Shown: positions 1 through 64,000 of the stretch, piece after piece
How positions within the stretch are numbered: position 1 is the first letter of the stretch
Layout: each line of letters begins with the position of its first letter
Source: Candidatus Heimdallarchaeota archaeon
GTDB lineage: Archaea > Asgardarchaeota > Heimdallarchaeia > Heimdallarchaeales > Heimdallarchaeaceae
Reading direction: 5' to 3'
Length of the DNA: 64,000 bases
NCBI GenBank assembly: GCA_021399345.1
Contig: JAAFKI010000112.1
Coordinates: forward strand, 1-64,000
The notes under the pieces: generated by a model
The model's input: only the letters and a program-made list of their open reading frames with translations
Database searches by the model: none
Told to the model about the DNA's origin: nothing
Program-made: the position numbers and the translations under genes

Positions 1-17
1 ATGTGTATAAGAGACAG
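1..17 (+). other. Residual Nextera/Tn5 mosaic-end adapter (library artefact)
   Basis: ATGTGTATAAGAGACAG equals the last 17 nt of the Tn5 mosaic end AGATGTGTATAAGAGACAG, at the very start of the sequence. Confidence 0.93.
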
Positions 18-77
18 TATTACAATAAAGCTGTACTTGTTTAGGAAGAATTATTGTAGTGGCTAGGGGTTCCCATT

Positions 78-875
78 ATGAAAAATCAAGAATCTAATGC
101 AAATTATTTCTTTGTTCGAGGGCAAAAAGATTTCCAAGAGGGTGACTTTCAAAATTGTATTAAGGACCTAATTTATGCCCAAGAGATTTTTTCCTCAATT
201 GGTAACAAAGAGCAATCTGCTGAGACATTGTTATTATTAGGTACTGCTTACCACAACATAAACCAGTTTTCACAAGCTCGTCAGTTTTATTCATTAGCTA
301 TAAGCAGATTCCAAGAATTAAATCAATCACAAAAAATAGGCGAATGTGTTCTACTTCTAGGAGAAATTTACCGAGAAGAAGGGGAATTCAAAAAAAGCAA
401 GCAATACTTAGCTAAAGCCACTGATATTTTTACTAATTTGAGTAATCTGGAAAAACTTGGTGATTCCTGGAAAGAGCTTGCTCTTACCTACCAAACAGAT
501 TTAGTAGAATATTCTGCCTATCCAGCAAGAGCCGTTAATGCTTATAAAAAGGCTATTGAAATATATAAGAAAATTAAAGCACTTGATAAAAAAGCCGAAG
601 TAGAAAATGATTTGGGCCATTTGTTAGTATCCCAAACCAAATATGAAGAATCTTTAAAAGTCTTCCAAAATGCTCTGAATCATTTCAAAAAGCAAAAAGA
701 CAAAGATCAAATCATTGCATTGTCTATTTTAATTGGGAGAGTATTTTTTGAATTGGACAAGAAATCAAAAGCTAAGGACTACATGTTCAAAGCTATAGAT
801 GAAATGAAAAATTTTCAATATTCAACTGAGAAAATAAATCAACTCAAACAAACAATTCTAACAATGTTCAATTGA
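78..875 (+). CDS. Tetratricopeptide-repeat protein
   Basis: Repeated helical units such as A..L..LG..Y....F..A...Y..A. Confidence 0.85.
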   Translation: MKNQESNANYFFVRGQKDFQEGDFQNCIKDLIYAQEIFSSIGNKEQSAETLLLLGTAYHNINQFSQARQFYSLAISRFQELNQSQKIGECVLLLGEIYREEGEFKKSKQYLAKATDIFTNLSNLEKLGDSWKELALTYQTDLVEYSAYPARAVNAYKKAIEIYKKIKALDKKAEVENDLGHLLVSQTKYEESLKVFQNALNHFKKQKDKDQIIALSILIGRVFFELDKKSKAKDYMFKAIDEMKNFQYSTEKINQLKQTILTMFN

Positions 876-878
876 GTC

Positions 879-2486
879 CTATTTGTTTAAAATTCTTTTA
901 TAGTCTGTTTCTAAAGATTCATGTGGAGTTATAATCTCAATTTGTTTAAACTTTTGTGGAGCAGTTACTAAATCATAAAGGAATTTCATATCAAAATCTT
1001 CATAGTTTTTTGTATCCAATATTGATTTAGGCACCCTATGTCCTAGAATTTGGTATCCTGTAAAAGTACGCTTCTTCTTCTTTGAGTCTTTTTCGCTAAT
1101 TGTTGTACCCACTAAGAGAAGTGATAATAATTCATCATTCTGGTTTAGTGCATTTATTGCAAACATCTCCAAATGATTCAAGATGTCGTCTCTACTGTTC
1201 TGATATGAGAAGCCTGTAACTATATCTCGTTGTGTATACTGATTCTTAATACTGTTAAGTAATCTTTTCTCCAAAAAATCTCTTTTAACACCAAAAACCG
1301 CATCTGAATCACTTACTGAATTTCTAAAATTAATTTGTTTGCCTTTTTTCCCAACGAGATTATCTTCATTTGTCTTAATTCTTAATCCTTTAAGCCTTTG
1401 AGATGTTTGTGGTGAAGTCTCCAAATCGTAAACCATTGAAGCTCCCATGATGATAGAAAGAGTGTATGCATAATTCTTCCTTATTCTTCTTTGTTCCTCA
1501 TCTTTCAGGTTTTTCATTTGACGTATTGCTTTCTCGAAATAAACAAGTGACACCTTATAATCCTTGAAATTGCCTATTCCATTTGCAATTCCATAGTAAT
1601 AAAGAGATCTTTTATCCTTGGGTAGATTCTCAATAAACAAATTGATTTCTTTCAAAGAGCGTTCAACTAGGTTTTCAGAAAGTTTTAGAAAACTTACAAG
1701 TATAGAAAGTCTTCGGGTTGCTTCATAATCTGATTTGAATTGTTTGATAGTTTTAAGTACAATAGTGACACCTTTCAAAATCATATCTTGGTTCTTAGGG
1801 TTGGCAACAAGTTCTGGGCTTTCTGAAAAGATCTGAAGAAAATAATCAGCAGGCATAATCAGCTTATTCTTAGGATATTTCTTTGTTGTAATGAGTTCAA
1901 TTACATATGAGCAATATTCAGCAGCTTTACTGTACTCTTTTTTGAAAAAGTGCATCAAACCAATATTAACATCACAATAAACTATGTTTTCATAGAATTC
2001 ATTCTTTTCAGAGATTTCCTTAGATTTAAGCAAAAATTCCACAGCTTTGTCCTTCAAAACAGTTCTATTTATAACAAACATGAGATTTAGAACTCTTACT
2101 ATAAGCCTAGGTTCATTCAGCTCTTCAGCTATAGAATTTGCACGATTAACAGATTTGGTTGCCCCCTCAAAATCATTAACTAGAAGAAATGAATCAGTTA
2201 AAGTGAGATAAAAGAACGCACTCAAATACTTAGGAACCAGTTTAAGCAAGGGTTTAGTAGCTTTTAATATAATCAAGGCTTCTTTGCGTTTTTCTTTGTT
2301 AAGAAATAATTTACTCTCATATAATAGATGTTCAACAAACTTCTCTATTGAAAAGTTAGAGTCTAACCCAAGATGGGTGAGAATTTCTTTAAATTTACTC
2401 CTGTCCTTTACATTGACAGCGAATTCATCAAGGTTTATTCCTTTCAAATAATTATGAAGGCCAACTGTCATTGATAGCAATTCCAT
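879..2486 (-). CDS. TPR-containing hypothetical protein
   Basis: 535 aa ORF with TPR-like segments (VNIGLMHFFKKEYSKAAEY) and an unassigned C-terminal domain. Confidence 0.65.
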   Translation of the reverse strand: MELLSMTVGLHNYLKGINLDEFAVNVKDRSKFKEILTHLGLDSNFSIEKFVEHLLYESKLFLNKEKRKEALIILKATKPLLKLVPKYLSAFFYLTLTDSFLLVNDFEGATKSVNRANSIAEELNEPRLIVRVLNLMFVINRTVLKDKAVEFLLKSKEISEKNEFYENIVYCDVNIGLMHFFKKEYSKAAEYCSYVIELITTKKYPKNKLIMPADYFLQIFSESPELVANPKNQDMILKGVTIVLKTIKQFKSDYEATRRLSILVSFLKLSENLVERSLKEINLFIENLPKDKRSLYYYGIANGIGNFKDYKVSLVYFEKAIRQMKNLKDEEQRRIRKNYAYTLSIIMGASMVYDLETSPQTSQRLKGLRIKTNEDNLVGKKGKQINFRNSVSDSDAVFGVKRDFLEKRLLNSIKNQYTQRDIVTGFSYQNSRDDILNHLEMFAINALNQNDELLSLLLVGTTISEKDSKKKKRTFTGYQILGHRVPKSILDTKNYEDFDMKFLYDLVTAPQKFKQIEIITPHESLETDYKRILNK

Positions 2487-2538
2487 AAAATAAATAAATC
2501 TGTTTTGTTTGAAGGCTTAATAATTATCAAGTGAGAAA

Positions 2539-4035
2539 TTAGCTTATTTTTACGTCTAATTCCTCTTTTAATTTTGAAATCAAAACTGTAATTTGTTCTC
2601 CAGATTTCATATCTCTAAGAGTGACTTTATCTTCATCTAAGTCTCTCTTTCCTATAATGATCATATTTGGTACATTTCTGTTTCCAGCATCCTCTAGTTG
2701 TCTTGAAAGTTTCCACCCAAATGGGTTGAAGACCACTGAAAAGTCTTTTCGTAAATCCTGAGCAATTTTTGCAGCAACTGTTATAACATCTTCTGAAATA
2801 GCAGCAACGTAAATCTCAGCGGGATGTTTATAGGAGGGAAACCTGTTTAATTTCTTCAAAATGGAATGAAGAACCGTTTCACCCATTCCTATTCCTGTTG
2901 CAGGGATTTTTCCACCACCAAAGCTTTCAACAAGTTGATCATATCTTCCACCTCCAGCTATTGCTCTAGCAACTGAACCTGTTCTGTCTAAAAATTCATA
3001 TACAACTCCAGTGTAGTAGTCCAAACCCCGAGCTATTGACATATCAAATTCACAGTTTTCAATAACATCAAAAGATTCTAGATAGGTTAGTAACTCTTCC
3101 ATATTCTCTATGGCAAGTTTAACCCTATCACCTACTTCAAGAGATTTCAGAGCTACAATAACATCTTGAGGAATTCCTTTGATTAAAGTAAAATCATATA
3201 CCTTGGATGTCTGTTCTGGATTAAGACCTATGTTCTCTAAAGCAGCTTTAACTTCTTTTTCTTCAATTATCATTAATTTATCAAGATATTGTGCCAAGTT
3301 AGATTTGCTCTCTATATCAGGATAGTTCTTTTCCTTTCTTGGATCTTGTTGCCAGATAGTTCGAAATTTCTGTGCAAGAACTTTGGACTCAGAAGATTTG
3401 TAACCATTTTTTATCAGATCAGCTTCAATTGCGTTCTGAACATATTTTCCTTTGGCATCAATAATTCTGATAACTTCTTCCTTCTTTTTAATATCAAGAA
3501 ATTCCAAATAGCTTTGTAGAAGCTCTCGGCTATTAATTACACAAACAAATTCTTCATCTTTTAATCCAACTGTTTTGATAATGCTTGTTGTTAAAGCAAT
3601 TATTTCTGCATCTGCTGCGGGATGATTTACACCTATAATATCGGCATTGAGTTGAAAATGTTCCTTCACTCTTCCTCTTTGGGGAGTCTCATCTCTGAAA
3701 ACTCTAGGGAGACAATACCATCGAATTGGTTTAGGATATCTTTGATGCTGATTGACTATTAATCTGGCTAAAGAAGGAGTCATCTCAGGACGAAGAACCA
3801 GTTTACGCTTTTCTCTATCTAGTAATCTATATGTCTCTGTAGCAAGATTTTGACCTGATTTGTATTCAATTAGTTTAGCATATTCTAAAATGGGTCCTTC
3901 ATATAGCTCATATCCAAATTGCTTAGATATATTATGCATGGCGTCGAATATTACTTTATATTCAGCATAATCCTCTGGATAGAAATCTCTATTTCCTTTT
4001 ATGCCTTTGAGTATCTCTTTGAGTTCGGAATCCAT
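2539..4035 (-). CDS. hisS: Histidine--tRNA ligase
   Basis: LRPEMTP, FRDETPQRGRVKEHFQ, ARGLDYYTG and GGGRYD motifs plus C-terminal anticodon-binding domain. Confidence 0.97.
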   Translation of the reverse strand: MDSELKEILKGIKGNRDFYPEDYAEYKVIFDAMHNISKQFGYELYEGPILEYAKLIEYKSGQNLATETYRLLDREKRKLVLRPEMTPSLARLIVNQHQRYPKPIRWYCLPRVFRDETPQRGRVKEHFQLNADIIGVNHPAADAEIIALTTSIIKTVGLKDEEFVCVINSRELLQSYLEFLDIKKKEEVIRIIDAKGKYVQNAIEADLIKNGYKSSESKVLAQKFRTIWQQDPRKEKNYPDIESKSNLAQYLDKLMIIEEKEVKAALENIGLNPEQTSKVYDFTLIKGIPQDVIVALKSLEVGDRVKLAIENMEELLTYLESFDVIENCEFDMSIARGLDYYTGVVYEFLDRTGSVARAIAGGGRYDQLVESFGGGKIPATGIGMGETVLHSILKKLNRFPSYKHPAEIYVAAISEDVITVAAKIAQDLRKDFSVVFNPFGWKLSRQLEDAGNRNVPNMIIIGKRDLDEDKVTLRDMKSGEQITVLISKLKEELDVKIS

Positions 4036-4098
4036 GATATAATCAGATATAGTTAAATTGAAAAATATTTAACAATTTTGTTCAAGAGAATTTTTGGA

Positions 4099-5079
4099 TT
4101 ATTCATCAATAACCGCGATTTCAAACATAGGTTGTTGTGTTTCAGACCAGAATGTTTGATTATCAATCATATATTTCACAAGATAGCTAGTTAAATCTGA
4201 CTCAGACAAATTAGTTCCTTTTTTAACACGCAAACCATGAATTTCTTTTATAAATTCAGTTAGAAGTTTCATCAGCAGATTAGTTCCTCTAAACTCTTCA
4301 CTTTTAGTAGTTACTAACCAACAAGAAGTTTGACTATCAGCAGCTGTTATAACTTGTCGTCCTCCAATCCGCATATATTCAAGTACAGATTCATCTCCGG
4401 AAGCAAACTTGTACCTAATTACTGGAAATAATCCTTTATCTAGAACTTTATTGTTAGCTGTCCTAATACGGGCTTCCACCATACCTTGCTCTGTTTTGAT
4501 GTAAGCGACGAAATAGTCAACTGTTATTCCTGCACTTATCAAATTAGAAATAATGGTATTTGCTAACCAGTCTACTGTTTTGTTGAGATTCTTACCAGTT
4601 ATAGGTGAAATAGAAAGAAAATCAATGGTGTGTTCTTCTGTTGAACTTTGGAAAATTTTGTTGATGGATTTAATTATTTCTTCGTTAATAGGTTGATCCC
4701 AAGTGTTGATAAGAACTAATACAGGAGACTCTTTCTTGATCCACTTAAGAGCACGGACAAACCATTGTTTTGACTCATCAATCTTTTCTTCTTTTGTAGC
4801 ATCCACAACATAAATCAAAGCGTCTGATCGAGAGATATAGCTTTGCCATAGTGAGTTTCTAAAAGGTTCCTTTCCACCAAGGTCAGTTAAACCTAAATTT
4901 AATCCATTTATTTTAACAATTTCCTGATTAATGCCATAAGTTGAATAGGTTTCTGAAATTTCATCACTCAATAATTTGTTAACTATAGCTGTTTTACCAA
5001 CACCATCTAGACCTGCAATTGAGACTGATAAATCTCTAGAGGATGATACCCATTCATTACCTTGATTTGACTCCAACAA
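4099..5079 (-). CDS. Arf-like small GTPase with C-terminal longin/roadblock-like domain
   Basis: G1 GLDGVGKT, G2 TYGIN, G3 DLGG, Arf-type LWQSY and IYVVDA; ~140 aa alpha/beta C-terminal extension. Confidence 0.8.
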   Translation of the reverse strand: MLESNQGNEWVSSSRDLSVSIAGLDGVGKTAIVNKLLSDEISETYSTYGINQEIVKINGLNLGLTDLGGKEPFRNSLWQSYISRSDALIYVVDATKEEKIDESKQWFVRALKWIKKESPVLVLINTWDQPINEEIIKSINKIFQSSTEEHTIDFLSISPITGKNLNKTVDWLANTIISNLISAGITVDYFVAYIKTEQGMVEARIRTANNKVLDKGLFPVIRYKFASGDESVLEYMRIGGRQVITAADSQTSCWLVTTKSEEFRGTNLLMKLLTEFIKEIHGLRVKKGTNLSESDLTSYLVKYMIDNQTFWSETQQPMFEIAVIDE

Positions 5080-5348
5080 TATTACTCACTTCTGCTCTGA
5101 TTCATTAGACAACTTCGAATCGACAGAAAACCCCATTAACATATTCACTCGGACTCTTAAAAATATTTGCAGAGAGGTAAAAAAGAGTTTAAAGAATAGT
5201 GTCAATAGTTTGAGAGTATTCAGAAGATAAGTAAAACAGCAATTTTAAGCCTTAAGAATTTTTTTTCAAGACAGCAAGAGTTATATATCAATGAATAGAC
5301 AAATTTTCTTGTTCAATAGACACTTAAAATTAAACTGAGGTTAAGAAA

Positions 5349-6983
5349 ATGTACGGACAACCTGTTTATATATTAAAGGAAGGAACCGAAAGGACAAGAG
5401 GAAAGGATGCTCAGAGAAATAACATTACAGCTGCAAGAGCTGTATCTGAAGCTATACGTTCAGCCTTAGGGCCAAAAGGTATGGATAAGATGCTCATTGA
5501 TAATTTTGGAGATACCACAGTTACCAACGATGGTGCAACTATCCTTAAGGAAATCGAAGTAAGTCACCCAGCTGCCAAATTTGTTATTGATCTAGCTAAA
5601 ACCCAAGATCAAGAAACAGGCGATGGTACAACTACTGTTGTAGTTATTGCTGGTGAACTACTCAAACAAGCTGAAGAATTATTAGATTTGGATATTCATC
5701 CTACTTCTATTATTGAAGGTTATAGATTATCTCGTTTTCAAGCTGAAAAGATATTGGAAGAAATAGCAATTGATGTTGCCTTTGAAGATGATAAAACCCT
5801 AAAAGCAGTTGCTGAGACTTCTATGTCTTCTAAAATAGTTAGCGGTGAGAAGGGTCCCCTTTCAAAAATCATTGTTAAAGCAGTAAAATCTATTACTGAG
5901 GAAATAGATGGGGAATTATTCGCCGATATTGATAATATTCAAATTCAGAAGAAGAAAGGTGGAAGCTTAGTTGATACTGAATTAATTGATGGTATTATTC
6001 TAGATAAAGAATTTGTACATGCAGATATGCCTAAGAAAATTGATGGCGCAAAGATTCTGTTGTTAGACAAGGGTCTAGAACTAAGTAAAACTGAAATTGA
6101 TGCCAAGATTAACATCACTAGTCCAGATCAAATCCAAGCATTTCTTGATAATGAACATGAAATGTTAAAGGAAATGGCTGATAAAATCATTGCTTCAGGA
6201 GCTAATGTGGTTCTTTGTCAGAAAGGTATTGATGATATTATTCAACACTATCTAGCCAAGAAGGGAATTGGAGCAGTTAGAAGAATCAAGAAAAGTGATA
6301 TGGAAAAACTAGCCAAAGCCACTGGTGCACAAATCACCACAAGTTTAGATGATATTGAAGACTACATTGGTAAAGCTCAAGTTGCTGAAGAAAAATCTAT
6401 CGCAGACGATAATATGATTTTTATAACTGGTTGTGATAATCCTAAAGCTGTTTCTATCATCATTAGAGGTGGAACAGAAATGATTGTTGATGAAGCTGAC
6501 AGAGCAATTCATGATGCTTTATGTGTTGTTCGTCAGGTTATTCATGACAAGCAAGTTGTTCCAGGTGGTGGTGCCCCAGAATTAAGGATTAGCCATAAAC
6601 TTGGTGATTTCGCAATGGGTCAAACCAGTAAAGTTCAATTAGCAGTCGAAAAGTTTGCCAAAGCGATGGAAATTATTCCAAGAACATTAGCAGAAAATGC
6701 GGGATTGGATCCAATAGATGTTCTCTCTGAATTACACGTTCAACACGCTAAAGATGGACAGGGATATGGTGTGAATCCTTTCAAATCCAAGGTTGATGAC
6801 ATGACCAAACTTAGTGTCTTTGAGCCAATTTCAGTTAAGAAACAAGCAATCAATAGTGCTGCTGAAGCAGCGGAAATGATTCTCCGAATAGATGATGTCA
6901 TCGCGGCTAAAGAATTATCAGGTGGTCCAGGAATGCCTCCAGGTGGTCCAGGTGGTCCTGGTGGAATGGACGAGGATTATTAA
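5349..6983 (+). CDS. ths: Thermosome (group II chaperonin) subunit
   Basis: LGPKGMDKM, TNDGATIL, GDGTTT, GGGAPE; GGPGGM tail. Confidence 0.97.
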   Translation: MYGQPVYILKEGTERTRGKDAQRNNITAARAVSEAIRSALGPKGMDKMLIDNFGDTTVTNDGATILKEIEVSHPAAKFVIDLAKTQDQETGDGTTTVVVIAGELLKQAEELLDLDIHPTSIIEGYRLSRFQAEKILEEIAIDVAFEDDKTLKAVAETSMSSKIVSGEKGPLSKIIVKAVKSITEEIDGELFADIDNIQIQKKKGGSLVDTELIDGIILDKEFVHADMPKKIDGAKILLLDKGLELSKTEIDAKINITSPDQIQAFLDNEHEMLKEMADKIIASGANVVLCQKGIDDIIQHYLAKKGIGAVRRIKKSDMEKLAKATGAQITTSLDDIEDYIGKAQVAEEKSIADDNMIFITGCDNPKAVSIIIRGGTEMIVDEADRAIHDALCVVRQVIHDKQVVPGGGAPELRISHKLGDFAMGQTSKVQLAVEKFAKAMEIIPRTLAENAGLDPIDVLSELHVQHAKDGQGYGVNPFKSKVDDMTKLSVFEPISVKKQAINSAAEAAEMILRIDDVIAAKELSGGPGMPPGGPGGPGGMDEDY

Positions 6984-6994
6984 TCCTACCTCCT

Positions 6995-7012
6995 ACTCTT
7001 TTTTTATTTTAA
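6995..7012 (+). terminator. Archaeal oligo-T terminator after the thermosome gene
   Basis: T-rich tract (TCTTTTTTTATTTT) just after the stop, between convergent genes. Confidence 0.5.
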
Positions 7013-7033
7013 TTATTATTTAAAACAGAATAT

Positions 7034-7246
7034 TTAGACTCTATAAGTCTTCAATGCACTTGTTATTTTATGTAGCATATCCTCAGTAACTTTGTCTGAT
7101 TCAAGTTCTACTATTGCTACCCAAGTAGAATAAGCTGCTTCTCTTACTTCCTTGTTATGGTCAGTCATACCATCGACTATGATATCGACTACTTCAGTTG
7201 TAAGAGGTAGACCTTCTTTCTTTATTTTGGTTGGAGTATACGACAT
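7034..7246 (-). CDS. Small HEAT-repeat-like protein
   Basis: GMTDHNKEVREAA resembles the HEAT motif L.D....VR.AA; fills the intergenic gap. Confidence 0.55.
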   Translation of the reverse strand: MSYTPTKIKKEGLPLTTEVVDIIVDGMTDHNKEVREAAYSTWVAIVELESDKVTEDMLHKITSALKTYRV

Positions 7247-7379
7247 TTTCCCCCGTCTTTATTTATTTGAATTCTTTAAAAATGTTTTTCATGAACGTCT
7301 AATTTATTAAGAAAATGCATTTTAAGCGAAATTATACTATTAGGCTGTAATGCAAAAAAAATAAAAAGAATAGAGTAAA

Positions 7380-8558
7380 TTATGATGATTTGACTCTTTC
7401 AGCAACTGCTTTACCTAGTTGTTTAGCTTGTTCTAAAACTTCATCTGTAGGAGAACCCTTAAACTCTAGCAGAGGTTCAACAACTTCCCAATCTAATTCT
7501 TGTACTTGATCAGCGGCTTGTTTTAAAGCTCTACCACTCCACATAGAAGAACCAAAGAAACCAACAATTCTTTCCTTTAGGTCTTTTCGTTTAATTAGGT
7601 GCAAATAATATGAAGCATTTAAAAATGGACCACCATCATATGTTGGAAATCCTAAAATAACCCCTTTGTACTTCCAAGTCTCTTTTATCAAATAACTGAG
7701 ATGGTCAGCAGAGAAATTCAAGACTTTAACGGGAAGACCAGCTTCTTTAATTCCTTCAACCACATGATTTACAACTTTCGCTGTGTTTCCATACATTGAT
7801 CCCCATATAACTACAACACCTGGTATTGCCATCCTATCAGAAAGATGTATGTACAAATCAATGATTCTTTGAGGATTTTTTCGCCATATAAGTCCATGAG
7901 CAGGAGCAATAATTTTGATATCTAATCCTGCTAACTTCTCCATTGCCTTCTTGACATATTTAACATATTTTGCTACAATGTTACTGAAATAACGGATAGT
8001 TTCTTCATAGTAAATATCGGGATCACACTCATCATCAAATAAACCAAAATCCAGAGCTTTGTATGACCCAAATGCATCACATGAGAACAGAATTTTATCT
8101 TTAGTATCATAGGTAATCATTGTTTCAGGCCAATGAACCAAAGGATCCATATAGAAAACCAGTTCTCGACCCCCCAAATCCAGTTTTTCACCTTCTTCAA
8201 CAACGTGAATATTTTCTGTTATTCCGTAAAGACTATCGAGCATTCCTTCAGCTTTTTTAGAACAGTAAATTGTTGCATTTGGGACCTTTTCTAGAAGACG
8301 AGGTAAAGAGCTGCTATGATCAGGTTCAATGTGATTCAGAATAATATAATCTATATCAAAAGAGGTAACTTCCTCTACCTTTTTTAGAAATTCATCAACA
8401 AAGGGTATTTTCACTGTTTCAATTAGAGCTGTTTTTTCACCTTTAACGATGTAGCTGTTGTAACTTACTCCTTCAGGAATAGGCCAAAGCCCTTCAAATA
8501 ATTTTGTTAAATGATCATTTACACCAACATAATACACATCAGGAACTACTTCTTTCAT
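7380..8558 (-). CDS. fprA: Flavodiiron protein (FprA/A-type flavoprotein)
   Basis: NHIEPDH, HWPE, DAFG and HG iron ligands; flavodoxin domain SMYGNT; start moved to MKEVV. Confidence 0.93.
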   Translation of the reverse strand: MKEVVPDVYYVGVNDHLTKLFEGLWPIPEGVSYNSYIVKGEKTALIETVKIPFVDEFLKKVEEVTSFDIDYIILNHIEPDHSSSLPRLLEKVPNATIYCSKKAEGMLDSLYGITENIHVVEEGEKLDLGGRELVFYMDPLVHWPETMITYDTKDKILFSCDAFGSYKALDFGLFDDECDPDIYYEETIRYFSNIVAKYVKYVKKAMEKLAGLDIKIIAPAHGLIWRKNPQRIIDLYIHLSDRMAIPGVVVIWGSMYGNTAKVVNHVVEGIKEAGLPVKVLNFSADHLSYLIKETWKYKGVILGFPTYDGGPFLNASYYLHLIKRKDLKERIVGFFGSSMWSGRALKQAADQVQELDWEVVEPLLEFKGSPTDEVLEQAKQLGKAVAERVKSS

Positions 8559-8743
8559 TTTTATCAACATTTTCGGTTTAATTCTGACTAATTTAAAGTC
8601 TCTGTTTAGAGGTTTAACCTCAAAATCAATCAATGTAAACTCATGTGTTGAATTTAAAAATTTTAGGTTTTTTCAAACATTAAAAAAACACTCTTCTAAC
8701 CAAAATTCTTAACTAGTTTAACAAACTAGTATCTTTGTATAAA

Positions 8744-9691
8744 ATGGAACTCAAAGGGATAGATAAACAAATTCTCCAGAAGTTAAAAGAGTCAAAGCTC
8801 ACTTTGGAAAATATAGCTGTTTCAACTTCTGACGAGCTGATTAGAAAGATTGAAATTAGTAAGAAAGAGGCAATAAAAGTAATTGAAACTGCACAAAACG
8901 AACTGGGAATCCAACCAGTTACAGCTTTACAATTTCTAGAGGCAGAAGGTAAAAGGGGTAAAATCACCACTTCATCCTCAGAGTTTGATGGAATACTAGG
9001 TGGAGGGATCTGGACACAAGAACTGACTGAGGTAGCAGGTGGGTTTGGTTCAGGTAAAACTCAACTATGTTTTCAGCTTTGTATCAATGTTCAACTTCCT
9101 TTCGATGAAGGAGGATTAGAAGGAAATGCATTCTTTATTGATACTGAGAGAACTTTTTCTCCGAAAAGAATTGTCGAGATGGCAACTTATCGAGGATTGG
9201 AAGTAGAGGAGATCCTTGAAAATATCTATATAAATTCTGCACTTAATACGCATCATTTATTCAGTATAGTTGATACTCTTGATGAAATAATTCAAAAAAA
9301 GAACATTAAACTGCTTATAGTTGATTCTTTTGCTTCCCATTTCAGATCCGAATATATAGGTAAAGAGAGATTAGTTGAAAGACAACAAAAAATTATGCAA
9401 ATTGCAGAAGAGCTGATTTCTTTAGCAGTAAAATATGACCTTGCTGTTGTAGTAACTAATCAAATTATGGCGAATGTTGAAGAGTTTCTTTTTGGAAGTC
9501 CTGAAGAACCAGCTCTGGGTTTTGCATGGGCTCATAGACCTCAACAAAGAATATTTTTGAGAAAATCAAGGGGAAGCTCGAGAATAGCAAGACTATTTGA
9601 TAGTTCAAGAATGCCTGAAAGAGAGGCATTATTCTATGTCACAGAAAGTGGATTAACTGACGCACCATTTTCTTCAGATTTCTATTCGTAA
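8744..9691 (+). CDS. RadA/Rad51-family recombinase (divergent paralog)
   Basis: Walker A GGFGSGKT, FIDTERTF, Walker B LLIVDS, FRSEY..K..L.ERQQK; N-terminal HhH-like domain. Confidence 0.9.
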   Translation: MELKGIDKQILQKLKESKLTLENIAVSTSDELIRKIEISKKEAIKVIETAQNELGIQPVTALQFLEAEGKRGKITTSSSEFDGILGGGIWTQELTEVAGGFGSGKTQLCFQLCINVQLPFDEGGLEGNAFFIDTERTFSPKRIVEMATYRGLEVEEILENIYINSALNTHHLFSIVDTLDEIIQKKNIKLLIVDSFASHFRSEYIGKERLVERQQKIMQIAEELISLAVKYDLAVVVTNQIMANVEEFLFGSPEEPALGFAWAHRPQQRIFLRKSRGSSRIARLFDSSRMPEREALFYVTESGLTDAPFSSDFYS

Positions 9692-9757
9692 ACATTTCCA
9701 AAAAACAATGATTATAACAATAAGATGTTAAAATAGAAGTTTAAGTAAAGGTGGGAT

Positions 9758-10060
9758 TTAGCTGCTTTCTGAAGCCTTAGCTGGGGTTGCTGAATAAACT
9801 TTAGTTCTTCTTGATGCAACTATTAGCTCAATAATTTTGTTTTCTTCAGCTTCACGTAAGATTTTCTTTGCTGTGCTTACTCTGATATTGAATTTATCAG
9901 ACAAATAAGCAGGAGTAATCCCCTTAGCTCTTCGAATCTCTGCATCTATTTTCTTCCTTGTCTCTTCATCAGGAGTAAGATCACGAATCGTGGGAATGAA
10001 TTCCACTACGAGACCAAATTTTTTCTTCTTTCTGATTACTTTTCTTTCTCGTGAAGACAT
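9758..10060 (-). CDS. rps25e: Ribosomal protein eS25
   Basis: Basic N-terminus; ITPAYLSDKFNIRVSTAKKILRE winged-helix motif ending KVYS. Confidence 0.85.
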   Translation of the reverse strand: MSSRERKVIRKKKKFGLVVEFIPTIRDLTPDEETRKKIDAEIRRAKGITPAYLSDKFNIRVSTAKKILREAEENKIIELIVASRRTKVYSATPAKASESS

Positions 10061-10211
10061 TTCTCTCGTTTTTGCGTTTATGTGCTGACTTTTAAGTTAT
10101 TCGATTGAATTGTTTTTATGGTCTGCATATCGAAGAGAGAATACTGAAACATTCCCCGAAGTTTCTTTTCATTAACCACAACTTTGATAATATTCTCTAT
10201 CAAACTTTCTT

Positions 10212-11207
10212 ATGGATAAGCTGGAAATCCTTTTACAAACTTTCAAAGGACTAAATGATGAATATCCTCTTTTCAGTCTATGGAAGCATTTTCCGAATAT
10301 CGACAGAGATCCTTATCAGCTCGCTGAAACTCATGTAGAGTTCTATAATAAGCACAAATTTGACTTAATGAAAATATCTCCTCACGGTAGGTTCCCTGTT
10401 GTTGATTATGGATGTGTTATTGCAAAGGATTATGATCCCATTACAGGAAGTACAAGTTGTGAGAAATGCTGTATCGCGACGGTTGAAGACTGGGAATCAT
10501 TAGAACCCATAGATGTTGGAGAAGGGGAACTGGGTAAGCAACTAAAAACGGTAGAGTTAATCAACAAGGATTTAGAGAGTTTACCAAAAATGATGACTTT
10601 GTTTTCACCCTTAATGGTTGCTTCAAAAATGGACTGTGATTTAGTTTCAAACATACATCAAAAACCAAACACAATAAGAGAATCTCTATTTACAATAACC
10701 GAGGATATTATTGAATTTGCGAATGCATCAATTGATGCAGGTGCAGAAGGGATTTTTCTAGCATCTCAACACTTTAGAAAAACCGATTTAACATGGGAAG
10801 AAGTGTTAAAGTTTGAAATACCATTTATAAAGAAATTATTATCAAAAATAAAGAGCAAGGCTGAGTTCATCGTAATGCACGTCCATGGACAGGATATACG
10901 TTTCAAAGAAGCAGCTGAATTGATAGAAGTTGATGCCTTAAATTGGCATGACAGATTGACATGGCCGGGTATAGAAGAAGCAGCTGACATATTCCCAAAA
11001 GGATTACTTGCCGGTATTGATGAAACGAGAGCTTTAGTAGATGGAAAACCTGATGATATCAAGAATAATATCCTTGATGCTCTTAAAAAATCAACAGAGA
11101 ATGATAATAGAGTCATTATTGCACCAGGATGTGTAATTCCTATAACTGCTCCAGACGAAAATATCGAAATTATTTCCCAAACAGTTAAAAAAACTAGAAA
11201 AGGATAG
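10212..11207 (+). CDS. Uroporphyrinogen decarboxylase-family (UroD/MtbA-like) protein
   Basis: W.HFP..D N-terminus, AGAEGIF, MHVHG, C-terminal IIAPGC. Confidence 0.8.
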   Translation: MDKLEILLQTFKGLNDEYPLFSLWKHFPNIDRDPYQLAETHVEFYNKHKFDLMKISPHGRFPVVDYGCVIAKDYDPITGSTSCEKCCIATVEDWESLEPIDVGEGELGKQLKTVELINKDLESLPKMMTLFSPLMVASKMDCDLVSNIHQKPNTIRESLFTITEDIIEFANASIDAGAEGIFLASQHFRKTDLTWEEVLKFEIPFIKKLLSKIKSKAEFIVMHVHGQDIRFKEAAELIEVDALNWHDRLTWPGIEEAADIFPKGLLAGIDETRALVDGKPDDIKNNILDALKKSTENDNRVIIAPGCVIPITAPDENIEIISQTVKKTRKG

Positions 11208-11213
11208 AGGGGA

Positions 11214-11876
11214 ATGAGCATAGAAGAAAAAGAAGAAGAGATCATTATTGCTAAACAAGCAACTAGATTTGGGTGGAAAGATTTTATCGTCAACCTTCTT
11301 TTTAGCTTGATAATGATATCAAGTTTTGTTGTTTTTGTGATTTGGGATAGTCCTGCCAGTGATGATATTACAGATTGGTTACTAAGGATTGCAGTTACCA
11401 TACTTCCTCTGTTTATTTTTGTAAATAGAACAATTAAGGAATTTTTCTATATTAAAGACTTCATCAAAATCGTAGGCGTAGAAATACATTATCGTTCAAC
11501 ACCGCTTTTGATGACTGGATATAGGACAAAAAAAGGAAAAATACTAGTTAAAGAAATAAGAAGATATGGTTTGTCACGCATTCCCAGAAAACTATCATTG
11601 GATATGTGGAGAAAATATAGAAATAAAGCTATGCTTGTGATACAATTACGAAGTGGAAAAGAATTCTTTGTTGGTGAGTTCATTTCTAATGAAGATCTAT
11701 CAGAAATCGTACTTCACATCAAACATATGCACCCAAAAGCAAAGTATTCTTCAAACTTAAGAGAAGAAATTCCTGAATTAGCAAAGAAAGAAAAGGAATT
11801 AATAAAATCTAAGAAGGTTAAGAAGTTAGAGGATTTCGATGATGAACCTGAGGGCACAGGATATAGAAAACGATGA
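11214..11876 (+). CDS. Two-TM membrane protein with possible PH-like domain
   Basis: Two hydrophobic helices, then a beta-rich region ending in a helix (LVIQLRSGKEFFVG...DLSEIVLHIK). Confidence 0.55.
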   Translation: MSIEEKEEEIIIAKQATRFGWKDFIVNLLFSLIMISSFVVFVIWDSPASDDITDWLLRIAVTILPLFIFVNRTIKEFFYIKDFIKIVGVEIHYRSTPLLMTGYRTKKGKILVKEIRRYGLSRIPRKLSLDMWRKYRNKAMLVIQLRSGKEFFVGEFISNEDLSEIVLHIKHMHPKAKYSSNLREEIPELAKKEKELIKSKKVKKLEDFDDEPEGTGYRKR

Positions 11877-11923
11877 GAAGAATATCCTAGCTTTTATTAA
11901 TGAAATTCATAGATTGTAAATAG

Positions 11924-12988
11924 ATGGCAACTAACAAATCATCAAGATTTACTAGTGATAAAAGAAATATTGCTGTATTAGATTTTGGAGTGACATCACT
12001 TAAAATAGTAATAGTTGACCCTACTCATCCAGAAGAGCCGTTCCATTCCCAAAGAATTTATCTCCCATTAAGAACAAGAAAAGAGGAAGTTGAAGGAGAT
12101 CTAAAGACTATTCTACGATCTTATGCAGATTATAATATCGGAAAGTTTATTTTAACTACTACTAATCCTCTTTTTGCTTCAGCAAAAGAAACTGTGGAAT
12201 TCATTATTAATGCAGTTACTAAATTCATACAACCTTCGAATATTGTTCTTTACACACATGATGGAGAATTTGTATCTATTAAACAAGCTTTGGAAATTCC
12301 TTCTAAAGTGGTTTCAGTAGGATGGAAGGCACTTGGAATAGGATTATGGCAAATGATGAAGCAGGAAGGTTTGGTAGTTGATTTTTCAACAAGAACTACA
12401 AGTTTCATTCCTATTCGAGATGGAAAAATACTTTCCAACTCTAAAAACGACCATGATCGATTGAAGAACGATGAATTGGTTTTTTTGGGATTGATGGAAA
12501 CAAATGTAGCTTTTATCAATCCTGTTTTCGAGTATAATGGAGAAACATATAATCTCCCATTTGAAACTCACGCGATAACTGCGGACATTTTTACGATAAC
12601 AGGAGATATACGATCATCTGATTATATTACAAATACACCTGACAAAAAAGCAAAATTCAAAGAAGATGCCTTGAATAGATTGAAGAGCATGTTTTGTATT
12701 GTTGATGAATTTGTAGATGAACTAGACTTAATCAAAATCGCTCACTTATTAAAGGTGAGAATGCTTGAAAAAATCAATCAAATAATAGAAAAGAAGAAGG
12801 AAGAATATCAACTGAATAAAATTATTGTCACAGGAATTGGGGCGAATACTCTTTATCAATATCTATTGGAGAAGAATGAATATAGTGATTTATGTAGAGC
12901 AACAGATATTATTAAAACTGCAGAAATAAATCCTTCTTTTAGTTTAGCTTACATTTATGCTTCCAAAAAGATGATGACAAATGACTGA
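11924..12988 (+). CDS. Hydantoinase/oxoprolinase-family (MfnF-like, ASKHA fold) protein with degenerate motifs
   Basis: LDFGVTSLK, VVDFSTRTTSFIPI, DRL..ELVFLG..ETNV, TPD and VTGIG follow the MfnF/H4MPT-linked C1 protein layout. Confidence 0.7.
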   Translation: MATNKSSRFTSDKRNIAVLDFGVTSLKIVIVDPTHPEEPFHSQRIYLPLRTRKEEVEGDLKTILRSYADYNIGKFILTTTNPLFASAKETVEFIINAVTKFIQPSNIVLYTHDGEFVSIKQALEIPSKVVSVGWKALGIGLWQMMKQEGLVVDFSTRTTSFIPIRDGKILSNSKNDHDRLKNDELVFLGLMETNVAFINPVFEYNGETYNLPFETHAITADIFTITGDIRSSDYITNTPDKKAKFKEDALNRLKSMFCIVDEFVDELDLIKIAHLLKVRMLEKINQIIEKKKEEYQLNKIIVTGIGANTLYQYLLEKNEYSDLCRATDIIKTAEINPSFSLAYIYASKKMMTND

Positions 12989-14231
12989 AAGAGTAGATCT
13001 AAGAAATAGGATAAACGTGATGTTATTTCACTTTGATCAAAGATTAGGACCTAGACTACTGTTCAATGTAGCTGAAATACAAGACCCTAGAATAACTGCT
13101 TCTCTAACAAGACTTATGGATTTCAATTTTCTTCAAGAAATGAAAGCAATAGTCAATGCAATGGCAAATGTTGTTTATTCAAGTATGTTTTTCTCAATAC
13201 CAAATCCTATGGCAAGGGGAGGAGTTGAACAATTCATGATTTCATTTGTGATTTTTGACCCAACAATTACGGAATATCTTACAATATCATCACTCGAAGA
13301 GGAAATGTCAAAAACAATAAGCAAACTCATGATGCTTTCTGAAATGTTTATTATTATAACATATTCTAATCCAATTTTAGATGATTTTCCTGAAATTGAA
13401 AATTGCTTGAATGCATTAAGAGACAATGCAATAAACATTTTTCAAGAAATATTCTATGGGCAATTTGAAGGGGCTAAGGACGCAACTTCTCAAATTCTCG
13501 GGAAAATAGGCTATGAAGCAGGAAAACAAGTTTTACAACAAGTTCATGAAGATAAATTTGAAAATTTAAGGTCCTATTTAGATGCAATAGTACAATCTCC
13601 AATTATTTCTAGATGGGGAAATATCAACATACTTCATTTTGATCCAGGAGAAAAAGTAGCAACAGTATCACTTGATAGCTCTATCTGGACAGAATCTTTA
13701 GGAGTAATTGCAACTAAGACTTGTGCTTTTGTTGAAGGTATGCTTGAAGCAGTCTTTAGTAAAATTCTAGATGAGCATATCATCTGTGATGAGATGAGAT
13801 GTGCTTCTGAATACAGTTACGTAAAGGATTGTATTTTTCAAATAGCTCCAGGTGGATCAAATAGAGAAATCACTTCCCATAGAGAAGATCAAACAATCAG
13901 GGAAATGGCTATAGAAGATAGAGAAAAAACAATAGAGCACATTAGAGATGATATAGGGGAAAAGTTCTATTATGAATTTGATCCAATGATAAGACTAATT
14001 CAATTGTTTAACAAAGCACCATTCATATCCGATCATTTTATTCAAGAAACAGAAGAAGAGGTTAAGTTTCTTGTTGTTTGCAATTATTGGAGATACCCAA
14101 ATGACGTAATCTGTAATTCTTGTGAAAAGTGGATTAAAGATTCAAGCAAAGTCCCAATTAACTTGCTTAAGAGTAAACATAGGATATGCGAAATAACATA
14201 TGAAACAGAAGAAGACGAAAAGACCTCTTAA
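12981..14231 (+). CDS. Longin/uDENN-like domain fused to V4R domain
   Basis: N-terminal MLFHFDQRLGPRLLF and NPMARGG; central GKIGYEAGK, WG, C.FVEGML, E.RC and C.F V4R pattern. Confidence 0.7.
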   Translation: MTERVDLRNRINVMLFHFDQRLGPRLLFNVAEIQDPRITASLTRLMDFNFLQEMKAIVNAMANVVYSSMFFSIPNPMARGGVEQFMISFVIFDPTITEYLTISSLEEEMSKTISKLMMLSEMFIIITYSNPILDDFPEIENCLNALRDNAINIFQEIFYGQFEGAKDATSQILGKIGYEAGKQVLQQVHEDKFENLRSYLDAIVQSPIISRWGNINILHFDPGEKVATVSLDSSIWTESLGVIATKTCAFVEGMLEAVFSKILDEHIICDEMRCASEYSYVKDCIFQIAPGGSNREITSHREDQTIREMAIEDREKTIEHIRDDIGEKFYYEFDPMIRLIQLFNKAPFISDHFIQETEEEVKFLVVCNYWRYPNDVICNSCEKWIKDSSKVPINLLKSKHRICEITYETEEDEKTS

Positions 14232-14246
14232 AGAGACTAAAGGAAT

Positions 14247-14684
14247 CTATTCATTCAAAATTCTTTTTGCATAATCATAAATTAATAGATCATCACAAGC
14301 ATAAGAGGGAACAAATTTCTCTGCTCTCCTAGTCCATAGGGCTAGAAGCTCCTTATCAACTTGTTTCTTAATTATTAGAGTATTCAAAACTTTACAAGGT
14401 AATCTAGCAGCTAACAGAGGATTATCGTTTACTTCCCACGCTAACGAAAAATAACCTACAGCTACATCAACTTCATCCTTAATTACATGTAGTGTTCCTA
14501 AATAAAAATAGGATAATGAAGAGAGAGGAGAAGTTAGTGATAATTCCTGAAAGAAACGAAGAGCTGAATCAATGTCACCTCGTTGAATTAAATCTAATCC
14601 AAGGTTTACCAACTTCTGATATTCAAAATCATATAAACTAATAAAATTCTTAGATGTTTCTTCTTGTTTTTCGAGATTAAGCAT
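14247..14684 (-). CDS. Small TPR protein
   Basis: LVNLGLDLIQRGDIDSALRFF and YFYLGTLH...A TPR motifs. Confidence 0.7.
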   Translation of the reverse strand: MLNLEKQEETSKNFISLYDFEYQKLVNLGLDLIQRGDIDSALRFFQELSLTSPLSSLSYFYLGTLHVIKDEVDVAVGYFSLAWEVNDNPLLAARLPCKVLNTLIIKKQVDKELLALWTRRAEKFVPSYACDDLLIYDYAKRILNE

Positions 14685-14790
14685 GATTACTTTCGATAAA
14701 GAGTCTAGAAGTTCACTATATAAGCACCAAAGAATTTTTTTGCCAGTTCTAGATGAAATAGATATAAGTGTTTTAACTTAGCTCTAGATT

Positions 14791-15567
14791 ATGGCGCTTA
14801 CAAAGAAAGCAATAATCTTAATTATTTTGGCAAGTTCAGCCGTAGCTGTGACCGCAGTAGTTGTTCCAACAGCTGTAGTCATTGTTAATAAAAACTCAAC
14901 AATCAATTTCACTCTTTTATATAACGCTGGTGTTATGATAGAAGCTAAGGGATTGAGAATTTACATAGATCCTTATATTTTGCCAGACAATTATAGTGAT
15001 TATCCTGCGGATGCAGTGCTTATAACTCACGATCATACAGATCACTGTTCAAGTACGATGTTACAACTAATAGAAAAAGAGGATACACAATTCTTTTTCC
15101 CAGAAATCATGACTTCTTTCATTACCTGGTTTAATGGAACAGGAGTCAAACCTGGAGACACTTTTAATATTGGACCAATTACAATAACAGCCTTCTACAT
15201 GTATACTTTTGCTCCTATAGGTTATGTCTCTAGTCATCCTCAAGAGAGTAATTATACTAGCTACATAATAGATATTGATGGATTCACATTCTTCCATGCA
15301 GGAGATTCATCAAACATTCCAGAATATTCTCAGTTAACTGATTTAATCGATGTTGCCTTGTTACCTTTAGGACCAGGATGCCAAACTATGGTAGATCAAG
15401 ATGTGGTCAATGCTATCGATACAATAAATCCAGAATATTTCATACCTATTCATTATGCAGAAGGAGCGGATGCAATTTTTCTAAATAATTATGGCACAGC
15501 TATAGAAAACTGTGGTTGCGAAATAGTTCATCTAGATTATTTTGAATCAACCAAATTCAAAACATAA
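14791..15567 (+). CDS. Membrane-anchored or secreted metallo-beta-lactamase-fold hydrolase
   Basis: N-terminal hydrophobic helix; THDHTDH, FHAGD, PIHY. Confidence 0.88.
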   Translation: MALTKKAIILIILASSAVAVTAVVVPTAVVIVNKNSTINFTLLYNAGVMIEAKGLRIYIDPYILPDNYSDYPADAVLITHDHTDHCSSTMLQLIEKEDTQFFFPEIMTSFITWFNGTGVKPGDTFNIGPITITAFYMYTFAPIGYVSSHPQESNYTSYIIDIDGFTFFHAGDSSNIPEYSQLTDLIDVALLPLGPGCQTMVDQDVVNAIDTINPEYFIPIHYAEGADAIFLNNYGTAIENCGCEIVHLDYFESTKFKT

Positions 15568-15593
15568 ACAACCCAAAGCGTAGAACTATAAAT

Positions 15594-16613
15594 TTATACT
15601 CCCCGCTCTTTTTTATTTTTCAAATACCAGTTATAGGTTTCTGTTAGAGCTTTGCCAAATGTTTTTTTACTAGTAATCCCCAGTATTTTTTCGATTTTCT
15701 CTGTATTTACAATCCTAGTTTTTCCCATTTGTTTTACTCTATATCTATCCAATAGGGGTTTTTTCTTGAAAAGTTTCCATTGTAGCTCTCCAAAGAAACC
15801 AATAAGCATAGCAATGTTATAATTTAGGTAAAAGGAATTAAATTTTGTTTGGCAGATTCTAGCAACTGTTTCAAATAGTTCTTGTCTTGTGATTGTGTAA
15901 TTAGTGTGATTGAATATTTCCCCTCTGGCCTTATCTACTTCAGCCATTTTAATCAATGCTTCAACAACATCTTCAACATAACTATAAGAAAAAGTTACTT
16001 CTCCTTTGTTGATAAAGGGGATTTTTCGATTACTTTCAACTAAATTGAATATAATAGAGGCCCAGTGATCTCCTGGACCAAAGACGATAGGAGGTCTTAA
16101 AGATGAAGCGTTAAAACCAAATTCTTCAGCGTACTTGAATACTTCTTTTTCTCCCAAATATTTACTTTCCCTATATCCTGGGATCAAATCAACTCTATAA
16201 GTTTCATCTATAGGATGATCTGGCAAGTTGAAGCCATAAACACCAGCTGTAGACATATAGATGAACTTCCTTGAACCAGCTCTAACAAACTCATCAAGCA
16301 GATTCTTTGTTCCAATATGATTTATTCTGTAAAAACTAGGCAAGGGAGAAAGATCATCTACAACAGCTGCTAAATGAAAAACTGATTCAACACCATCTAA
16401 ACAGCCTATCAAGCTTTCTTTCGAATCAAGATCCCCTAAGAAGAAATCTATATCGTACTTATCTAAGGTCATACATTTCTCTTTTTCGCTAGGAAGGACC
16501 AACGCTGATATTCTTTTGTCCAGGTATCTTTTCCTGATTTCCTTCACTAGATTAGTACCTAGGAAACCAGTTATACCAGTTATGAGTATTGACATTATAA
16601 ATGGTAGAATCAA
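15594..16613 (-). CDS. NAD-dependent epimerase/dehydratase (3-beta-HSD-like extended SDR)
   Basis: TGITGFLG, FHLAA, YRESK (YxxxK), LRPPIVFGPGD. Confidence 0.92.
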   Translation of the reverse strand: MILPFIMSILITGITGFLGTNLVKEIRKRYLDKRISALVLPSEKEKCMTLDKYDIDFFLGDLDSKESLIGCLDGVESVFHLAAVVDDLSPLPSFYRINHIGTKNLLDEFVRAGSRKFIYMSTAGVYGFNLPDHPIDETYRVDLIPGYRESKYLGEKEVFKYAEEFGFNASSLRPPIVFGPGDHWASIIFNLVESNRKIPFINKGEVTFSYSYVEDVVEALIKMAEVDKARGEIFNHTNYTITRQELFETVARICQTKFNSFYLNYNIAMLIGFFGELQWKLFKKKPLLDRYRVKQMGKTRIVNTEKIEKILGITSKKTFGKALTETYNWYLKNKKERGV

Positions 16614-16681
16614 CTTTCAGAATAAAAATACTTCTACTAACCAATTGTTTTACATAAAAAGAGGAAAGAAAAAGAAGAGTT

Positions 16682-18214
16682 TTATTCTTTCTTGAATATT
16701 TTTCGAAGGCCAATCACAATAAGACCTTTTTCTCTTCCAGATAGTTTTTTGTAATCTATCCATTCTACTTCATTTAATATTTTCTTGAAATTTAATTTGT
16801 CTGGTTTCTCCTTAGTTGAAAGACTGCTTAATCTTTGGATCATCCACTCGAAGCTTAAAACAAAGTTAAATCTAGCCCATACCCAAACAATAAGATCAAA
16901 GAATAGAACCGTAATGAAAGCGAGAAGCAGAACCCAGTATTCTCCACCTTGACCAAATTCATCAGCTAATAAATTGACAGTTTTGAATGCTGGATTAAAG
17001 ATAGCATATGGAACAAGATGATAGATTTGTAAAACGAAAATTGACAAAGAGAGAACACCCCAAATTCTGAAATATTTGACAATAATTCTATTTCCAAATT
17101 TCTGAGATTTTCCTCTATATTCTACAAGCCAGAGAAGAAGAGTCATCAATCCTACCTGACTAGCTAAAAGCATGAAGAAAAATGGAAATGTCGGGCGTTC
17201 AAAATTGATATCAAAGTGCATAAAAGTAGCAGTTATACCCCCTATTGCACCCAGAATAATAGTAGTGAGTAAACCCCATAGAGGTAATCTCTTAGGTGGT
17301 TTTTCCATTGCTAAAACAATACCGAAACCTACTCCAACAAGGGAAGTTATTAAATAGGGAAACAGAGGGTAATAGTCTCCAGTTAAAACCATCATTAGAT
17401 ATGTTCCAAAACTTGCATTTTCAACTTGCATATCCATACTTGGCCACGTAAGGTGATATGCATTTTCAGATGCGGATGCAGGAATAAGCCAGTTTATCTG
17501 TTCTGAAGCATACCACAAGAAGGGAGTAGAAACTGCTATAACAACAATTAATCCTAGAACAATAAACAAATTCCTTTTCACTTTCTTATATCCATCATTT
17601 CTATTTAAGAAGAAAAGAACAATAGCAATAATTATCATAAGATAACCTATTATTTGAAGGGCTTCCATACGGAAGATTTGAGTCCAGATCTTTGACACTA
17701 TATTTGAATCTGCTAAAAGAGCATATTGTTCTAAAGACTCCACTCCTTCTAAGTTGGAAATCCAAGTAGAAGCCATGAAAGGTATTCTCGTTTTGATTAG
17801 AGTTCCGAAATAGCCATAATAACCAAAAGATTCAGCTATAAAACCAGCAATAAGAATCCCAAAACCAGTTAGAATCTGTTTAAGAAAGACTCTAGATGTA
17901 GCATCACCTCTTGAAACTCTTTTTACAAAAGAAACAGTATTTACTACCCCTGAAACAAGGATAAAGATTCCTACCCAATTACCAAAAAATCCCGAAAAGA
18001 GGATAAAGATGGCAAAAAAGGGATTAGTAATTTGAAAAATATTTTCAATCCCTGCTTCAAAAACCCAGTCATAATTATACTTATGATTGAAAACATGAAG
18101 GAAAACCATCATCCAAATAGCTAAACCCCTAAGGAAGTCAATAGAAGCGATACGCTTCATCTTCTTAGAAGAATTTACTTCTTTGGTACTTAAATCTGTA
18201 CTCAATTTAACCAC
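16682..18214 (-). CDS. Polytopic membrane protein, HGSNAT/DUF1624-like acyltransferase family
   Basis: RIASIDFLRGLAIWMMVFLH N-terminal motif and about 10 TM helices. Confidence 0.7.
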   Translation of the reverse strand: MVKLSTDLSTKEVNSSKKMKRIASIDFLRGLAIWMMVFLHVFNHKYNYDWVFEAGIENIFQITNPFFAIFILFSGFFGNWVGIFILVSGVVNTVSFVKRVSRGDATSRVFLKQILTGFGILIAGFIAESFGYYGYFGTLIKTRIPFMASTWISNLEGVESLEQYALLADSNIVSKIWTQIFRMEALQIIGYLMIIIAIVLFFLNRNDGYKKVKRNLFIVLGLIVVIAVSTPFLWYASEQINWLIPASASENAYHLTWPSMDMQVENASFGTYLMMVLTGDYYPLFPYLITSLVGVGFGIVLAMEKPPKRLPLWGLLTTIILGAIGGITATFMHFDINFERPTFPFFFMLLASQVGLMTLLLWLVEYRGKSQKFGNRIIVKYFRIWGVLSLSIFVLQIYHLVPYAIFNPAFKTVNLLADEFGQGGEYWVLLLAFITVLFFDLIVWVWARFNFVLSFEWMIQRLSSLSTKEKPDKLNFKKILNEVEWIDYKKLSGREKGLIVIGLRKIFKKE

Positions 18215-18395
18215 TTCAAGAATTAACGAAGAAAATTCTGTCTACAGCTATAAAAATCTAATCCAAAAGATTGGTCATGGTATAATTTGCATGAAACCAA
18301 TACCTTGTCGTACTTAGAATCGTTTGAGGCTAGGTTGTGGTTAGCAACAGTTAAATATTATACTCGTGAAAGTCGTTCCATTAGAGGGTAAGATT

Positions 18396-19406
18396 ATGAC
18401 TAGAGATGTATCCTCACCAAACTACATCAAAAAAATAGCTTCAGCAGCTTATCCAGCTTTAGCGATGTTAGCAGGTGTTGATCTTGGTGTTTTTGCTGCA
18501 TTAAAGAATAAACCTATGAAAGCTAAGGATATTGCAACTACCCTTCGTGTAAAACAAGACAAACTAGAACCCTTACTCTATGCTCTTGTAACTGCAGAAT
18601 TGCTAAGATTAAATGATAATCTCTTTTCAAATACAAGGGAAGCTAATCAGTTTTTGATTCCTAATGCTTCATCATATATAGGAACTCATCCATTTCTCAA
18701 TCCGCTGATAATGTGGTGGGGTTATTATGGAGCTCTAAAGACTGCAGACACAATTAGAACCGGATCCCCCGCCCTAAAATATGATTTTGCTTCTAAATCG
18801 GAAGAAGAATTGAAGCAAGACTTTCAACACACTCAACCTATTGCTGTAAGAGCTGGACGTGAGCTAGTAGATAAATTCGATTTTTCCTCTTATCAAACAG
18901 TAGTAGATGTTGGAGGTGGACCTGGTGGACTATCTATCGCTATTACTGAATTGTTACCTAATATCAAGGCAACAATAATAGATATCGCTTCAGTTACTCC
19001 AGTCTCACGATGGTTTGTGGAGCAAGCAGGATTGAGTGATAGAATTCAAGTTGTTACCGCTGATGCTGTTACTGGACCATTAACTGGTCAATATGATTTT
19101 GCAATCTTAAGAGCATTCATCCAAGTACTTTCTCCAGTCGATGCGCTCCAGTCACTCAAAAATGTCTACTCTATTATAAAGCCAGGAGGAAAGCTATACA
19201 TAGTAGGGCACATTCTAGACGACACCTACATCTCCCCACTTGAAGAAGTCTGGCATAAGCTCGGTAGTTTTAACTATTATGAAGTTCCATCACCCTATAC
19301 TGAGAAAGAACATCGAGAGTGGTTACTCAAGGCAGGTTTTACACAAATTGAAAGAAGCTTCTTACCTAATGATGATGGAGTAATCGTTGCACAAAAACCA
19401 TTTTAA
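18396..19406 (+). CDS. SAM-dependent O-methyltransferase (Methyltransf_2 with dimerisation domain)
   Basis: VDVGGGPG motif, N-terminal helical dimerisation domain, KPGGKL. Confidence 0.9.
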   Translation: MTRDVSSPNYIKKIASAAYPALAMLAGVDLGVFAALKNKPMKAKDIATTLRVKQDKLEPLLYALVTAELLRLNDNLFSNTREANQFLIPNASSYIGTHPFLNPLIMWWGYYGALKTADTIRTGSPALKYDFASKSEEELKQDFQHTQPIAVRAGRELVDKFDFSSYQTVVDVGGGPGGLSIAITELLPNIKATIIDIASVTPVSRWFVEQAGLSDRIQVVTADAVTGPLTGQYDFAILRAFIQVLSPVDALQSLKNVYSIIKPGGKLYIVGHILDDTYISPLEEVWHKLGSFNYYEVPSPYTEKEHREWLLKAGFTQIERSFLPNDDGVIVAQKPF

Positions 19407-19417
19407 AAGATTAAAAA

Positions 19418-19438
19418 AAAAGAGAATTTTTCTCTTTT
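19418..19438. terminator. Inverted repeat, likely bidirectional terminator
   Basis: AAAAGAGAA-TTT-TTCTCTTTT between the convergent methyltransferase and fhs remnant. Confidence 0.55.
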
Positions 19439-19444
19439 GTCTTT

Positions 19445-20311
19445 CTAATTCAATCCTATAATTTCTCCATCTTCTGTGTAGTCCATTTTGTTAGCAGCAG
19501 GAACTGGAGGTAATCCAGGCAACAAGAACATGCTTCCACAAACAGGAACTATAAATTTAGCACCAGTATAAAGACGAACTTCGTCTACATTTAGAGTCCA
19601 ACCTTTTGGAGCACCCATTAAACCTATTTTATCAGAAAGACTTAGTTGGGTCTTAGCCATACACATTGGGAAGTCAGCAAAACCTAGTTTTTCAATGGAT
19701 GCAATTTCCTGTAAAGCTCTAGGTGTGTATTCAACTTCTTCTGCTCCATAAACTTTCTTAGCGATTTTCTCAATTTTAACTTTGATAGGATCAGAGAATT
19801 CGTAGGCGAATTCAACATTGCCTTTACCCTTTTCAATTGCTTCTAAAACTGCTTCAGCTAAAGCGATACCACCTTCACCACCTTTCATGAAAACTTCACT
19901 TTCAGCAGCAGTAACGCCAAGAGATTCACATTTGTTTTTAATCCATGCCATTTCTTCATCATTGTCAAATGGGAAGCGGTTAATAGCAACAACAGGAGGG
20001 ATGTTGAAGACATTGAGCATATTGTCGAGATGTTTTTCAACATTTTCGAAACCTTTGGCAAGAGCATCTAGGTTTTTGATTTTAGCTTCATCAAGGTCTT
20101 TGATACCACCATGGAGCTTAAGAGCTCTTGCAGTAACAACGAGAACAACAGCGTTAGGTAAGGTATCATATTGACGAGCAACAATATCAACGAATTTTTC
20201 GAAACCTAAGTCAGCGGCGAAGCTACCTTCAGTAATGGTATAATCTGCTAATTTAAGGGCAAGTTTTGTACCAATAATAGAACTGTTACCATGAGCGATA
20301 TTAGCAAAGGG
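19445..20311 (-). pseudogene. fhs: Headless 3' half of formate--tetrahydrofolate ligase (288 codons plus stop)
   Basis: Open frame PFANIAHGNSS...DGEIIGLN collinear with intact fhs; in-frame stop at 20324-20326 and no start codon before the homology; EGSFAAD replaces EGGFAAD. Confidence 0.9.
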
Positions 20312-20521
20312 TAGTTGAAAGAATTATTAAAAACCACCAAAAGAAATCTTGCTCAAAAGTGAAACAGATTTTAGTTGAGTTAACACTATTAGAGAAAGAA
20401 TAAAAAACCTAAATGGCAAATACTGATGGTTTTTATACCCAAAATCACAGTTTTTAGAATTTCTTTTAAAGCAATAAGAGAATCTGTTTTTTGACACAAC
20501 TAATTTAAGGAAGGATAAAAA

Positions 20522-21157
20522 ATGAAAAAACAACAAATAAAGAAAAGGACTCTAATTTGTTCATTTATCTTATTTTCAACATTATTACTAATTACACCTA
20601 TTCACACATTAGCAATACAACCAGAGAATGTTGATGTGACTATAAGGATTGCAGATTTTGACACTCTTTATAAAGATAAGGATGTGACTTCCGCTGGAGA
20701 CGTTTATTTTAAGATAATACATGATACAGGAACAGAAGAATCAGGTACAGCTTGGAATGACTATGAAGACGAAGGCGATTATGATTTATCTAATACTGAT
20801 TTTGATGGAAATGGATATTATGATGAACAATACTGGAATGTTGATTTGGATACTGGAGATCTTACATGGATCATAGAAGTTTGGGATGAAGACAATGTCG
20901 GAGGAGATGATCTATTATTTAGAGGTACTTTAACAATAAAAGATCCAGGGACATCAGGATCCCATTCAAATGATAATGTTATTGCTTATGACGAGTGGAT
21001 TTGGAGTGTGTACCTACAAGAGTTAATACCTTGGGGATTTACTACTAATACTGATTATCTGCGCTTTCAATGGGATGATGGTCCTCATAAACAGACTTCA
21101 ACTTGGAAAATATCTAATGGATTAATATTATGGATATCACTCTACTACTCAATTTAG
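20522..21157 (+). CDS. Secreted acidic protein with C2-like Ca2+-binding domain
   Basis: Signal peptide; KDVTSAGDVYFKI and IIEVWDEDNVGGDDLL match C2 loops 1 and 3; DFDGNG motif. Confidence 0.6.
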   Translation: MKKQQIKKRTLICSFILFSTLLLITPIHTLAIQPENVDVTIRIADFDTLYKDKDVTSAGDVYFKIIHDTGTEESGTAWNDYEDEGDYDLSNTDFDGNGYYDEQYWNVDLDTGDLTWIIEVWDEDNVGGDDLLFRGTLTIKDPGTSGSHSNDNVIAYDEWIWSVYLQELIPWGFTTNTDYLRFQWDDGPHKQTSTWKISNGLILWISLYYSI

Positions 21158-21282
21158 AAATTAATGCTTTATGGTTTGATTGGTCAAATCATAAATTTTT
21201 TTAAAATTTGATAGAATTTAAAAAGAACTATTTAAATTAAGAAAACTTAAAGTATTGATTTAACAATTAAGGATTTGAGATA

Positions 21283-23985
21283 ATGAAGTGGAATAAATTA
21301 AAGATATCAGTTCTTTTGTTCTTACCGTTATTATTTTCAAGCGTTACTACTTATATTGTCTATTCAGGTCATTTTAACAACTATCATGAGCATTTTAATA
21401 TATTAATGACAGAAACTTTTCCTGATTATTCCTTTTTAATTGAAGATGAACTAAGTCTACTTGATCCTGATTTTGATGTGAACACTTTTCTCAACCAGTT
21501 CAAACTAGAATCTGTTGTGTATATTGGACGTTTAAGGTGTGAATTAGTGATTAATTCAAGCATCTATGACACTGTGGTTTTTTGGGCACCAGAAGAATAT
21601 TATTTAGAGCATAGTAAGGTAGCTATTGGAGAAAATGAAATTTTGATGGATGAGTCACTCTCAATATTGGAAAATATTGAAGTAAATTTCGATCTTTCTT
21701 TAAACTTCAGTTATGCTAGTAACAATATAACAATATCAACCCAAGTAGGGAATTTTGTTGATTTTGAAGATGTCTTAACTAGTAGAGTTGTTTCACGAAG
21801 TTGGTCCAGATCAGAAGGGGAAAAATACTTGTTTCTTTTATCAGAAACTTTTGAAGATTTGTTTGGTGATTTCTTTGAAAATCTCACGATTCAGTATCTT
21901 CCGTTATTCGAATTTTCAGAAGCTATCATTAGTTCATATTTACCTCACAAATTAGACGACTTCTTGGTTGAGAGAAGGATTGAGCTAGATTCTTACTTTG
22001 ATTATACATATGATAGCACTAATAGTTATGAGAGGAACTTAAGAACAAATTCACTGGAATGGCATCTATCCAATTTTAATGACAACTTCAAGGAATATAC
22101 TTGGTCTCGTGTTGCAGTGTTTTATATAATCTGTTTTGGTATTAGTGCAGTTGTCATAACTAATACTTCTCGGGGATTTTTCAAATCACAAAAAGAACGA
22201 ATAGAATTTTACTATTTAAGAGGGAGCAAAAAATCTGATTTGCTTTATGATTTCTTAAAACTTGAAACTAAATTGGCATTTTATGTCTTGTTAGGCGGAT
22301 TCTTGGTATCAACTCTTATTATGGGAGTTTTACAGCCAAAATTGTTAGCTTCTACTTATAACCATGTATTGAATCTGTTGGTAAATTGTATAACAGCAAT
22401 TATTTATTGTTCCATACAATTCGTAGTATCAGCTGATAGTCTATCAATGATTTACAGAAGAAATGAGAAGAAGGAGAAATTTTTACTTAATAAGATAATC
22501 ATTGCATTTAAAAACGGATTACAATGGATTATTCTTTGCATAGCTTTAGCAGTATCATTATACCTTTACCTTTTTACCGGTATAGAGAAAGTGGAGAAGA
22601 GTGCAGTTTTTTTATATATTTTTACCTTGGTTATTGCCTTAATCTTACTTCTTGTAATCTCAAAAAGAACAATCGTATGGATAGGAGAAAAATTCATTTC
22701 ACTTCTGAACAGTCTCTCTTCTATAAGCAAATATACTCTAAAAGTATCAAAGAAAGTAATTAGAGTTAATTCTCTGGTAATTCAGATGTTAATCCTATTT
22801 GGTTTTATATGTTCCTTTTTTGTAGTAGGTTTAGATACAATCAACCATTACAATTACATCAATCAACAAAATAATGCAATTGGTGAAATAATTATAAATT
22901 ATCCTGAAGAAAATGCAGAATTGGTTAAAACTCAGTTAGCTAATTTTACTGCACAATATTTTGAAATTGAATATGTTGTATCTCCGCTGGATTTTGTAAT
23001 TGATGTTAATACAAGTATTGCTAGTGGATTGACAGTTTTTCTCCTGAATAGTAGCACGATAGCACAATTTTTCAATTCTGATATTGTCAAAAAGAAATAC
23101 TCAGGCTCTTATGAACCTACTCAGTTGGTTACAGATTTAAATACGGATTGGAACCTGTCAATAATTAATCGTGCTTATGCTGATCAAGCTACTATTCAAC
23201 TTGGTGAAACAACAGAACTTCCTCTCCCAATAATAGTTGATCCATGGGTTTATCCAGAAGATTTGTATAATATTACAATATTAGATATTGTAGAGTTTGT
23301 ACCATTTTTTTCAGGAATTTCACAAGAAAAACCTTTTGTACTTTTGAACAAGGAAATAACTCAAAATAGAACAAAAATAGATGTCATCTCACTGTACCAA
23401 ATTCTTTGGCTTAATGAGAATAGTTCTGTGGAAAACCTTGAAGAATACATACTAGATATAAATAGAGAATTTAATCTCGGAATAGAGATTTATAATCTAG
23501 ATGAGAAAAGCCTATTCACTGATGAATATTGGCTTCCTAATGTTTTACAGACACTAATTTTATCTCTTTTTACAGTTTTAATGATATGTTTAATTTTCCT
23601 CTTTTTTGTTTTCTATGTGGATGTCATTAGATTTCAAATTCATAATTTTCGAACATTCTTTGCACGAGGTTTATCTATAAAGAAAGGTATCATTTATTCA
23701 GTTCTTCCAGTTTTTCTATTTACTTTAGGTTACATAATATTTGGATTTGTATTAGGTGTATCTTTACTGTCAATTGTACTTACAACTATACAACCTGAAT
23801 ACTATCTGAGAATACCTGTTGCTATTTTTCCATATTCTTTTCTTGTGTTTATAGGTCAAATAACTCTTTTGTGTTGTGCATTGTTTCTAGCAAGTTTAAT
23901 TTCTTATAAGAAACTACAGCAACAAATACCCACAATAGATAGAATTGTTTTCACAGTTTTCAAGGATGAAGGAGGTATTATATGA
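21283..23985 (+). CDS. FtsX/MacB-like ABC permease (duplicated architecture)
   Basis: Two large extracytoplasmic domains, each followed by TM clusters with YYLRGSKKS and FARGLSIKK coupling motifs. Confidence 0.75.
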   Translation: MKWNKLKISVLLFLPLLFSSVTTYIVYSGHFNNYHEHFNILMTETFPDYSFLIEDELSLLDPDFDVNTFLNQFKLESVVYIGRLRCELVINSSIYDTVVFWAPEEYYLEHSKVAIGENEILMDESLSILENIEVNFDLSLNFSYASNNITISTQVGNFVDFEDVLTSRVVSRSWSRSEGEKYLFLLSETFEDLFGDFFENLTIQYLPLFEFSEAIISSYLPHKLDDFLVERRIELDSYFDYTYDSTNSYERNLRTNSLEWHLSNFNDNFKEYTWSRVAVFYIICFGISAVVITNTSRGFFKSQKERIEFYYLRGSKKSDLLYDFLKLETKLAFYVLLGGFLVSTLIMGVLQPKLLASTYNHVLNLLVNCITAIIYCSIQFVVSADSLSMIYRRNEKKEKFLLNKIIIAFKNGLQWIILCIALAVSLYLYLFTGIEKVEKSAVFLYIFTLVIALILLLVISKRTIVWIGEKFISLLNSLSSISKYTLKVSKKVIRVNSLVIQMLILFGFICSFFVVGLDTINHYNYINQQNNAIGEIIINYPEENAELVKTQLANFTAQYFEIEYVVSPLDFVIDVNTSIASGLTVFLLNSSTIAQFFNSDIVKKKYSGSYEPTQLVTDLNTDWNLSIINRAYADQATIQLGETTELPLPIIVDPWVYPEDLYNITILDIVEFVPFFSGISQEKPFVLLNKEITQNRTKIDVISLYQILWLNENSSVENLEEYILDINREFNLGIEIYNLDEKSLFTDEYWLPNVLQTLILSLFTVLMICLIFLFFVFYVDVIRFQIHNFRTFFARGLSIKKGIIYSVLPVFLFTLGYIIFGFVLGVSLLSIVLTTIQPEYYLRIPVAIFPYSFLVFIGQITLLCCALFLASLISYKKLQQQIPTIDRIVFTVFKDEGGII

Positions 23986-24025
23986 AAAAAAACTCGATAA
24001 ATATAGTAATTCAGGAGAGAAAAGT

Positions 24026-24712
24026 ATGAGTAGAAGGAAAAGTACTATTATTGAAATTTCTAACTTAGTTCATATCTACAAGGGTAAGATCGAAACTACA
24101 GCTTTAGCAGGTGTTAATCTTTCCGTCAAAAAAGGAGAACGCTTGGTTATTAGAGGAAAATCAGGAATTGGTAAAACAACATTACTACACTGTATTGCAG
24201 GAATACTTCGACCTACTGAAGGTAGAATTCTTGTAGACAATCAAGAAATTCTTCAGTATAACGAAAATCAACTAGCTGACTACAGATGTAAAACTGTAGG
24301 TTTAATCTATCAGTCTTACAATTTAGCGCAGTTCCTAACTGTTAAAGAAAATATAGAATTTCCTATGTTATTGGTAAAAACACCACAAGAAAAAAGAGAA
24401 AAACGTATTGAAGAGCTAACAGAATTTCTAGAAATTAGTAGATACCTTGAGCAAAAACCTGAATTCTTGAGTGGAGGGGAACAACAACGAGTTGCGATTG
24501 CGATTGCTTTAGCAAATAATCCTCCCATAATATTAGCAGATGAACCCACAGGTAATATTGATGTAGAAACTGCAGAAATAGTTTACACCAATTTATCTCA
24601 TATGTGTCAAATCTATAACACAACCCTTGTGATAGCATCACATGATCCTGAAGCTTCAAAATATACAGAAAGAGAGGTAATTCTAACAAGATTAGAATCG
24701 AAAAAAAGATAA
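24026..24712 (+). CDS. ABC transporter ATP-binding protein (LolD/MacB-like)
   Basis: [28 protein letters not shown]; start moved to MSRRK. Confidence 0.93.
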
Positions 24713-24716
24713 AAAA

Positions 24717-25148
24717 ATGAAGATTAGTAGAAGAAAGAAACTTATCGAATATAGAAAAGTCTGGGATGAATTTGCAGATTGGACTGCAGAAAGTTTTCAA
24801 GCAAATAAACTTGCTTGGCATAATGGAGTACAGATAGGAGAGGGAATGAGATTCAGATACCATTTAGGTAAATGGCAATTTATGGATGACAGTGGAAATT
24901 GGAATGATGCTCTATTGGGAACAGCTGCAAGATGTGCACAGTCTGGACCAAATTCATTGAATATATATCAAGATGTATTTGGAGCATCAGGAAGGGGTGG
25001 TATGAACATCTTTCCATGTCATAATGGTTTATTCCAGTATTATGTAGACAAAATAATCAATGAATTTTGCAGGTTGATACTAAACAAACCAGAAAGTAAA
25101 AAAATAGGAGATATAATAGACTATATTTTAACGAATTGGAGTTTCTAA
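24717..25148 (+). CDS. Hypothetical Trp/Gly-rich protein
   Basis: 143 aa ORF starting 4 bp after the ABC ATPase; no recognised family. Confidence 0.5.
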   Translation: MKISRRKKLIEYRKVWDEFADWTAESFQANKLAWHNGVQIGEGMRFRYHLGKWQFMDDSGNWNDALLGTAARCAQSGPNSLNIYQDVFGASGRGGMNIFPCHNGLFQYYVDKIINEFCRLILNKPESKKIGDIIDYILTNWSF

Positions 25149-25166
25149 AAATAATAAAAAGTAGGG

Positions 25167-26858
25167 TTAGTTCAACCCTATAATATCTCCATCTTCTGTA
25201 TAGTCCATCCTGTTAGCAGCAGGAACGGGAGGTAGTCCAGGTAACAAGAACATGCTTCCACAAACAGGAACTATAAATTTAGCACCTGTATAAAGACGAA
25301 CTTCGTCTACATTCAAAGTCCAGCCTTTTGGAGCACCCATTAAACCAATTTTATCAGAAAGACTAAGTTGGGTCTTAGCCATACAGAGAGGAAAATCAGA
25401 AAAACCTAGAGTTTCAATAACTTTGATGTCTTGATCAGCTTGAGGAGAATACTCAACATCTTTAGCACCATAGATCTTGGTAGCGATTTTTTCAATCTTG
25501 GTTTTAATAGAATCGGAGAATTCATAAGCAAATTTGACATCGCCAGAACCTTTTTCGATGGCAGCAAGAACGGCTTCAGCGAGGTCGAGACCACCCTCAC
25601 CACCTTTCATGAAAACTTCACTTTCAGCAGCAGTGACGCCAAGAGATTCGCATTTCTGTTTGATCCAAGCCATTTCTTCATCATTGTCGAAGGGGAAGCG
25701 GTTAATAGCAACAACAGGAGGGATGTTGAAGACATTGAGCATATTGTCGAGATGTTTTTCGACATTTTCGAAACCTTTGGCAAGAGCGTCGAGGTTCTTT
25801 TCTTTGGCTTGATCCAAATCTTTGATTCCACCATGGAGCTTGAGAGCTCTTGCAGTAACAACGAGAACAACAGCATTGGGGAGAGTGTCATACTGGCGAG
25901 CGACAATGTCAACGAATTTTTCGAAACCTAAGTCAGCAGCAAAACCGCCTTCAGTAATGGTATAATCAGCCAATTTGAGAGCGAGCTTGGTGCCGATGAT
26001 GCTAGAATTGCCGTGGGCAACGTTCGCGAAGGGTCCTGCGTGAATGAATCCTGGTACTCCTTCAAAGTTTTGCACTAGGTTTGGTTTTATTGCATCTTTC
26101 AGTATTAGTGTCATAGCTCCTACTGCTTCAATATCCTTTGCGAATACTGGTTTATCATCATAAGTATATCCTAATAGAATACTTCCTAACCTTTCTTTTA
26201 GTTCTCCCACATCAGCCGATAGAGCTAAAATAGCCATTATTTCTGAAGCTGCTGTGATAACAAAACCTGTGTTTAGGATGTCACCACCCATTCTTCTTCC
26301 ACCAAGTCCAGTAATGATATTTCTTAATGCTCTATCATTCATATCTATTGTTCTTGGCCAAGTTACTTTGGTTGGATCAATATTACACTTATTTCCTTTT
26401 GTCAAATGATTATCAAGCAAAGCTGCAAGTAAATTATGAGCAGAAGTAATTGCATGTATATCTCCTGTAAAGTGCAGATTTATGTCCCACATTGGAAACA
26501 CTTGAGAGTATCCACCACCTGTAGCTCCTCCTTTTATTCCAAAAGTTGGTCCCATACTTGGTTCTCTTAATGCAAACATTACACTTTTGCCTATCTTTTG
26601 CATTGCTTGAGATAGACCTATTGTGGTAACTGTCTTTCCTTCACCAGCTCTTGAAGCAGTCATTGCTGTAACTGCAATTAGTTTTCCATTTGGTTTTTCA
26701 GAATTTAGTATCTTTAGCATGGTTTGATAGTTTATTTTTGCTACATACTTTCCAAATTGCTCTAGGTCATCTTCTTCTAGACCTACTTTTGCAGCAATTT
26801 CTCTAATGTTTTTCATATCTTTTGCTTTTTCTTGAGCAATTTCAATGTCTTTCTTCAT
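25167..26858 (-). CDS. fhs: Formate--tetrahydrofolate ligase
   Basis: GEGKTVTT, LREPSMGP, GGGYSQV, HFTGD, GPFANVAHG, CMAKTQ, PGLP motifs. Confidence 0.97.
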   Translation of the reverse strand: MKKDIEIAQEKAKDMKNIREIAAKVGLEEDDLEQFGKYVAKINYQTMLKILNSEKPNGKLIAVTAMTASRAGEGKTVTTIGLSQAMQKIGKSVMFALREPSMGPTFGIKGGATGGGYSQVFPMWDINLHFTGDIHAITSAHNLLAALLDNHLTKGNKCNIDPTKVTWPRTIDMNDRALRNIITGLGGRRMGGDILNTGFVITAASEIMAILALSADVGELKERLGSILLGYTYDDKPVFAKDIEAVGAMTLILKDAIKPNLVQNFEGVPGFIHAGPFANVAHGNSSIIGTKLALKLADYTITEGGFAADLGFEKFVDIVARQYDTLPNAVVLVVTARALKLHGGIKDLDQAKEKNLDALAKGFENVEKHLDNMLNVFNIPPVVAINRFPFDNDEEMAWIKQKCESLGVTAAESEVFMKGGEGGLDLAEAVLAAIEKGSGDVKFAYEFSDSIKTKIEKIATKIYGAKDVEYSPQADQDIKVIETLGFSDFPLCMAKTQLSLSDKIGLMGAPKGWTLNVDEVRLYTGAKFIVPVCGSMFLLPGLPPVPAANRMDYTEDGDIIGLN

Positions 26859-27155
26859 TATAATCATCATCTAAGATTGTTAGTTGAACCCCCTTTCTGA
26901 GTTTCAATTAAAAAATATTTGGATGTAGTAATAATACTGGTTTCAACAATCTTGTTCCGTTAAAACCATATTTAAAGAAAATTTATTTGCTAAATCATAT
27001 AACAGAATTCAGATAATCAGATTACTCACTATTTTAATAGCAAAAACCCTTTTCTAATAATTTTTTCTGATAGAATGTTGTCAAATAGATACGTTCTAAA
27101 ATGTCCATATCCCTTGAAGCATAGAATTCAAAATCATAGAGTAGTGTATATTTTA

Positions 27156-28133
27156 ATGAGATGCGAACACCCACAATGTAATGTTGATGCTGACATACTT
27201 TTCTATTGTAGATTCTGTAGGGGGTCATTCTGTCAAAACCACAGAGATTCGCAAAATCACAATTGTCCTTCAGTAAATCAAAGAACAGGTACAGCTCCTG
27301 GTGCACCTCAAAGTTCTGTTACACCTGCTGAAGCTATGCGACGATTTGCCCATAGCGTCGCTCAAGCTGCTCAACAATCTCAACAATCTAAACAATCTAA
27401 ACAATCTCAACAATCACAACCTGCACCTAAGTACTTTGATGATGAAAAAAGTAAGAAAAAATTCATTGAAAAACGTCTTACCGAATCTGGACAACTTTTT
27501 ACATTTGGTAATGAAATATTGGACATTCTTTTCGGTTTTGCTCTAATTGTGCTTGTTTTTGGTCTCTTTCAATATCTAGCTGGTTCAACAGATATTTGGT
27601 GGTGGGGATTTGTAGTCTCCATTGCCTTAGTTGGCACTGCTTTCCTACCTCATGAACTAGCTCATAAGTTTGTAGCCATAAGAAAAGGTCAATATGCTAG
27701 ATACATCCTTTGGGTAAGGGGATTGATGTTTACTCTATTAACAATGGTAATCGGTATAGGTCTAATCGTTCCTGGTTTTGTTGCTATTGTTCCGATGAGC
27801 AGACAAATGGACAAAAGGGATCTAGGATTGGTTGCTTTTGCTGGACCTTTTACAAATGCGATAATAGGATTTGTTAGCTTGATTTTTGGTTTCTTGACTC
27901 ATTTTGGTGCTATAGCTTTACCTCCTCTTTTAGCAAGTCCAAATATCTTTATCCTAGTTGCTCAGTTTAATGGATTAATTGCTCTCTTCAATTGCATACC
28001 AGTCTGGCAACTTGATGGCAAGAAAATATTGAATTGGAGTAAAGTCGCATATTTTGCACTAATCGCCGCTAATCTGGCACTAGTCATACCTGCGTTCATA
28101 ATCAATCCCTCCTTTCTTTCAGGAGGATCATGA
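27156..28133 (+). CDS. AN1-type zinc finger plus site-2 protease (M50) membrane peptidase
   Basis: C..PQC...C.FC...FC..H....H.C; HELAH, AGP, NCIPVWQLDG. Confidence 0.88.
   Translation: MRCEHPQCNVDADILFYCRFCRGSFCQNHRDSQNHNCPSVNQRTGTAPGAPQSSVTPAEAMRRFAHSVAQAAQQSQQSKQSKQSQQSQPAPKYFDDEKSKKKFIEKRLTESGQLFTFGNEILDILFGFALIVLVFGLFQYLAGSTDIWWWGFVVSIALVGTAFLPHELAHKFVAIRKGQYARYILWVRGLMFTLLTMVIGIGLIVPGFVAIVPMSRQMDKRDLGLVAFAGPFTNAIIGFVSLIFGFLTHFGAIALPPLLASPNIFILVAQFNGLIALFNCIPVWQLDGKKILNWSKVAYFALIAANLALVIPAFIINPSFLSGGS
27372..27416 (+). repeat. Five in-frame 9-bp tandem repeats (C/A)AACAATC(T/A) encoding QQS/KQS
   Basis: Seen directly in the linker of the M50 peptidase. Confidence 0.9.
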
Positions 28134-28181
28134 CTTATCTAAAATTGAGATTTTGTAAGACAAGCTTTTCTGATTTTAGTT

Positions 28182-30632
28182 TTATTTGTTCGTTAAGAAG
28201 GTGTTATCTATGAAACCAGTTATCGATCTACGTTCTTCATAATTTAGATTTAAGCCAGATTTACTGAAAGAGACTAATCTTTCCCAGATACTACCAGATT
28301 CATTTAAAATTCTTGAAAAATCGTCTAGTTTATGAATTGCTGCAAATGATTTTCCAACGAAAAAATAACTAAAGAATAGCGTATCTATCCTTCTAAGTAT
28401 ATAGGAATAATCGTACAACCGTCCTCTTCTTGCTGTTTTATGATTTGTTTCTTCTTCTATCTGTGTTTTCATTTCTGGTAAAATTCTTTCTATTATATCA
28501 TCTTCCAAAGTATCCATTAATTTCTCAGAGAATAATATTTCACCAAATTCAGTAAAAATAAAGATTATGACAGGTTTTTCATCTTCTTTTTCAACTTCTG
28601 CAGGAAGGACTACTCCTTTCTTTAACATCTGACTTAACATATCTTCTATTCTTGTGAGTTCTAAAATCTCTACAATGGAAGGAAGTTTTGTAGTAAACTT
28701 TCTCCATAAATCGAGCTGACTAATTAAGAAATCGTGTTCATCTGAAATCTTTCTAGCCATAAGATTCAAACCTTTTTCCTCAGCCATCACTTGTGCATTA
28801 AAATACAAACGTTGTGCTTCTTCAGCATTCAATTCAAGAAGTGAAATTTGGGATTGTAACCAATAAGTCTGCACAAGTAAAGGATAAGTAAGCTCTCTAA
28901 TCCCTATTTGCTGTAATTGATTTATAAAGAATTTAAGCTCTTCTAGTAACTTATAGTCTTCTGATTCCTTCAATTCAATGAGTAAAAGATCGCATAAGTT
29001 TAATATTGCAGTTTCAACAATCCGATATTCTACATCTTTCTCATTGATAATATATTTTAGTAATTCTTTGGCTTTCATTCTATCTTGAACATTCTTATTT
29101 CTTTTTAGAACTAAAGCTGTTGAGAGTTTATTAGTTATTTCGAGTACTTTATTTTCTAACTCCTTATCAATTTCCTGTAACGATTGCAAATAAGTAGCAG
29201 CTTTCTCTAAATCCTCCAAATCAAGATAACAAGAAATGAGGTTGGAATAATCTAATGCTAAGTAGAGTTTGTTTTTTTGATTATTGGATGTTTTTCTTAC
29301 TTCATAGAAATAGTGTAAGGCCTTATCATACGCCCCCTTCATTTGAAAAATCCTTCCAATATTAACTAAAGATTCTCTTATTCCATCTGGTCTTTCAAGA
29401 ATTCTAAAATTTTCAAGAGAGTCAGTATAATTTTTCAAAGCTTTATCCAAATCTCCCTTTTTTAGATCTATTTGACCTTTTTGTGATTGAGCTATCGCTA
29501 ATCCTTCAACATCTTCTCTTTCATCAAAATATTCTATTAACTCATTAATGAATTCTAAAGCTCTGTTTAACTCTCCCTTGTATATAAATGCTGAAGTTAA
29601 ACCAGTTTGAATTGCATGAATTGTCCTGTTTGATTCGGCTTCTTTTGCGTTCGACAAAGCTTCATACAAAAGAGTCACTCCTTTTTCATACTCCATCTCT
29701 CCATAGATTACACCATTTGCATAATTGTAAAGAGATAAAGCAGTTAATATTCTATCACCAATTTCACGAAATAAATCACTTGCAATCTTACTATGTTTTA
29801 ATGATAGATCTGATTCACCTTTCTGATTGTACGCCTCATCTAGAGCAAAATGTACGCTTGCTTTAAGCCTTTTTGATCCTATTTCTTCATTGAGGAGAAG
29901 AGCTTCTTCAAGAAGATCAATTGCAGTATCATGATTACCCGAAAAAGCATGCATCATACCTTTTCTAAAAAGAATACTTGCATGACCAATCTTATTCTCA
30001 TCCCTTTTCCAGATTTCTTGAGATTCTTCATAACATTCAAAGGCTTCTTTATACCTTGATTCGAGGTAAAAAAACCAGCCTTTAAGTTCCAAGGAAATAG
30101 CTACTCCATAGTCATAATTTCGTTCGCGACTAAGGTTAATGCATTCATCAAAAGAATCTATTATCTGATCGAAGCTTTCTGGTAGATAGAATTCAAAATA
30201 TCTCTTAGAGATTGTTATTATTCTTACTCTTTGAATTAATAAATCGATTTTTCTTGTAAACATTTCATGTGAATCTATAATTTTAGATTTCTGTAGAATT
30301 TGTTCAGCTTCTTCAAGAAAATCTAATCCTTCTTTCGCTTTACCTAAAATTTCAAAATTTTCAGCTTTACAAATGTAATAATCTAGTTGTTGAACATCAT
30401 TACCAATTTCAAAAATCTCATTATTTATTTCTTCTAGCAAGTTAAGAGCTTGAATGTGATGATTAAGTTTGGTTAAAACCCGGCATTTGAGTAGTTGATA
30501 GACTATTCTTGTTTCTCTAGATGTTGCATTGGAAGATAGAACAGATTGAATTTTCTCCAATAAATGGATACTATGACCTTTTCTAATTAACTGTTCTATT
30601 TGTTCTGGTGTTTCAGAAACAAAATCTGTCAT
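28182..30632 (-). CDS. Large TPR protein with C-terminal longin-like domain
   Basis: More than 10 TPR units; C-terminal IIFIFTEFGEILFS...YSYILRRI..LFFSYFFVG alpha/beta domain. Confidence 0.75.
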   Translation of the reverse strand: MTDFVSETPEQIEQLIRKGHSIHLLEKIQSVLSSNATSRETRIVYQLLKCRVLTKLNHHIQALNLLEEINNEIFEIGNDVQQLDYYICKAENFEILGKAKEGLDFLEEAEQILQKSKIIDSHEMFTRKIDLLIQRVRIITISKRYFEFYLPESFDQIIDSFDECINLSRERNYDYGVAISLELKGWFFYLESRYKEAFECYEESQEIWKRDENKIGHASILFRKGMMHAFSGNHDTAIDLLEEALLLNEEIGSKRLKASVHFALDEAYNQKGESDLSLKHSKIASDLFREIGDRILTALSLYNYANGVIYGEMEYEKGVTLLYEALSNAKEAESNRTIHAIQTGLTSAFIYKGELNRALEFINELIEYFDEREDVEGLAIAQSQKGQIDLKKGDLDKALKNYTDSLENFRILERPDGIRESLVNIGRIFQMKGAYDKALHYFYEVRKTSNNQKNKLYLALDYSNLISCYLDLEDLEKAATYLQSLQEIDKELENKVLEITNKLSTALVLKRNKNVQDRMKAKELLKYIINEKDVEYRIVETAILNLCDLLLIELKESEDYKLLEELKFFINQLQQIGIRELTYPLLVQTYWLQSQISLLELNAEEAQRLYFNAQVMAEEKGLNLMARKISDEHDFLISQLDLWRKFTTKLPSIVEILELTRIEDMLSQMLKKGVVLPAEVEKEDEKPVIIFIFTEFGEILFSEKLMDTLEDDIIERILPEMKTQIEEETNHKTARRGRLYDYSYILRRIDTLFFSYFFVGKSFAAIHKLDDFSRILNESGSIWERLVSFSKSGLNLNYEERRSITGFIDNTFLTNK

Positions 30633-30746
30633 TATAGTGACTCCTTAAACAAAATAAACAGAAATTAAACTATCTTTTATACTTTCTGGAAAAATCTGTA
30701 TTTTCACCAAAATTTAAATAGGTTGTAGACACACTGTTCACATACA

Positions 30747-31214
30747 ATGCCAGACATTGCAACTTCAGATAAAGTTCGTATTCGTGCTAGAGCAAAAAAT
30801 TTTGTTTTAGACCTGTGGGGAGGTCCATTCAAGAACAGTTTTTTGGTGTACGATATAACACTTAGAGCTTTATATAAACATGCAGCAAGATGGAATTTCT
30901 GCTTATTATGCGGTGAAATTGATATTGTTAAGAATTTAACAACAAATCATGATTGTATTAAAGACTACACTGAAAAATTAAGTGAAGATCAGCTTTCAAA
31001 TCCAAAAAACATACCAATGATAATATCAACAAGTTGGATTAAACTAAAAGAATTTTTCCTAACTAATAAACATATAACAACGTTAAATGAATTAGGAGTA
31101 GAAATAAAATACAAAGAAGATATTCCTGTAATTACTACTTCTAAAGATGTTTCAATTGTTAAAGAAGATATTTCAGAGAAAGAAAAAGCAAGAATTCAAA
31201 GTGATAGCAGTTAA
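30747..31214 (+). CDS. Hypothetical protein with CxxC...HxC putative Zn site
   Basis: CLLC...HDC; ATG start preceded by an AT-rich promoter-like box. Confidence 0.55.
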   Translation: MPDIATSDKVRIRARAKNFVLDLWGGPFKNSFLVYDITLRALYKHAARWNFCLLCGEIDIVKNLTTNHDCIKDYTEKLSEDQLSNPKNIPMIISTSWIKLKEFFLTNKHITTLNELGVEIKYKEDIPVITTSKDVSIVKEDISEKEKARIQSDSS

Positions 31215-31356
31215 TTTCCTACAAATTTAGCTATTTTTTTTCATTGAAACTGAAAGATTATGTCTCAAGAGAGAAAATATGTAGACAAAATGTTTATATA
31301 GAGTGTCAACATGTTGTTTACTTGGTTCTATTTAAACAGAATCTCAAGGTGAAAAA

Positions 31357-32583
31357 ATGAAAAAAAAAGCTATAATGTCAAGAAGAAAGATTATAGTGAT
31401 AACTGTTACTACACTAATTATCTTTTCTCTAAATATGAGTACAACCGTTAGTATGTCAACCGTGGACGATTACAAAATATCCAAACCTTTTAATCTAGCT
31501 TTAACACTTCATGGCCCCATAGAAATAATCACTGATGATAATTTTACTGATTATGGTTTTCCTGGCTCAGGAACAGATGTAGACCCTTACATTATTCAAG
31601 AATATAACATTACTACCACAAGCGGAAGTGGAATTTCCATAGAAGATACGACTAAGTATTTTGTTATTCGTGACTGTTATATTGATGCTGATATTTATGG
31701 TATTTACATTAGTTATGTTGCTGATGGAACAGCTACAATCATAAATAACATTTGTACTAATAACAATGATGATGGTATCTTTCTGTGTCATGCTAGTTTT
31801 TCTACTCTGATTAATAACACTTGTACTAACAACGACTACGGTATCTGTATGCTTGGTTCTGCTAGTTCTACTCTGACTGATAACACTTGTAATAACAACA
31901 ATAAGGGAATCAATCTGTATAGTTGTCTTAGTTCTACTCTGACTGATAACACTTGTACAAGCAACAATTATGGTATCTATCTGTATAGTTCTTCTGGTTC
32001 AACTCTTGCAGATAACACTTGTACCAACAACTTGGATGGTATCAATGTGGGACGTTCTTCTTTTTCTACTCTGACTGATAACACTTGTACAAACAACATT
32101 GACAGAGGAATCTATGTAGAGTATTCTTCTGAAGTTACTCTGACTGATAACACTTGTACAAACAACAATTATGGTATCTATCTGCTTAATTCTTATACTT
32201 GTCTTTTTACTGACAATCTTTTACAAGAAAATGAAGAATATGGAATCTACTTAAATTCTCTTTCTGATGACACCATTATTTATCACAATTATTTTGTAGA
32301 CAATAACCTAGGAGGTATTTCACAAGCTAATGATAATGGAACAAATAATTTCTGGTGTAATAAAGAAACCAAACTAGGGAATTACTGGTCTGGTCACGAG
32401 AAAGGAAAATATATTATTGATGGTTCTGCTAATTCAACGGATCCATATCCACTCAAAGAAATTTACGGCACTGAAAGAATCGGAGGTTCTTCTATCCTTC
32501 TAATTTCCTTTATGATTTCAACTATTCTGATTACTCTTGTTAGAAGAAAGAGAAAACACGAAAAGGACGTTAATAATAAATGA
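31357..32583 (+). CDS. Surface-anchored right-handed beta-helix (NosD/pectate lyase-like) protein
   Basis: Signal/TM N-terminus, G.GT..DPYII, PbH1 repeats (NTC.NN..GI.L), GNYW..D.YPL, C-terminal TM plus basic tail. Confidence 0.88.
   Translation: MKKKAIMSRRKIIVITVTTLIIFSLNMSTTVSMSTVDDYKISKPFNLALTLHGPIEIITDDNFTDYGFPGSGTDVDPYIIQEYNITTTSGSGISIEDTTKYFVIRDCYIDADIYGIYISYVADGTATIINNICTNNNDDGIFLCHASFSTLINNTCTNNDYGICMLGSASSTLTDNTCNNNNKGINLYSCLSSTLTDNTCTSNNYGIYLYSSSGSTLADNTCTNNLDGINVGRSSFSTLTDNTCTNNIDRGIYVEYSSEVTLTDNTCTNNNYGIYLLNSYTCLFTDNLLQENEEYGIYLNSLSDDTIIYHNYFVDNNLGGISQANDNGTNNFWCNKETKLGNYWSGHEKGKYIIDGSANSTDPYPLKEIYGTERIGGSSILLISFMISTILITLVRRKRKHEKDVNNK
31801..32199 (+). repeat. Six in-frame 66-69 bp tandem repeats
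   Basis: Units start at 31801, 31867, 31933, 31999, 32065 and 32134 and share a core close to ACTCTGACTGATAACACTTGT. Confidence 0.9.
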
Positions 32584-32814
32584 CAATTGGAGAAATAATG
32601 GTTAATATAATTTGTTGGTTTGCAGTTAATAGGTTTAGTCTACTGTTCTGACAATTAATTTCTCCTATTCTTTTTTCCTTCTTTTTATCTGATCTTCGTT
32701 ATGCTCTATGTGGTTTCAATCAAAAAAGATAATTATAGGGACTCTTAACTAGATTAGGGATGAACAAGGCATTACTGAGAGCTTTTGCTCTATGACGAGT
32801 CATAGTTAGTCTGA

Positions 32815-33870
32815 TTAACTATATCTTCTTCCTATTTTTTTGTATCTCTTCTTCTTTAATTGGTGTAAGTTCTCTGATCCTAACATAGCCATTGTGGTTC
32901 GTAGCTCAAAAATAAAAGTAGTAATAAACTTCCTCAATTCACTTACTCCACCTTTTGCTAGAGCTCTTAATACTGGAAGCGCAAAAGCTACATAATCAGC
33001 ACCTAAAATTAGTGCCTTCACTGCATCAGTACCATTCCATATTCCACCAGAGGCTACTAATTTCACCGTTTTATTTTTCGTTGCTGAACGTGCATGATTC
33101 AGACTAACAGCAGTAGCTATACCTTGTTCCACAAATTCTTCTGAAACATATTCCATATTCTTATTTCTAAGATATTCAATTTTTGTCCAATTGGTACCTC
33201 CAGCACCTGAAACATCGATAGCATAAGGGTGTAGTTTTGCCAAATTATTCAAATCCCTTTTTGAAAAACCAGTTCCTACACCTTTTAGAATAACAGGAAA
33301 CTGCACATTCGATATTAGCTGTTTGAGAGGTTCTAAGGAATAATTATCTTGCTTATCTCCTTCTAATTGTACCAGCTCTTGTAATGGGTTGATATGAATA
33401 GCTAGTGCATCTGCATTAATCATCTCCACAGCTGATTTTGCTTCCTCTATACCATATCTTTTGTTGAATTGAGCTAAACCTAAATTAGCAATTAAGGGGA
33501 TGTCTGGTGCAATATCTCTTACCTCAAATGTTTCACTGAATTTGGTGTCTTCTATAGCAGCCCTTTGTGATCCAACCCCCATCCCAATTCCAAATTCTTG
33601 ACATATTTCTGCTATTTGTTCATTGTACTGTTTTCCCAACTTAGACCCCCCAGTCATACCAGAAACAATGAGTGGATAGTCTATTTTCTTCCCAAAAACA
33701 GTTGTGTTTAGATCTATTTTTTCAAGAGAAAGATTTACAAGAGTTGCAGGATGAAGCTCAATATCTTGAAAGCCATTATTATGTAACTTGTACTCAACAT
33801 TGTGTTCCAAGCAAATCCTAATGTGGTCATCTTTCCTTTTAGATGTAACTTCATCCTTTTCTTGTTCCAT
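32815..33870 (-). CDS. fni: Type 2 isopentenyl-diphosphate delta-isomerase
   Basis: RKDDHI, GMTGG, GVGSQR, HINPLQE, GAGGTNW, SGG. Confidence 0.95.
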   Translation of the reverse strand: MEQEKDEVTSKRKDDHIRICLEHNVEYKLHNNGFQDIELHPATLVNLSLEKIDLNTTVFGKKIDYPLIVSGMTGGSKLGKQYNEQIAEICQEFGIGMGVGSQRAAIEDTKFSETFEVRDIAPDIPLIANLGLAQFNKRYGIEEAKSAVEMINADALAIHINPLQELVQLEGDKQDNYSLEPLKQLISNVQFPVILKGVGTGFSKRDLNNLAKLHPYAIDVSGAGGTNWTKIEYLRNKNMEYVSEEFVEQGIATAVSLNHARSATKNKTVKLVASGGIWNGTDAVKALILGADYVAFALPVLRALAKGGVSELRKFITTFIFELRTTMAMLGSENLHQLKKKRYKKIGRRYS

Positions 33871-34014
33871 ATTGATTATTTGTGGTAAGCTAAATAAAAA
33901 CTTTGTACATCAGAGTTAGCATTTTAAGTGTCTGAGCAATTTTGTATCAAACAGAAAGGTTCAAATGTCTAAAATGACAAATAGCAAAAAAATCAGATAT
34001 TTTAAGTGATAACA

Positions 34015-34275
34015 ATGGAATTTTGCCCAGAATGTGGAAAACTACTGATTCCTAAAAAGAAAGGAAAATCAAAAATGCTATTTTGCGCCAAATGTGGTTA
34101 TGAAGGCAAACTAGAGAAAGGGGAAAATTACGAGGTTCAAGATGAAATTGAACACAAAGCTAGTGACATAACTGAAGTAGTCGAAGTAAACAATGAAGAA
34201 GGTTTATCTGAAGCAGAACTTGAGGCAAGGCGAGAACGATTTATTGAAGGAATAGATTTTCTTGAAACAGAATAA
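34015..34275 (+). CDS. RpoM/TFS-like protein with only the N-terminal Zn ribbon
   Basis: MEFCPECGKLL.P...C.KCGY; no C-terminal Zn ribbon, acidic tail instead. Confidence 0.75.
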   Translation: MEFCPECGKLLIPKKKGKSKMLFCAKCGYEGKLEKGENYEVQDEIEHKASDITEVVEVNNEEGLSEAELEARRERFIEGIDFLETE

Positions 34276-35236
34276 TCCTAAGAGCACACCCAAAGCTGAT
34301 AACGGTTATTCCTCTTTTATTATGATTAGGTTTTCAGAGATAGCAATAAAGGGTTCTAAAACACGAAAATGGTTGACTAAACGTCTGGTAACACACATTG
34401 AGTATGTTTTAAGATTATATGGAATATCAGACCATAAGGTCATAAATGATTATAGTCGTATTTTTGTTGAAAGCTCTCAGCTACTTGAAATAGAGAAGTT
34501 CATAGCTCATTTGGTACCTGGTGTTTCTAGTTTGAGCATTGTAAGATCCTGTTCATCGAATTTGGAAGAAATTAAAGAGTGTGTTAAAGAATTTTTCTTT
34601 CAAAATTTTAAAGAAGGAATGTCTTTCGCTGTAAGAGCTAGAAGAACAGGAAAACATCCTTTTTCCAGTGTAGAGTTAGGAGCTATTATTGGTGAATTTA
34701 TTCTTGAAAACAATGCCAATAAAAAACTAAAAGTCAATCTTGATAAACCAGAGTACACCTTACAGGTTGAGGTAAGGGATAATAGTGCTTACATTTTCGA
34801 TAGGATATCTAAAGGTATGGGAGGCCTTCCAGTTGAAAGTCAAGGTCGAGTATTAGTTATTGCTTCAAATGAAGATGAAGATATTTCAAATATTTTACAC
34901 ATCTATAAAAGAGGAGGAATAACTTATGTTTATTCGATTGAAAATCAAGAGACTATTAATGATAAAAACATAAAACTATTGCACAAGATGTTGGATTTAC
35001 AGCCTAAACTGAAAAATAAAGAAAATCGTTTGTTTCTACTAGCTAACGAATTCGAAATCAGCCAAATGCTTGATTTCTATAAAGAGAATCAATGTCTAGC
35101 AATAACAATGACAAAATCAATTTTCAATAAGATTTCATCTGAAATCCCCACTTCAATTCCAATATTTGTCCCCCATCTAGCAGTTGATGTTGATAAACAC
35201 GAAATAGAAGATTTTCTTTCAGTATTAACCAATTAA
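34262..35236 (+). CDS. ThiI-like THUMP-domain protein with degenerate PP-loop
   Basis: RFSEIAIKG, FAVRARRTGKH.F.S, VNLDKP, GMGGLP..SQGRVL; SGGxDS absent. Confidence 0.8.
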   Translation: MKQNNPKSTPKADNGYSSFIMIRFSEIAIKGSKTRKWLTKRLVTHIEYVLRLYGISDHKVINDYSRIFVESSQLLEIEKFIAHLVPGVSSLSIVRSCSSNLEEIKECVKEFFFQNFKEGMSFAVRARRTGKHPFSSVELGAIIGEFILENNANKKLKVNLDKPEYTLQVEVRDNSAYIFDRISKGMGGLPVESQGRVLVIASNEDEDISNILHIYKRGGITYVYSIENQETINDKNIKLLHKMLDLQPKLKNKENRLFLLANEFEISQMLDFYKENQCLAITMTKSIFNKISSEIPTSIPIFVPHLAVDVDKHEIEDFLSVLTN

Positions 35237-35850
35237 TGTCTGATAATTTCTCCATCAGGATATTCTTCTGAAAAAATGATCCCTTGGAATTTTTGAACAA
35301 TAATCTTTTCTTTTTTCCAAATATCTGTTGGTAAGTAAGCTTTTCTGCAGGTATATGATAGAAATTCTTCCTTATTCCAATTCTGCTCTATTGGAACTTG
35401 AGGAAGTAACAAGCCTTTAGATCCTTTATATTCAACTATGAGACCATCACCAGGTACAGTTATTTGATTAAGTAATTCCTGTGGTGTTTCATATACTATT
35501 GTTTGAGGAGGAGTCATAATTGTAACTTCAAAAACTAACTCAGAAAACTCAGCTTTCTCAACTGGGGGAAACCTTGGATCTTCCATCGTGGAAGATATAG
35601 CTAAATTAATAATCTCCTCATGTAATGGCTTTATGCCTATTGGATAACCTATACATCCTCTCAGAGATGTTTGACCATCAACTTGGGTTTTGACTGTAAC
35701 AAAAGCTCCTGTTACAGTTTCAGCTTGCGGAGGGATTGGCTCCACTGCTTGTGGCTTTAAATTAGCTACAATCCATTGTTTAGCAGCTAACCTCGCTAAT
35801 TTAACTAAATAAATACCAGTTTCATCCTCAATTTGCATATATCTCACCAT
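35233..35850 (-). CDS. AMMECR1-domain protein
   Basis: GAFVT, LRGCIG, DPRFPPV, GLLLPQV. Confidence 0.93.
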   Translation of the reverse strand: MVRYMQIEDETGIYLVKLARLAAKQWIVANLKPQAVEPIPPQAETVTGAFVTVKTQVDGQTSLRGCIGYPIGIKPLHEEIINLAISSTMEDPRFPPVEKAEFSELVFEVTIMTPPQTIVYETPQELLNQITVPGDGLIVEYKGSKGLLLPQVPIEQNWNKEEFLSYTCRKAYLPTDIWKKEKIIVQKFQGIIFSEEYPDGEIIRH

Positions 35851-35852
35851 TA

Positions 35853-36311
35853 CTATAGTTCACTTATTGTCTTTTTTATATCTTCCCAGTGGCTTCCAAC
35901 CCAGTAAATTTTAAAGCACTTTGAGCACTCCCAAAAATCATCGTATTCCTTAGCTGTTCCCTCTGGGATTCTATTCAAAATATCTAATTTGCTTTTCTCT
36001 TTCAAATCACCATTGCAGACACTACATCTCATTTTTAGAGGGTGACACGCGAAATCAACATTAAAATTATCTTTTATTTCTCTAAGCTGCCCAGAAACGT
36101 CTATATTAGTAAGAAAAAGAGTTTTTATCTCCCTTTTTATACATAATTGAAAAACTTCTTGAGATCTAGAAAGAACAATTCTATTATCATCTACTGAGAT
36201 CTGGAGCATTTCATCTATAGATTCATCGGTACGATACAATGTATCAAACCCTAAAAAGCGTAAATATCGGGATAATTTCCCGAGCATTGAATCTGCATAA
36301 AATTTACACAT
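35853..36311 (-). CDS. Mut7-C RNase-domain protein
   Basis: DSMLGKLSRYLRFLGFDT, RCSVCNG, C.KC.KIYW.GSHW. Confidence 0.92.
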   Translation of the reverse strand: MCKFYADSMLGKLSRYLRFLGFDTLYRTDESIDEMLQISVDDNRIVLSRSQEVFQLCIKREIKTLFLTNIDVSGQLREIKDNFNVDFACHPLKMRCSVCNGDLKEKSKLDILNRIPEGTAKEYDDFWECSKCFKIYWVGSHWEDIKKTISEL

Positions 36312-36903
36312 TACTTTCTATCAACTCTTCAGGAGCACAACTTGAACACATGTATAAACCTTGACTGAGGATCAGTTTATCAGAATATTCTCTACAATCA
36401 TCACAATAGCCTGCAAAATCTAGGGATTCATCGTGTTCTGTGTCTTCTGCCATTAATTTAAGATATTCTTGTTCTAGTAAGATTAATTGTGGAACAACTT
36501 TGAATACATCTGAATCTGTACATATTCCAATAATTTTTCCTTCAGAGTTTGTAATAACAAGATGTCTTATGCCTTCTGTGAACATAGTTTGCATAGCTTG
36601 GATGATAGTTAGGGATGGAGATGCTGTAATCACTGGTGAAGACATAGCCTCTTTTGCTGTAACGCTATCCGCTCTTTTGTTCTTGGCAATAACATGTTTG
36701 ATTAGATTCTCTTTGGTAATGATACCAATATTTTTTTCACCAGTATCAACTACTACAACAGATCCGATTCGATTTTCAATTAGAAGCTTTGCACAAACTT
36801 CAGTTGAGGTATTTGGTGTAACTGTGATAACACTCTTAGTCATAATTTCTTTTACAGCCATATCGAATTTTTTCTCATCGAAGATAGATTTCATTTTTTC
36901 CAT
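36304..36903 (-). CDS. CBS-pair protein with C-terminal Zn ribbon
   Basis: Two CBS domains; GYCDDC...C..C; start moved to MEKMKS. Confidence 0.88.
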   Translation of the reverse strand: MEKMKSIFDEKKFDMAVKEIMTKSVITVTPNTSTEVCAKLLIENRIGSVVVVDTGEKNIGIITKENLIKHVIAKNKRADSVTAKEAMSSPVITASPSLTIIQAMQTMFTEGIRHLVITNSEGKIIGICTDSDVFKVVPQLILLEQEYLKLMAEDTEHDESLDFAGYCDDCREYSDKLILSQGLYMCSSCAPEELIESNV

Positions 36904-36976
36904 CCTTTGTTTTATAATAACAAATGAATTTAATACCTTTAAAGGTTTTACACTAATAGTAAATATTGCCCAGATT

Positions 36977-38995
36977 TTACATATTAACCATATCTGAATC
37001 TCCGGGGATGAATGGTAAAAAGTCATTTACAGTCAACGCATCAATTTTGTATTTTTCTTCTTCTTGACATTGTGTGAGTAGTTTTCCTTTTACCTCTTTT
37101 ACAATTTTTCCCTTAGGAATATCCCCAGGTTTTATCTGAACATAAATATCTGTCTTACTGCTTATACTACTTGCAGGACCTCCAATCACTTGAGCATAGT
37201 TCTCATAAAGAATTACACCTATTGTATGATTTATTTCAATATTTTTGGAATAGGTTTTTTCACCATAGATCATTACACTTCCTTTAGCTAAGAATTGACC
37301 GGAGGGAGCCGTTAAACTAACTTGATCTGGAAGTACATGGTAAACATCTCCAACCAATTTTTTGCCCTTCCATAAACTAGAATAGTTAAGTGCAAAAGTA
37401 GCTATCTCTTTTATGCACTCATCAGAAAGACTACTTTGACCGTCTTTAACTACAACATAAGGAGCTCCATGAACATCAGCATGGAAGAATAAATCGTTAT
37501 CATCTAGATATGTTTTCAAGATTCTTTCATTCACTTTTGCATCAGTTCCTCCAATAACTATGTGTTCTTGACAAATGAACCAATGGAATTTCTCATACCA
37601 TTTCTTTGAGCGTTTGACAACCATAGGTTTGCTTTCCTTTTCTTTCACAATTACTTCTTTGGTTGATTCAGTATCTGCAATTTGGATTTTAGTCCGTTCT
37701 ATTGCTTGTAATGCTCCAGGTATTTTTCTTCTGCCTTTCTTAGCCTTTTCATAGAATAAATTTGCACTTTCAGTTAATGTTCTAGTGAAATCTAATTCAA
37801 GCAATTCATGATTCCCTGATTCAGTATCTAGAAGTTTAACAATAATTGATTTTGTTTTGGGTTCTATTTTCTCCAAAATCATAGCAGAAGGGATTTCTTT
37901 TTCTTTTGCTAATGATAATTTAGCCATTATTTCCTCCCAAGGAACATCAGACCTTCTAGCCTGTAAAATTGTAGTTAAAAGCTCTTCTACATTAACAAAA
38001 CTAGAATAGATTAAATCACCTTTCTTTTTCTCATCAATTTCTTGATTTCTGAGTTTCTCTAAATGTTTCTCTTGATTTGAAAGCTTCTTCTGATATTTTG
38101 CTAATTTACTAGAAACTTGTGACCTATCTTCAACAAATTCAGGTTCTTCTTCAAAGAGTGAAAAGAACTCATCAAGCTCATCATTAAATGAACTGACTTC
38201 TTCTTGTTCAAGGTCTTCATAACGGGAAAGAGGTATGGGAGTAACATCGACCATTTCACCCTCATCTAAGTATTTGATTGGTTCGTAGTCATTGTTATTA
38301 ATAATTTCTTGAAGGGATAGAATTTCGTCACATAATTTCTTAATTTCATTCTCTTTTAGTTCTTCTGAGTTCTTTGAAACTATCCCTGCACGAGCAAGTA
38401 CTTCTTTTGAGTAAATAGGTCCCAAATCCATCATTTCATTTAGAACAGCAATAATTTTACCTGAAGAATTAGTGATCTTTTCAATAGTAGTGGATTCAGT
38501 AAGATTAGAGATGTTATCTGTAGATGCAGGTGGAAAAATGTATTCTTTTCCAGGATGAATATCACGAGCTCTCATTCTTCGGTATTTGTATGCAAGAATA
38601 ATTTTGTCATTAGGACCGATTAAAATGAGATTTCCATTCCCAAAGAGTTCAACTACAAGCTTGTAAAATCCGCCTTTGTATGCAATTTCAATAACAATTA
38701 CCCTATCAATTTTTCTTTGATAAAAATTCTTAACTGGTAAATCCCTAATATGCTTCCTCATCGATAGGACTTTATTGTTAGGCGTAGTAGGTTTCTTTCT
38801 CTCATAGTTGGTTATATGGATTCGCTTTCCTGGTTCTATTAAGAGTTCGAAAGGACTTTCTGTTGACTTGCGAAACCTTAATATAACCAAATTTTCCCCG
38901 ATTGAATAAATATTGTTAACCCAGCTGTCAACAATCTTTGGCCGTATTTCATCGACCAAAGCAGCTAAGTCAATGCTTGATAATGAAGTCTTCAT
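36977..38995 (-). CDS. rqcH: Ribosome quality-control factor Rqc2/NEMF (RqcH)
   Basis: DRVI, VELFGNGN, KWYEKFHWF, GG.DA..NE, HAD.HGAP, APSGQFL.KGS. Confidence 0.93.
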   Translation of the reverse strand: MKTSLSSIDLAALVDEIRPKIVDSWVNNIYSIGENLVILRFRKSTESPFELLIEPGKRIHITNYERKKPTTPNNKVLSMRKHIRDLPVKNFYQRKIDRVIVIEIAYKGGFYKLVVELFGNGNLILIGPNDKIILAYKYRRMRARDIHPGKEYIFPPASTDNISNLTESTTIEKITNSSGKIIAVLNEMMDLGPIYSKEVLARAGIVSKNSEELKENEIKKLCDEILSLQEIINNNDYEPIKYLDEGEMVDVTPIPLSRYEDLEQEEVSSFNDELDEFFSLFEEEPEFVEDRSQVSSKLAKYQKKLSNQEKHLEKLRNQEIDEKKKGDLIYSSFVNVEELLTTILQARRSDVPWEEIMAKLSLAKEKEIPSAMILEKIEPKTKSIIVKLLDTESGNHELLELDFTRTLTESANLFYEKAKKGRRKIPGALQAIERTKIQIADTESTKEVIVKEKESKPMVVKRSKKWYEKFHWFICQEHIVIGGTDAKVNERILKTYLDDNDLFFHADVHGAPYVVVKDGQSSLSDECIKEIATFALNYSSLWKGKKLVGDVYHVLPDQVSLTAPSGQFLAKGSVMIYGEKTYSKNIEINHTIGVILYENYAQVIGGPASSISSKTDIYVQIKPGDIPKGKIVKEVKGKLLTQCQEEEKYKIDALTVNDFLPFIPGDSDMVNM

Positions 38996-39006
38996 TGAAA
39001 TCACCG

Positions 39007-39441
39007 GTGAGTAAATTGCATCTTGATGTAAAAGGAATATTTATCCGAATTAAAAGTTATTTGAAAGGTAAGATATCCCGAGGATATAAGAAAACAAAAG
39101 AGGGATTGAAACCTAAAAACATTCTTGAAAAAATTAAGAATATGCCTACGCTTGATAAGGTTTACTGGTCCAAAGTTCTTACAGCATTTGTTGGTGGAAT
39201 CATCTTTGGTGCGTCTAATTTTACAGCATGGCCTGCTGGATTAACAATGTTAGCTATATTTTTAGGACTTTCTACTTTCTGGTTTCTAAAATATAGAAAG
39301 ATAGAAACAGGAATTAAAGTACGCCAATATTATATGTCTGCCATGTTTCAGTATTTCCTAACATTTGTAGCTGTATGGGCTCTTATATGGAATATAATAT
39401 ATGTTCCCCCAACTAATTGGTTTTTCCCAGTTAAAGGATAA
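39007..39441 (+). CDS. EMC6/Rab5ip-like three-TM protein
   Basis: DKVYWSKV.....GGI.FG and FLTFVAVWALIWN resemble the EMC6/RAB5IF pattern; start uncertain (GTG 39007 or ATG 39142). Confidence 0.6.
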   Translation: MSKLHLDVKGIFIRIKSYLKGKISRGYKKTKEGLKPKNILEKIKNMPTLDKVYWSKVLTAFVGGIIFGASNFTAWPAGLTMLAIFLGLSTFWFLKYRKIETGIKVRQYYMSAMFQYFLTFVAVWALIWNIIYVPPTNWFFPVKG

Positions 39442-39465
39442 GTAAAATATCTAGGGTGAGATCAA

Positions 39466-39786
39466 ATGAGCTCAAAGAAGAGAAAAAAAGAACCTGAACC
39501 GGAAACTGAAATCAAACTTCCAAGGATGCAAAGACCAAAATTCAAACTATTTTATACAATGGCGGTCATAAGTTTCTTCAGTTTAGGTATAATTCTTCTT
39601 ATTCTTTCATATTCAGTTTGGTCCGATAATTCCTATGCTATGTTCATCGCACTCGGAGTCCTTGGGGTTGGAATTATTCTTCTTACCATGAGATCCTCAC
39701 ACAGAGGTTCTTCTCCCTCAAGTGATAAACAAGAAGAAGAAAAGGAAAAAGATAAGGACACTCTTAAAATGAGAACTCGAAGATGA
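39466..39786 (+). CDS. Two-TM hypothetical membrane protein
   Basis: GGGTGA SD-like site upstream; two hydrophobic helices with charged termini. Confidence 0.7.
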   Translation: MSSKKRKKEPEPETEIKLPRMQRPKFKLFYTMAVISFFSLGIILLILSYSVWSDNSYAMFIALGVLGVGIILLTMRSSHRGSSPSSDKQEEEKEKDKDTLKMRTRR

Positions 39787-39873
39787 ATTTTTTTCTTATC
39801 TTAACACCAAACACTTTTATTTAGTAATACTATGGAGTTACCAACAATCAAATATTCCGACAAAAATTGTTAG

Positions 39874-40245
39874 TTGAACGATATGGATGAATTAGGATTT
39901 CAGGAAAAAGTTGGTCAATTTCTTAATAGATATGGTAAAGTAAAGAGATTAAATGAAGATAAGATAGATAATAGTGGCAGAATTTTACCATATATTGTAG
40001 AAAATGAAGATCAAAAATTTGCAGTTTTTGCCTATCATTGGAAGAAGAGTATAGGAACCAATACAATCATCAGAACTGAGCATAAAATTAGTGATATGAA
40101 TTGTGATGGGGCCATAATCATTGGTAATAGATTTTCACAAAATGCCTATGATATGGTTAGTGACACAAATAAAAGAAGAACTACAAGAATCATCCTCATC
40201 AAGATGAATGAGATGGAAGAAATCCTAAACATTAAAGCATCATAA
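39874..40245 (+). CDS. Mrr-like restriction-endonuclease-fold protein, probably inactive
   Basis: F...V...L, WKKSIG, GAIII...FS..A and IILI pattern of Mrr_cat; catalytic D and (Q/E)xK not evident. Confidence 0.55.
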   Translation: MNDMDELGFQEKVGQFLNRYGKVKRLNEDKIDNSGRILPYIVENEDQKFAVFAYHWKKSIGTNTIIRTEHKISDMNCDGAIIIGNRFSQNAYDMVSDTNKRRTTRIILIKMNEMEEILNIKAS

Positions 40246-40406
40246 TATGCTGTCCATTAGGAAGGAAAAATAAATAATACCCAAATGGATGTTTTATGTG
40301 TAGATAATATAGTAGAGGCTTTATTTTTCAAATATTTCTGTAACTTGTAATTCAACAAACATTACAGAAACATTAAAAAGCAGACAATATAAATTTACTT
40401 TGACTA

Positions 40407-41066
40407 ATGATTTCGCAGATACGAGAACCACTTTCAAAACTCGCCCAGCCTATAATTATTTTCTTTGCGAAAATGAAAATTCACCCAACTGTCTTCACAT
40501 ATATTGGTTTGTTATTATCAGTAGGAGCAGGTGTTTTTCTTGCTTATGAAAATCCTCTAGTTGGATTTATTTTTATTTGGTTTGCTGGTGCAATGGATTT
40601 CGTCGATGGTGGTGTAGCAAGATATAGGGGTTTAGATTCAAAGAAAGGATCCTTCATTGATAGTGTCATCGATAGAGTAAGTGATTTAGCAGTCTTTACA
40701 GGTATAATCTTCAGTGACTGGGTAGATGGAGTAACCGGCGGTATAATGGTAGGTTCAGCTCTTCTAATCAGTTATGTTCGAGCCAAAGGCGAGAGCGTAG
40801 GAGTCGAAAGAATGACTGTAGGCATTATGGAAAGAGCAGAAAGATGGATGGTTTTGATGGTATTACTGTTTGTAGCAGTAATTGTTCCAAATCAAGCATT
40901 CATAACAGAAAGATGGTTGATTGCAGGAGAGCCTATTTCATATTTCTCTCTAGGATATATGATTTTAACAGCTCTGTGTGTTCTAACAGTACTTCAAAGG
41001 TTCATCTATGTATCAATTCAACTTAAAAAAGCAGAACCTTCACAAGAGGTCCAAGTACAAAAATAG
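40407..41066 (+). CDS. CDP-alcohol phosphatidyltransferase (archaetidylinositol phosphate synthase-like)
   Basis: D.VDG.VAR......KG..IDS..DR..D, SYVRAKGE, GIMERAER. Confidence 0.92.
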   Translation: MISQIREPLSKLAQPIIIFFAKMKIHPTVFTYIGLLLSVGAGVFLAYENPLVGFIFIWFAGAMDFVDGGVARYRGLDSKKGSFIDSVIDRVSDLAVFTGIIFSDWVDGVTGGIMVGSALLISYVRAKGESVGVERMTVGIMERAERWMVLMVLLFVAVIVPNQAFITERWLIAGEPISYFSLGYMILTALCVLTVLQRFIYVSIQLKKAEPSQEVQVQK

Positions 41067-41195
41067 AAAACAAACTGTTTCTTTTTTTTATTATTCCATG
41101 TTTTAGACATTCAAATATGCCTAGAACACAGATTTGACCCGAAGGATAAATGTTTTATAGTTAAGAACATTTGGGACATCAGAAATGGTGATTTT

Positions 41196-41513
41196 TTGGC
41201 TAATAAAGGTAGAAAGAACAAGAAACAAAATATTAACGACTTGAAAGCTGATAAACAAAAAGAACCAATTAAAGATTTTTCACAAACAAAAGATATAGTT
41301 AAAGCTCTATCTGGAGAAATAGGGCCTTTAGTAGATCAGCTTCTTGGAGCAGTCTACAATGTCGAGGTTGCAGAAGATTTTGCTGACTCCTTAATTCAAA
41401 TTTACAAAAAACTAAGGGATGAAGGAATTACTAAAACAACAGCAGAAAAAATACTTTGTGAATATTCATCCAATGTAGACCGGTTTGCTTCTATGTTGAA
41501 GAAAAAAGAATGA
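41196..41513 (+). CDS. Hypothetical helical protein
   Basis: TTG start after GGTGA SD-like site; IYKKL.DEG helical motif. Confidence 0.6.
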   Translation: MANKGRKNKKQNINDLKADKQKEPIKDFSQTKDIVKALSGEIGPLVDQLLGAVYNVEVAEDFADSLIQIYKKLRDEGITKTTAEKILCEYSSNVDRFASMLKKKE

Positions 41514-41963
41514 TCACCAAACAAAACATTTCCTATTAACCAAGTTTAAACAAGGGATATATTTCCAAAAAAATAACAACTGAGGTACAAAAATGTGTAT
41601 ATTTTCAACATTTAATCTAATAACTACTTTGTATTATGGTATTGCACTTAGAATAAAACTCAGTTGGTACTCCAGAAAGAAACGCAAGAAGAAAAAGATG
41701 ATTAAAATTTTCTTAGTTAACAAACTAGAAAAGGAAAGATATACTAGAAAAAATATTGAAAAAATAGCAGAAAATTATCTTAAAATCGGTGATATCTTTT
41801 TTGATCAAAAAAATATGCGTACTGCATTTAGAGTCAATCGATTATCAATTCCAAAAAAAACTAAGAGTAAAAACAAGAACTGAGAACCTTTTTGTCTGAA
41901 AAGCAGTTTATCCATTTCAAAATCTTTATTTTAGTGAAAGAAAACTCTAAATTGGGTTATTCT

Positions 41964-42650
41964 ATGTCCAAACCAAAGAAGTATAAAGGTGAAACTATCT
42001 ATGATTATGTTCCCGACTATTATCCAACTACAAATGTAGACAATCCTGTTTTTACAAAACTACCTCCAGGAAGAAAGGATTCAAGGATGAAAGATGTTGA
42101 AAGAGAACTTGTACAATATTGGGAGATTATCCATCCAATGGTGAGAGAATATCTAATCACAGTGGTTAGATATATGAATGAGTTTGGAGAAGGATCTGAG
42201 GATCTCGAACATCTAAGAAGATCTCTAGATTTGGAATTAACAAACTCATCTGAGTTATCTGAAGAAAACAGACAACTGAAAGCTCAAATTTCTGATTTAG
42301 TTGTTGAGAAGAAATCTTTGGATGAGAGAGTAAATGATCTTATAGAAGCAAGACCACAAGCATCAGCAGAGGAAATTAATGCCATGAAACTTCTTGTTTC
42401 ATCACAAACAGATTTATCAGTAGCTGATATTGACGAGAAAATGAGAAAAGCAGTTCAAGAAGTCAGAGAAAGCGTAGAGATGAAAAAAGCTAATGAGGAT
42501 CGAGCTAAGATGAAAAAGGAACTTGAGGAAGCAAAAGTGCACTTTGAGAAAACTCAAACTGAAGTAGGTACAACATTTCAGAAGAAACTACTAGAAGCTC
42601 AGACTAGAATAGATGAACTAGAAGAGAAATTAGCTCAGTATAAAGAGTAA
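41964..42650 (+). CDS. Coiled-coil protein
   Basis: Long heptad-rich E/K/L region; stop overlaps the next ATG (TAATG). Confidence 0.75.
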   Translation: MSKPKKYKGETIYDYVPDYYPTTNVDNPVFTKLPPGRKDSRMKDVERELVQYWEIIHPMVREYLITVVRYMNEFGEGSEDLEHLRRSLDLELTNSSELSEENRQLKAQISDLVVEKKSLDERVNDLIEARPQASAEEINAMKLLVSSQTDLSVADIDEKMRKAVQEVRESVEMKKANEDRAKMKKELEEAKVHFEKTQTEVGTTFQKKLLEAQTRIDELEEKLAQYKE

Positions 42651-43420
42651 TGAGGATGAATAATTTGCGCAAATGGAATTTCAAAGTAGTTTTAGCAGGA
42701 CCAGGAGCTGTTGGCAAAACCTCTATTCGAGAAAGATATATGGGAAAGGGGTTTGAGTCCAGTTATCTCAAAACTATTGGTGCTGATTTTGCAAGTAAAA
42801 AAATACAAAAAGAAGAAGACCTGATTACATTTCAAATCTGGGATTTAGCTGGTCAAGACAGCTATCAAGTTGTTCGAAGTACCTTCTATAAGGGAGCCAT
42901 TGCAGGAATTCTTGTTTTTGATTGTAAAGATCCCAGTACAATGACTAACCTAAAAGAATGGTTAGATGAAGCTATCAAAGGGTCAAATAACGGCATTCTT
43001 GTTTATATTGTCATTGCTAACAAAATCGATTTAGAAGAAGAGAGACGGGTTTCTCGTGATATGGCTTTAGAGTTTTGTAATCGTATGAAAACTGAAACAG
43101 GCATTCGTTTTTATTACAGTGAAACCAGTGCTTTAACTGGACAAAACATACAAGAAACTTTTGAATTTCTTTCTGACAAATTACTTGAAGTTAACAACAT
43201 AAAGGATGCAGTACCTTTTGCAAAAACTAATAGTATCATTGATCTTGATGATTATGATGAAAAACCAAAAGAGGTTTCAACTGTTTCAGTTTCTTCAGAT
43301 TCAGTTTCTCGAGATGAATTCACTGAACTTCAGGATAGAATACATATAATTGAAGAGAGATTAAATACTATTCAAGCAATAATTAAGAAAATAGTTGAAA
43401 AAATTCAAGAAGAGGAATAG
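42650..43420 (+). CDS. Rab-like small GTPase with C-terminal coiled coil
   Basis: GPGAVGKT, YLKTIGADF, IWDLAGQ, FYKGA, NKID, ETSA. Confidence 0.9.
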   Translation: MRMNNLRKWNFKVVLAGPGAVGKTSIRERYMGKGFESSYLKTIGADFASKKIQKEEDLITFQIWDLAGQDSYQVVRSTFYKGAIAGILVFDCKDPSTMTNLKEWLDEAIKGSNNGILVYIVIANKIDLEEERRVSRDMALEFCNRMKTETGIRFYYSETSALTGQNIQETFEFLSDKLLEVNNIKDAVPFAKTNSIIDLDDYDEKPKEVSTVSVSSDSVSRDEFTELQDRIHIIEERLNTIQAIIKKIVEKIQEEE

Positions 43421-43431
43421 AGTTTTACACT

Positions 43432-44712
43432 CTATATAACAACCTTTTTTCCACAGTCAGTACAAAATTCTGCTCCGTCTATCATTAATGCAGAACAAGC
43501 TGGACATCTTTCTTCTCTTTCACCACTAAAATGTCTTGATTCAGTTTCTGTATTATTTTTCTTTTCACTTTCTGATTGAGAAGAAGAATATTTGCTCTTT
43601 ATCCAACTTAGACTAGGTGGTTCCACATATTCTTTGATCAATCCTTCATAGTAGTAAATACCATTTATATCCACAAAACTTCCAACAATTACACTAACTG
43701 AAAAGAAGAGGAAGACTAAGCAACCTATAGCATAGTCTGAACCTGAAACTGCTGATTCAACAGCTGGTGAAAAAAGGCTAAGAAAGATCTTAGAAAATGA
43801 ATTTAATCCTGCAATAAGTATTGAAGCTGGTACCAAGAAGGATATCAACCCACTTTGAATAATACGTTTCAGGCTATATTTTGGAAATTGGAAAGCATCC
43901 AAAAAACTCTGAAAAATGCTAGATTCTCGAAGTGAAGATAGTATTTTAGCTATTCTGAATATGGGTGATATAATAGAGAGAACAATTGCTGTTAATAAGA
44001 AGGGCAAGTAGATAGCAATATTCTGATTTGATCCCTGAGAGATTCCTTGAAATATCTTAACAAATGTTATTGATATGGCACCAATAGTAACTATTTGAAT
44101 TAAATAAATTAGACCATAGGTAAATATGTTTGAATTCTTAGCTTCTGAACTATTATCTTTCCAATTCCTTATAGTTTTTGCAATTCTATTATTAAACACA
44201 TAAATCAGAAACGTAATTGCAAAGAATGAAAGAATTGTAAACAACAAAGATGCCAATGAAACTGGAAGAATACCAAGCACCAATAACAGTGATAAATTAA
44301 TAAAAATAATCAGCGCTAGCGAGGTTAAAACACCTGAAGTCCCAATGAGAAACATCTCTCTAAGGGAGAGTTTTTTGAAAAATCTTAGTTGTAATTTAGG
44401 GGGTTTGAAGTTATCGCTATAGCTTATATGCCCCTTCATTCTCAATGGAACAAGTGAATCAGAAGCATTCCATGCAAATTGAGTTGAATCTGCCACAAAA
44501 TCTCCTCTTTCGGTTTTAGTTTCTATTGGTTCATCTCTAAAAGAAGGTCGAGATGTGGGGTTGTTTGATGGAAAATCGTACGGTGATTCAGTGGTTGGTG
44601 CAACTTTTGCTATTTGTGTTTCCAACTCTGTTCCGCAAATAGGACAAAATACTACTTTTATCGGGAATGTAGAGTAACATATAGGACATCTCTTATCAGA
44701 AATACTACTCAC
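43432..44712 (-). CDS. Membrane protein with N- and C-terminal zinc ribbons
   Basis: CPIC...FCPICG at the N-terminus, CPAC...FCTDCG at the C-terminus, about six TM helices. Confidence 0.8.
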   Translation of the reverse strand: MSSISDKRCPICYSTFPIKVVFCPICGTELETQIAKVAPTTESPYDFPSNNPTSRPSFRDEPIETKTERGDFVADSTQFAWNASDSLVPLRMKGHISYSDNFKPPKLQLRFFKKLSLREMFLIGTSGVLTSLALIIFINLSLLLVLGILPVSLASLLFTILSFFAITFLIYVFNNRIAKTIRNWKDNSSEAKNSNIFTYGLIYLIQIVTIGAISITFVKIFQGISQGSNQNIAIYLPFLLTAIVLSIISPIFRIAKILSSLRESSIFQSFLDAFQFPKYSLKRIIQSGLISFLVPASILIAGLNSFSKIFLSLFSPAVESAVSGSDYAIGCLVFLFFSVSVIVGSFVDINGIYYYEGLIKEYVEPPSLSWIKSKYSSSQSESEKKNNTETESRHFSGEREERCPACSALMIDGAEFCTDCGKKVVI

Positions 44713-44886
44713 CTTATACTTACATCTAGTATTTTATTTATATAACTGGGCAATACGTAGATATTTTTAGAGTAAATCTTCATCATAAAAAACTCCTTAA
44801 AAATATGGTTTCAAGCATTCACTCTCATTAAGCAATTTCGACTAGTTTAAATATTTCGAAGGTTGATAATAAATTGGTTATAAGAC

Positions 44887-46347
44887 ATGAGTGAATCCCC
44901 AAAAGAAAAACCTCAAACTCTTTCTGGTTATACTTCTTTAGTAAAAAAAATAGAGAATATAATCAACCAAATTACAGAAAACGAAGAATTAACTACAACA
45001 GAGGAGGAGGATCCACTTGAGCAGCAAGATTCAGAAATTGTAACTGAAAAAGAATCATCAGCAGAAGCAGTAATAAAAGTTGAAAAACAAACCTTACAAT
45101 TAGAAGAAAGTATTACAAAAGTTGCAGATGAAGAAAAGAAAGAAGTTCAAGCAGAGAAACTTCCAGATTTAGTGAAAATCGAGAATGAATTGGGAGAGTT
45201 ATATCCTGGAGCAGAAGTTCAAGTTACAGATTTTTACTATGCAAAAGATGAATTGCCTGATGATGAGATCAAAAAAAGGATTAAGAGCAAAATTCCTTCA
45301 TTAGAAGAAATAAACATCAAAAACAAGGAAAATTATGGTTTCCCATTTGTTCTCTGTAAACTCGAAGGGCATTACGAAGCAATAATTCCTATTAATCTAG
45401 AGAATATCAGTTTACCAACAATTCAACATGGTGTGAACAGACAATTTAAACTTCTTTTTGCTGGGACTGAAGAGGTTCTAGAGTTAACTCCAAGTGAAAA
45501 CGAGATATGGAATCAATCTTTTAATCGGTTCCAGATTAAGCTAACTCAACTTCTGAATACAAAAGTAAAAAGCAACCTGAGCAAGAAACCATACAAAATG
45601 AAACTCATCGATTTAGATTCTATTCTGATTAAAGACTTTATCAATGAATATCATAAGAAACTGAAAAATCTGCAGAATTATCAAGATGATATTCTATTGC
45701 ACTTACATGAGCTAATTGGAATAGTAGAAAGGCGAGAGGGTATTTGGAAAAACACAGATGATTTCAGTAAAACTAAGAAGATGCTTAAGCTACAAATGAT
45801 AGATTTTGAAAAGAAGAAAAAGAATCTGAGTAAAGAAACACAGATAGAATTTTTCAAACTTAAAAAAACACAGCGGAAGTTGGATGCTAGAACAAAGAAA
45901 TTCAAGCTAGATGAAAAAAGAAACAAGACAATAACAAGGGAAGAGAAAGAAGCATTAATCAACGATGTTAGAAAGTTCCAGAAGAAGAAAGCAGAAATAC
46001 AAAAGGAAATAGATCATGCAAAGAAGATAGATGAAACGTTGAAGGAATGGATAGAAATTCTAACTAGCTTGGGACTGGAAGAAGCAAATGCAAAGTTTTT
46101 GGAAGCTTTCTCAGAAGATTTTTCAAAAAACATCTTAGAGCTGCTAGAGCATGAAAATTTAGAAGAGTTTCTTGAAAAAGCATTTATTGAAAGTGCAGAT
46201 TTCTCGAATATTACTCTTCATGTCTTATATATTCCAACACTAATTTATTCTTTTAAAGCAAAGCAAGGGAGTCAAAAAATAGAAGGAAAAATACTCTATC
46301 TTGCTCCAGCACAAGAAACAATTTTTCTCAAGCCCCCAGTAGCTTAA
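44887..46347 (+). CDS. Hypothetical protein with acidic N-terminus and coiled-coil region
   Basis: 486 aa ORF with K/E-rich heptads. Confidence 0.65.
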   Translation: MSESPKEKPQTLSGYTSLVKKIENIINQITENEELTTTEEEDPLEQQDSEIVTEKESSAEAVIKVEKQTLQLEESITKVADEEKKEVQAEKLPDLVKIENELGELYPGAEVQVTDFYYAKDELPDDEIKKRIKSKIPSLEEINIKNKENYGFPFVLCKLEGHYEAIIPINLENISLPTIQHGVNRQFKLLFAGTEEVLELTPSENEIWNQSFNRFQIKLTQLLNTKVKSNLSKKPYKMKLIDLDSILIKDFINEYHKKLKNLQNYQDDILLHLHELIGIVERREGIWKNTDDFSKTKKMLKLQMIDFEKKKKNLSKETQIEFFKLKKTQRKLDARTKKFKLDEKRNKTITREEKEALINDVRKFQKKKAEIQKEIDHAKKIDETLKEWIEILTSLGLEEANAKFLEAFSEDFSKNILELLEHENLEEFLEKAFIESADFSNITLHVLYIPTLIYSFKAKQGSQKIEGKILYLAPAQETIFLKPPVA

Positions 46348-46416
46348 AACAAGACTGTTTTTTATTAAATAAAATAATATTTCTTTGAACAAGTTTATTA
46401 GTGCTTAATTGTCTGA

Positions 46417-47136
46417 ATGAGACAGATGACTGAAGAGATTGTTGTTTGTGAGAATTTATCAAAACGGTTTATAGTAGGAGATAGTGTTGTAAAAGCTGTA
46501 AACGGAGTGGATTTAACTTTTCATAGAAAAGAATTTACTTCAGTTGTTGGACCAAGCGGAAGTGGAAAAACAACTCTGTTAAATCTGATTGGAACACTGG
46601 AAATTCCAACTACTGGAAGGATAATAGTGAATGGTACAGATTTAAGTCATTTTTCTCCAGCAGATTTGACAGAATTTAGAAGAAAGAATCTAGGATTTGT
46701 TTTTCAATTTTTTAATCTGGTTGAAGGGTTAACAGGAAGGGAAAATGTTGAATTGCCATTGATTTTTGATGGAGTTCCATATGAAGTGAGACAAAAAAGA
46801 GTAGAAGACATTTTCAAGGAATTTGAAATAGAACATCTGTATAATAAGTTCCCAGAAGAATTAAGTTCAGGAGAAAGACAAAGAGTAGCTATTATGCGGG
46901 CGTTAATCAACGAGCCTATTTTACTTCTAGCAGACGAGCCGACAGGAAATCTAGACACAAATACAGGACAAACAGTACTGGATTTGTTCAAGCAACTCAA
47001 TGATGAGAGAGGGACATCAATAGCACTAGTAACACATGATCTATCAGCAGCAAAAAGAGCAAAAAGAATTTTACATATGCATGATGGAAAAATAACTTTT
47101 GACCAACAAAACTTGGATGAAGAACCAAAAGGATAG
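46417..47136 (+). CDS. ABC transporter ATP-binding protein (LolD-like)
   Basis: [30 protein letters not shown]. Confidence 0.93.
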   Translation: MRQMTEEIVVCENLSKRFIVGDSVVKAVNGVDLTFHRKEFTSVVGPSGSGKTTLLNLIGTLEIPTTGRIIVNGTDLSHFSPADLTEFRRKNLGFVFQFFNLVEGLTGRENVELPLIFDGVPYEVRQKRVEDIFKEFEIEHLYNKFPEELSSGERQRVAIMRALINEPILLLADEPTGNLDTNTGQTVLDLFKQLNDERGTSIALVTHDLSAAKRAKRILHMHDGKITFDQQNLDEEPKG

Positions 47137-47341
47137 AAGAATAGGCAAAATGAAGTAGAAGCCAAAAAGAGAGGGCAAGAGAGCAGAAAAGACCAATTTT
47201 GAGAAGTAACCCGAGACTTTTCTTACTTATATATATTTCCCCTAGTTTCTTCATAAGACTTAAAAATGCATAAACTGGCCATAAATATAATTAGTGACTC
47301 ACTAATACTCTTATGAGTATAAACTTCGCGGAGAAAAATAT

Positions 47342-48349
47342 ATGTCATTAAAAGGATTCATAATTAGAAGAACCATATATATTGTCCCAGTTATGCTTGG
47401 AATTACTTTGATGAATTTCACGCTTATCAATGTCAGTCCCGGTGATCCCGTAGTCGTCAGACTTGGGTTAATTCATTGTGATAATGACGACTGTTATAAT
47501 GCAGCATACAATGGCGAAGCAATCGAAATGGGGCTTTTAGATAGCGATTTTTACACCGTTCCATGGTTTAATCGATATGTAGATTTTGTTAATGATTTGC
47601 TTCATTTTGACCTAGGGAATTCGTGGTACTATACGCAGGCGGGTGAAGGTGTACCTATATCGCAGATTATATCAGAACGAGCTATATATACAGTTGTACT
47701 AAATGTGCTCTCGTTCTTCTTCTCGTTATTACTCGCAACAGCAATAGGTGTAGTATCAGCAACACGTCAAAACTCTTTCTGGGATAGGTCGTTAACGGTC
47801 GCAATGCTACTAGGGTATTCAATGCCTCTGTTCTGGCTAGCTAAGCTCCTGATGTTACTATCATTTCAATTATTCAATTTTACAGGAGTAGCCAATAAGG
47901 ATGCATTCAGGAAACCACTGTTTTTGAATCCAAACTTCTATAAATATCTAATATTGCCAACTATAGCGTTAACACTAGGTGGACTGGTATTTATGGCAAG
48001 ATTGGTAAGATCACAATTACTAGAGATTCTAAGACAAGATTATATAACAACAGCGAAAGCAAAAGGACTGGATAACAGAGCAGTAATTTACAAGCACGCA
48101 TTCAGAAATGGATTGCTACCAATCGTTACAATAATTGGTAACTCCCTACCAGGATTACTAGCAGGGTCAGTAATGATTGAAGCAGTATTTGGATGGCCAG
48201 GACTTGGTACAGTCTTCCTAGAAGGAGCTCTATTTAGAGATTATCCGATGATGATGGCTACGAACACGATCTTTCCGTTGCTCTTCTTAGTGGCGCGTTT
48301 ACTTACGGATATCACGTACGTTTTCATCGACCCGAGGATTAGATACTAA
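47342..48349 (+). CDS. dppB: Oligopeptide/dipeptide ABC permease DppB/OppB
   Basis: PGDP, DLGNS, QDYITTAKAKGL...VI.KHA.RN, DPRIRY. Confidence 0.92.
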   Translation: MSLKGFIIRRTIYIVPVMLGITLMNFTLINVSPGDPVVVRLGLIHCDNDDCYNAAYNGEAIEMGLLDSDFYTVPWFNRYVDFVNDLLHFDLGNSWYYTQAGEGVPISQIISERAIYTVVLNVLSFFFSLLLATAIGVVSATRQNSFWDRSLTVAMLLGYSMPLFWLAKLLMLLSFQLFNFTGVANKDAFRKPLFLNPNFYKYLILPTIALTLGGLVFMARLVRSQLLEILRQDYITTAKAKGLDNRAVIYKHAFRNGLLPIVTIIGNSLPGLLAGSVMIEAVFGWPGLGTVFLEGALFRDYPMMMATNTIFPLLFLVARLLTDITYVFIDPRIRY

Positions 48350-48363
48350 GGTGTGATTTACAT

Positions 48364-49425
48364 ATGGCAACAGCAGAACACGAACAATCTACTGAATTTC
48401 TGTTAGATGAAAAAACTCTTCGAGAAATCGAAACCATGAAAGGAGCTGGTCAATGGTCTATTGTCTGGCGACGTATTAAGAAAGACAAGATGGGTATGCT
48501 TGGTCTTTACATCGTCATTTTCCTTATCTTAATGGCTTTCGCATCTTGGATTTTACTCGGGTTTGACAACTGGCTTACTAGTCAAGGTGCTCTCCTTGGA
48601 GATCCCTCTAATCCAGCCAGTCTGAATAACCTCTATATTGAACTATGGTTACCGGGAATGCCGGCGGAGAGTCCTCTTGTATTATTCCAACACCCCCGAT
48701 ACCATTTCCCTGAATTAGCTAAGCTTCCCCCATCATTTGCACATCCTTTTGGTACTGATGGAATTGGTCACGATATGGTATCACGTATTTTCTTTGGAGC
48801 AACTGTCTCCTTAGCTCTTGGTTTCATTGGTCAAATGACCACAGTTATCATTGGTACATTTTTAGGATCAATTGCGGGATTCTATGGTGGATTTATTGAT
48901 GAAGTCCTACAAAGGATTATCGAAATTCTTTACTCAATGCCAGGCTTCATACTGATGATATTCATTATAGTGCTCTTTGAGGATGTGAATATACCGGGAG
49001 GTAGGTACGCGGTAGTGGTAATATTCTTTTCACTCATCGGGTGGGGCGGAACAGCTCTCATCGTAAGGTCAAACTTCTTCTCGTTGAAGCAACAAGACTT
49101 CGTTGAAGCGGAACGTGCGCTCGGTGCGAGTGATATGAGAATTATTTTCAAGCATATCCTACCGAACTCGTTGGCACCACTAATCATCATCGTAACGCTA
49201 GGGATTGCAAACACAATATTCCTATTTGCAGCTTTAGCATTCTTCGGTTTCGGAGACCCTAACGCTGTTTCGTGGGGTGATGATTTAAATAAATGGCAGA
49301 ACGATTTACTCGATTATCCATGGATGCCGATGTTTCCAGCGCTATTTATTTTCTTCACGGTACTGGGTTTCAACCTCTTAGGTGACGCTTTAAGGGATGC
49401 TCTCGATCCAAGACTGAAGGATTAA
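48364..49425 (+). CDS. dppC: Oligopeptide/dipeptide ABC permease DppC/OppC
   Basis: HPFGTD..GHD, FVEAERALGAS...IIFKHILPN, GDALRDALDPR. Confidence 0.92.
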   Translation: MATAEHEQSTEFLLDEKTLREIETMKGAGQWSIVWRRIKKDKMGMLGLYIVIFLILMAFASWILLGFDNWLTSQGALLGDPSNPASLNNLYIELWLPGMPAESPLVLFQHPRYHFPELAKLPPSFAHPFGTDGIGHDMVSRIFFGATVSLALGFIGQMTTVIIGTFLGSIAGFYGGFIDEVLQRIIEILYSMPGFILMIFIIVLFEDVNIPGGRYAVVVIFFSLIGWGGTALIVRSNFFSLKQQDFVEAERALGASDMRIIFKHILPNSLAPLIIIVTLGIANTIFLFAALAFFGFGDPNAVSWGDDLNKWQNDLLDYPWMPMFPALFIFFTVLGFNLLGDALRDALDPRLKD

Positions 49426-49521
49426 TACCTTCTTTCAATTCTTTTTTATTTTTCTTTGTTTTTCAGATTACCTTTTGATAGTAGGTTCATTGATTTTCAG
49501 AGAAATTTTAATTATCAAGGA

Positions 49522-49596
49522 ATTTCTTGGGGTGATGATTTGAATAAGCGACACAATATTAATTTAGACGCCCTCCGGGTTCTGTTCTCAGTTTAA
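49522..49596 (+). pseudogene. Decayed duplicate of a dppC 3' segment
   Basis: 49523-49547 matches dppC 49268-49292 at 23/25 nt (both differences synonymous); reads ISWGDDLNK, then decays to a stop. Confidence 0.7.
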
Positions 49597-49746
49597 AACA
49601 CGTGCTTTCAAAGTCTTTTTTTATTTATTTTCATGCAAATAAACGGCAATTTTTTTTTTCATCCTTTATTAATCAAAGTTGTCATTATCTTTTTGATGTG
49701 CCTTGTCTGTTGCACGTCAGAGTCAAAAATCTTGTAGATTGGGTGA

Positions 49747-49818
49747 AGATGGGAGGGAGACTCACCATCTATTGCAAGATGAAGAACTAGTTCTTCCTCT
49801 CCAGTTCTTCCTCTCCAG
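49747..49818. repeat. Hairpin, perfect 16-bp palindrome and 14-bp tandem repeat
   Basis: AGATGGGAG/CTCACCATCT stem (49747-49770); GAAGAACTAGTTCTTC (49781-49796); AGTTCTTCCTCTCC twice (49789-49816). Confidence 0.75.
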
Positions 49819-49888
49819 CTGTAACCTAGCTGCACAAAAATTCTATTGAGTATTTAAATCAAATTCTATATATATTATCGAGGAAAAA

Positions 49889-50677
49889 ATGACTACTATC
49901 GTCGACTCAGTGCACTTACAACCCCTTGAAAAGACTATCCGTGAATTGCAAACCCCACTCTTTCTAATTAATGGTAAAATGGAGCGCATAGATTGGAGCC
50001 AAGACCTACGCCATATCTTCAGATTTATTGAAATTATTTCTGATTTAGCCAAAAGATCTATACCTGAAACTATCTTTGCGGAAGCATTCATCCAATTCCA
50101 ATATCTAAGTGATTTATTGCTTGAAAGTCACTCTGGTGACAATAGCTTCAACAACGATGATATGTTAGCTTATTTTCTTGCTCTTCTTGATAATACCTTA
50201 GCTTATTATGGTAGAGAATTACAACAGAAATTGTTGCACAGAATCTTACGATTTTGGGGTGTTGACAGAGACATAGGTGTTTACACTAGAAAAGTCACAC
50301 AAGCAAAAAAAATTCTAGAAAATGCCAAATTATTGCGCAATGATAGCGAAAACGTTACTGATGAGCTGCATGCAAAAGTCAATCTCCTAGCAAAATACTT
50401 GAAACAGATTCTCCCGCAAGCTACTGAGGAGCTAGATGTAGTGTTGGAAGAAATCACTGGACTTATCCGAAAGAAAATTATTCCATTTGCAAGTATAAGT
50501 AATGCTGCACTAACGATGATAGTAGCTTTTTTCCCGTTCTATTTAAACTATCCAGCAGTGAAACTTTATATCATGCTTCACCTGCAAAAGGAATTAAATG
50601 TACACCTCCCAACATTAAGAAAAGATGTAATAAGATTTAGAAAAAAACTACAAAAAGCTGGTATTCCAAAAAAATGA
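49889..50677 (+). CDS. Hypothetical helical protein, possibly a divergent TFB/cyclin fold
   Basis: IFRFIEII..L...IPETIFAEA and LQKELNVHLPTLRK resemble TFIIB cyclin repeats; no Zn ribbon. Confidence 0.45.
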   Translation: MTTIVDSVHLQPLEKTIRELQTPLFLINGKMERIDWSQDLRHIFRFIEIISDLAKRSIPETIFAEAFIQFQYLSDLLLESHSGDNSFNNDDMLAYFLALLDNTLAYYGRELQQKLLHRILRFWGVDRDIGVYTRKVTQAKKILENAKLLRNDSENVTDELHAKVNLLAKYLKQILPQATEELDVVLEEITGLIRKKIIPFASISNAALTMIVAFFPFYLNYPAVKLYIMLHLQKELNVHLPTLRKDVIRFRKKLQKAGIPKK

Positions 50678-50880
50678 ACAATTCTTGACATTCTTTTTGT
50701 TTTCATCATCTAGTAGAAACTTCTTCTAAACACATTTCTGGATGTTTTTACTCAGCTAGTGGATATATTTTAATAGGCTCCCGAAATCTTGAGTAAAAAT
50801 AGGCAAACTTATAAAAGTTAGAATAACAAAATCAACCAAGTAATTTAAGATTATTAGCTAATAATATAAAAAGTGATTTT

Positions 50881-51951
50881 ATGAGTAGACCATCAGAAGA
50901 TGTATTGTTGGAGATAAACGGGCTCAAAACATATTTCTTCACTGAAGAGGGTGTAGTTAAAGCAATAGAATCAGTTGATCTTGAGGTATATAAGTCAGAA
51001 ACTCTTGGACTAGTAGGTGAGTCAGGATCAGGCAAATCAGTTACAGCTTTATCTATATTAGGTATTGTCCCAGATCCGCCAGGTAAGATACTTGGTGGAG
51101 AGGTAATTTTCCACGGACAAGATCTTCGCAAACTTAGTGATTCAGATATGCGTAAAATAAGAGGGAACCAGATAGCAATGATTTTCCAGGACCCAATGAC
51201 ATCTCTAAATCCCGTCTTCACAGTAGGAGACCAAATTAGCGAAGCTATTATGCTACACCAAAAAGTTACAAAGAAAGAAGCAAAAGAGAAGGCAATTAAA
51301 ATCATGTCTCTTGTAGGTATTCCAAGTGCAGATGAACGTGTAGACAACTATCCCTTTGAGTTCTCAGGCGGAATGCGTCAACGTGTAATGATTGCGATGA
51401 GTTTAAGTTGTAATCCTGAACTCTTGATTGCTGACGAACCTTCAACTAGTTTAGATGTTACCATTCAAGCTCAAATCCTTGAATTGCTCAAAGCTACAAG
51501 TGAAGAGTTCGACATGAGTATCATACTTATCACACACGATATGGGTGTTATTGCCGAGATGTGCGATAGAGTTGCTGTCATGTATGCCGGGTTTATTTGT
51601 GAAATTGGTGATATCATGATTATCTTCAAATCCCCTTATCATCCTTATACTCGTGGTTTATTAGGTGCGATTCCTCGTCCTGATGCAGCTCGTGATGATT
51701 TACAGATTATTCGCGGAGCTATCCCCAATCTTATCAATCCTCCATCTGCTTGTCGATTCCACCCACGTTGTGATTATCACATGTTGGGTCTTTGTGAAAG
51801 TGTCGTACCAGAATTAGTTGAAATAGAACCTGGACATTCAGTTCGATGCCATCTTTATTCTAACGAAGGTAAAGCTTGGATGGCTGAAAAAGGAGATAAA
51901 CGCGTTATTGGTACTGTACCAAAAAGTATTGTAGATGAGGTGACAAAATGA
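50881..51951 (+). CDS. dppD: Oligopeptide ABC ATPase DppD/OppD
   Basis: GESGSGKS, FSGGMRQR, IADEP, HPYT, C.FHPRC...C...H.VRCH. Confidence 0.94.
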   Translation: MSRPSEDVLLEINGLKTYFFTEEGVVKAIESVDLEVYKSETLGLVGESGSGKSVTALSILGIVPDPPGKILGGEVIFHGQDLRKLSDSDMRKIRGNQIAMIFQDPMTSLNPVFTVGDQISEAIMLHQKVTKKEAKEKAIKIMSLVGIPSADERVDNYPFEFSGGMRQRVMIAMSLSCNPELLIADEPSTSLDVTIQAQILELLKATSEEFDMSIILITHDMGVIAEMCDRVAVMYAGFICEIGDIMIIFKSPYHPYTRGLLGAIPRPDAARDDLQIIRGAIPNLINPPSACRFHPRCDYHMLGLCESVVPELVEIEPGHSVRCHLYSNEGKAWMAEKGDKRVIGTVPKSIVDEVTK

Positions 51952-53171
51952 GTAGTGCAGATTCTTTTATTGATAAACTTCAAGAAAAACAACAGAAAAG
52001 GGGTTTACTTGCAGATCGTATTCGAACTAAGGAAATGGGAGAAGACGTCATTCTGGAAATAGAAAATCTAAAGAAATTCTTCGATATTCCAGTTCCCTTT
52101 GAAACTACATGGTTTATGATAGCTTTCGTAGCAGCAATCGTAGTATTTGCTTTTGAACAAATAATTGGACTCAGTATTATTGGAGCTATTATTGTTCTCT
52201 ACTTTGCTTTACCATATATTCCTCCTTTCAATAAGCGACCTCGAGTAGCGCATCTGAAAGCTGTTGATGGTATTTCCATTCAGATTAAAAAAGGAAAGAT
52301 TGTTGGTTTAGTTGGTGAATCTGGTTGCGGAAAAAGTACAGCCGCAAAAACAATCATAAGATTACACGAACCTACTGAAGGGGCGGTTTATTTCAAAGGT
52401 ATTGACATCAATCGTCTAACTTCCGATGAAATGAAGGAGATTCGAAGACATTTACAGATAGTATTTCAAGATCCTTATGCTTCATTGAATCCAAGAGCTA
52501 CAGCACATGATATTATTATCGAACCATTTGACATACATGGAGTTGCATCTGGTGATGAAGCTAGTTATAGAGTTTTAACTCTTCTAAAGGATGTAGGTCT
52601 TGCCCCTCACCATGCATACCGTTATCCTCACGAATTCAGTGGCGGACAACGTCAAAGACTAGGTATTGCTAGAGCTTTAGCATTGGAGCCTGATTTTATC
52701 GTCATGGATGAACCTGTATCTAACCTTGATGTATCAGTCCGTGCAGCTATTATCCAGCTGATTTTACATTTGCAGAAAAAAATGGGATTAACCTATCTCT
52801 TTATTGCTCACGATCTTTCACTCGTTAAGATTCTTTGTGATGAAGTAAACGTCATGTATCTCGGTAAAATCATGGAAGCAGGAACCAGTGATGAAATCTT
52901 TGAAGCAATGATGCATCCTTATACTAAAGCCTTGATTTCAGCAGTACCAATAGCTGATCCTACAAAACGCTCAAAGAAAATCTTCTTGACTGGAGATATT
53001 CCAACTCCTATTAATCCTCCTCCAGGTTGCAAATTCCAAACACGCTGTCCTCTAGTATCGGATGTTTGCCGTGTTGAAGATCCACCAGCCAAATGGTATA
53101 CTGCCTCTCATGTTGCATATTGCCACAATATTGAAGGTGGAGAAGATAGCCCTGATTCATATATTCAGTGA
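51948..53171 (+). CDS. dppF: Oligopeptide ABC ATPase DppF/OppF with inserted hydrophobic hairpin
   Basis: GESGCGKS, FSGGQRQR, DEP, HPYT, GCKFQTRCP; 34-residue hydrophobic segment before KAVDG. Confidence 0.92.
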   Translation: MSSADSFIDKLQEKQQKRGLLADRIRTKEMGEDVILEIENLKKFFDIPVPFETTWFMIAFVAAIVVFAFEQIIGLSIIGAIIVLYFALPYIPPFNKRPRVAHLKAVDGISIQIKKGKIVGLVGESGCGKSTAAKTIIRLHEPTEGAVYFKGIDINRLTSDEMKEIRRHLQIVFQDPYASLNPRATAHDIIIEPFDIHGVASGDEASYRVLTLLKDVGLAPHHAYRYPHEFSGGQRQRLGIARALALEPDFIVMDEPVSNLDVSVRAAIIQLILHLQKKMGLTYLFIAHDLSLVKILCDEVNVMYLGKIMEAGTSDEIFEAMMHPYTKALISAVPIADPTKRSKKIFLTGDIPTPINPPPGCKFQTRCPLVSDVCRVEDPPAKWYTASHVAYCHNIEGGEDSPDSYIQ

Positions 53172-53287
53172 GCTTTTTCCTTTCTCTCTTTTTCTTTTGT
53201 CATTTAAACTTTAACAAGATTTATTTAGCTAGGTAATGGTGTATTATTTGTTATTGTTTACACAGATTAGTAATGTGAGGAAATAAA

Positions 53288-54040
53288 ATGAGTAGAGTAA
53301 ATCTTGAATCAGCTAAAAACAATATTGAAAGGCTAGCTGCAAACCTCGACGAATTACAACAGGTTTTAACTAGCAAAAAAGAAGAGATTAACGGGAAGAT
53401 TAGAGAAATTATGGAAGTACTTTCCTCCTTCTTTAAAGAAGCTGATGATATCAATCAAACTATTAATTCAGGAGAAGAAAAGAAAAATCAAAGCTCGAAT
53501 CAATTGGATCAACTCAATAATGAATTACAGGAGCTAAATCATAGAAAAGATATTCTTCAGTCTGAAATCACCAGCAAACAAAGAGATATTGAACAGCTTT
53601 CAGCTTTAATTCTGGAAAGAGAAAAAACTAGTACGGAAGTTATTCTTCAAGTTGATTCCTTAAAAGAAAGAGTTGCGGACTTAAAACGCAAAATCGAAGA
53701 ATTTGATGTTTTAACAGATGCATTAAATGAAGAAACCAAAGAACAAACAAGAACTAGAGAAATTAAAAACGTCGACCTTGAAAATAATTTTAATCGAATA
53801 CTTTCCCGTTCTAAATCTTTACAATATTTAGTGAAAAATGATATTGTTACTTTGCCAGAAATACAGGTTTTACGTAGTTTGAATACACCTGGGGTAGATA
53901 ATGCTGAAAATCTTAAGAAAACCTCTGGTGTTTCTGATGACATTATTCGTAAAATTCTGCAAGACTTAGCTCGAAGAGAAATTATTGAATACGATCCTAC
54001 CTCTGGAAAGTTCAAAGTGCTCTCAAGGATTGATATTTAG
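53288..54040 (+). CDS. Long coiled coil plus C-terminal winged helix (paralog A)
   Basis: About 180 aa of heptads, then PE.QVL...LKK.SGVS...IRKILQDL..REIIEYD...GKFKV. Confidence 0.75.
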   Translation: MSRVNLESAKNNIERLAANLDELQQVLTSKKEEINGKIREIMEVLSSFFKEADDINQTINSGEEKKNQSSNQLDQLNNELQELNHRKDILQSEITSKQRDIEQLSALILEREKTSTEVILQVDSLKERVADLKRKIEEFDVLTDALNEETKEQTRTREIKNVDLENNFNRILSRSKSLQYLVKNDIVTLPEIQVLRSLNTPGVDNAENLKKTSGVSDDIIRKILQDLARREIIEYDPTSGKFKVLSRIDI

Positions 54041-54802
54041 GTGATTATGATGTCAGAAGAAAAATTAACAAACTTACTTGAAGAGATTAAGAGAGATGTT
54101 GAGGAATTATCCTCTCGTGTTTCAGCTACTATTTCAACATCTAAAGTGACAATAGATTCTACAAAAGATGATGTTAGAGTCATCCCAGACTATATTGATT
54201 CATTAAAAAATTCTTTGCTTGGATTGAAGGAGAACAACGAACAACTAGAAGAGAAGGATATGCATACGCAACAATCAATTGAGACTACCACAACTGAAAT
54301 AGAAATCAATGTTGTTAAGAAAAGTGAACTGGAATCTACAGAAAATAGTAAAAGACAATACAAAGAAGAAATTGAGCACAAAATTATTGATTTTCAACAG
54401 AAGATTAGTCAACTGGAATCAGAACATAACCAATTAAGTTCTGATGTCAAAGGTAAAGAACTGATTTATACTCAACTTCAAACTCAATCTAAGGAAACTA
54501 TTGAAACATTGGATCAAAAAATAGCTGAAGCAACTGCTAGGTTGGCACAAGTAGAAGATGAAAATAAACTGATTGTGTATCTGATGGATGCTGGTCTAAT
54601 GGATGTTCCTGAAGCAGAGGTTGTTGCAACAATCGCATCTCGTCCTGAAGGTCTTAAGCTAGCTGAGATTAAGGAAAAAGTCAATATGCCACCTGTTAGA
54701 GTTCAACCTACAATCAATAATTTGTTGGAATCTGTTATAGAATATGACACAATGAGTGATTCTTACAAAATACTTGATATTATAAAGAAAGAACTAGAAT
54801 AA
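54041..54802 (+). CDS. Long coiled coil plus C-terminal winged helix (paralog B)
   Basis: Abuts paralog A; PE.EVV...L.EIKEKVNM...VQPTINNL..VIEYD..SDSYKI. Confidence 0.75.
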   Translation: MIMMSEEKLTNLLEEIKRDVEELSSRVSATISTSKVTIDSTKDDVRVIPDYIDSLKNSLLGLKENNEQLEEKDMHTQQSIETTTTEIEINVVKKSELESTENSKRQYKEEIEHKIIDFQQKISQLESEHNQLSSDVKGKELIYTQLQTQSKETIETLDQKIAEATARLAQVEDENKLIVYLMDAGLMDVPEAEVVATIASRPEGLKLAEIKEKVNMPPVRVQPTINNLLESVIEYDTMSDSYKILDIIKKELE

Positions 54803-54952
54803 GAATAAGTTTTTTAATCTATTTTTTTCTTTAATTTTTTTAAGCCTCTAGTTAAACATGTACTCAACTTCCCGTATTCTTGTGAATTTATAATACGTAA
54901 TTTTACAGTTATATCACAATGGTTTTAAATAAAATTTAGATTAGCAAATTAA

Positions 54953-56326
<1,374 letters not shown>

Positions 56327-56336
56327 TAATTATTTT

Positions 56337-56355
56337 TCGATGGATTATCCATCGA
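56337..56355. terminator. Perfect inverted repeat between convergent genes
   Basis: TCGATGGAT-T-ATCCATCGA flanked by A/T tracts. Confidence 0.65.
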
Positions 56356-56364
56356 TAATTTTTC

Positions 56365-59331
56365 TTATTTTTCAGGTTTTAAAATTATTCCTTCTCGTTT
56401 TTGAGCATCTATTCTAACTGTTAAAGAGTTTTTCAGCTCAATGTGTCTTACAAATTTCAAATCAGTTTTAGATTTTTGTTTGTTTAACCAATCCCAATCT
56501 ATCTTATGATGCTCAGAATTGTGCTTAATATGGAAATACCCAATATTAGCTGATACAATATTATGGAAGAAATGAGTGCCTTGAGAAAAATCAATTGAGA
56601 AACCTTCTAGAGTTGTCTCAATTATAGTTTTCGCTCCATTAATATTACTCCATTTAGCAGGTATTCCTAAAAATCTATCAGCTGTCCCCCACCTACCAAA
56701 ACCTATTAACAAGTAGGGGCGATTCTTCTTAGTTAATTGGGAATTTAGTAAATCTATTTCTTCAACAATTTCTAGAGTTTTTGTCTTATCAAACATCTCT
56801 GCTTTAGCATAAACAATATCCTTGATATCCGAGTGGAGAAGGTTTCCCGACACATGCGAAGAAAATGCTAAGATTTGATTAACATCTACAACCTCAAAAT
56901 CATCTAACAAAAGAGCTTCTTGTTGTAAAAATGGTCTTATTTGTAATATAGAGAATTGATCCTTTTCGCTCTTCGAATTACTGAAGTTTCCAGCAAACTC
57001 AACTTCTATGGAAGAACCTAGAGCTCTTTCGCCAACAGATAAAATTCTGGTTACCAATCTTGCTAAAGGTGTAGTTTCAAATTTTAATTGCTGATTGAAT
57101 GTTATAACGGGGGATCCTTCACCAAAGAAACCGTCTTCTAAAGATTCTGTATTGAAGTTATAATTATCTGCGATTTTAGATAAGGTTCCCTCTTTGATTG
57201 CATCTCCAAGGTGTAAGCGTTTAATATATGGATCATCATCTAGGATATCAAATTCAGTTTTTGTTAAATCAACACAGTAGTAATATTTTTGGCTTTGGTC
57301 TAATAATAAATCAGGTGTTGAGTGGTAATTCAATTTAGGATATTTAGGACAAAACCGCACAGCAGATTCTCCTTCGACAATTGTTTTACCAAGTCCTAGA
57401 GCTAGATGCGCAATCCTATCTTCAGGTTTCATATAGTCTCCAAAGGGGTAATAATTATATGAAGCAGCAGTTCCAGAGAAATCTGGATAATGATGATTGT
57501 GTCTCTCTTTCCCTACTACTCTTTGTATAACAACGGCCATTTTCGATTCTTCAACAGTCTGTTGAATGGTTTCTACATATGATTTTGCAAGTTTTAAGAA
57601 TTGAGAGGCATAAACAAGTTTTATAGCTGTACATAGTTGCTCAAGCTTTTCCTTCTTACTTCCATGATTATTAGGAATCATATAAGTATCGAAAATTCCG
57701 GCGAATGGTTGGTACGCAGAATCTTCTAGAAGACTTGATGAACGAATAGCTAAAGGACCATCTAAATCTTTGAGTAAGAACGCTAAGTCATTTCTTAGAC
57801 TCCTTGAAAGTTTGCTATTAACGAAGCTCTTCTTTATTTCAGAATCTGGAGCATCTGATAAAGCGAATTCATATAGATTATTTTCTTCCATGAACTTATC
57901 ATATTCATCAGTACCAATAACAATGGTTTTTGGAATTTCTATATTTACTGTAGGAAAATCATCTTTAATCATTAACGAGTTAAGGAGAAACATCAAGAAA
58001 GCAATCCCCCTTCCTTTTCCTCCTAATGAACCTGGTCGTAATCTTAGATATAGAGTCTCAGGATGATAATTATCTCGAGAGAAATCATTAATAACACCTC
58101 TTGTTTTTTCTATTACAATATTATCTATTGTTTTAATTAGAAAGTCTCTAAGCTCAATTTCAGTAAATTCAGAAACTTTCCGAGGTTTTAATGTTTCAGC
58201 AATATCGAATTCTCCTCTTGCATGTAACCAGTTGGAGAAATGATCACTTTTCCCATGATAAACTAAGGAATTTAAAGGTACTTCAGAAAGTTGCTTGTAA
58301 AAGGTAATGACATCAGTAGCATGACCATAAATATTGCCATCCTGATCTTTAAATATGAACTCTCCAAATCCAACATATTCTAGAAGCCATTTCCGAAGAT
58401 CCCACAGCATACCATGTGACCGTTTATGAATGAAATAACAGTGCATCTCTTCGGCTTGTTCTCGATAAGAATCTTTACTTGATTGTAGAACAATAGGTAA
58501 GTTGGGAAAATCTTTTTTTATTTTCTCTGCAAAGAGAAATCCAGCTTTTTTGTTGAGTTCGCCATCAAGTGGAAACTCGATATCTGAGATAACGCCCATT
58601 ACGTATTCTTTATAACGTTCATAATATGACACAGCTTCTTCATAATTCTCTGCAAGCAAAATTTTTGGTCTTACTCGCATCTTGAGTAAATCCTGAAAAT
58701 CATTTGTACCTTCAGTAATTAACCGATGAGTTTGCCTCATAATTTCTCCATAAACTTCTGGAAGCATTAGAGAATAGGACCTAATTGAATCATCAACAAA
58801 GATAAAAACTCTTACATTGCCAGCTTCTGTATCGAAATCCGCATTAAATCTATCCTCAAGATGTTTGATAATAGCAATGAAAATCTTACTGTCTCCATTC
58901 CAAACAAAGACTCTATCTATACCTTCTCGTTTACTAAATTCTGGAAGATACTTGATTTCTACAACACTATTTAATAGAAGAATTACAGGAATATCTTGGA
59001 TTTCCTTAACATTTGTCCCAAAAGAAAAAGCATCCATATCTCCTAATCGTCTCATGGTGATAACTAAATCAAACTTTTTCTCTTCTAGCATATCCAAGGC
59101 TTCATTTGCAGAAGATACCCGAGTAATTCTTGGTAGAGTTCGAAGATTGAGATTTTGAAATTCTTCATAAATTTGATCAGATAATCGACCATCCTCTTCT
59201 AACATAAAACTATCATAAATACTAGAAACAAGAAGGACGTTTCTCATTCTTCTATTCATAAGTTCATGAAAGATTTTGTATTTTGGTTTATATTCTAGAA
59301 AGAAGCTAACTGCTTCTTGATCAGTAGTCAA
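56365..59331 (-). CDS. Receiver-like domains plus PEP-synthase/PPDK N-terminal ATP-grasp domain (gdh-associated family)
   Basis: LLVSS.YD.F.LEEDG, GSLGGKGRG, AIRSSSLLED, PFAG, MAVVIQ, GLGKT, ILQIRP, GRWG, SQGTHFF. Confidence 0.85.
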   Translation of the reverse strand: MTTDQEAVSFFLEYKPKYKIFHELMNRRMRNVLLVSSIYDSFMLEEDGRLSDQIYEEFQNLNLRTLPRITRVSSANEALDMLEEKKFDLVITMRRLGDMDAFSFGTNVKEIQDIPVILLLNSVVEIKYLPEFSKREGIDRVFVWNGDSKIFIAIIKHLEDRFNADFDTEAGNVRVFIFVDDSIRSYSLMLPEVYGEIMRQTHRLITEGTNDFQDLLKMRVRPKILLAENYEEAVSYYERYKEYVMGVISDIEFPLDGELNKKAGFLFAEKIKKDFPNLPIVLQSSKDSYREQAEEMHCYFIHKRSHGMLWDLRKWLLEYVGFGEFIFKDQDGNIYGHATDVITFYKQLSEVPLNSLVYHGKSDHFSNWLHARGEFDIAETLKPRKVSEFTEIELRDFLIKTIDNIVIEKTRGVINDFSRDNYHPETLYLRLRPGSLGGKGRGIAFLMFLLNSLMIKDDFPTVNIEIPKTIVIGTDEYDKFMEENNLYEFALSDAPDSEIKKSFVNSKLSRSLRNDLAFLLKDLDGPLAIRSSSLLEDSAYQPFAGIFDTYMIPNNHGSKKEKLEQLCTAIKLVYASQFLKLAKSYVETIQQTVEESKMAVVIQRVVGKERHNHHYPDFSGTAASYNYYPFGDYMKPEDRIAHLALGLGKTIVEGESAVRFCPKYPKLNYHSTPDLLLDQSQKYYYCVDLTKTEFDILDDDPYIKRLHLGDAIKEGTLSKIADNYNFNTESLEDGFFGEGSPVITFNQQLKFETTPLARLVTRILSVGERALGSSIEVEFAGNFSNSKSEKDQFSILQIRPFLQQEALLLDDFEVVDVNQILAFSSHVSGNLLHSDIKDIVYAKAEMFDKTKTLEIVEEIDLLNSQLTKKNRPYLLIGFGRWGTADRFLGIPAKWSNINGAKTIIETTLEGFSIDFSQGTHFFHNIVSANIGYFHIKHNSEHHKIDWDWLNKQKSKTDLKFVRHIELKNSLTVRIDAQKREGIILKPEK

Positions 59332-59671
59332 TTTATCACATCCTAAGAACTTCTTGACAGACAGTTAGACATAACATCATATGACATTTAAATATGTTGA
59401 AGTTCAATCCTTAAAAAAGGAAAAAAATGAAAGAATAGTAATTTTCTTTATTTTGCTGCTATTTATTTAATATTTTATTAGTGAAAATACTGGAATAATA
59501 ACCATAGAAATATCTTCTTCATACAGTTTATATGGAAAAAATCAATTGGACGCATATTATAATCACAAGGTGTGAAACATCTATTTTCTCCATTTTAGCA
59601 AAATCATTCCAATGATTAGAAGTAAGTAATAATATTTTTATTACCATGTTTCAATATAATACTACATACAA

Positions 59672-59689
59672 AGCTATATTGATATAGCT
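59672..59689. promoter_or_regulatory. Palindromic operator candidate upstream of the multi-HTH gene
   Basis: AGCTATAT-TG-ATATAGCT, about 25 bp before the start. Confidence 0.45.
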
Positions 59690-59713
59690 CTTTAGTGGGA
59701 AATTTCAGAGTTG

Positions 59714-60592
59714 ATGAAAATGGAACCTAACAATCAAGGAGATGAAGCTCTATTTGAGGAAAATATTCCAGCTATGTTAGAGAATGTTCCATTAAATGAA
59801 AGAGACGCACTAATAGTAGAAATGTATGAGGATGGCCTCTCTACATATGAGATTGCCATAGAACTTGAACTGAACAGACACACAGTTTCAAGAGTTCTCA
59901 AAGAAAATAGAATTGAAACTCGTACAATTGCAGATTATCATAAATTCAAGCATGAAGATATTGAAAATCTTTTTAATCGAGGTAAATCAAAACACGAGAT
60001 AGCTAAAGAGCTTGGATTGACATATTATACAGTTAGAAAAGTTCTAGAAGATAGAGGTTTCATTAGAAATAGGAAGGATAAAGAAACATTACGTATTGCC
60101 AACTATGTCCAAATGAAGAATAGAGGTTATGATAATGAGGCTATATCAATCTATCTTGGATTAAATGATGTGAAGCAACTTAACAAACTAATTCGTAATT
60201 CAACTGTAAATATAACAGCTGTCAGACAGAAGACAAAGAAAATTGAGAGTCTTCCAGACATTGTTAGAGATAGATTAGAGGGTAAATCCATTCATGATAT
60301 TTCCATGAAATATAACCTTTACATTCTAGATGTTATTGACATCTTATACGAATTTGGTTTAACGATTGCTAAATACAAAGAAATTTACGTTTATCACAAA
60401 CAAGGAAAAACAATAGAGGAAATTTCGGAAAAACTAGAGCTCTCTGTTTTTACTGTTAGGAGAGTAATAAATAAATTGAAGGAAATTGAAAAATCTGTTA
60501 AACTGGCATTTACACCCAAGCAAATAGCGGAAAAGTTGAATATTACTACTCTAGCTGTAAAAAGAACAATAGAAACTCTTCAGCTAATATGA
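59714..60592 (+). CDS. Protein built from about six tandem helix-turn-helix units
   Basis: Repeated G.S..EIA.EL.L...TV..VL pattern. Confidence 0.8.
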   Translation: MKMEPNNQGDEALFEENIPAMLENVPLNERDALIVEMYEDGLSTYEIAIELELNRHTVSRVLKENRIETRTIADYHKFKHEDIENLFNRGKSKHEIAKELGLTYYTVRKVLEDRGFIRNRKDKETLRIANYVQMKNRGYDNEAISIYLGLNDVKQLNKLIRNSTVNITAVRQKTKKIESLPDIVRDRLEGKSIHDISMKYNLYILDVIDILYEFGLTIAKYKEIYVYHKQGKTIEEISEKLELSVFTVRRVINKLKEIEKSVKLAFTPKQIAEKLNITTLAVKRTIETLQLI

Positions 60593-60740
60593 ATTAGTTC
60601 TAATATTTACACGTATTTAAAATTATATTTCTATTTTTAAGGAGAATTTGATGGCTTAAATTTTATATACAACTTTTCTCATTTCGAAGAAAGATATCTT
60701 AATTCTGTGATGATTGAAATAGAATATTATATGAAATTGA

Positions 60741-60917
60741 ATAGCGGAAATATTCGCTCCAAAGTCAAATTTCAACAGATTTGCAGTAATTCAAACATGT
60801 GTTGATCACACTTTCATCAGTGACAAAGCTGAACGTGATTTTGGTTATAAACCAATAGTATCTAAAGAAGAAGCTTTTGAAAGAACTGTTCAATGGTTCA
60901 AAGAAAATCCTGTTTAG
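60741..60917 (+). pseudogene. Orphan 3' end of an extended SDR (3-beta-HSD/epimerase-like) gene
   Basis: Frame IAEIFAPKSNFNRFAVIQTCVDHTFISDKAERDFGYKPIVSKEEAFERTVQWFKENPV*, preceded directly by in-frame TGA with no start. Confidence 0.7.
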
Positions 60918-61043
60918 GAAGAGAAAAGTTGTTTTTTTCAGCTTGCAGAGACAGTTTATGTAAAAAATTTTGTTTATGTAAAAAATTTATATAATTCAGT
61001 TTGATATTCGTATTACCAATAAAAAAATTAAAACGGTGTTTAT

Positions 61044-61439
61044 ATGGGAAAAATTGGAAAAATGATATCTAGGCTTATTATCTTAGGTCTATTCGGTTCA
61101 TGGTTTACTTTTACCATTTGGGGAATAGTTCAATGGGCTAATCCTGCAAGTTTTATATCAAATAAAACAACAATATCTCTTCTCTATGTGCCATTGTTCA
61201 TAGGAATGTTTATTCTATTCGTAATATTTGGCATTCTTGGTTCATTAGGCGGGAAGAAGAAGAAAAAAGATGAAGAAAAAGCAGACTTCATTCCAAAAGA
61301 TATTAAGGAAAAATTCGGCAAATTCTTTGAGAAGAAAACTGGGGATGCTGCAGAAGGCGAAGATATAGCAGACAAAATTCCTAAAGAAATTAAGGATAAA
61401 TTCGAAGAATTCTTTAAGAAGATAGCTGAAGAGAGTTAA
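61044..61439 (+). CDS. Two-TM protein with duplicated C-terminal amphipathic motif
   Basis: Two TM helices; AD.IPK.IK.KF..FF.K occurs twice. Confidence 0.7.
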   Translation: MGKIGKMISRLIILGLFGSWFTFTIWGIVQWANPASFISNKTTISLLYVPLFIGMFILFVIFGILGSLGGKKKKKDEEKADFIPKDIKEKFGKFFEKKTGDAAEGEDIADKIPKEIKDKFEEFFKKIAEES

Positions 61440-61481
61440 CGAGGTTTTAGAAATTCTTTAAAATGGTCAAGTTCATCTATC

Positions 61482-63092
61482 TTGAATAGAATGAACTTAC
61501 CTGCTGAGTTTGAAGAAAAACTAAACGACTTAACTATTGAGAAAAGAGATTATCAGCTGTCTGCAGTTAGTGAGATAATTGAAGTCCTTCCAGATAGGTC
61601 AATTCTGTTAAATTATCCCTATGGAACAGGTAAAACAATTATCACCCTCTTATCATTTTTAGCAATAAAGATGCAAAAAGAAAATGCTAAATTTATCTTT
61701 ACATCAGCTCGTGAGGCCGCAGGTTTACGTTGTCGTCAAGCTTTAGAAATGGGTAAAAAATTTGGTTATATTGAAAGTTTAGGTTATCTCTATGACCCTA
61801 CTGGTAAGGGATTGAGTCTCAGACAGAAGAGTAAAATGTATGAAGCTTCAACTGTTATATTTTCACCAATTACATCCCTTATGAACGATTATTTTGAGAT
61901 TAAAACTAAGTTGAAGATAAACATTCTAGAGAATATTGACATCTGTGTAATTGATGAAGCTACAGATGTCCTAGCTAGAGATATGTCCGGATTCAGATTG
62001 AGTAAGTATTTTGAGATGTTATTCAAAGTAAGAGAAAAGGGTAATAAGTTCCCTATACTTGGACTAACAGGTACAAGAGACAAACACAAGGCAAATGCCA
62101 TTTTACGTCTATTAGGAAAAGAAACTTTGATGATGCAAAGACTCGATCTTTCACCCTATGAGACAGTTACTAAAATTCACAATATTAGAAGGGAAGATTA
62201 TATCAAGATTGATAAAGAAATTTCAACTCAGCTTACCAAACCAATTGAAACAATACAGAAGATTCTTGATCCAAAGCTTTCTCGTTTGGAAATCATCAAA
62301 CTATCTTATAGTGGAGTTTTAGAAAGATTAGAAAGATTGAATCAATTTCCAGCAAAGCTTGGAAAATATGAAGTCAAAGATACAGAAGCTAAAAGTAGTC
62401 TAGCAATTGCCTTTAGAAGGCTTTTCAAACTGAGTCATTCCAGGTTATTGCTTTTAGAATCAACACCAGGGGAATTTCTGAAGTATATTGAAATGGATGA
62501 AAACAAAGATATTTTCAAGAATATTCTAGAACCCAGTAAAGAACTGATTACATATAGAGTAGATTTACCAAAATATGAAAATCCAGAAGAAAAGGTAACA
62601 AGAGCTTTAGTGCAGCCCAAAATTTATACAGCAATTGATATTATCCACGAACATCTTTTCAGAGGAGCGCATGTTCTAGTCTTTACAAGATATCTTGCTC
62701 TAGGGAATTATCTTGCAAGATTGTTAAACAACCTAGGATTTCCAGAAGTAAAGTATCTCTCTGGGCAGAGTACAGAAGATACTCGTAGAATTGTTCTCAA
62801 GAATTTTGATGAAGGAAATGTAAATGTACTTATCTTTACACCTTTAGGAGGAAGAGGTCTCAATCTTGAAGCTGCAGATGTAGTCATTCATTTGGATATT
62901 ACAACAAATATCGATGACATGATACAAAGAAGAGAAAGGGCAAGAGGATGTATAGAATATGTTCTTGTTTTAGAGGAAACTAGTGAAGAAGGAAAAATTA
63001 AGGATTATAAGAAATTAATTGGGCAGGATAAGGAAGATGAGGAAGGGGAAAAATCAACTGAAGAAACAACTGAAGAAATAACTGAAGAATGA
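61482..63092 (+). CDS. SF2 helicase, Hef/FANCM-like, with degenerate motifs and no nuclease domain
   Basis: RDYQ, PYGTGKT, IDEAT, GLTGT, LVFT, GRGLNL, QRRERARG. Confidence 0.75.
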   Translation: MNRMNLPAEFEEKLNDLTIEKRDYQLSAVSEIIEVLPDRSILLNYPYGTGKTIITLLSFLAIKMQKENAKFIFTSAREAAGLRCRQALEMGKKFGYIESLGYLYDPTGKGLSLRQKSKMYEASTVIFSPITSLMNDYFEIKTKLKINILENIDICVIDEATDVLARDMSGFRLSKYFEMLFKVREKGNKFPILGLTGTRDKHKANAILRLLGKETLMMQRLDLSPYETVTKIHNIRREDYIKIDKEISTQLTKPIETIQKILDPKLSRLEIIKLSYSGVLERLERLNQFPAKLGKYEVKDTEAKSSLAIAFRRLFKLSHSRLLLLESTPGEFLKYIEMDENKDIFKNILEPSKELITYRVDLPKYENPEEKVTRALVQPKIYTAIDIIHEHLFRGAHVLVFTRYLALGNYLARLLNNLGFPEVKYLSGQSTEDTRRIVLKNFDEGNVNVLIFTPLGGRGLNLEAADVVIHLDITTNIDDMIQRRERARGCIEYVLVLEETSEEGKIKDYKKLIGQDKEDEEGEKSTEETTEEITEE

Positions 63093-63268
63093 TTATTTGT
63101 ACCTTGTTTCTAATTAATAAAAAGGAAGAAGGGAACAGACCCCCTCCTGGGTTATCTCCAATTGAGAGAGGGTTTGCTTTTATGAGTAATTCAAAACAAT
63201 AATTTTTTACAAACAGGATTTTTCAATTCACCCTTAATGAGATAACAAAAGAAAAGAACTAGAAGGGA

Positions 63269-63769
63269 TTGGTTATCATAATGATTGACAAACTGGTTAA
63301 GGAGATAAGTAGATACTCTCGCATATACAATTTTACTCTATCTACTGCAGAATCTTGCACAGGAGGGTATATATCACATAAAATAACAAATATCGAAGGA
63401 AGTTCAGATTACTTTTCAGGAGGTTATGTTACATACAGTAGAAACTCTAAAATTCGGGATCTCAAAATCAATTCAGAATATTTAGATCGTTATGGAATTT
63501 ACTCTATAGAAACTGCAAAAGCAATGGCTGAAGCAATTAGAGAAATCTTCGATACAGATTTTGGATTGTCAACAACTGGAATTGCACCGCCAGGAGATAG
63601 TAAATCAGCAGAAAAAGCAGGTAAAATTTGCATAGGGATATCTTCCAAAGGAGGTACTATTAGTAAAGAACTACACATAAAGGCAACTAACAGACTAGAC
63701 TTCAAAGAAAGAGCAACAGAAGCTGCATTGATTCTTTTAAATAAGGAAATAGAAAAAGAAGAAGTGTGA
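63269..63769 (+). CDS. CinA C-terminal / PncC NMN deamidase
   Basis: AESCTGG, GSS.YF.GG.VTYS, STTGIA. Confidence 0.9.
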   Translation: MVIIMIDKLVKEISRYSRIYNFTLSTAESCTGGYISHKITNIEGSSDYFSGGYVTYSRNSKIRDLKINSEYLDRYGIYSIETAKAMAEAIREIFDTDFGLSTTGIAPPGDSKSAEKAGKICIGISSKGGTISKELHIKATNRLDFKERATEAALILLNKEIEKEEV

Positions 63770-63788
63770 AGGAAGATTGAAAATTTCC

Positions 63789-64000
63789 TTATTTAACGAA
63801 CATGTTACCTTTATTGAATAGATTTTGAGGATCCAAGACGTTTTTAACATCACGCATTTGATTAACTCCATCTTCACCATACATTACTATCAAATATTCA
63901 GCTTTGATTTTACCAATACCATGTTCAGCAGAAACTGATCCACCAAACTCTACTGCTTTCTTAGCGAATTTTTTATAGAGTTTCTTACCTAATTCAAGCT
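63789..64000 (-). CDS. FAD-linked oxidase (GlcD/D-lactate dehydrogenase family), C-terminal part running off the window
   Basis: Minus strand reads GGSVSAEHGIGKIK...KNVLDPQNLFNKG. Confidence 0.88.
   Translation of the reverse strand, partial: LELGKKLYKKFAKKAVEFGGSVSAEHGIGKIKAEYLIVMYGEDGVNQMRDVKNVLDPQNLFNKGNMFVK

Follow-up and report, generated by a model that had tools for sequence, protein, structure and literature searches.

Prophage e14 and phage 21 are found in the icd gene of E. coli, and the CIMEs are derivatives, lacking an integrase, of elements that integrate at gene 3' ends. Displacement of C-terminal coding regions with orphan 3' fragments has been described for Rhs, CdiA, and T6SS effector-immunity arrays (Jackson et al., 2009; Kirchberger et al., 2017, PMC5361080), and in Rhs/T6SS it has been ascribed to homology-facilitated illegitimate recombination (PMC5361080). 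In fungal mitochondria, mORF gene hybrids are known for atp6 of Allomyces and for atp6, atp9, cox2, and nad3 of Glomus, and the remnant of the native C-terminus is unexpressed (PMC3630166). Restriction-modification units can insert with long target duplication (Nobusato et al., 2000; Furuta et al., 2010, PMC2853133). In this work we analyzed a locus that shares features with each of these systems. It lies in a stretch of 64,000 nt from Candidatus Heimdallarchaeota archaeon (contig JAAFKI010000112.1, positions 1 to 64,000), hereafter the window.

The fhs pair and the DNA between its copies

The intact fhs gene (formate-tetrahydrofolate ligase, 567 aa) is located at 25167-26870 on the minus strand and matches PF01268 (FTHFS) with 790 bits. 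A headless 3' half, consisting of codons 281-567 plus the stop codon, is found on the same strand at 19445-20311 (PF01268, 359 bits, profile positions 271-555), and the two copies are 5722 nt apart by ORF listing, repeat search, and alignment. The original prediction that the last part of fhs is present twice was confirmed by repeat search, alignment, and PF01268. It had also placed the start of the repeat at the Pro codon of the GPFAN motif. The second copy is indeed without the 5' half and open-framed through to the stop codon, but the similarity begins one codon later, at Phe (gene nt 841); the other limit of the repeat is the stop codon. Two in-frame TAA stops are located upstream of the fragment. 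Aligned over 864 nt (19445-20308 in the fragment), the copies have a DNA identity of 83.6%, a protein identity of 90.3%, dS of 0.80, and dN/dS of 0.09; this last ratio indicates that both evolved as functional genes.

A 6-nt sequence, ACCCTT (AAGGGT on the plus strand), is common to both junctions in the window and includes the apparent Pro codon. The insertion point in the intact gene (26025-26036, minus strand) falls in the Gly-Pro-Phe codons GGACCC|TTC (gene nt 835-843). Where the cargo meets the displaced fragment (20306-20330, minus strand), the sequence has the same ACCCTT as the intact gene and is otherwise unrelated to it. We also considered a weak, possible extension of the homology for 19 nt upstream of nt 841 in the window (12/16 matches with one gap); it did not appear in other cassettes and was rejected.

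The cargo between the two copies is encoded on the opposite (plus) strand. A secreted protein of 211 aa (20522-21157) and a polytopic membrane protein of 900 aa (21283-23985; an FtsX/MacB-like permease candidate), both predicted from translation, together with an ABC ATPase (23945-24712, PF00005), form a three-gene ABC-transporter module (20522-24712). It is followed by a 143-aa ORF (24717-25148). Four cargo genes had been predicted here; the fourth is incomplete, a truncated C-terminal remnant (~132 codons, c4 family) of a 513-aa gene, from a family of 513-900 aa. The 513-aa protein, cargo in a relative, gave no usable match in a Protein Atlas look-up. In agreement with the earlier claim, no recombinase domain was found in any ORF between the fhs copies. 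On its other side the displaced fragment adjoins an O-methyltransferase gene (18366-19406, plus strand, Pfam), in the same order as in the G014 empty site (collinear with L046). The left edge of the variable island is at 18268-18274, where similarity to G009, G018, and metagenome contigs ends.

Orthologues of the ABC module are present at G013:C101 (92% nt identity), G020:C8, and G021:C182 with a different neighborhood each time, so that with the window the module occupies four loci, each in a different species. The G013 copy again lies behind a gene with its last 22 codons displaced. The G020 copy is intergenic with no detectable target duplication. The c4 remnant and the 3' end of the intact fhs are collinear with G018:C218. 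The cassette is therefore a composite patchwork in which the ABC module is passive cargo.

Contigs of independent public assemblies span the fragment/cargo junction and the cargo/intact-fhs junction. The O-methyltransferase/fragment junction is not spanned by contigs of the public runs, three out of four of which give no contig cover of the O-methyltransferase, an absence that carries no weight; the same adjacency is present in G014 and G007. An odd contig joint, from 19531 to 25162, probably reflects a contig aligned in two places, and no circle joint is among the joints listed for these contigs.

Empty sites, recurrent junctions, and allele histories

We compared 25 species genomes of the Heimdall-group genus set, 19 of which carry fhs. 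These are MAGs of 72-92% completeness (88.6% for G000, the genome of the window), and a metagenome scan contributed just nine contigs of the genus. The empty sites expected in relatives were found: fhs adjoins the O-methyltransferase in G014, and in G009 it is separated from the acyltransferase gene by 11 nt. One metagenome contig, ~97% identical in the flank, connects 18268 directly to 25162. The G008 locus has the G005/G022 arrangement plus one solute-binding-protein gene, with the native downstream DNA staying with the displaced fragment.

Headless 3' fragments are located downstream of fhs in 9 out of 19 fhs-bearing species genomes, some as arrays, and G020, G011, G007, G001, and G013 carry 2-3 fragments apiece. 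Different cargos had been predicted at the same fhs site, and this is what we observed. Apart from the cargo in the window, six or more lie directly against a headless fragment beginning at T841, the first base of the Phe codon of GPFAN. The resulting 6-7 distinct nt-841 (class-A) junctions have unrelated cargo-side flanks and a common core of just 0-6 nt, or 0-3 nt in those other than the window's own. A cargo-side motif common to the class-A junctions was looked for and not found. One junction flank is common to two species (G020:C69 and the metagenome locus L078), and fragments also start at five or more other points in fhs. Just two GGNCC sites are conserved throughout the 15 fhs genes, and one of them lies at the insertion point.

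The two halves of fhs were expected to have separate histories, and both the incongruent trees and a break in G011/G013 identity at nt 837 bear this out. The 5' half of the intact gene is 91% identical to G013, G011, and G009, while its 3' half is 79-85% identical. In the tree the intact 3' half groups with G011 and the displaced fragment with G013. Codons 1-280 share the history of the core genome, and the 3' half (25167-26030) represents a different allele lineage. The displaced fragment is 92% (locally 99%) identical to the functional G013 fhs, with dS to G013 of 0.34, compared to 0.37 for the 5' half. That the fragment is the native 3' half is only moderately clear, and the polarity is unsettled, since G018, which is one of the two closest relatives, has the same allele as the intact 3' half. 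Between G011 and G013, fhs identity is 97.6% through nt 836 and 78% beyond it (dS 0.097 before nt 837 and 1.29 after), and similarity returns past the stop codon. The 3' halves are mosaic: the window copies have patches that are 92-98% identical, and the first 150 nt of the fragment are closer to the G005/G009 alleles than to the lineage of the intact copy. The sequence comparisons show that fhs alleles were swapped and that the DNA inserted in mid-fhs came with a replacement 3' half.

Four further genes of the window's genome, ABCE1 and a fixX-like gene among them, have the same 3'-end displacement architecture. In all of them the repeat ends at the stop codon, and the junction sequences are unrelated to the fhs junction.

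A proposed break repair and competing explanations

With somewhat better than even confidence, we lean toward recombinase-independent, homology-primed break repair at a recurrent break site, followed by homologous recombination that shuffles half-gene alleles. In this reading the region between the acyltransferase flank (~18270) and fhs is a gene-acquisition hot spot of this Heimdall genus, with fhs as the homology anchor. The chromosome would break in, or immediately beside, the invariant Gly-Pro codons (gene nt 835-840), and the left end carrying the fhs 5' half would invade the fhs allele of a related strain on incoming foreign DNA. One-ended copying would then bring in the foreign 3' half and the DNA behind it (here the c4-family remnant and the ABC-transporter module), and the new end would be joined to the other broken end with no homology or with 0-6 nt of microhomology. 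The gene would thereby be kept whole with a foreign back half, and the native half would become a headless, promoterless fragment before the O-methyltransferase. Repeated rounds would produce arrays. Later homologous recombination, between copies or with other strains, would delete cargo, shorten fragments, and make the 3' half mosaic. The cargo would be passive throughout.

A point against this scheme is that seven junctions coincide within 1-4 nt, closer than random breakage would give, which implies a site-specific agent. It is possible, but we regard it only as a tentative explanation, that a trans-acting sequence-specific nuclease repeatedly cuts the Gly-Pro codons of fhs and that resistant 3' half-alleles, recoded synonymously, sweep in by break repair and drag arbitrary neighbors along. 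The candidate cutters, equally tentative, are a TdeIII-family enzyme or the zinc-finger nucleases of the lineage. A TdeIII-family restriction enzyme is encoded in the fhs island of one relative (G013:C61), and we take GGNCC to be the recognition site of this family. GGNCCN always contains GGNCC, so the Gly-Pro codons cannot be recoded away. Genome-wide, however, GGNCC is only mildly under-represented (2103 counted vs. ~2570 expected from base composition). It is also absent from the ABCE1, fixX-like, and C152 junctions, and GGNCC cutting could therefore explain events locally at best. The ORFs adjoining fhs across the cassettes gave no nuclease domain; they encode the ABC module, the gene remnant, membrane proteins, and surface proteins. 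No C2H2 zinc-finger array was found in any fhs locus scanned; two such arrays are located elsewhere in the window's genome (C110 and C175). The fam26 (562 aa) and 494-aa ORFs beside fhs (G011, G013) were considered as nucleases and rejected, as they look like a polytopic membrane protein and an acidic protein. For about 10 cargo ORFs no family was detected, and a new type of nuclease or recombinase could still be among them.

Homologous recombination could also act alone, in a Campbell-type pop-in/pop-out in which recombination between the two direct repeats yields circles of one 3' half and cargo, these reach other cells and integrate by one crossover anywhere in the 864-nt homology, and the nt-841 edge is simply inherited from a founding cassette. 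We consider this unlikely, although the 864-nt repeats are ample substrate and the scheme fits the mosaic 3' halves, including the highly similar patches shared by the window copies, since cargo loss could leave chimeric alleles behind. The junction flank common to G020:C69 and L078 also speaks for it. An inherited edge, however, predicts one cargo-side flank, whereas 6-7 different flanks were found, and the G005/G009-like start of the fragment is not the reciprocal chimera expected from a single crossover. Pop-in/pop-out would also leave unexplained how the founding cassettes arose at the same nucleotide.

The original prediction favored a satellite-like cassette mobilized in trans, that is, a discrete element with a circular excised form that would enter att sites in the GPFAN codons by means of a recombinase from a helper or the host. 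Small serine recombinases need just 2-bp crossover identity, and they are encoded in 23 out of 25 genomes. The exact same-nucleotide junction in 6-7 cassettes and the sharp allele boundary between G011 and G013 would be expected of such an element. Nucleotides 781-822 of fhs, just upstream of the insertion point, are nearly invariant across 15 species (42 nt), and the tandem arrays look like accretion at att sites. The junctions, however, lack a common core as well as any conserved arm on the cargo side, and no recombinase is located within or beside any cassette: no recombinase or transposase domain was detected by Pfam and NCBIfam in ~50 cargo ORFs from 15 loci. A genome-wide look for recombinases or homing nucleases had been suggested; the serine recombinases, which include conserved proteins of 252 and 257 aa, show no linkage to the fhs locus, and the tyrosine recombinase domain PF00589 was not found in the window's genome (G000) or in G013, G011, G007, G008, G016, and G009, i.e., in most of the cassette-bearing genomes. 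The composite cargo with its ABC module at unrelated loci, the additional fragment start points, and the recurrence of this architecture at unrelated genes with unrelated junction sequences also argue against a discrete element, and mobilization in trans now appears quite improbable. That the headless copy is an artefact (a two-strain assembly chimera) or what is left of a second, ancient fhs gene is very improbable: the genome is a MAG, several strains occur together in the same samples, and fragment lengths do differ among relatives as variable truncation of an old paralog would have it, but two of the three junctions are spanned by independent assemblies, the architecture recurs in nine species genomes and in metagenome contigs, a second full-length fhs is absent from all 25 species genomes, and the fragment combines its close match to the functional G013 gene with low dN/dS.

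Significance and comparison with known systems

Eukaryotes have their closest known relatives in the Asgard archaea, a group in which gene gain is poorly understood. At this locus half of the gene for an essential one-carbon enzyme is exchanged horizontally as a module, and several kb of accessory genes enter without an integrase; the hot spot is precise to the nucleotide, and the tempo is that of strains. A general mechanism is suggested by the corresponding scars at other genes, ABCE1 and the fixX-like gene included, and by the occurrence of the ABC module behind a different gene in a sister species. As a consequence, single-gene phylogenies of "core" markers may be chimeric, and integrase-based detection will miss islands in these MAGs. 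The motif at which breaks would recur cannot be recoded, and it offers a concrete target sequence for finding the responsible nuclease. If a nuclease does cut here, the back halves of core genes would be integron-like landing pads and "break-and-patch" would be a main route of gene gain in Heimdall archaea.

Integrons have an IntI integrase with attI and attC sites; in the window's genome we found no tyrosine recombinase, and there is no repeated inter-cassette site besides the fhs fragments themselves. Insertion with long target duplication resembles the fhs locus in that the insert is without mobility genes and the long direct repeats correspond to a single copy in the empty-site genome. Its repeats, however, are 46-420 bp long and near-identical, being true duplications of the target, whereas those of fhs extend over 864 nt and are diverged alleles that fall in different clades; since they are diverged (dS 0.80), one copy came from outside.

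Elements of the e14/CIME type likewise integrate within a coding gene, bring their own 3' end, displace a pseudo-end, and may accrete into arrays. At fhs we found the element-borne 3' end and the empty site in relatives. The e14-type elements use a tyrosine integrase, have an identical att core on both sides, and replace ~50 codons in icd; at fhs there is no integrase and no identical core, and half of the gene is replaced. The mORF hybrids are similar in another way: the foreign C-terminus is in frame, the native one lies downstream and groups with close relatives, a conserved coding motif is the insertion site, and the two ends differ mostly synonymously. The mORFs, however, carry a LAGLIDADG or GIY-YIG endonuclease right behind the new end, in contrast to the fhs cassettes, where no nuclease domain was found. 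In addition, 288 codons are replaced at fhs and the cargo consists of several kb of ordinary genes.

The Rhs, CdiA, and T6SS arrays share with fhs a conserved 5' part, an incoming 3' end that arrives with downstream genes, and old ends that pile up headless; they also have no integrase and are reshuffled later by homologous recombination. The 3' tips in those arrays are different toxins, selected together with immunity genes, whereas the fhs halves encode the same part of one enzyme, and the cargo comprises transporters, surface proteins, and enzymes with no toxin/immunity pairing. The fhs locus further differs from these arrays in that the displaced gene is an archaeal housekeeping gene, the cargo is unrelated to it, and most junctions fall at one nucleotide.

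The two fhs copies and their cargo

The intact fhs gene (formate-tetrahydrofolate ligase, 567 aa; 25167-26870, minus strand) matches Pfam PF01268 with 790 bits, and its best PDB match is 4ioj (E 1.5e-194). A headless copy consisting of the last 864 nt and the stop codon (19445-20311, minus strand) is found 5722 nt from the intact gene. The shared sequence is bounded by the stop codon and by the Phe codon of the GPFANIAHG motif (gene nt 841), and ACCCTT is the sole sequence common to both junctions. Two in-frame TAA codons lie upstream of the fragment, whose reading frame is otherwise open to its own stop. When the two copies were compared we observed 83.6% DNA identity, 90.3% protein identity, dS of 0.80 and dN/dS of 0.09, which indicates that the two evolved apart, in separate lineages, while both were functional; this divergence pattern rules out an old decaying pseudogene. 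Patches of 92-98% identity (nt 1066-1200 and nt 1516-1650) are the signature of later gene conversion. GC3 at nt 841-900 is 75% in the window allele vs. 15% in the fragment.

The cargo between the copies, on the opposite strand to fhs, encodes a 211-aa secreted protein, a 900-aa polytopic membrane protein and an ABC ATPase (together an ABC-transporter module, 20522-24712), plus a 143-aa ORF (24717-25148). The 143-aa ORF is what remains of the C-terminal part of a 513-aa gene that is present whole in the relative G016. The ABC module occurs in four neighbourhoods in four species (the window and loci L073, L074 and L075). In G013 (L073, contig C101, 8430-12390) the module shows 92% nucleotide identity and is located behind a 473-aa gene, the last 22 codons of which are displaced behind the module (62-nt copy, 82% identical). 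This site has the fhs-type architecture at another gene, and the window cargo is a patchwork.

Two further features were noted in the window. Compared with G009, G011, G013 and G018, a 4.6-kb block (28155-32710) comprising an 816-aa TPR protein, a 155-aa ORF and a 408-aa beta-helix protein has been inserted cleanly between a zf-AN1/M50 protease gene and the core gene that follows it, with no target duplication visible. The protease gene itself contains five tandem 9-nt repeats (CTCAACAAT-like) at 27361-27420.

fhs loci and half-gene histories in the genus

The search covered every one of the 25 species genomes in the genus; 19 carry fhs, and 20 fhs loci were retrieved. Both the empty sites and the alternative cargos predicted for relatives were found. 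The O-methyltransferase gene lies directly behind fhs in G014, an acyltransferase gene lies 11 nt from fhs in G009 (95% identical in the flanks and, with one other genome, the closest relative), and a 251-aa gene follows fhs in G005 and G022. G008 has the G005/G022 layout with two additions, a single solute-binding-protein gene and a new fhs 3' end, and its displaced fragment retains the native downstream DNA. One metagenome contig (~97% identical in the flank) joins window positions 18268 and 25162; in another the O-methyltransferase gene is replaced by 2459 different bases. Headless 3' fragments are present behind fhs in 9 of the 19 fhs-bearing genomes, with arrays of two or three in G020, G011, G007, G001 and G013. 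The cargos in relatives include beta-helix/NosD surface proteins, a caspase-like peptidase, a beta-lactamase-fold protein, a P-type ATPase, SHOCT proteins, a subtilase, an amidohydrolase, a MarR regulator and a TdeIII-family restriction enzyme. A full-length paralog had been named as the competing source of the fragment; no second full-length fhs is present in any of the 25 species genomes.

Separate maximum-likelihood trees of the two fhs halves, as originally proposed, gave conflicting partners for G011 and G013. These two are sisters in the 5' half (SH-aLRT 99); in the 3' half G011 groups with the window intact copy (97) and G013 with the window fragment (95), and fragments of G020 and G013 cluster with alleles of other species. 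Over the first 836 nt the G011 and G013 genes differ at 18 positions (dS 0.097), and over the last 868 nt at 190 (dS 1.29). Seven successive third positions are altered from nt 837 onward, and likeness returns for 167 nt past the stop codon. Judged from these comparisons, the fhs 3' half behaves as a separate module. The dS values to G013 (fragment 0.34, 5' half 0.37, intact 3' half 0.75) favour the window fragment as the native 3' half. The intact 3' end together with the gene remnant is nevertheless collinear (90%) with G018, a genome just as closely related, which implies that two arrangements circulate within the species complex, and the polarity is only moderately secure.

The proposed break point within fhs

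Seven fragments start at T841, the first base of the Phe codon: the window fragment, three in G020, G016:C209 (the same as metagenome locus L082), G013:C61 and metagenome locus L078. The G010:C63 fragment begins a few bases past it. Other starts lie at about nt 1133, 1393, 1465, 1507, 1525, 1615, 1652 and 1663, and at least one of the short fragments, G011 t2, represents a longer one (G013:C19) in decayed form. In six to seven T841 cassettes the cargo-side DNA is unlike up to the junction itself; G020:C69 and L078 are the one pair with a flank in common, and no common core or cargo-side motif was found among the compared nt-841 junctions. Recurrence at nt 841 with single-nucleotide precision is suggestive of breakage at a specific site.

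At nt 820-900, exactly over the most conserved protein motif, third-position diversity among 15 intact fhs genes reaches 0.6, its maximum for the whole gene. Directly before this peak is a low-diversity stretch (nt 757-820; stretch and peak together, window 25971-26114), in which nt 781-822 are nearly invariant in the 15 species, synonymous sites included. The Gly-Pro codons are invariably spelled GGNCC, and the only two such sites in fhs are at nt 319 and nt 835 (15/15 genes). The fhs island of G013 carries a TdeIII-family type II restriction endonuclease gene (L037, G013:C61, 5521-6276) adjoining an orphan 382-aa ORF, and no methyltransferase domain was detected next to it. Enzymes of this family probably cut GGNCC. 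GGNCC and this enzyme are a suggestive candidate cause of such a break, the connection being post hoc.

The same layout at other genes, its possible origin and known systems

A scan of the window's own genome (G000) for local direct repeats revealed the fhs-like layout at three further places, and in all three the repeat spans from an internal gene point to the stop codon. For the essential ABCE1/RLI gene (C184:38235-41393, L052), a headless duplicate of the last ~79 codons lies 1.3 kb downstream, and a 220-aa orphan gene separates the two. The last 30 codons of a fixX-like ferredoxin gene (C175:16880-19835, L053) are duplicated 2.6 kb downstream, and the genes in between encode a 385-aa protein containing seven C2H2 zinc fingers and a 415-aa orphan; another gene of G000 for a zinc-finger array is on C110. 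Neighbouring genes for a 406-aa orphan and a TetR regulator (C152:27551-34517, L054) have 3'-end copies ~3.9 kb downstream (95% and 86% identity), with a BNR-repeat protein and a TauE exporter between the repeats. The fhs observation is real and recurrent.

The fhs pattern fits donor DNA insertion at one point of a recipient fhs. The donor piece would start within the donor's own fhs, at the position homologous to that point, and continue into whatever lay behind it, and its far end would be joined without homology. Such a product is expected if a break undergoes one-ended homologous repair and is then closed by end-joining. If circles recombined purely in the Campbell manner, the flanks at the inherited edge should be inherited too; the six to seven different flanks speak against this as the origin, but it may well spread and delete cassettes later. 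The mid-gene insertion with a replacement half-gene and allele swap, as originally predicted, is supported by the empty sites, alternative cargos and conflicting half-gene histories. There is no support for a satellite that an integrase moves in trans as the vehicle: if a helper integrase served a site-specific element, the element should be discrete and use one target, and its junctions should have a core and an arm in common, but none of these features was observed; tyrosine recombinases were not found in G000 (88.6% complete), G013, G011, G007, G008, G016 or G009, and the small serine recombinases of 23 of the 25 genomes lie away from the fhs locus.

As to recombinase content generally, tyrosine recombinases, counting those of Xer type, were detected in no more than 13 of the 25 genomes, and the small serine recombinases form two families, one of about 252 aa and one of about 257 aa, that few genomes lack. 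Among the ~50 ORFs of the fhs cassettes there was no match to recombinase, transposase or nuclease families.

In the literature searched we found no published account of such half-gene insertion in archaeal chromosomes, which does not prove absence. The closest analogue in architecture is the mORF 'gene hybrids' of fungal mitochondria (PMC3630166), which carry their own endonuclease, whereas none was found in the fhs cassettes. Nuclease-driven versions may exist in this lineage, in view of the zinc-finger array protein in the fixX-like cassette. Homology-facilitated illegitimate recombination, proposed for orphan 3' ends at Rhs and T6SS loci (PMC5361080), would give the pattern seen at fhs.

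Follow-up and report, generated by a model that had tools for sequence, protein, structure and literature searches.

Silent recoding beside a reused insertion seam in the fhs gene of Heimdallarchaeial genomes

Background

Phage 21 and the element e14 integrate into icd of Escherichia coli and leave a displaced icdC tail (Hill et al. 1989, as described in PMC13626634). The insert described here, in the formate-tetrahydrofolate ligase gene fhs of a Heimdallarchaeial (Asgard) MAG, is alike in that a housekeeping gene has received DNA with a synonymous-rich replacement 3' end, the old end is kept downstream and recombination yields chimeric genes. It differs in that e14 has its own integrase and defined ends, while the fhs insert is without a recombinase, has borders that vary and resides in an Asgard host. 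Just the last tens of icd codons, about 165 bp, are replaced by e14, whereas the exchange at fhs comprises half of the gene (867 bp) and begins at a catalytic motif in mid-gene.

Recombinase-less units bounded by gene-end repeats and stacked at one site are also a feature of CIME and ICE-IME accretion, although at fhs no integrase-bearing parent was found and the repeats are diverged and hundreds of bases long in place of short att cores. In insertion with long target duplication (ILTD), recombinase-free gene blocks are likewise placed between long direct target repeats, which are about 95-100% identical, and the described cargo consists of restriction-modification genes (Nobusato 2000; Furuta et al. 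2010, PMC2853133). The fhs repeats are only 84% identical and belong to different allele lineages. C-terminal displacement of Rhs/CdiA shares with fhs a new 3' end that displaces the old end together with adjacent genes, an orphan that starts at a conserved motif, arrays and a mosaic gene; the Rhs/CdiA tips are different toxins with immunity genes, whereas both fhs ends are the same FTHFS half and the cargo is an unrelated ABC transporter. Intronless homing is carried out by free-standing homing endonuclease genes such as the seg and mob genes of T-even phages, and the possible likeness to fhs lies in breakage within a conserved gene, co-conversion of a short flank and protection of the carriers by silent changes. 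It differs in that no endonuclease gene is linked to the fhs inserts and homing proceeds without duplication of the target 3' part.

The fhs insertions are a new variety of gene-end-replacing insertion, in which half a gene is exchanged at a catalytic motif, without a recombinase and recurrently across an Asgard genus. Catalogues of Asgard mobile elements cover those borne by integrases, transposases and viruses (PMC8813620, PMC11529989). If the reading of the seam given below is true, Asgard archaea acquire accessory genes through exchange of the back half of a core gene at one exact codon without a mobility gene, a route that falls outside these current catalogues (PMC8813620, PMC11529989), and the stacked old halves, mosaic genes and hypervariable scar would be a record usable for tracing gene flow between uncultured lineages. 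A striking run of silent differences beside an insertion need not imply selected immunity of the target site, which was the interpretation given in a preliminary description of this locus.

Results and discussion

Organization of the fhs locus and related loci

The window analyzed was the whole stretch of 64,000 nucleotides, bases 1-64000 of one contig (C41) of the source MAG (G000), which is 3.27 Mb in size and 88.6% complete. The intact fhs gene (25167-26870, minus strand) encodes a protein of 567 aa that matches PF01268 over its full length (E = 1.4e-237), and it is a chimera of two halves. Codons 1-279 (26034-26870, minus strand) have an A-ending codon style and their DNA is strongly conserved across the genus, while codons 280-567 (25167-26033, minus strand), the putative incoming copy, have a C/T-ending style. 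A displaced 3' half, presumably the former native one, is located at 19445-20311 on the minus strand as an open frame without stop or frameshift, in frame with codons 280-567 of fhs. The 3' part of the target gene is present twice in direct orientation around the insert and the frame is restored, giving a 567-aa FTHFS and a 289-codon displaced copy. Both junctions have in common the hexamer AAGGGT (ACCCTT on the fhs strand), at 26029-26034 with a second copy at 20307-20312. These 6 nt are the sole identity at the seam in the source genome, and the start points of other remnants are spread over 8 nt.

The cargo block of about 4.9 kb (20312-25166) contains four ORFs on the plus strand, convergent with fhs, including a secreted 211-aa protein (20522-21157), a 900-aa permease-like protein (21283-23985), an ABC ATPase (23945-24712) and a 143-aa ORF (24717-25148). 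A Pfam search of these four ORFs identified ABC_tran alone and no nuclease or recombinase domain. The three-gene ABC module was found at four different loci in four species, one of which, in G013, has an M20 peptidase gene on one side of the module and, on the other, a 67-nt copy (82% identical) of the end of that gene.

Similar architecture was observed at other genes of the source genome. Behind ABCE1 (contig C184) come one surface-protein gene and, beyond it, a copy of the last 236 nt of ABCE1, this copy starting in VVEHD-coding DNA. ABCE1 tails start at nt 1615-1621 in four genomes (G000, G011, G010 and G018), and the cargo at this site is a glycosylated surface-type protein with no endonuclease domain. 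A TetR gene on contig C152 of the source genome is built like the fhs and ABCE1 loci.

A position-specific seam across the genus

Heimdallarchaeial genomes and metagenome loci were searched genus-wide for fhs 3' fragments, and many genomes had fragments behind or apart from the intact gene. Eight displaced fhs tails from six Heimdallarchaeial assemblies, namely those of G000, G020 (three tails), G013, G016/L153, G010 and the metagenome locus L149, start inside fhs nt 837-844, with the provision that all of the genomes are related MAGs and counts across them are not independent. The cargo-side sequences at these eight tails are mostly unrelated, apart from the homologous cargo ends of L149 and G020:C69. 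Between the functional fhs genes of G011 and G013 identity is 96-100% in nt 1-836, after which the two differ at nt 837, 840, 843 and 846 onward. The seam is therefore position-specific and reused across the genus, and it sits in DNA encoding the conserved GPFANIAHG motif.

Arrays of two to four tails behind fhs were identified in G020, G011, G013, G001, G007 and G008, and the cargo at the fhs loci of relatives consists of common accessory functions, with NosD/beta-helix surface proteins, caspase-like proteins, a P-type ATPase, beta-lactamase-like proteins and regulators. Shorter tails starting at codons 378-548 are probably truncated older copies because their start points are scattered. Recurrent junction classes at codons 449-548 were considered and discarded as their start points differ at the DNA level. 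A second fixed boundary near fhs nt ~903, hinted at by G000, by the comparison of G001 with G009 and by the L149 mini-remnant, was also set aside, since in L149 the stop codon of the following gene adjoins that end and the pattern in G000 is fuzzy.

Origin of the two 3' halves

In most of its last ~540 nt the remnant in the source genome matches the functional G013 allele at 96-100% identity, with one 54-nt window at 91%. The functional 3' half is a mosaic that is closest to G011 in nt 838-1050 and 1261-1470, and the G011-like type occurs in G013 as a displaced tail. From these sequence matches we infer that a G011-like half displaced a G013-like half in the source genome, although the direction of replacement falls short of proof because all fhs alleles are heavily mosaic. 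Within the 18 codons next to the seam (hereafter the block) the intact copy is close to G011 and the remnant is without a close relative. The two fhs copies differ by 16% overall and by 41% in the block, and the cargo differs by 8% from its G013 ortholog and the flanking orthologous DNA by about 7%.

The 18-codon run

According to the preliminary description, all of the 18 codons after a shared CCC differed between the two copies, two serine codons had swapped families and an identical tract of about 68 bp was present further in, and each of these observations was reproduced. Directly past the CCC (26031-26033 in the intact gene and 20309-20311 in the remnant, both minus strand), 18 of 18 codons differ between the intact block (25977-26030, minus strand; FANVAHGNSSIIGTKLAL) and its counterpart in the remnant (20255-20308, minus strand). 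The differences amount to 22 of 54 bases with V/I as the sole amino-acid change, and both serine codons switch family, reading AGT TCT in the remnant and TCT AGC in the intact gene. Third-position GC (GC3) of the block is 0.78 in the intact gene and 0.17 in the remnant, which belongs with the GC3-poor blocks of genomes that lack tails. Across the full repeat the two copies are 83.6% identical at the nucleotide level and differ in 110 of 288 codons and at 28 amino acids (90% amino-acid identity), and the longest identical tract is 68 nt (fhs nt 1111-1178).

In a permutation test a run of 18 occurred in none of 200,000 uniform shuffles, and a model with per-codon variability taken from 91 ortholog pairs gave P = 1.1e-4 for such a run. 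Given one GC3-rich and one GC3-poor block allele, the probability of 18 of 18 was about 0.002, which places the run beyond the expectation of a simple model of saturation. The 36 GC3-rich/GC3-poor ortholog pairs had a mean of 13.1 differing block codons with a maximum of 16, and among all 105 ortholog pairs the average was 12.1 of 18, again with a maximum of 16, and none was all-different. Equally long runs elsewhere in the gene, which if common had been named as grounds against the proposed selection, were present (at least 18 codons, outside the block) in 2 of the 105 ortholog pairs. The run in the source genome is real and extreme, yet it lies at the tail of a continuous distribution.

Variability of the block and allele classes

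Among 15 full-length alleles the most synonymously variable stretch of fhs was the 18-codon window from codon 278, where codon identity was 0.36 compared to 0.58 expected from amino-acid-specific rates, a deficit twice the next largest. The most conserved window of fhs immediately precedes this peak. A discrete patch was evident when G001 was compared with G009 and G005, as the alleles are 94-96% identical on both sides, 65-70% identical over nt 838-903 and about 60% identical at the core, with the dense patch of differences spanning nt 822-903. Cargo and tails are present in G001 and absent from G009 and G005. Assemblies with fhs tails had a higher block GC3 than tail-free ones (Mann-Whitney one-sided p = 0.009; Fisher two-sided 0.026), values that are overstated as related genomes were treated as independent. 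GC3-rich, C-ending blocks were found mainly in tail-bearing genomes, and the remnant of the source genome has the GC3-poor form of tail-free genomes. Taken together, these comparisons indicate that insertion events are accompanied by replacement of the block.

The intact block of the source genome differs from that of G011 at three codons, and G011 has other cargo and is without a codon-280 remnant. As the block is nearly common to a genome with different cargo, it represents an allele lineage rather than a cassette-specific design. The incoming blocks are diverse among cassettes, being 70-92% identical.

Maximal recoding is not general at the seams. The first 54 nt of the G020 intact/remnant pairs are 80% and 78% identical compared to 63-85% further in, and those of the G013 pair are 70% identical, in both genomes no lower than the rest of the repeat. 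The L149 seam has 12 of 20 codons different and the ABCE1 seam has no excess divergence. For the expectation that cassette-bearing alleles would be consistently recoded relative to empty ones the picture is mixed, as block GC3 is higher in tail-bearing genomes but divergence at the G020, L149 and ABCE1 seams is ordinary.

A recombination scar as the favored explanation

The seam is fixed, the half-gene is in frame, the content and borders of the cargo vary, no mobility gene is present, old halves are stacked and the functional genes are mosaic. With moderate confidence we favor an explanation in which a position-specific break or crossover is followed by acquisition of the 3' half from a diverged donor and displacement of the old half, the 18 codons being a recombination scar. 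The break or crossover would occur at fhs nt 837-844, in GPFANIAHG-coding DNA, and the 5' side would pair with a diverged donor allele and take over the donor 3' half plus whatever DNA came next. In the source genome this downstream DNA would have been the ~4.9 kb with the ABC-transporter module and a small ORF. The far end would join the resident 3' half without homology, and the resident half would be pushed downstream as an open-frame remnant. The 18 codons would then be the first stretch of the foreign copy, of the C-ending class also seen in G011, opposite a resident copy of the T/A-ending class. The foreign origin of the intact half, the break and copy mechanism and the absence of selection are what we infer from these patterns.

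Later recombination between the functional gene and the tail could convert tracts or delete cargo, and for icd/icdC around e14 it is documented that gene and displaced tail recombine with deletion and give chimeric genes (PMC13626634). Near-identical tracts far from the seam may reflect mosaic genus alleles or later exchange between the two copies. Because conversion or deletion needs homology on both sides, the seam-proximal ~60 nt would be beyond the reach of later recombination. Each cycle would leave the newest import at the seam, and for that reason the seam stretch would come to vary more across the genus than any other part of fhs. Keeping the newest import at the seam would likewise explain patch-only alleles such as G001, the variability peak, and the C-ending versus T/A-ending block in the source genome. 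A donor tract beside the seam that is free of selection fits the non-maximal seams, the block shared with G011, the diverse blocks and the absence of a nuclease, guide or integrase. The agent that defines the site could possibly be a trans-acting recombinase or a site-specific nuclease, and the concrete question raised is what breaks or crosses DNA at the motif-coding sites.

Target-site immunity and other explanations

Selected immunity is rather unlikely in our estimate. Under this explanation a trans-acting nuclease, guide system or recombinase would read pristine PFANIAHGNSS-coding DNA, and re-spelled alleles would escape it and drag cargo along in a homing-like drive. It would be consistent with the block as a genus-wide hot spot of synonymous change, the discrete patch within otherwise near-identical alleles, the association of recoded blocks with tail-bearing genomes and the probability of about 0.002 for 18 of 18 under the class model. 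The fhs and ABCE1 seams also both fall within DNA that encodes invariant catalytic motifs, which homing enzymes usually choose as targets. However, no examined cargo encodes a nuclease or recombinase domain, the seams of G020, G013, L149 and ABCE1 are not specially recoded, and 54 recoded bases exceed the need of a recognition site. All 22-mers of the reconstructed native site were compared to the whole MAG with up to 3 mismatches and gave no spacer- or guide-like match, the sole near match being inside an ordinary protein-coding frame on contig C3, so the guides proposed in the preliminary description were not encountered in this genome. A search of the 88.6%-complete MAG for PF00589 integrases was also negative. 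The earlier proposal of selection for maximal DNA difference finds support in so far as the block lies at a reused seam, coincides with the variability peak and is linked in GC3 to the tails, and it does not extend to the other seams, where recoding is not maximal. The earlier interpretation is partly supported, namely in tying the recoding to the insertion seam but not in reading it as selected immunity.

A broader version of this proposal is more doubtful still. It holds that Heimdallarchaeia have a trans-acting, sequence-specific activity that breaks or recombines DNA encoding invariant motifs (GPFANIAHG and VVEHD), to which silently re-spelled half-genes would be immune, spreading between species with arbitrary downstream genes. 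Such an activity, if true, would also account for the extreme two-style codon usage of fhs.

It is very unlikely that arm or core sites of a recombinase are written into the incoming half-gene, as an attP inside fhs whose spelling is constrained by the recombinase. The position-specific seam and the 6-nt identity ACCCTT, which is compatible with a crossover core, would agree with such sites, which had also been suggested in the preliminary description, but the diversity of the incoming blocks, which at 70-92% identity are not conserved among cassettes, speaks against an embedded arm site. Neither the cargo nor the genome contains an integrase, cargo ends are undefined and the borders of the ABC module differ between loci. 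No autonomous integrase-bearing element using the fhs site was found in the fhs contexts examined, and a search of IMG/VR for an fhs fragment on viral contigs or a plasmid or viral carrier found none.

In-place duplication of the fhs end by an insertion of the ILTD type would account for long direct repeats around a recombinase-free insert (PMC2853133), but it is hardly credible and can be set aside because the fhs copies (16%, and 41% in the block) diverge far more than the cargo (8%) and flanks (about 7%) do from G013; in addition, ILTD repeats are nearly identical (PMC2853133) and the remnant closely follows the functional G013 allele (96-100% identity in most of the last ~540 nt).

The least probable explanation, an assembly chimera of two co-occurring strains, has in its favor that the source is a metagenome bin and that repeats often break or misjoin assemblies, but the remnant/cargo junction is spanned by Logan contigs of two separate studies, one of them spanning the cargo/fhs junction as well, so that the insert is no assembly artefact, and like architecture is present in many MAGs from different projects. 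Neither an empty site nor an excised form of this lineage was recovered, the contigs of four runs giving no clean joint across the insert, and a negative from contigs alone does not show that such forms are absent. One odd 5.6-kb joint in those contigs has 42 bases on one side only and does not fit homologous deletion.

A codon-style switch within fhs

The two halves of fhs differ in composition at four-fold sites, with A 0.61 and T 0.31 in the 5' half and A 0.08, T 0.60 and C 0.30 in the 3' half. Codon style was scored at four-fold sites only, as amino-acid composition, for example in NosD proteins, confounds the purine/pyrimidine balance when all codons are counted. By this measure both halves are beyond the 1st/99th percentiles of 2,426 ORFs, and the half-to-half contrast of fhs (0.83) is the largest among 835 long ORFs of the genome (next 0.48, SD 0.14). 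The genus-wide switch at the seam falls outside the scar model.

Several causes of the switch were considered and rejected. An antisense gene behind the pyrimidine-ending codons was discarded as antisense stops are scattered and no long frame is conserved across 16 copies. Translational selection was discarded as EF-1alpha, EF-2 and the thermosome are mildly T-preferring, with A4-T4 values of -0.05 to -0.20 compared to -0.52 for the fhs 3' half, and amino-acid composition is discounted by the four-fold-site analysis. All alleles of the genus show the switch, those of tail-free genomes among them, and bacterial FTHFS genes lack it. Pooled data place it at codons 279-289 and individual alleles at codons 278-306, and since the alleles differ in its position, the switch contributes extra variability to the block.

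Displaced 3' ends at other genes

The architecture of the fhs locus, with a gene followed by cargo and then by a displaced copy of the same gene's 3' end, was also found at ABCE1 and at a TetR-family gene in the same genome (G000). At the ABCE1 (RLI) locus (contig C184:38235-41393, equivalent to L227:2190-5394), ABCE1 is followed by a single convergent surface-type gene (220 aa) and a 236-nt repeat of the ABCE1 3' end, which starts within the DNA coding for VVEHD. ABCE1 tails with the identical start (nt 1615-1621) were also present in three relatives, G011, G010 and G018. On contig C152 (29954-34513, equivalent to L228:1455-6015), the TetR-family gene precedes BNR-repeat, MarR and TauE genes and a partial copy of its own 3' region (165 nt, 86% identical), which repeats the architecture of the fhs and ABCE1 loci.

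Cargo and tails in relatives

A tandem fhs array was located in the relative G020 (contig C22; L031:2359-11559), where fhs is followed by a NosD-like and caspase-like gene pair, a tail with a frameshift at codon 440, a second such pair that has diverged from the first, and a last tail that continues past the contig end. In the metagenome contig L149, fhs is intact and is accompanied by 2.8 kb of cargo and by a mini-remnant that covers fhs codons 280-300 only (11709-11771). The mini-remnant adjoins the following gene's stop codon, and the flank on its cargo side shares homology with the equivalent flank of the G020:C69 remnant.

The secreted-protein, permease and ATPase module (window 20571-24709; L144:7431-11386; L145; L146) occupies four non-syntenic loci in G000, G013, G021 and G020. 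In G013 the module, with its first cargo gene mostly lost, has an M20 peptidase gene on one side and, on the other, a displaced copy (67 nt) of the end of this peptidase gene. The corresponding site in G000 (contig C41:190079-191717) contains another convergent gene instead, the translation of which looks like an adenylate-forming (F390-synthetase/PaaK-like) enzyme, and is therefore one more variable spot behind a gene end. Neither tyrosine recombinases (PF00589, E <= 0.001) nor a Xer-type gene were matched in a search of the whole G000 assembly, a MAG that is 88.6% complete.

Terminator-like element and codon usage of fhs

At the end of fhs (window 25140-25175), a dyad (TAGGGTTAAACTAACCCTA) spans the final codons and the first nucleotides past the stop, with a T-run after it. 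Most fhs copies in relatives have a dyad and T-run at the equivalent position, and this terminator-like element moves together with many of them. In the G000 remnant its place is taken by another hairpin and T9.

Four-fold sites in fhs (window 25167-26870, minus strand) switch from A-ending to C/T-ending codons at codons ~279-289, near 26000-26036. This switch was present in all alleles of the genus and absent in bacterial FTHFS genes, and the contrast between the fhs halves (0.83) was the highest among 835 long ORFs of the genome.

Of all genes in the genome, those for NosD/beta-helix surface proteins (window 31336-32580 and others) had the highest share of pyrimidines at third codon positions, partly as a result of amino-acid composition. 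This family is a common cargo behind fhs in relatives.
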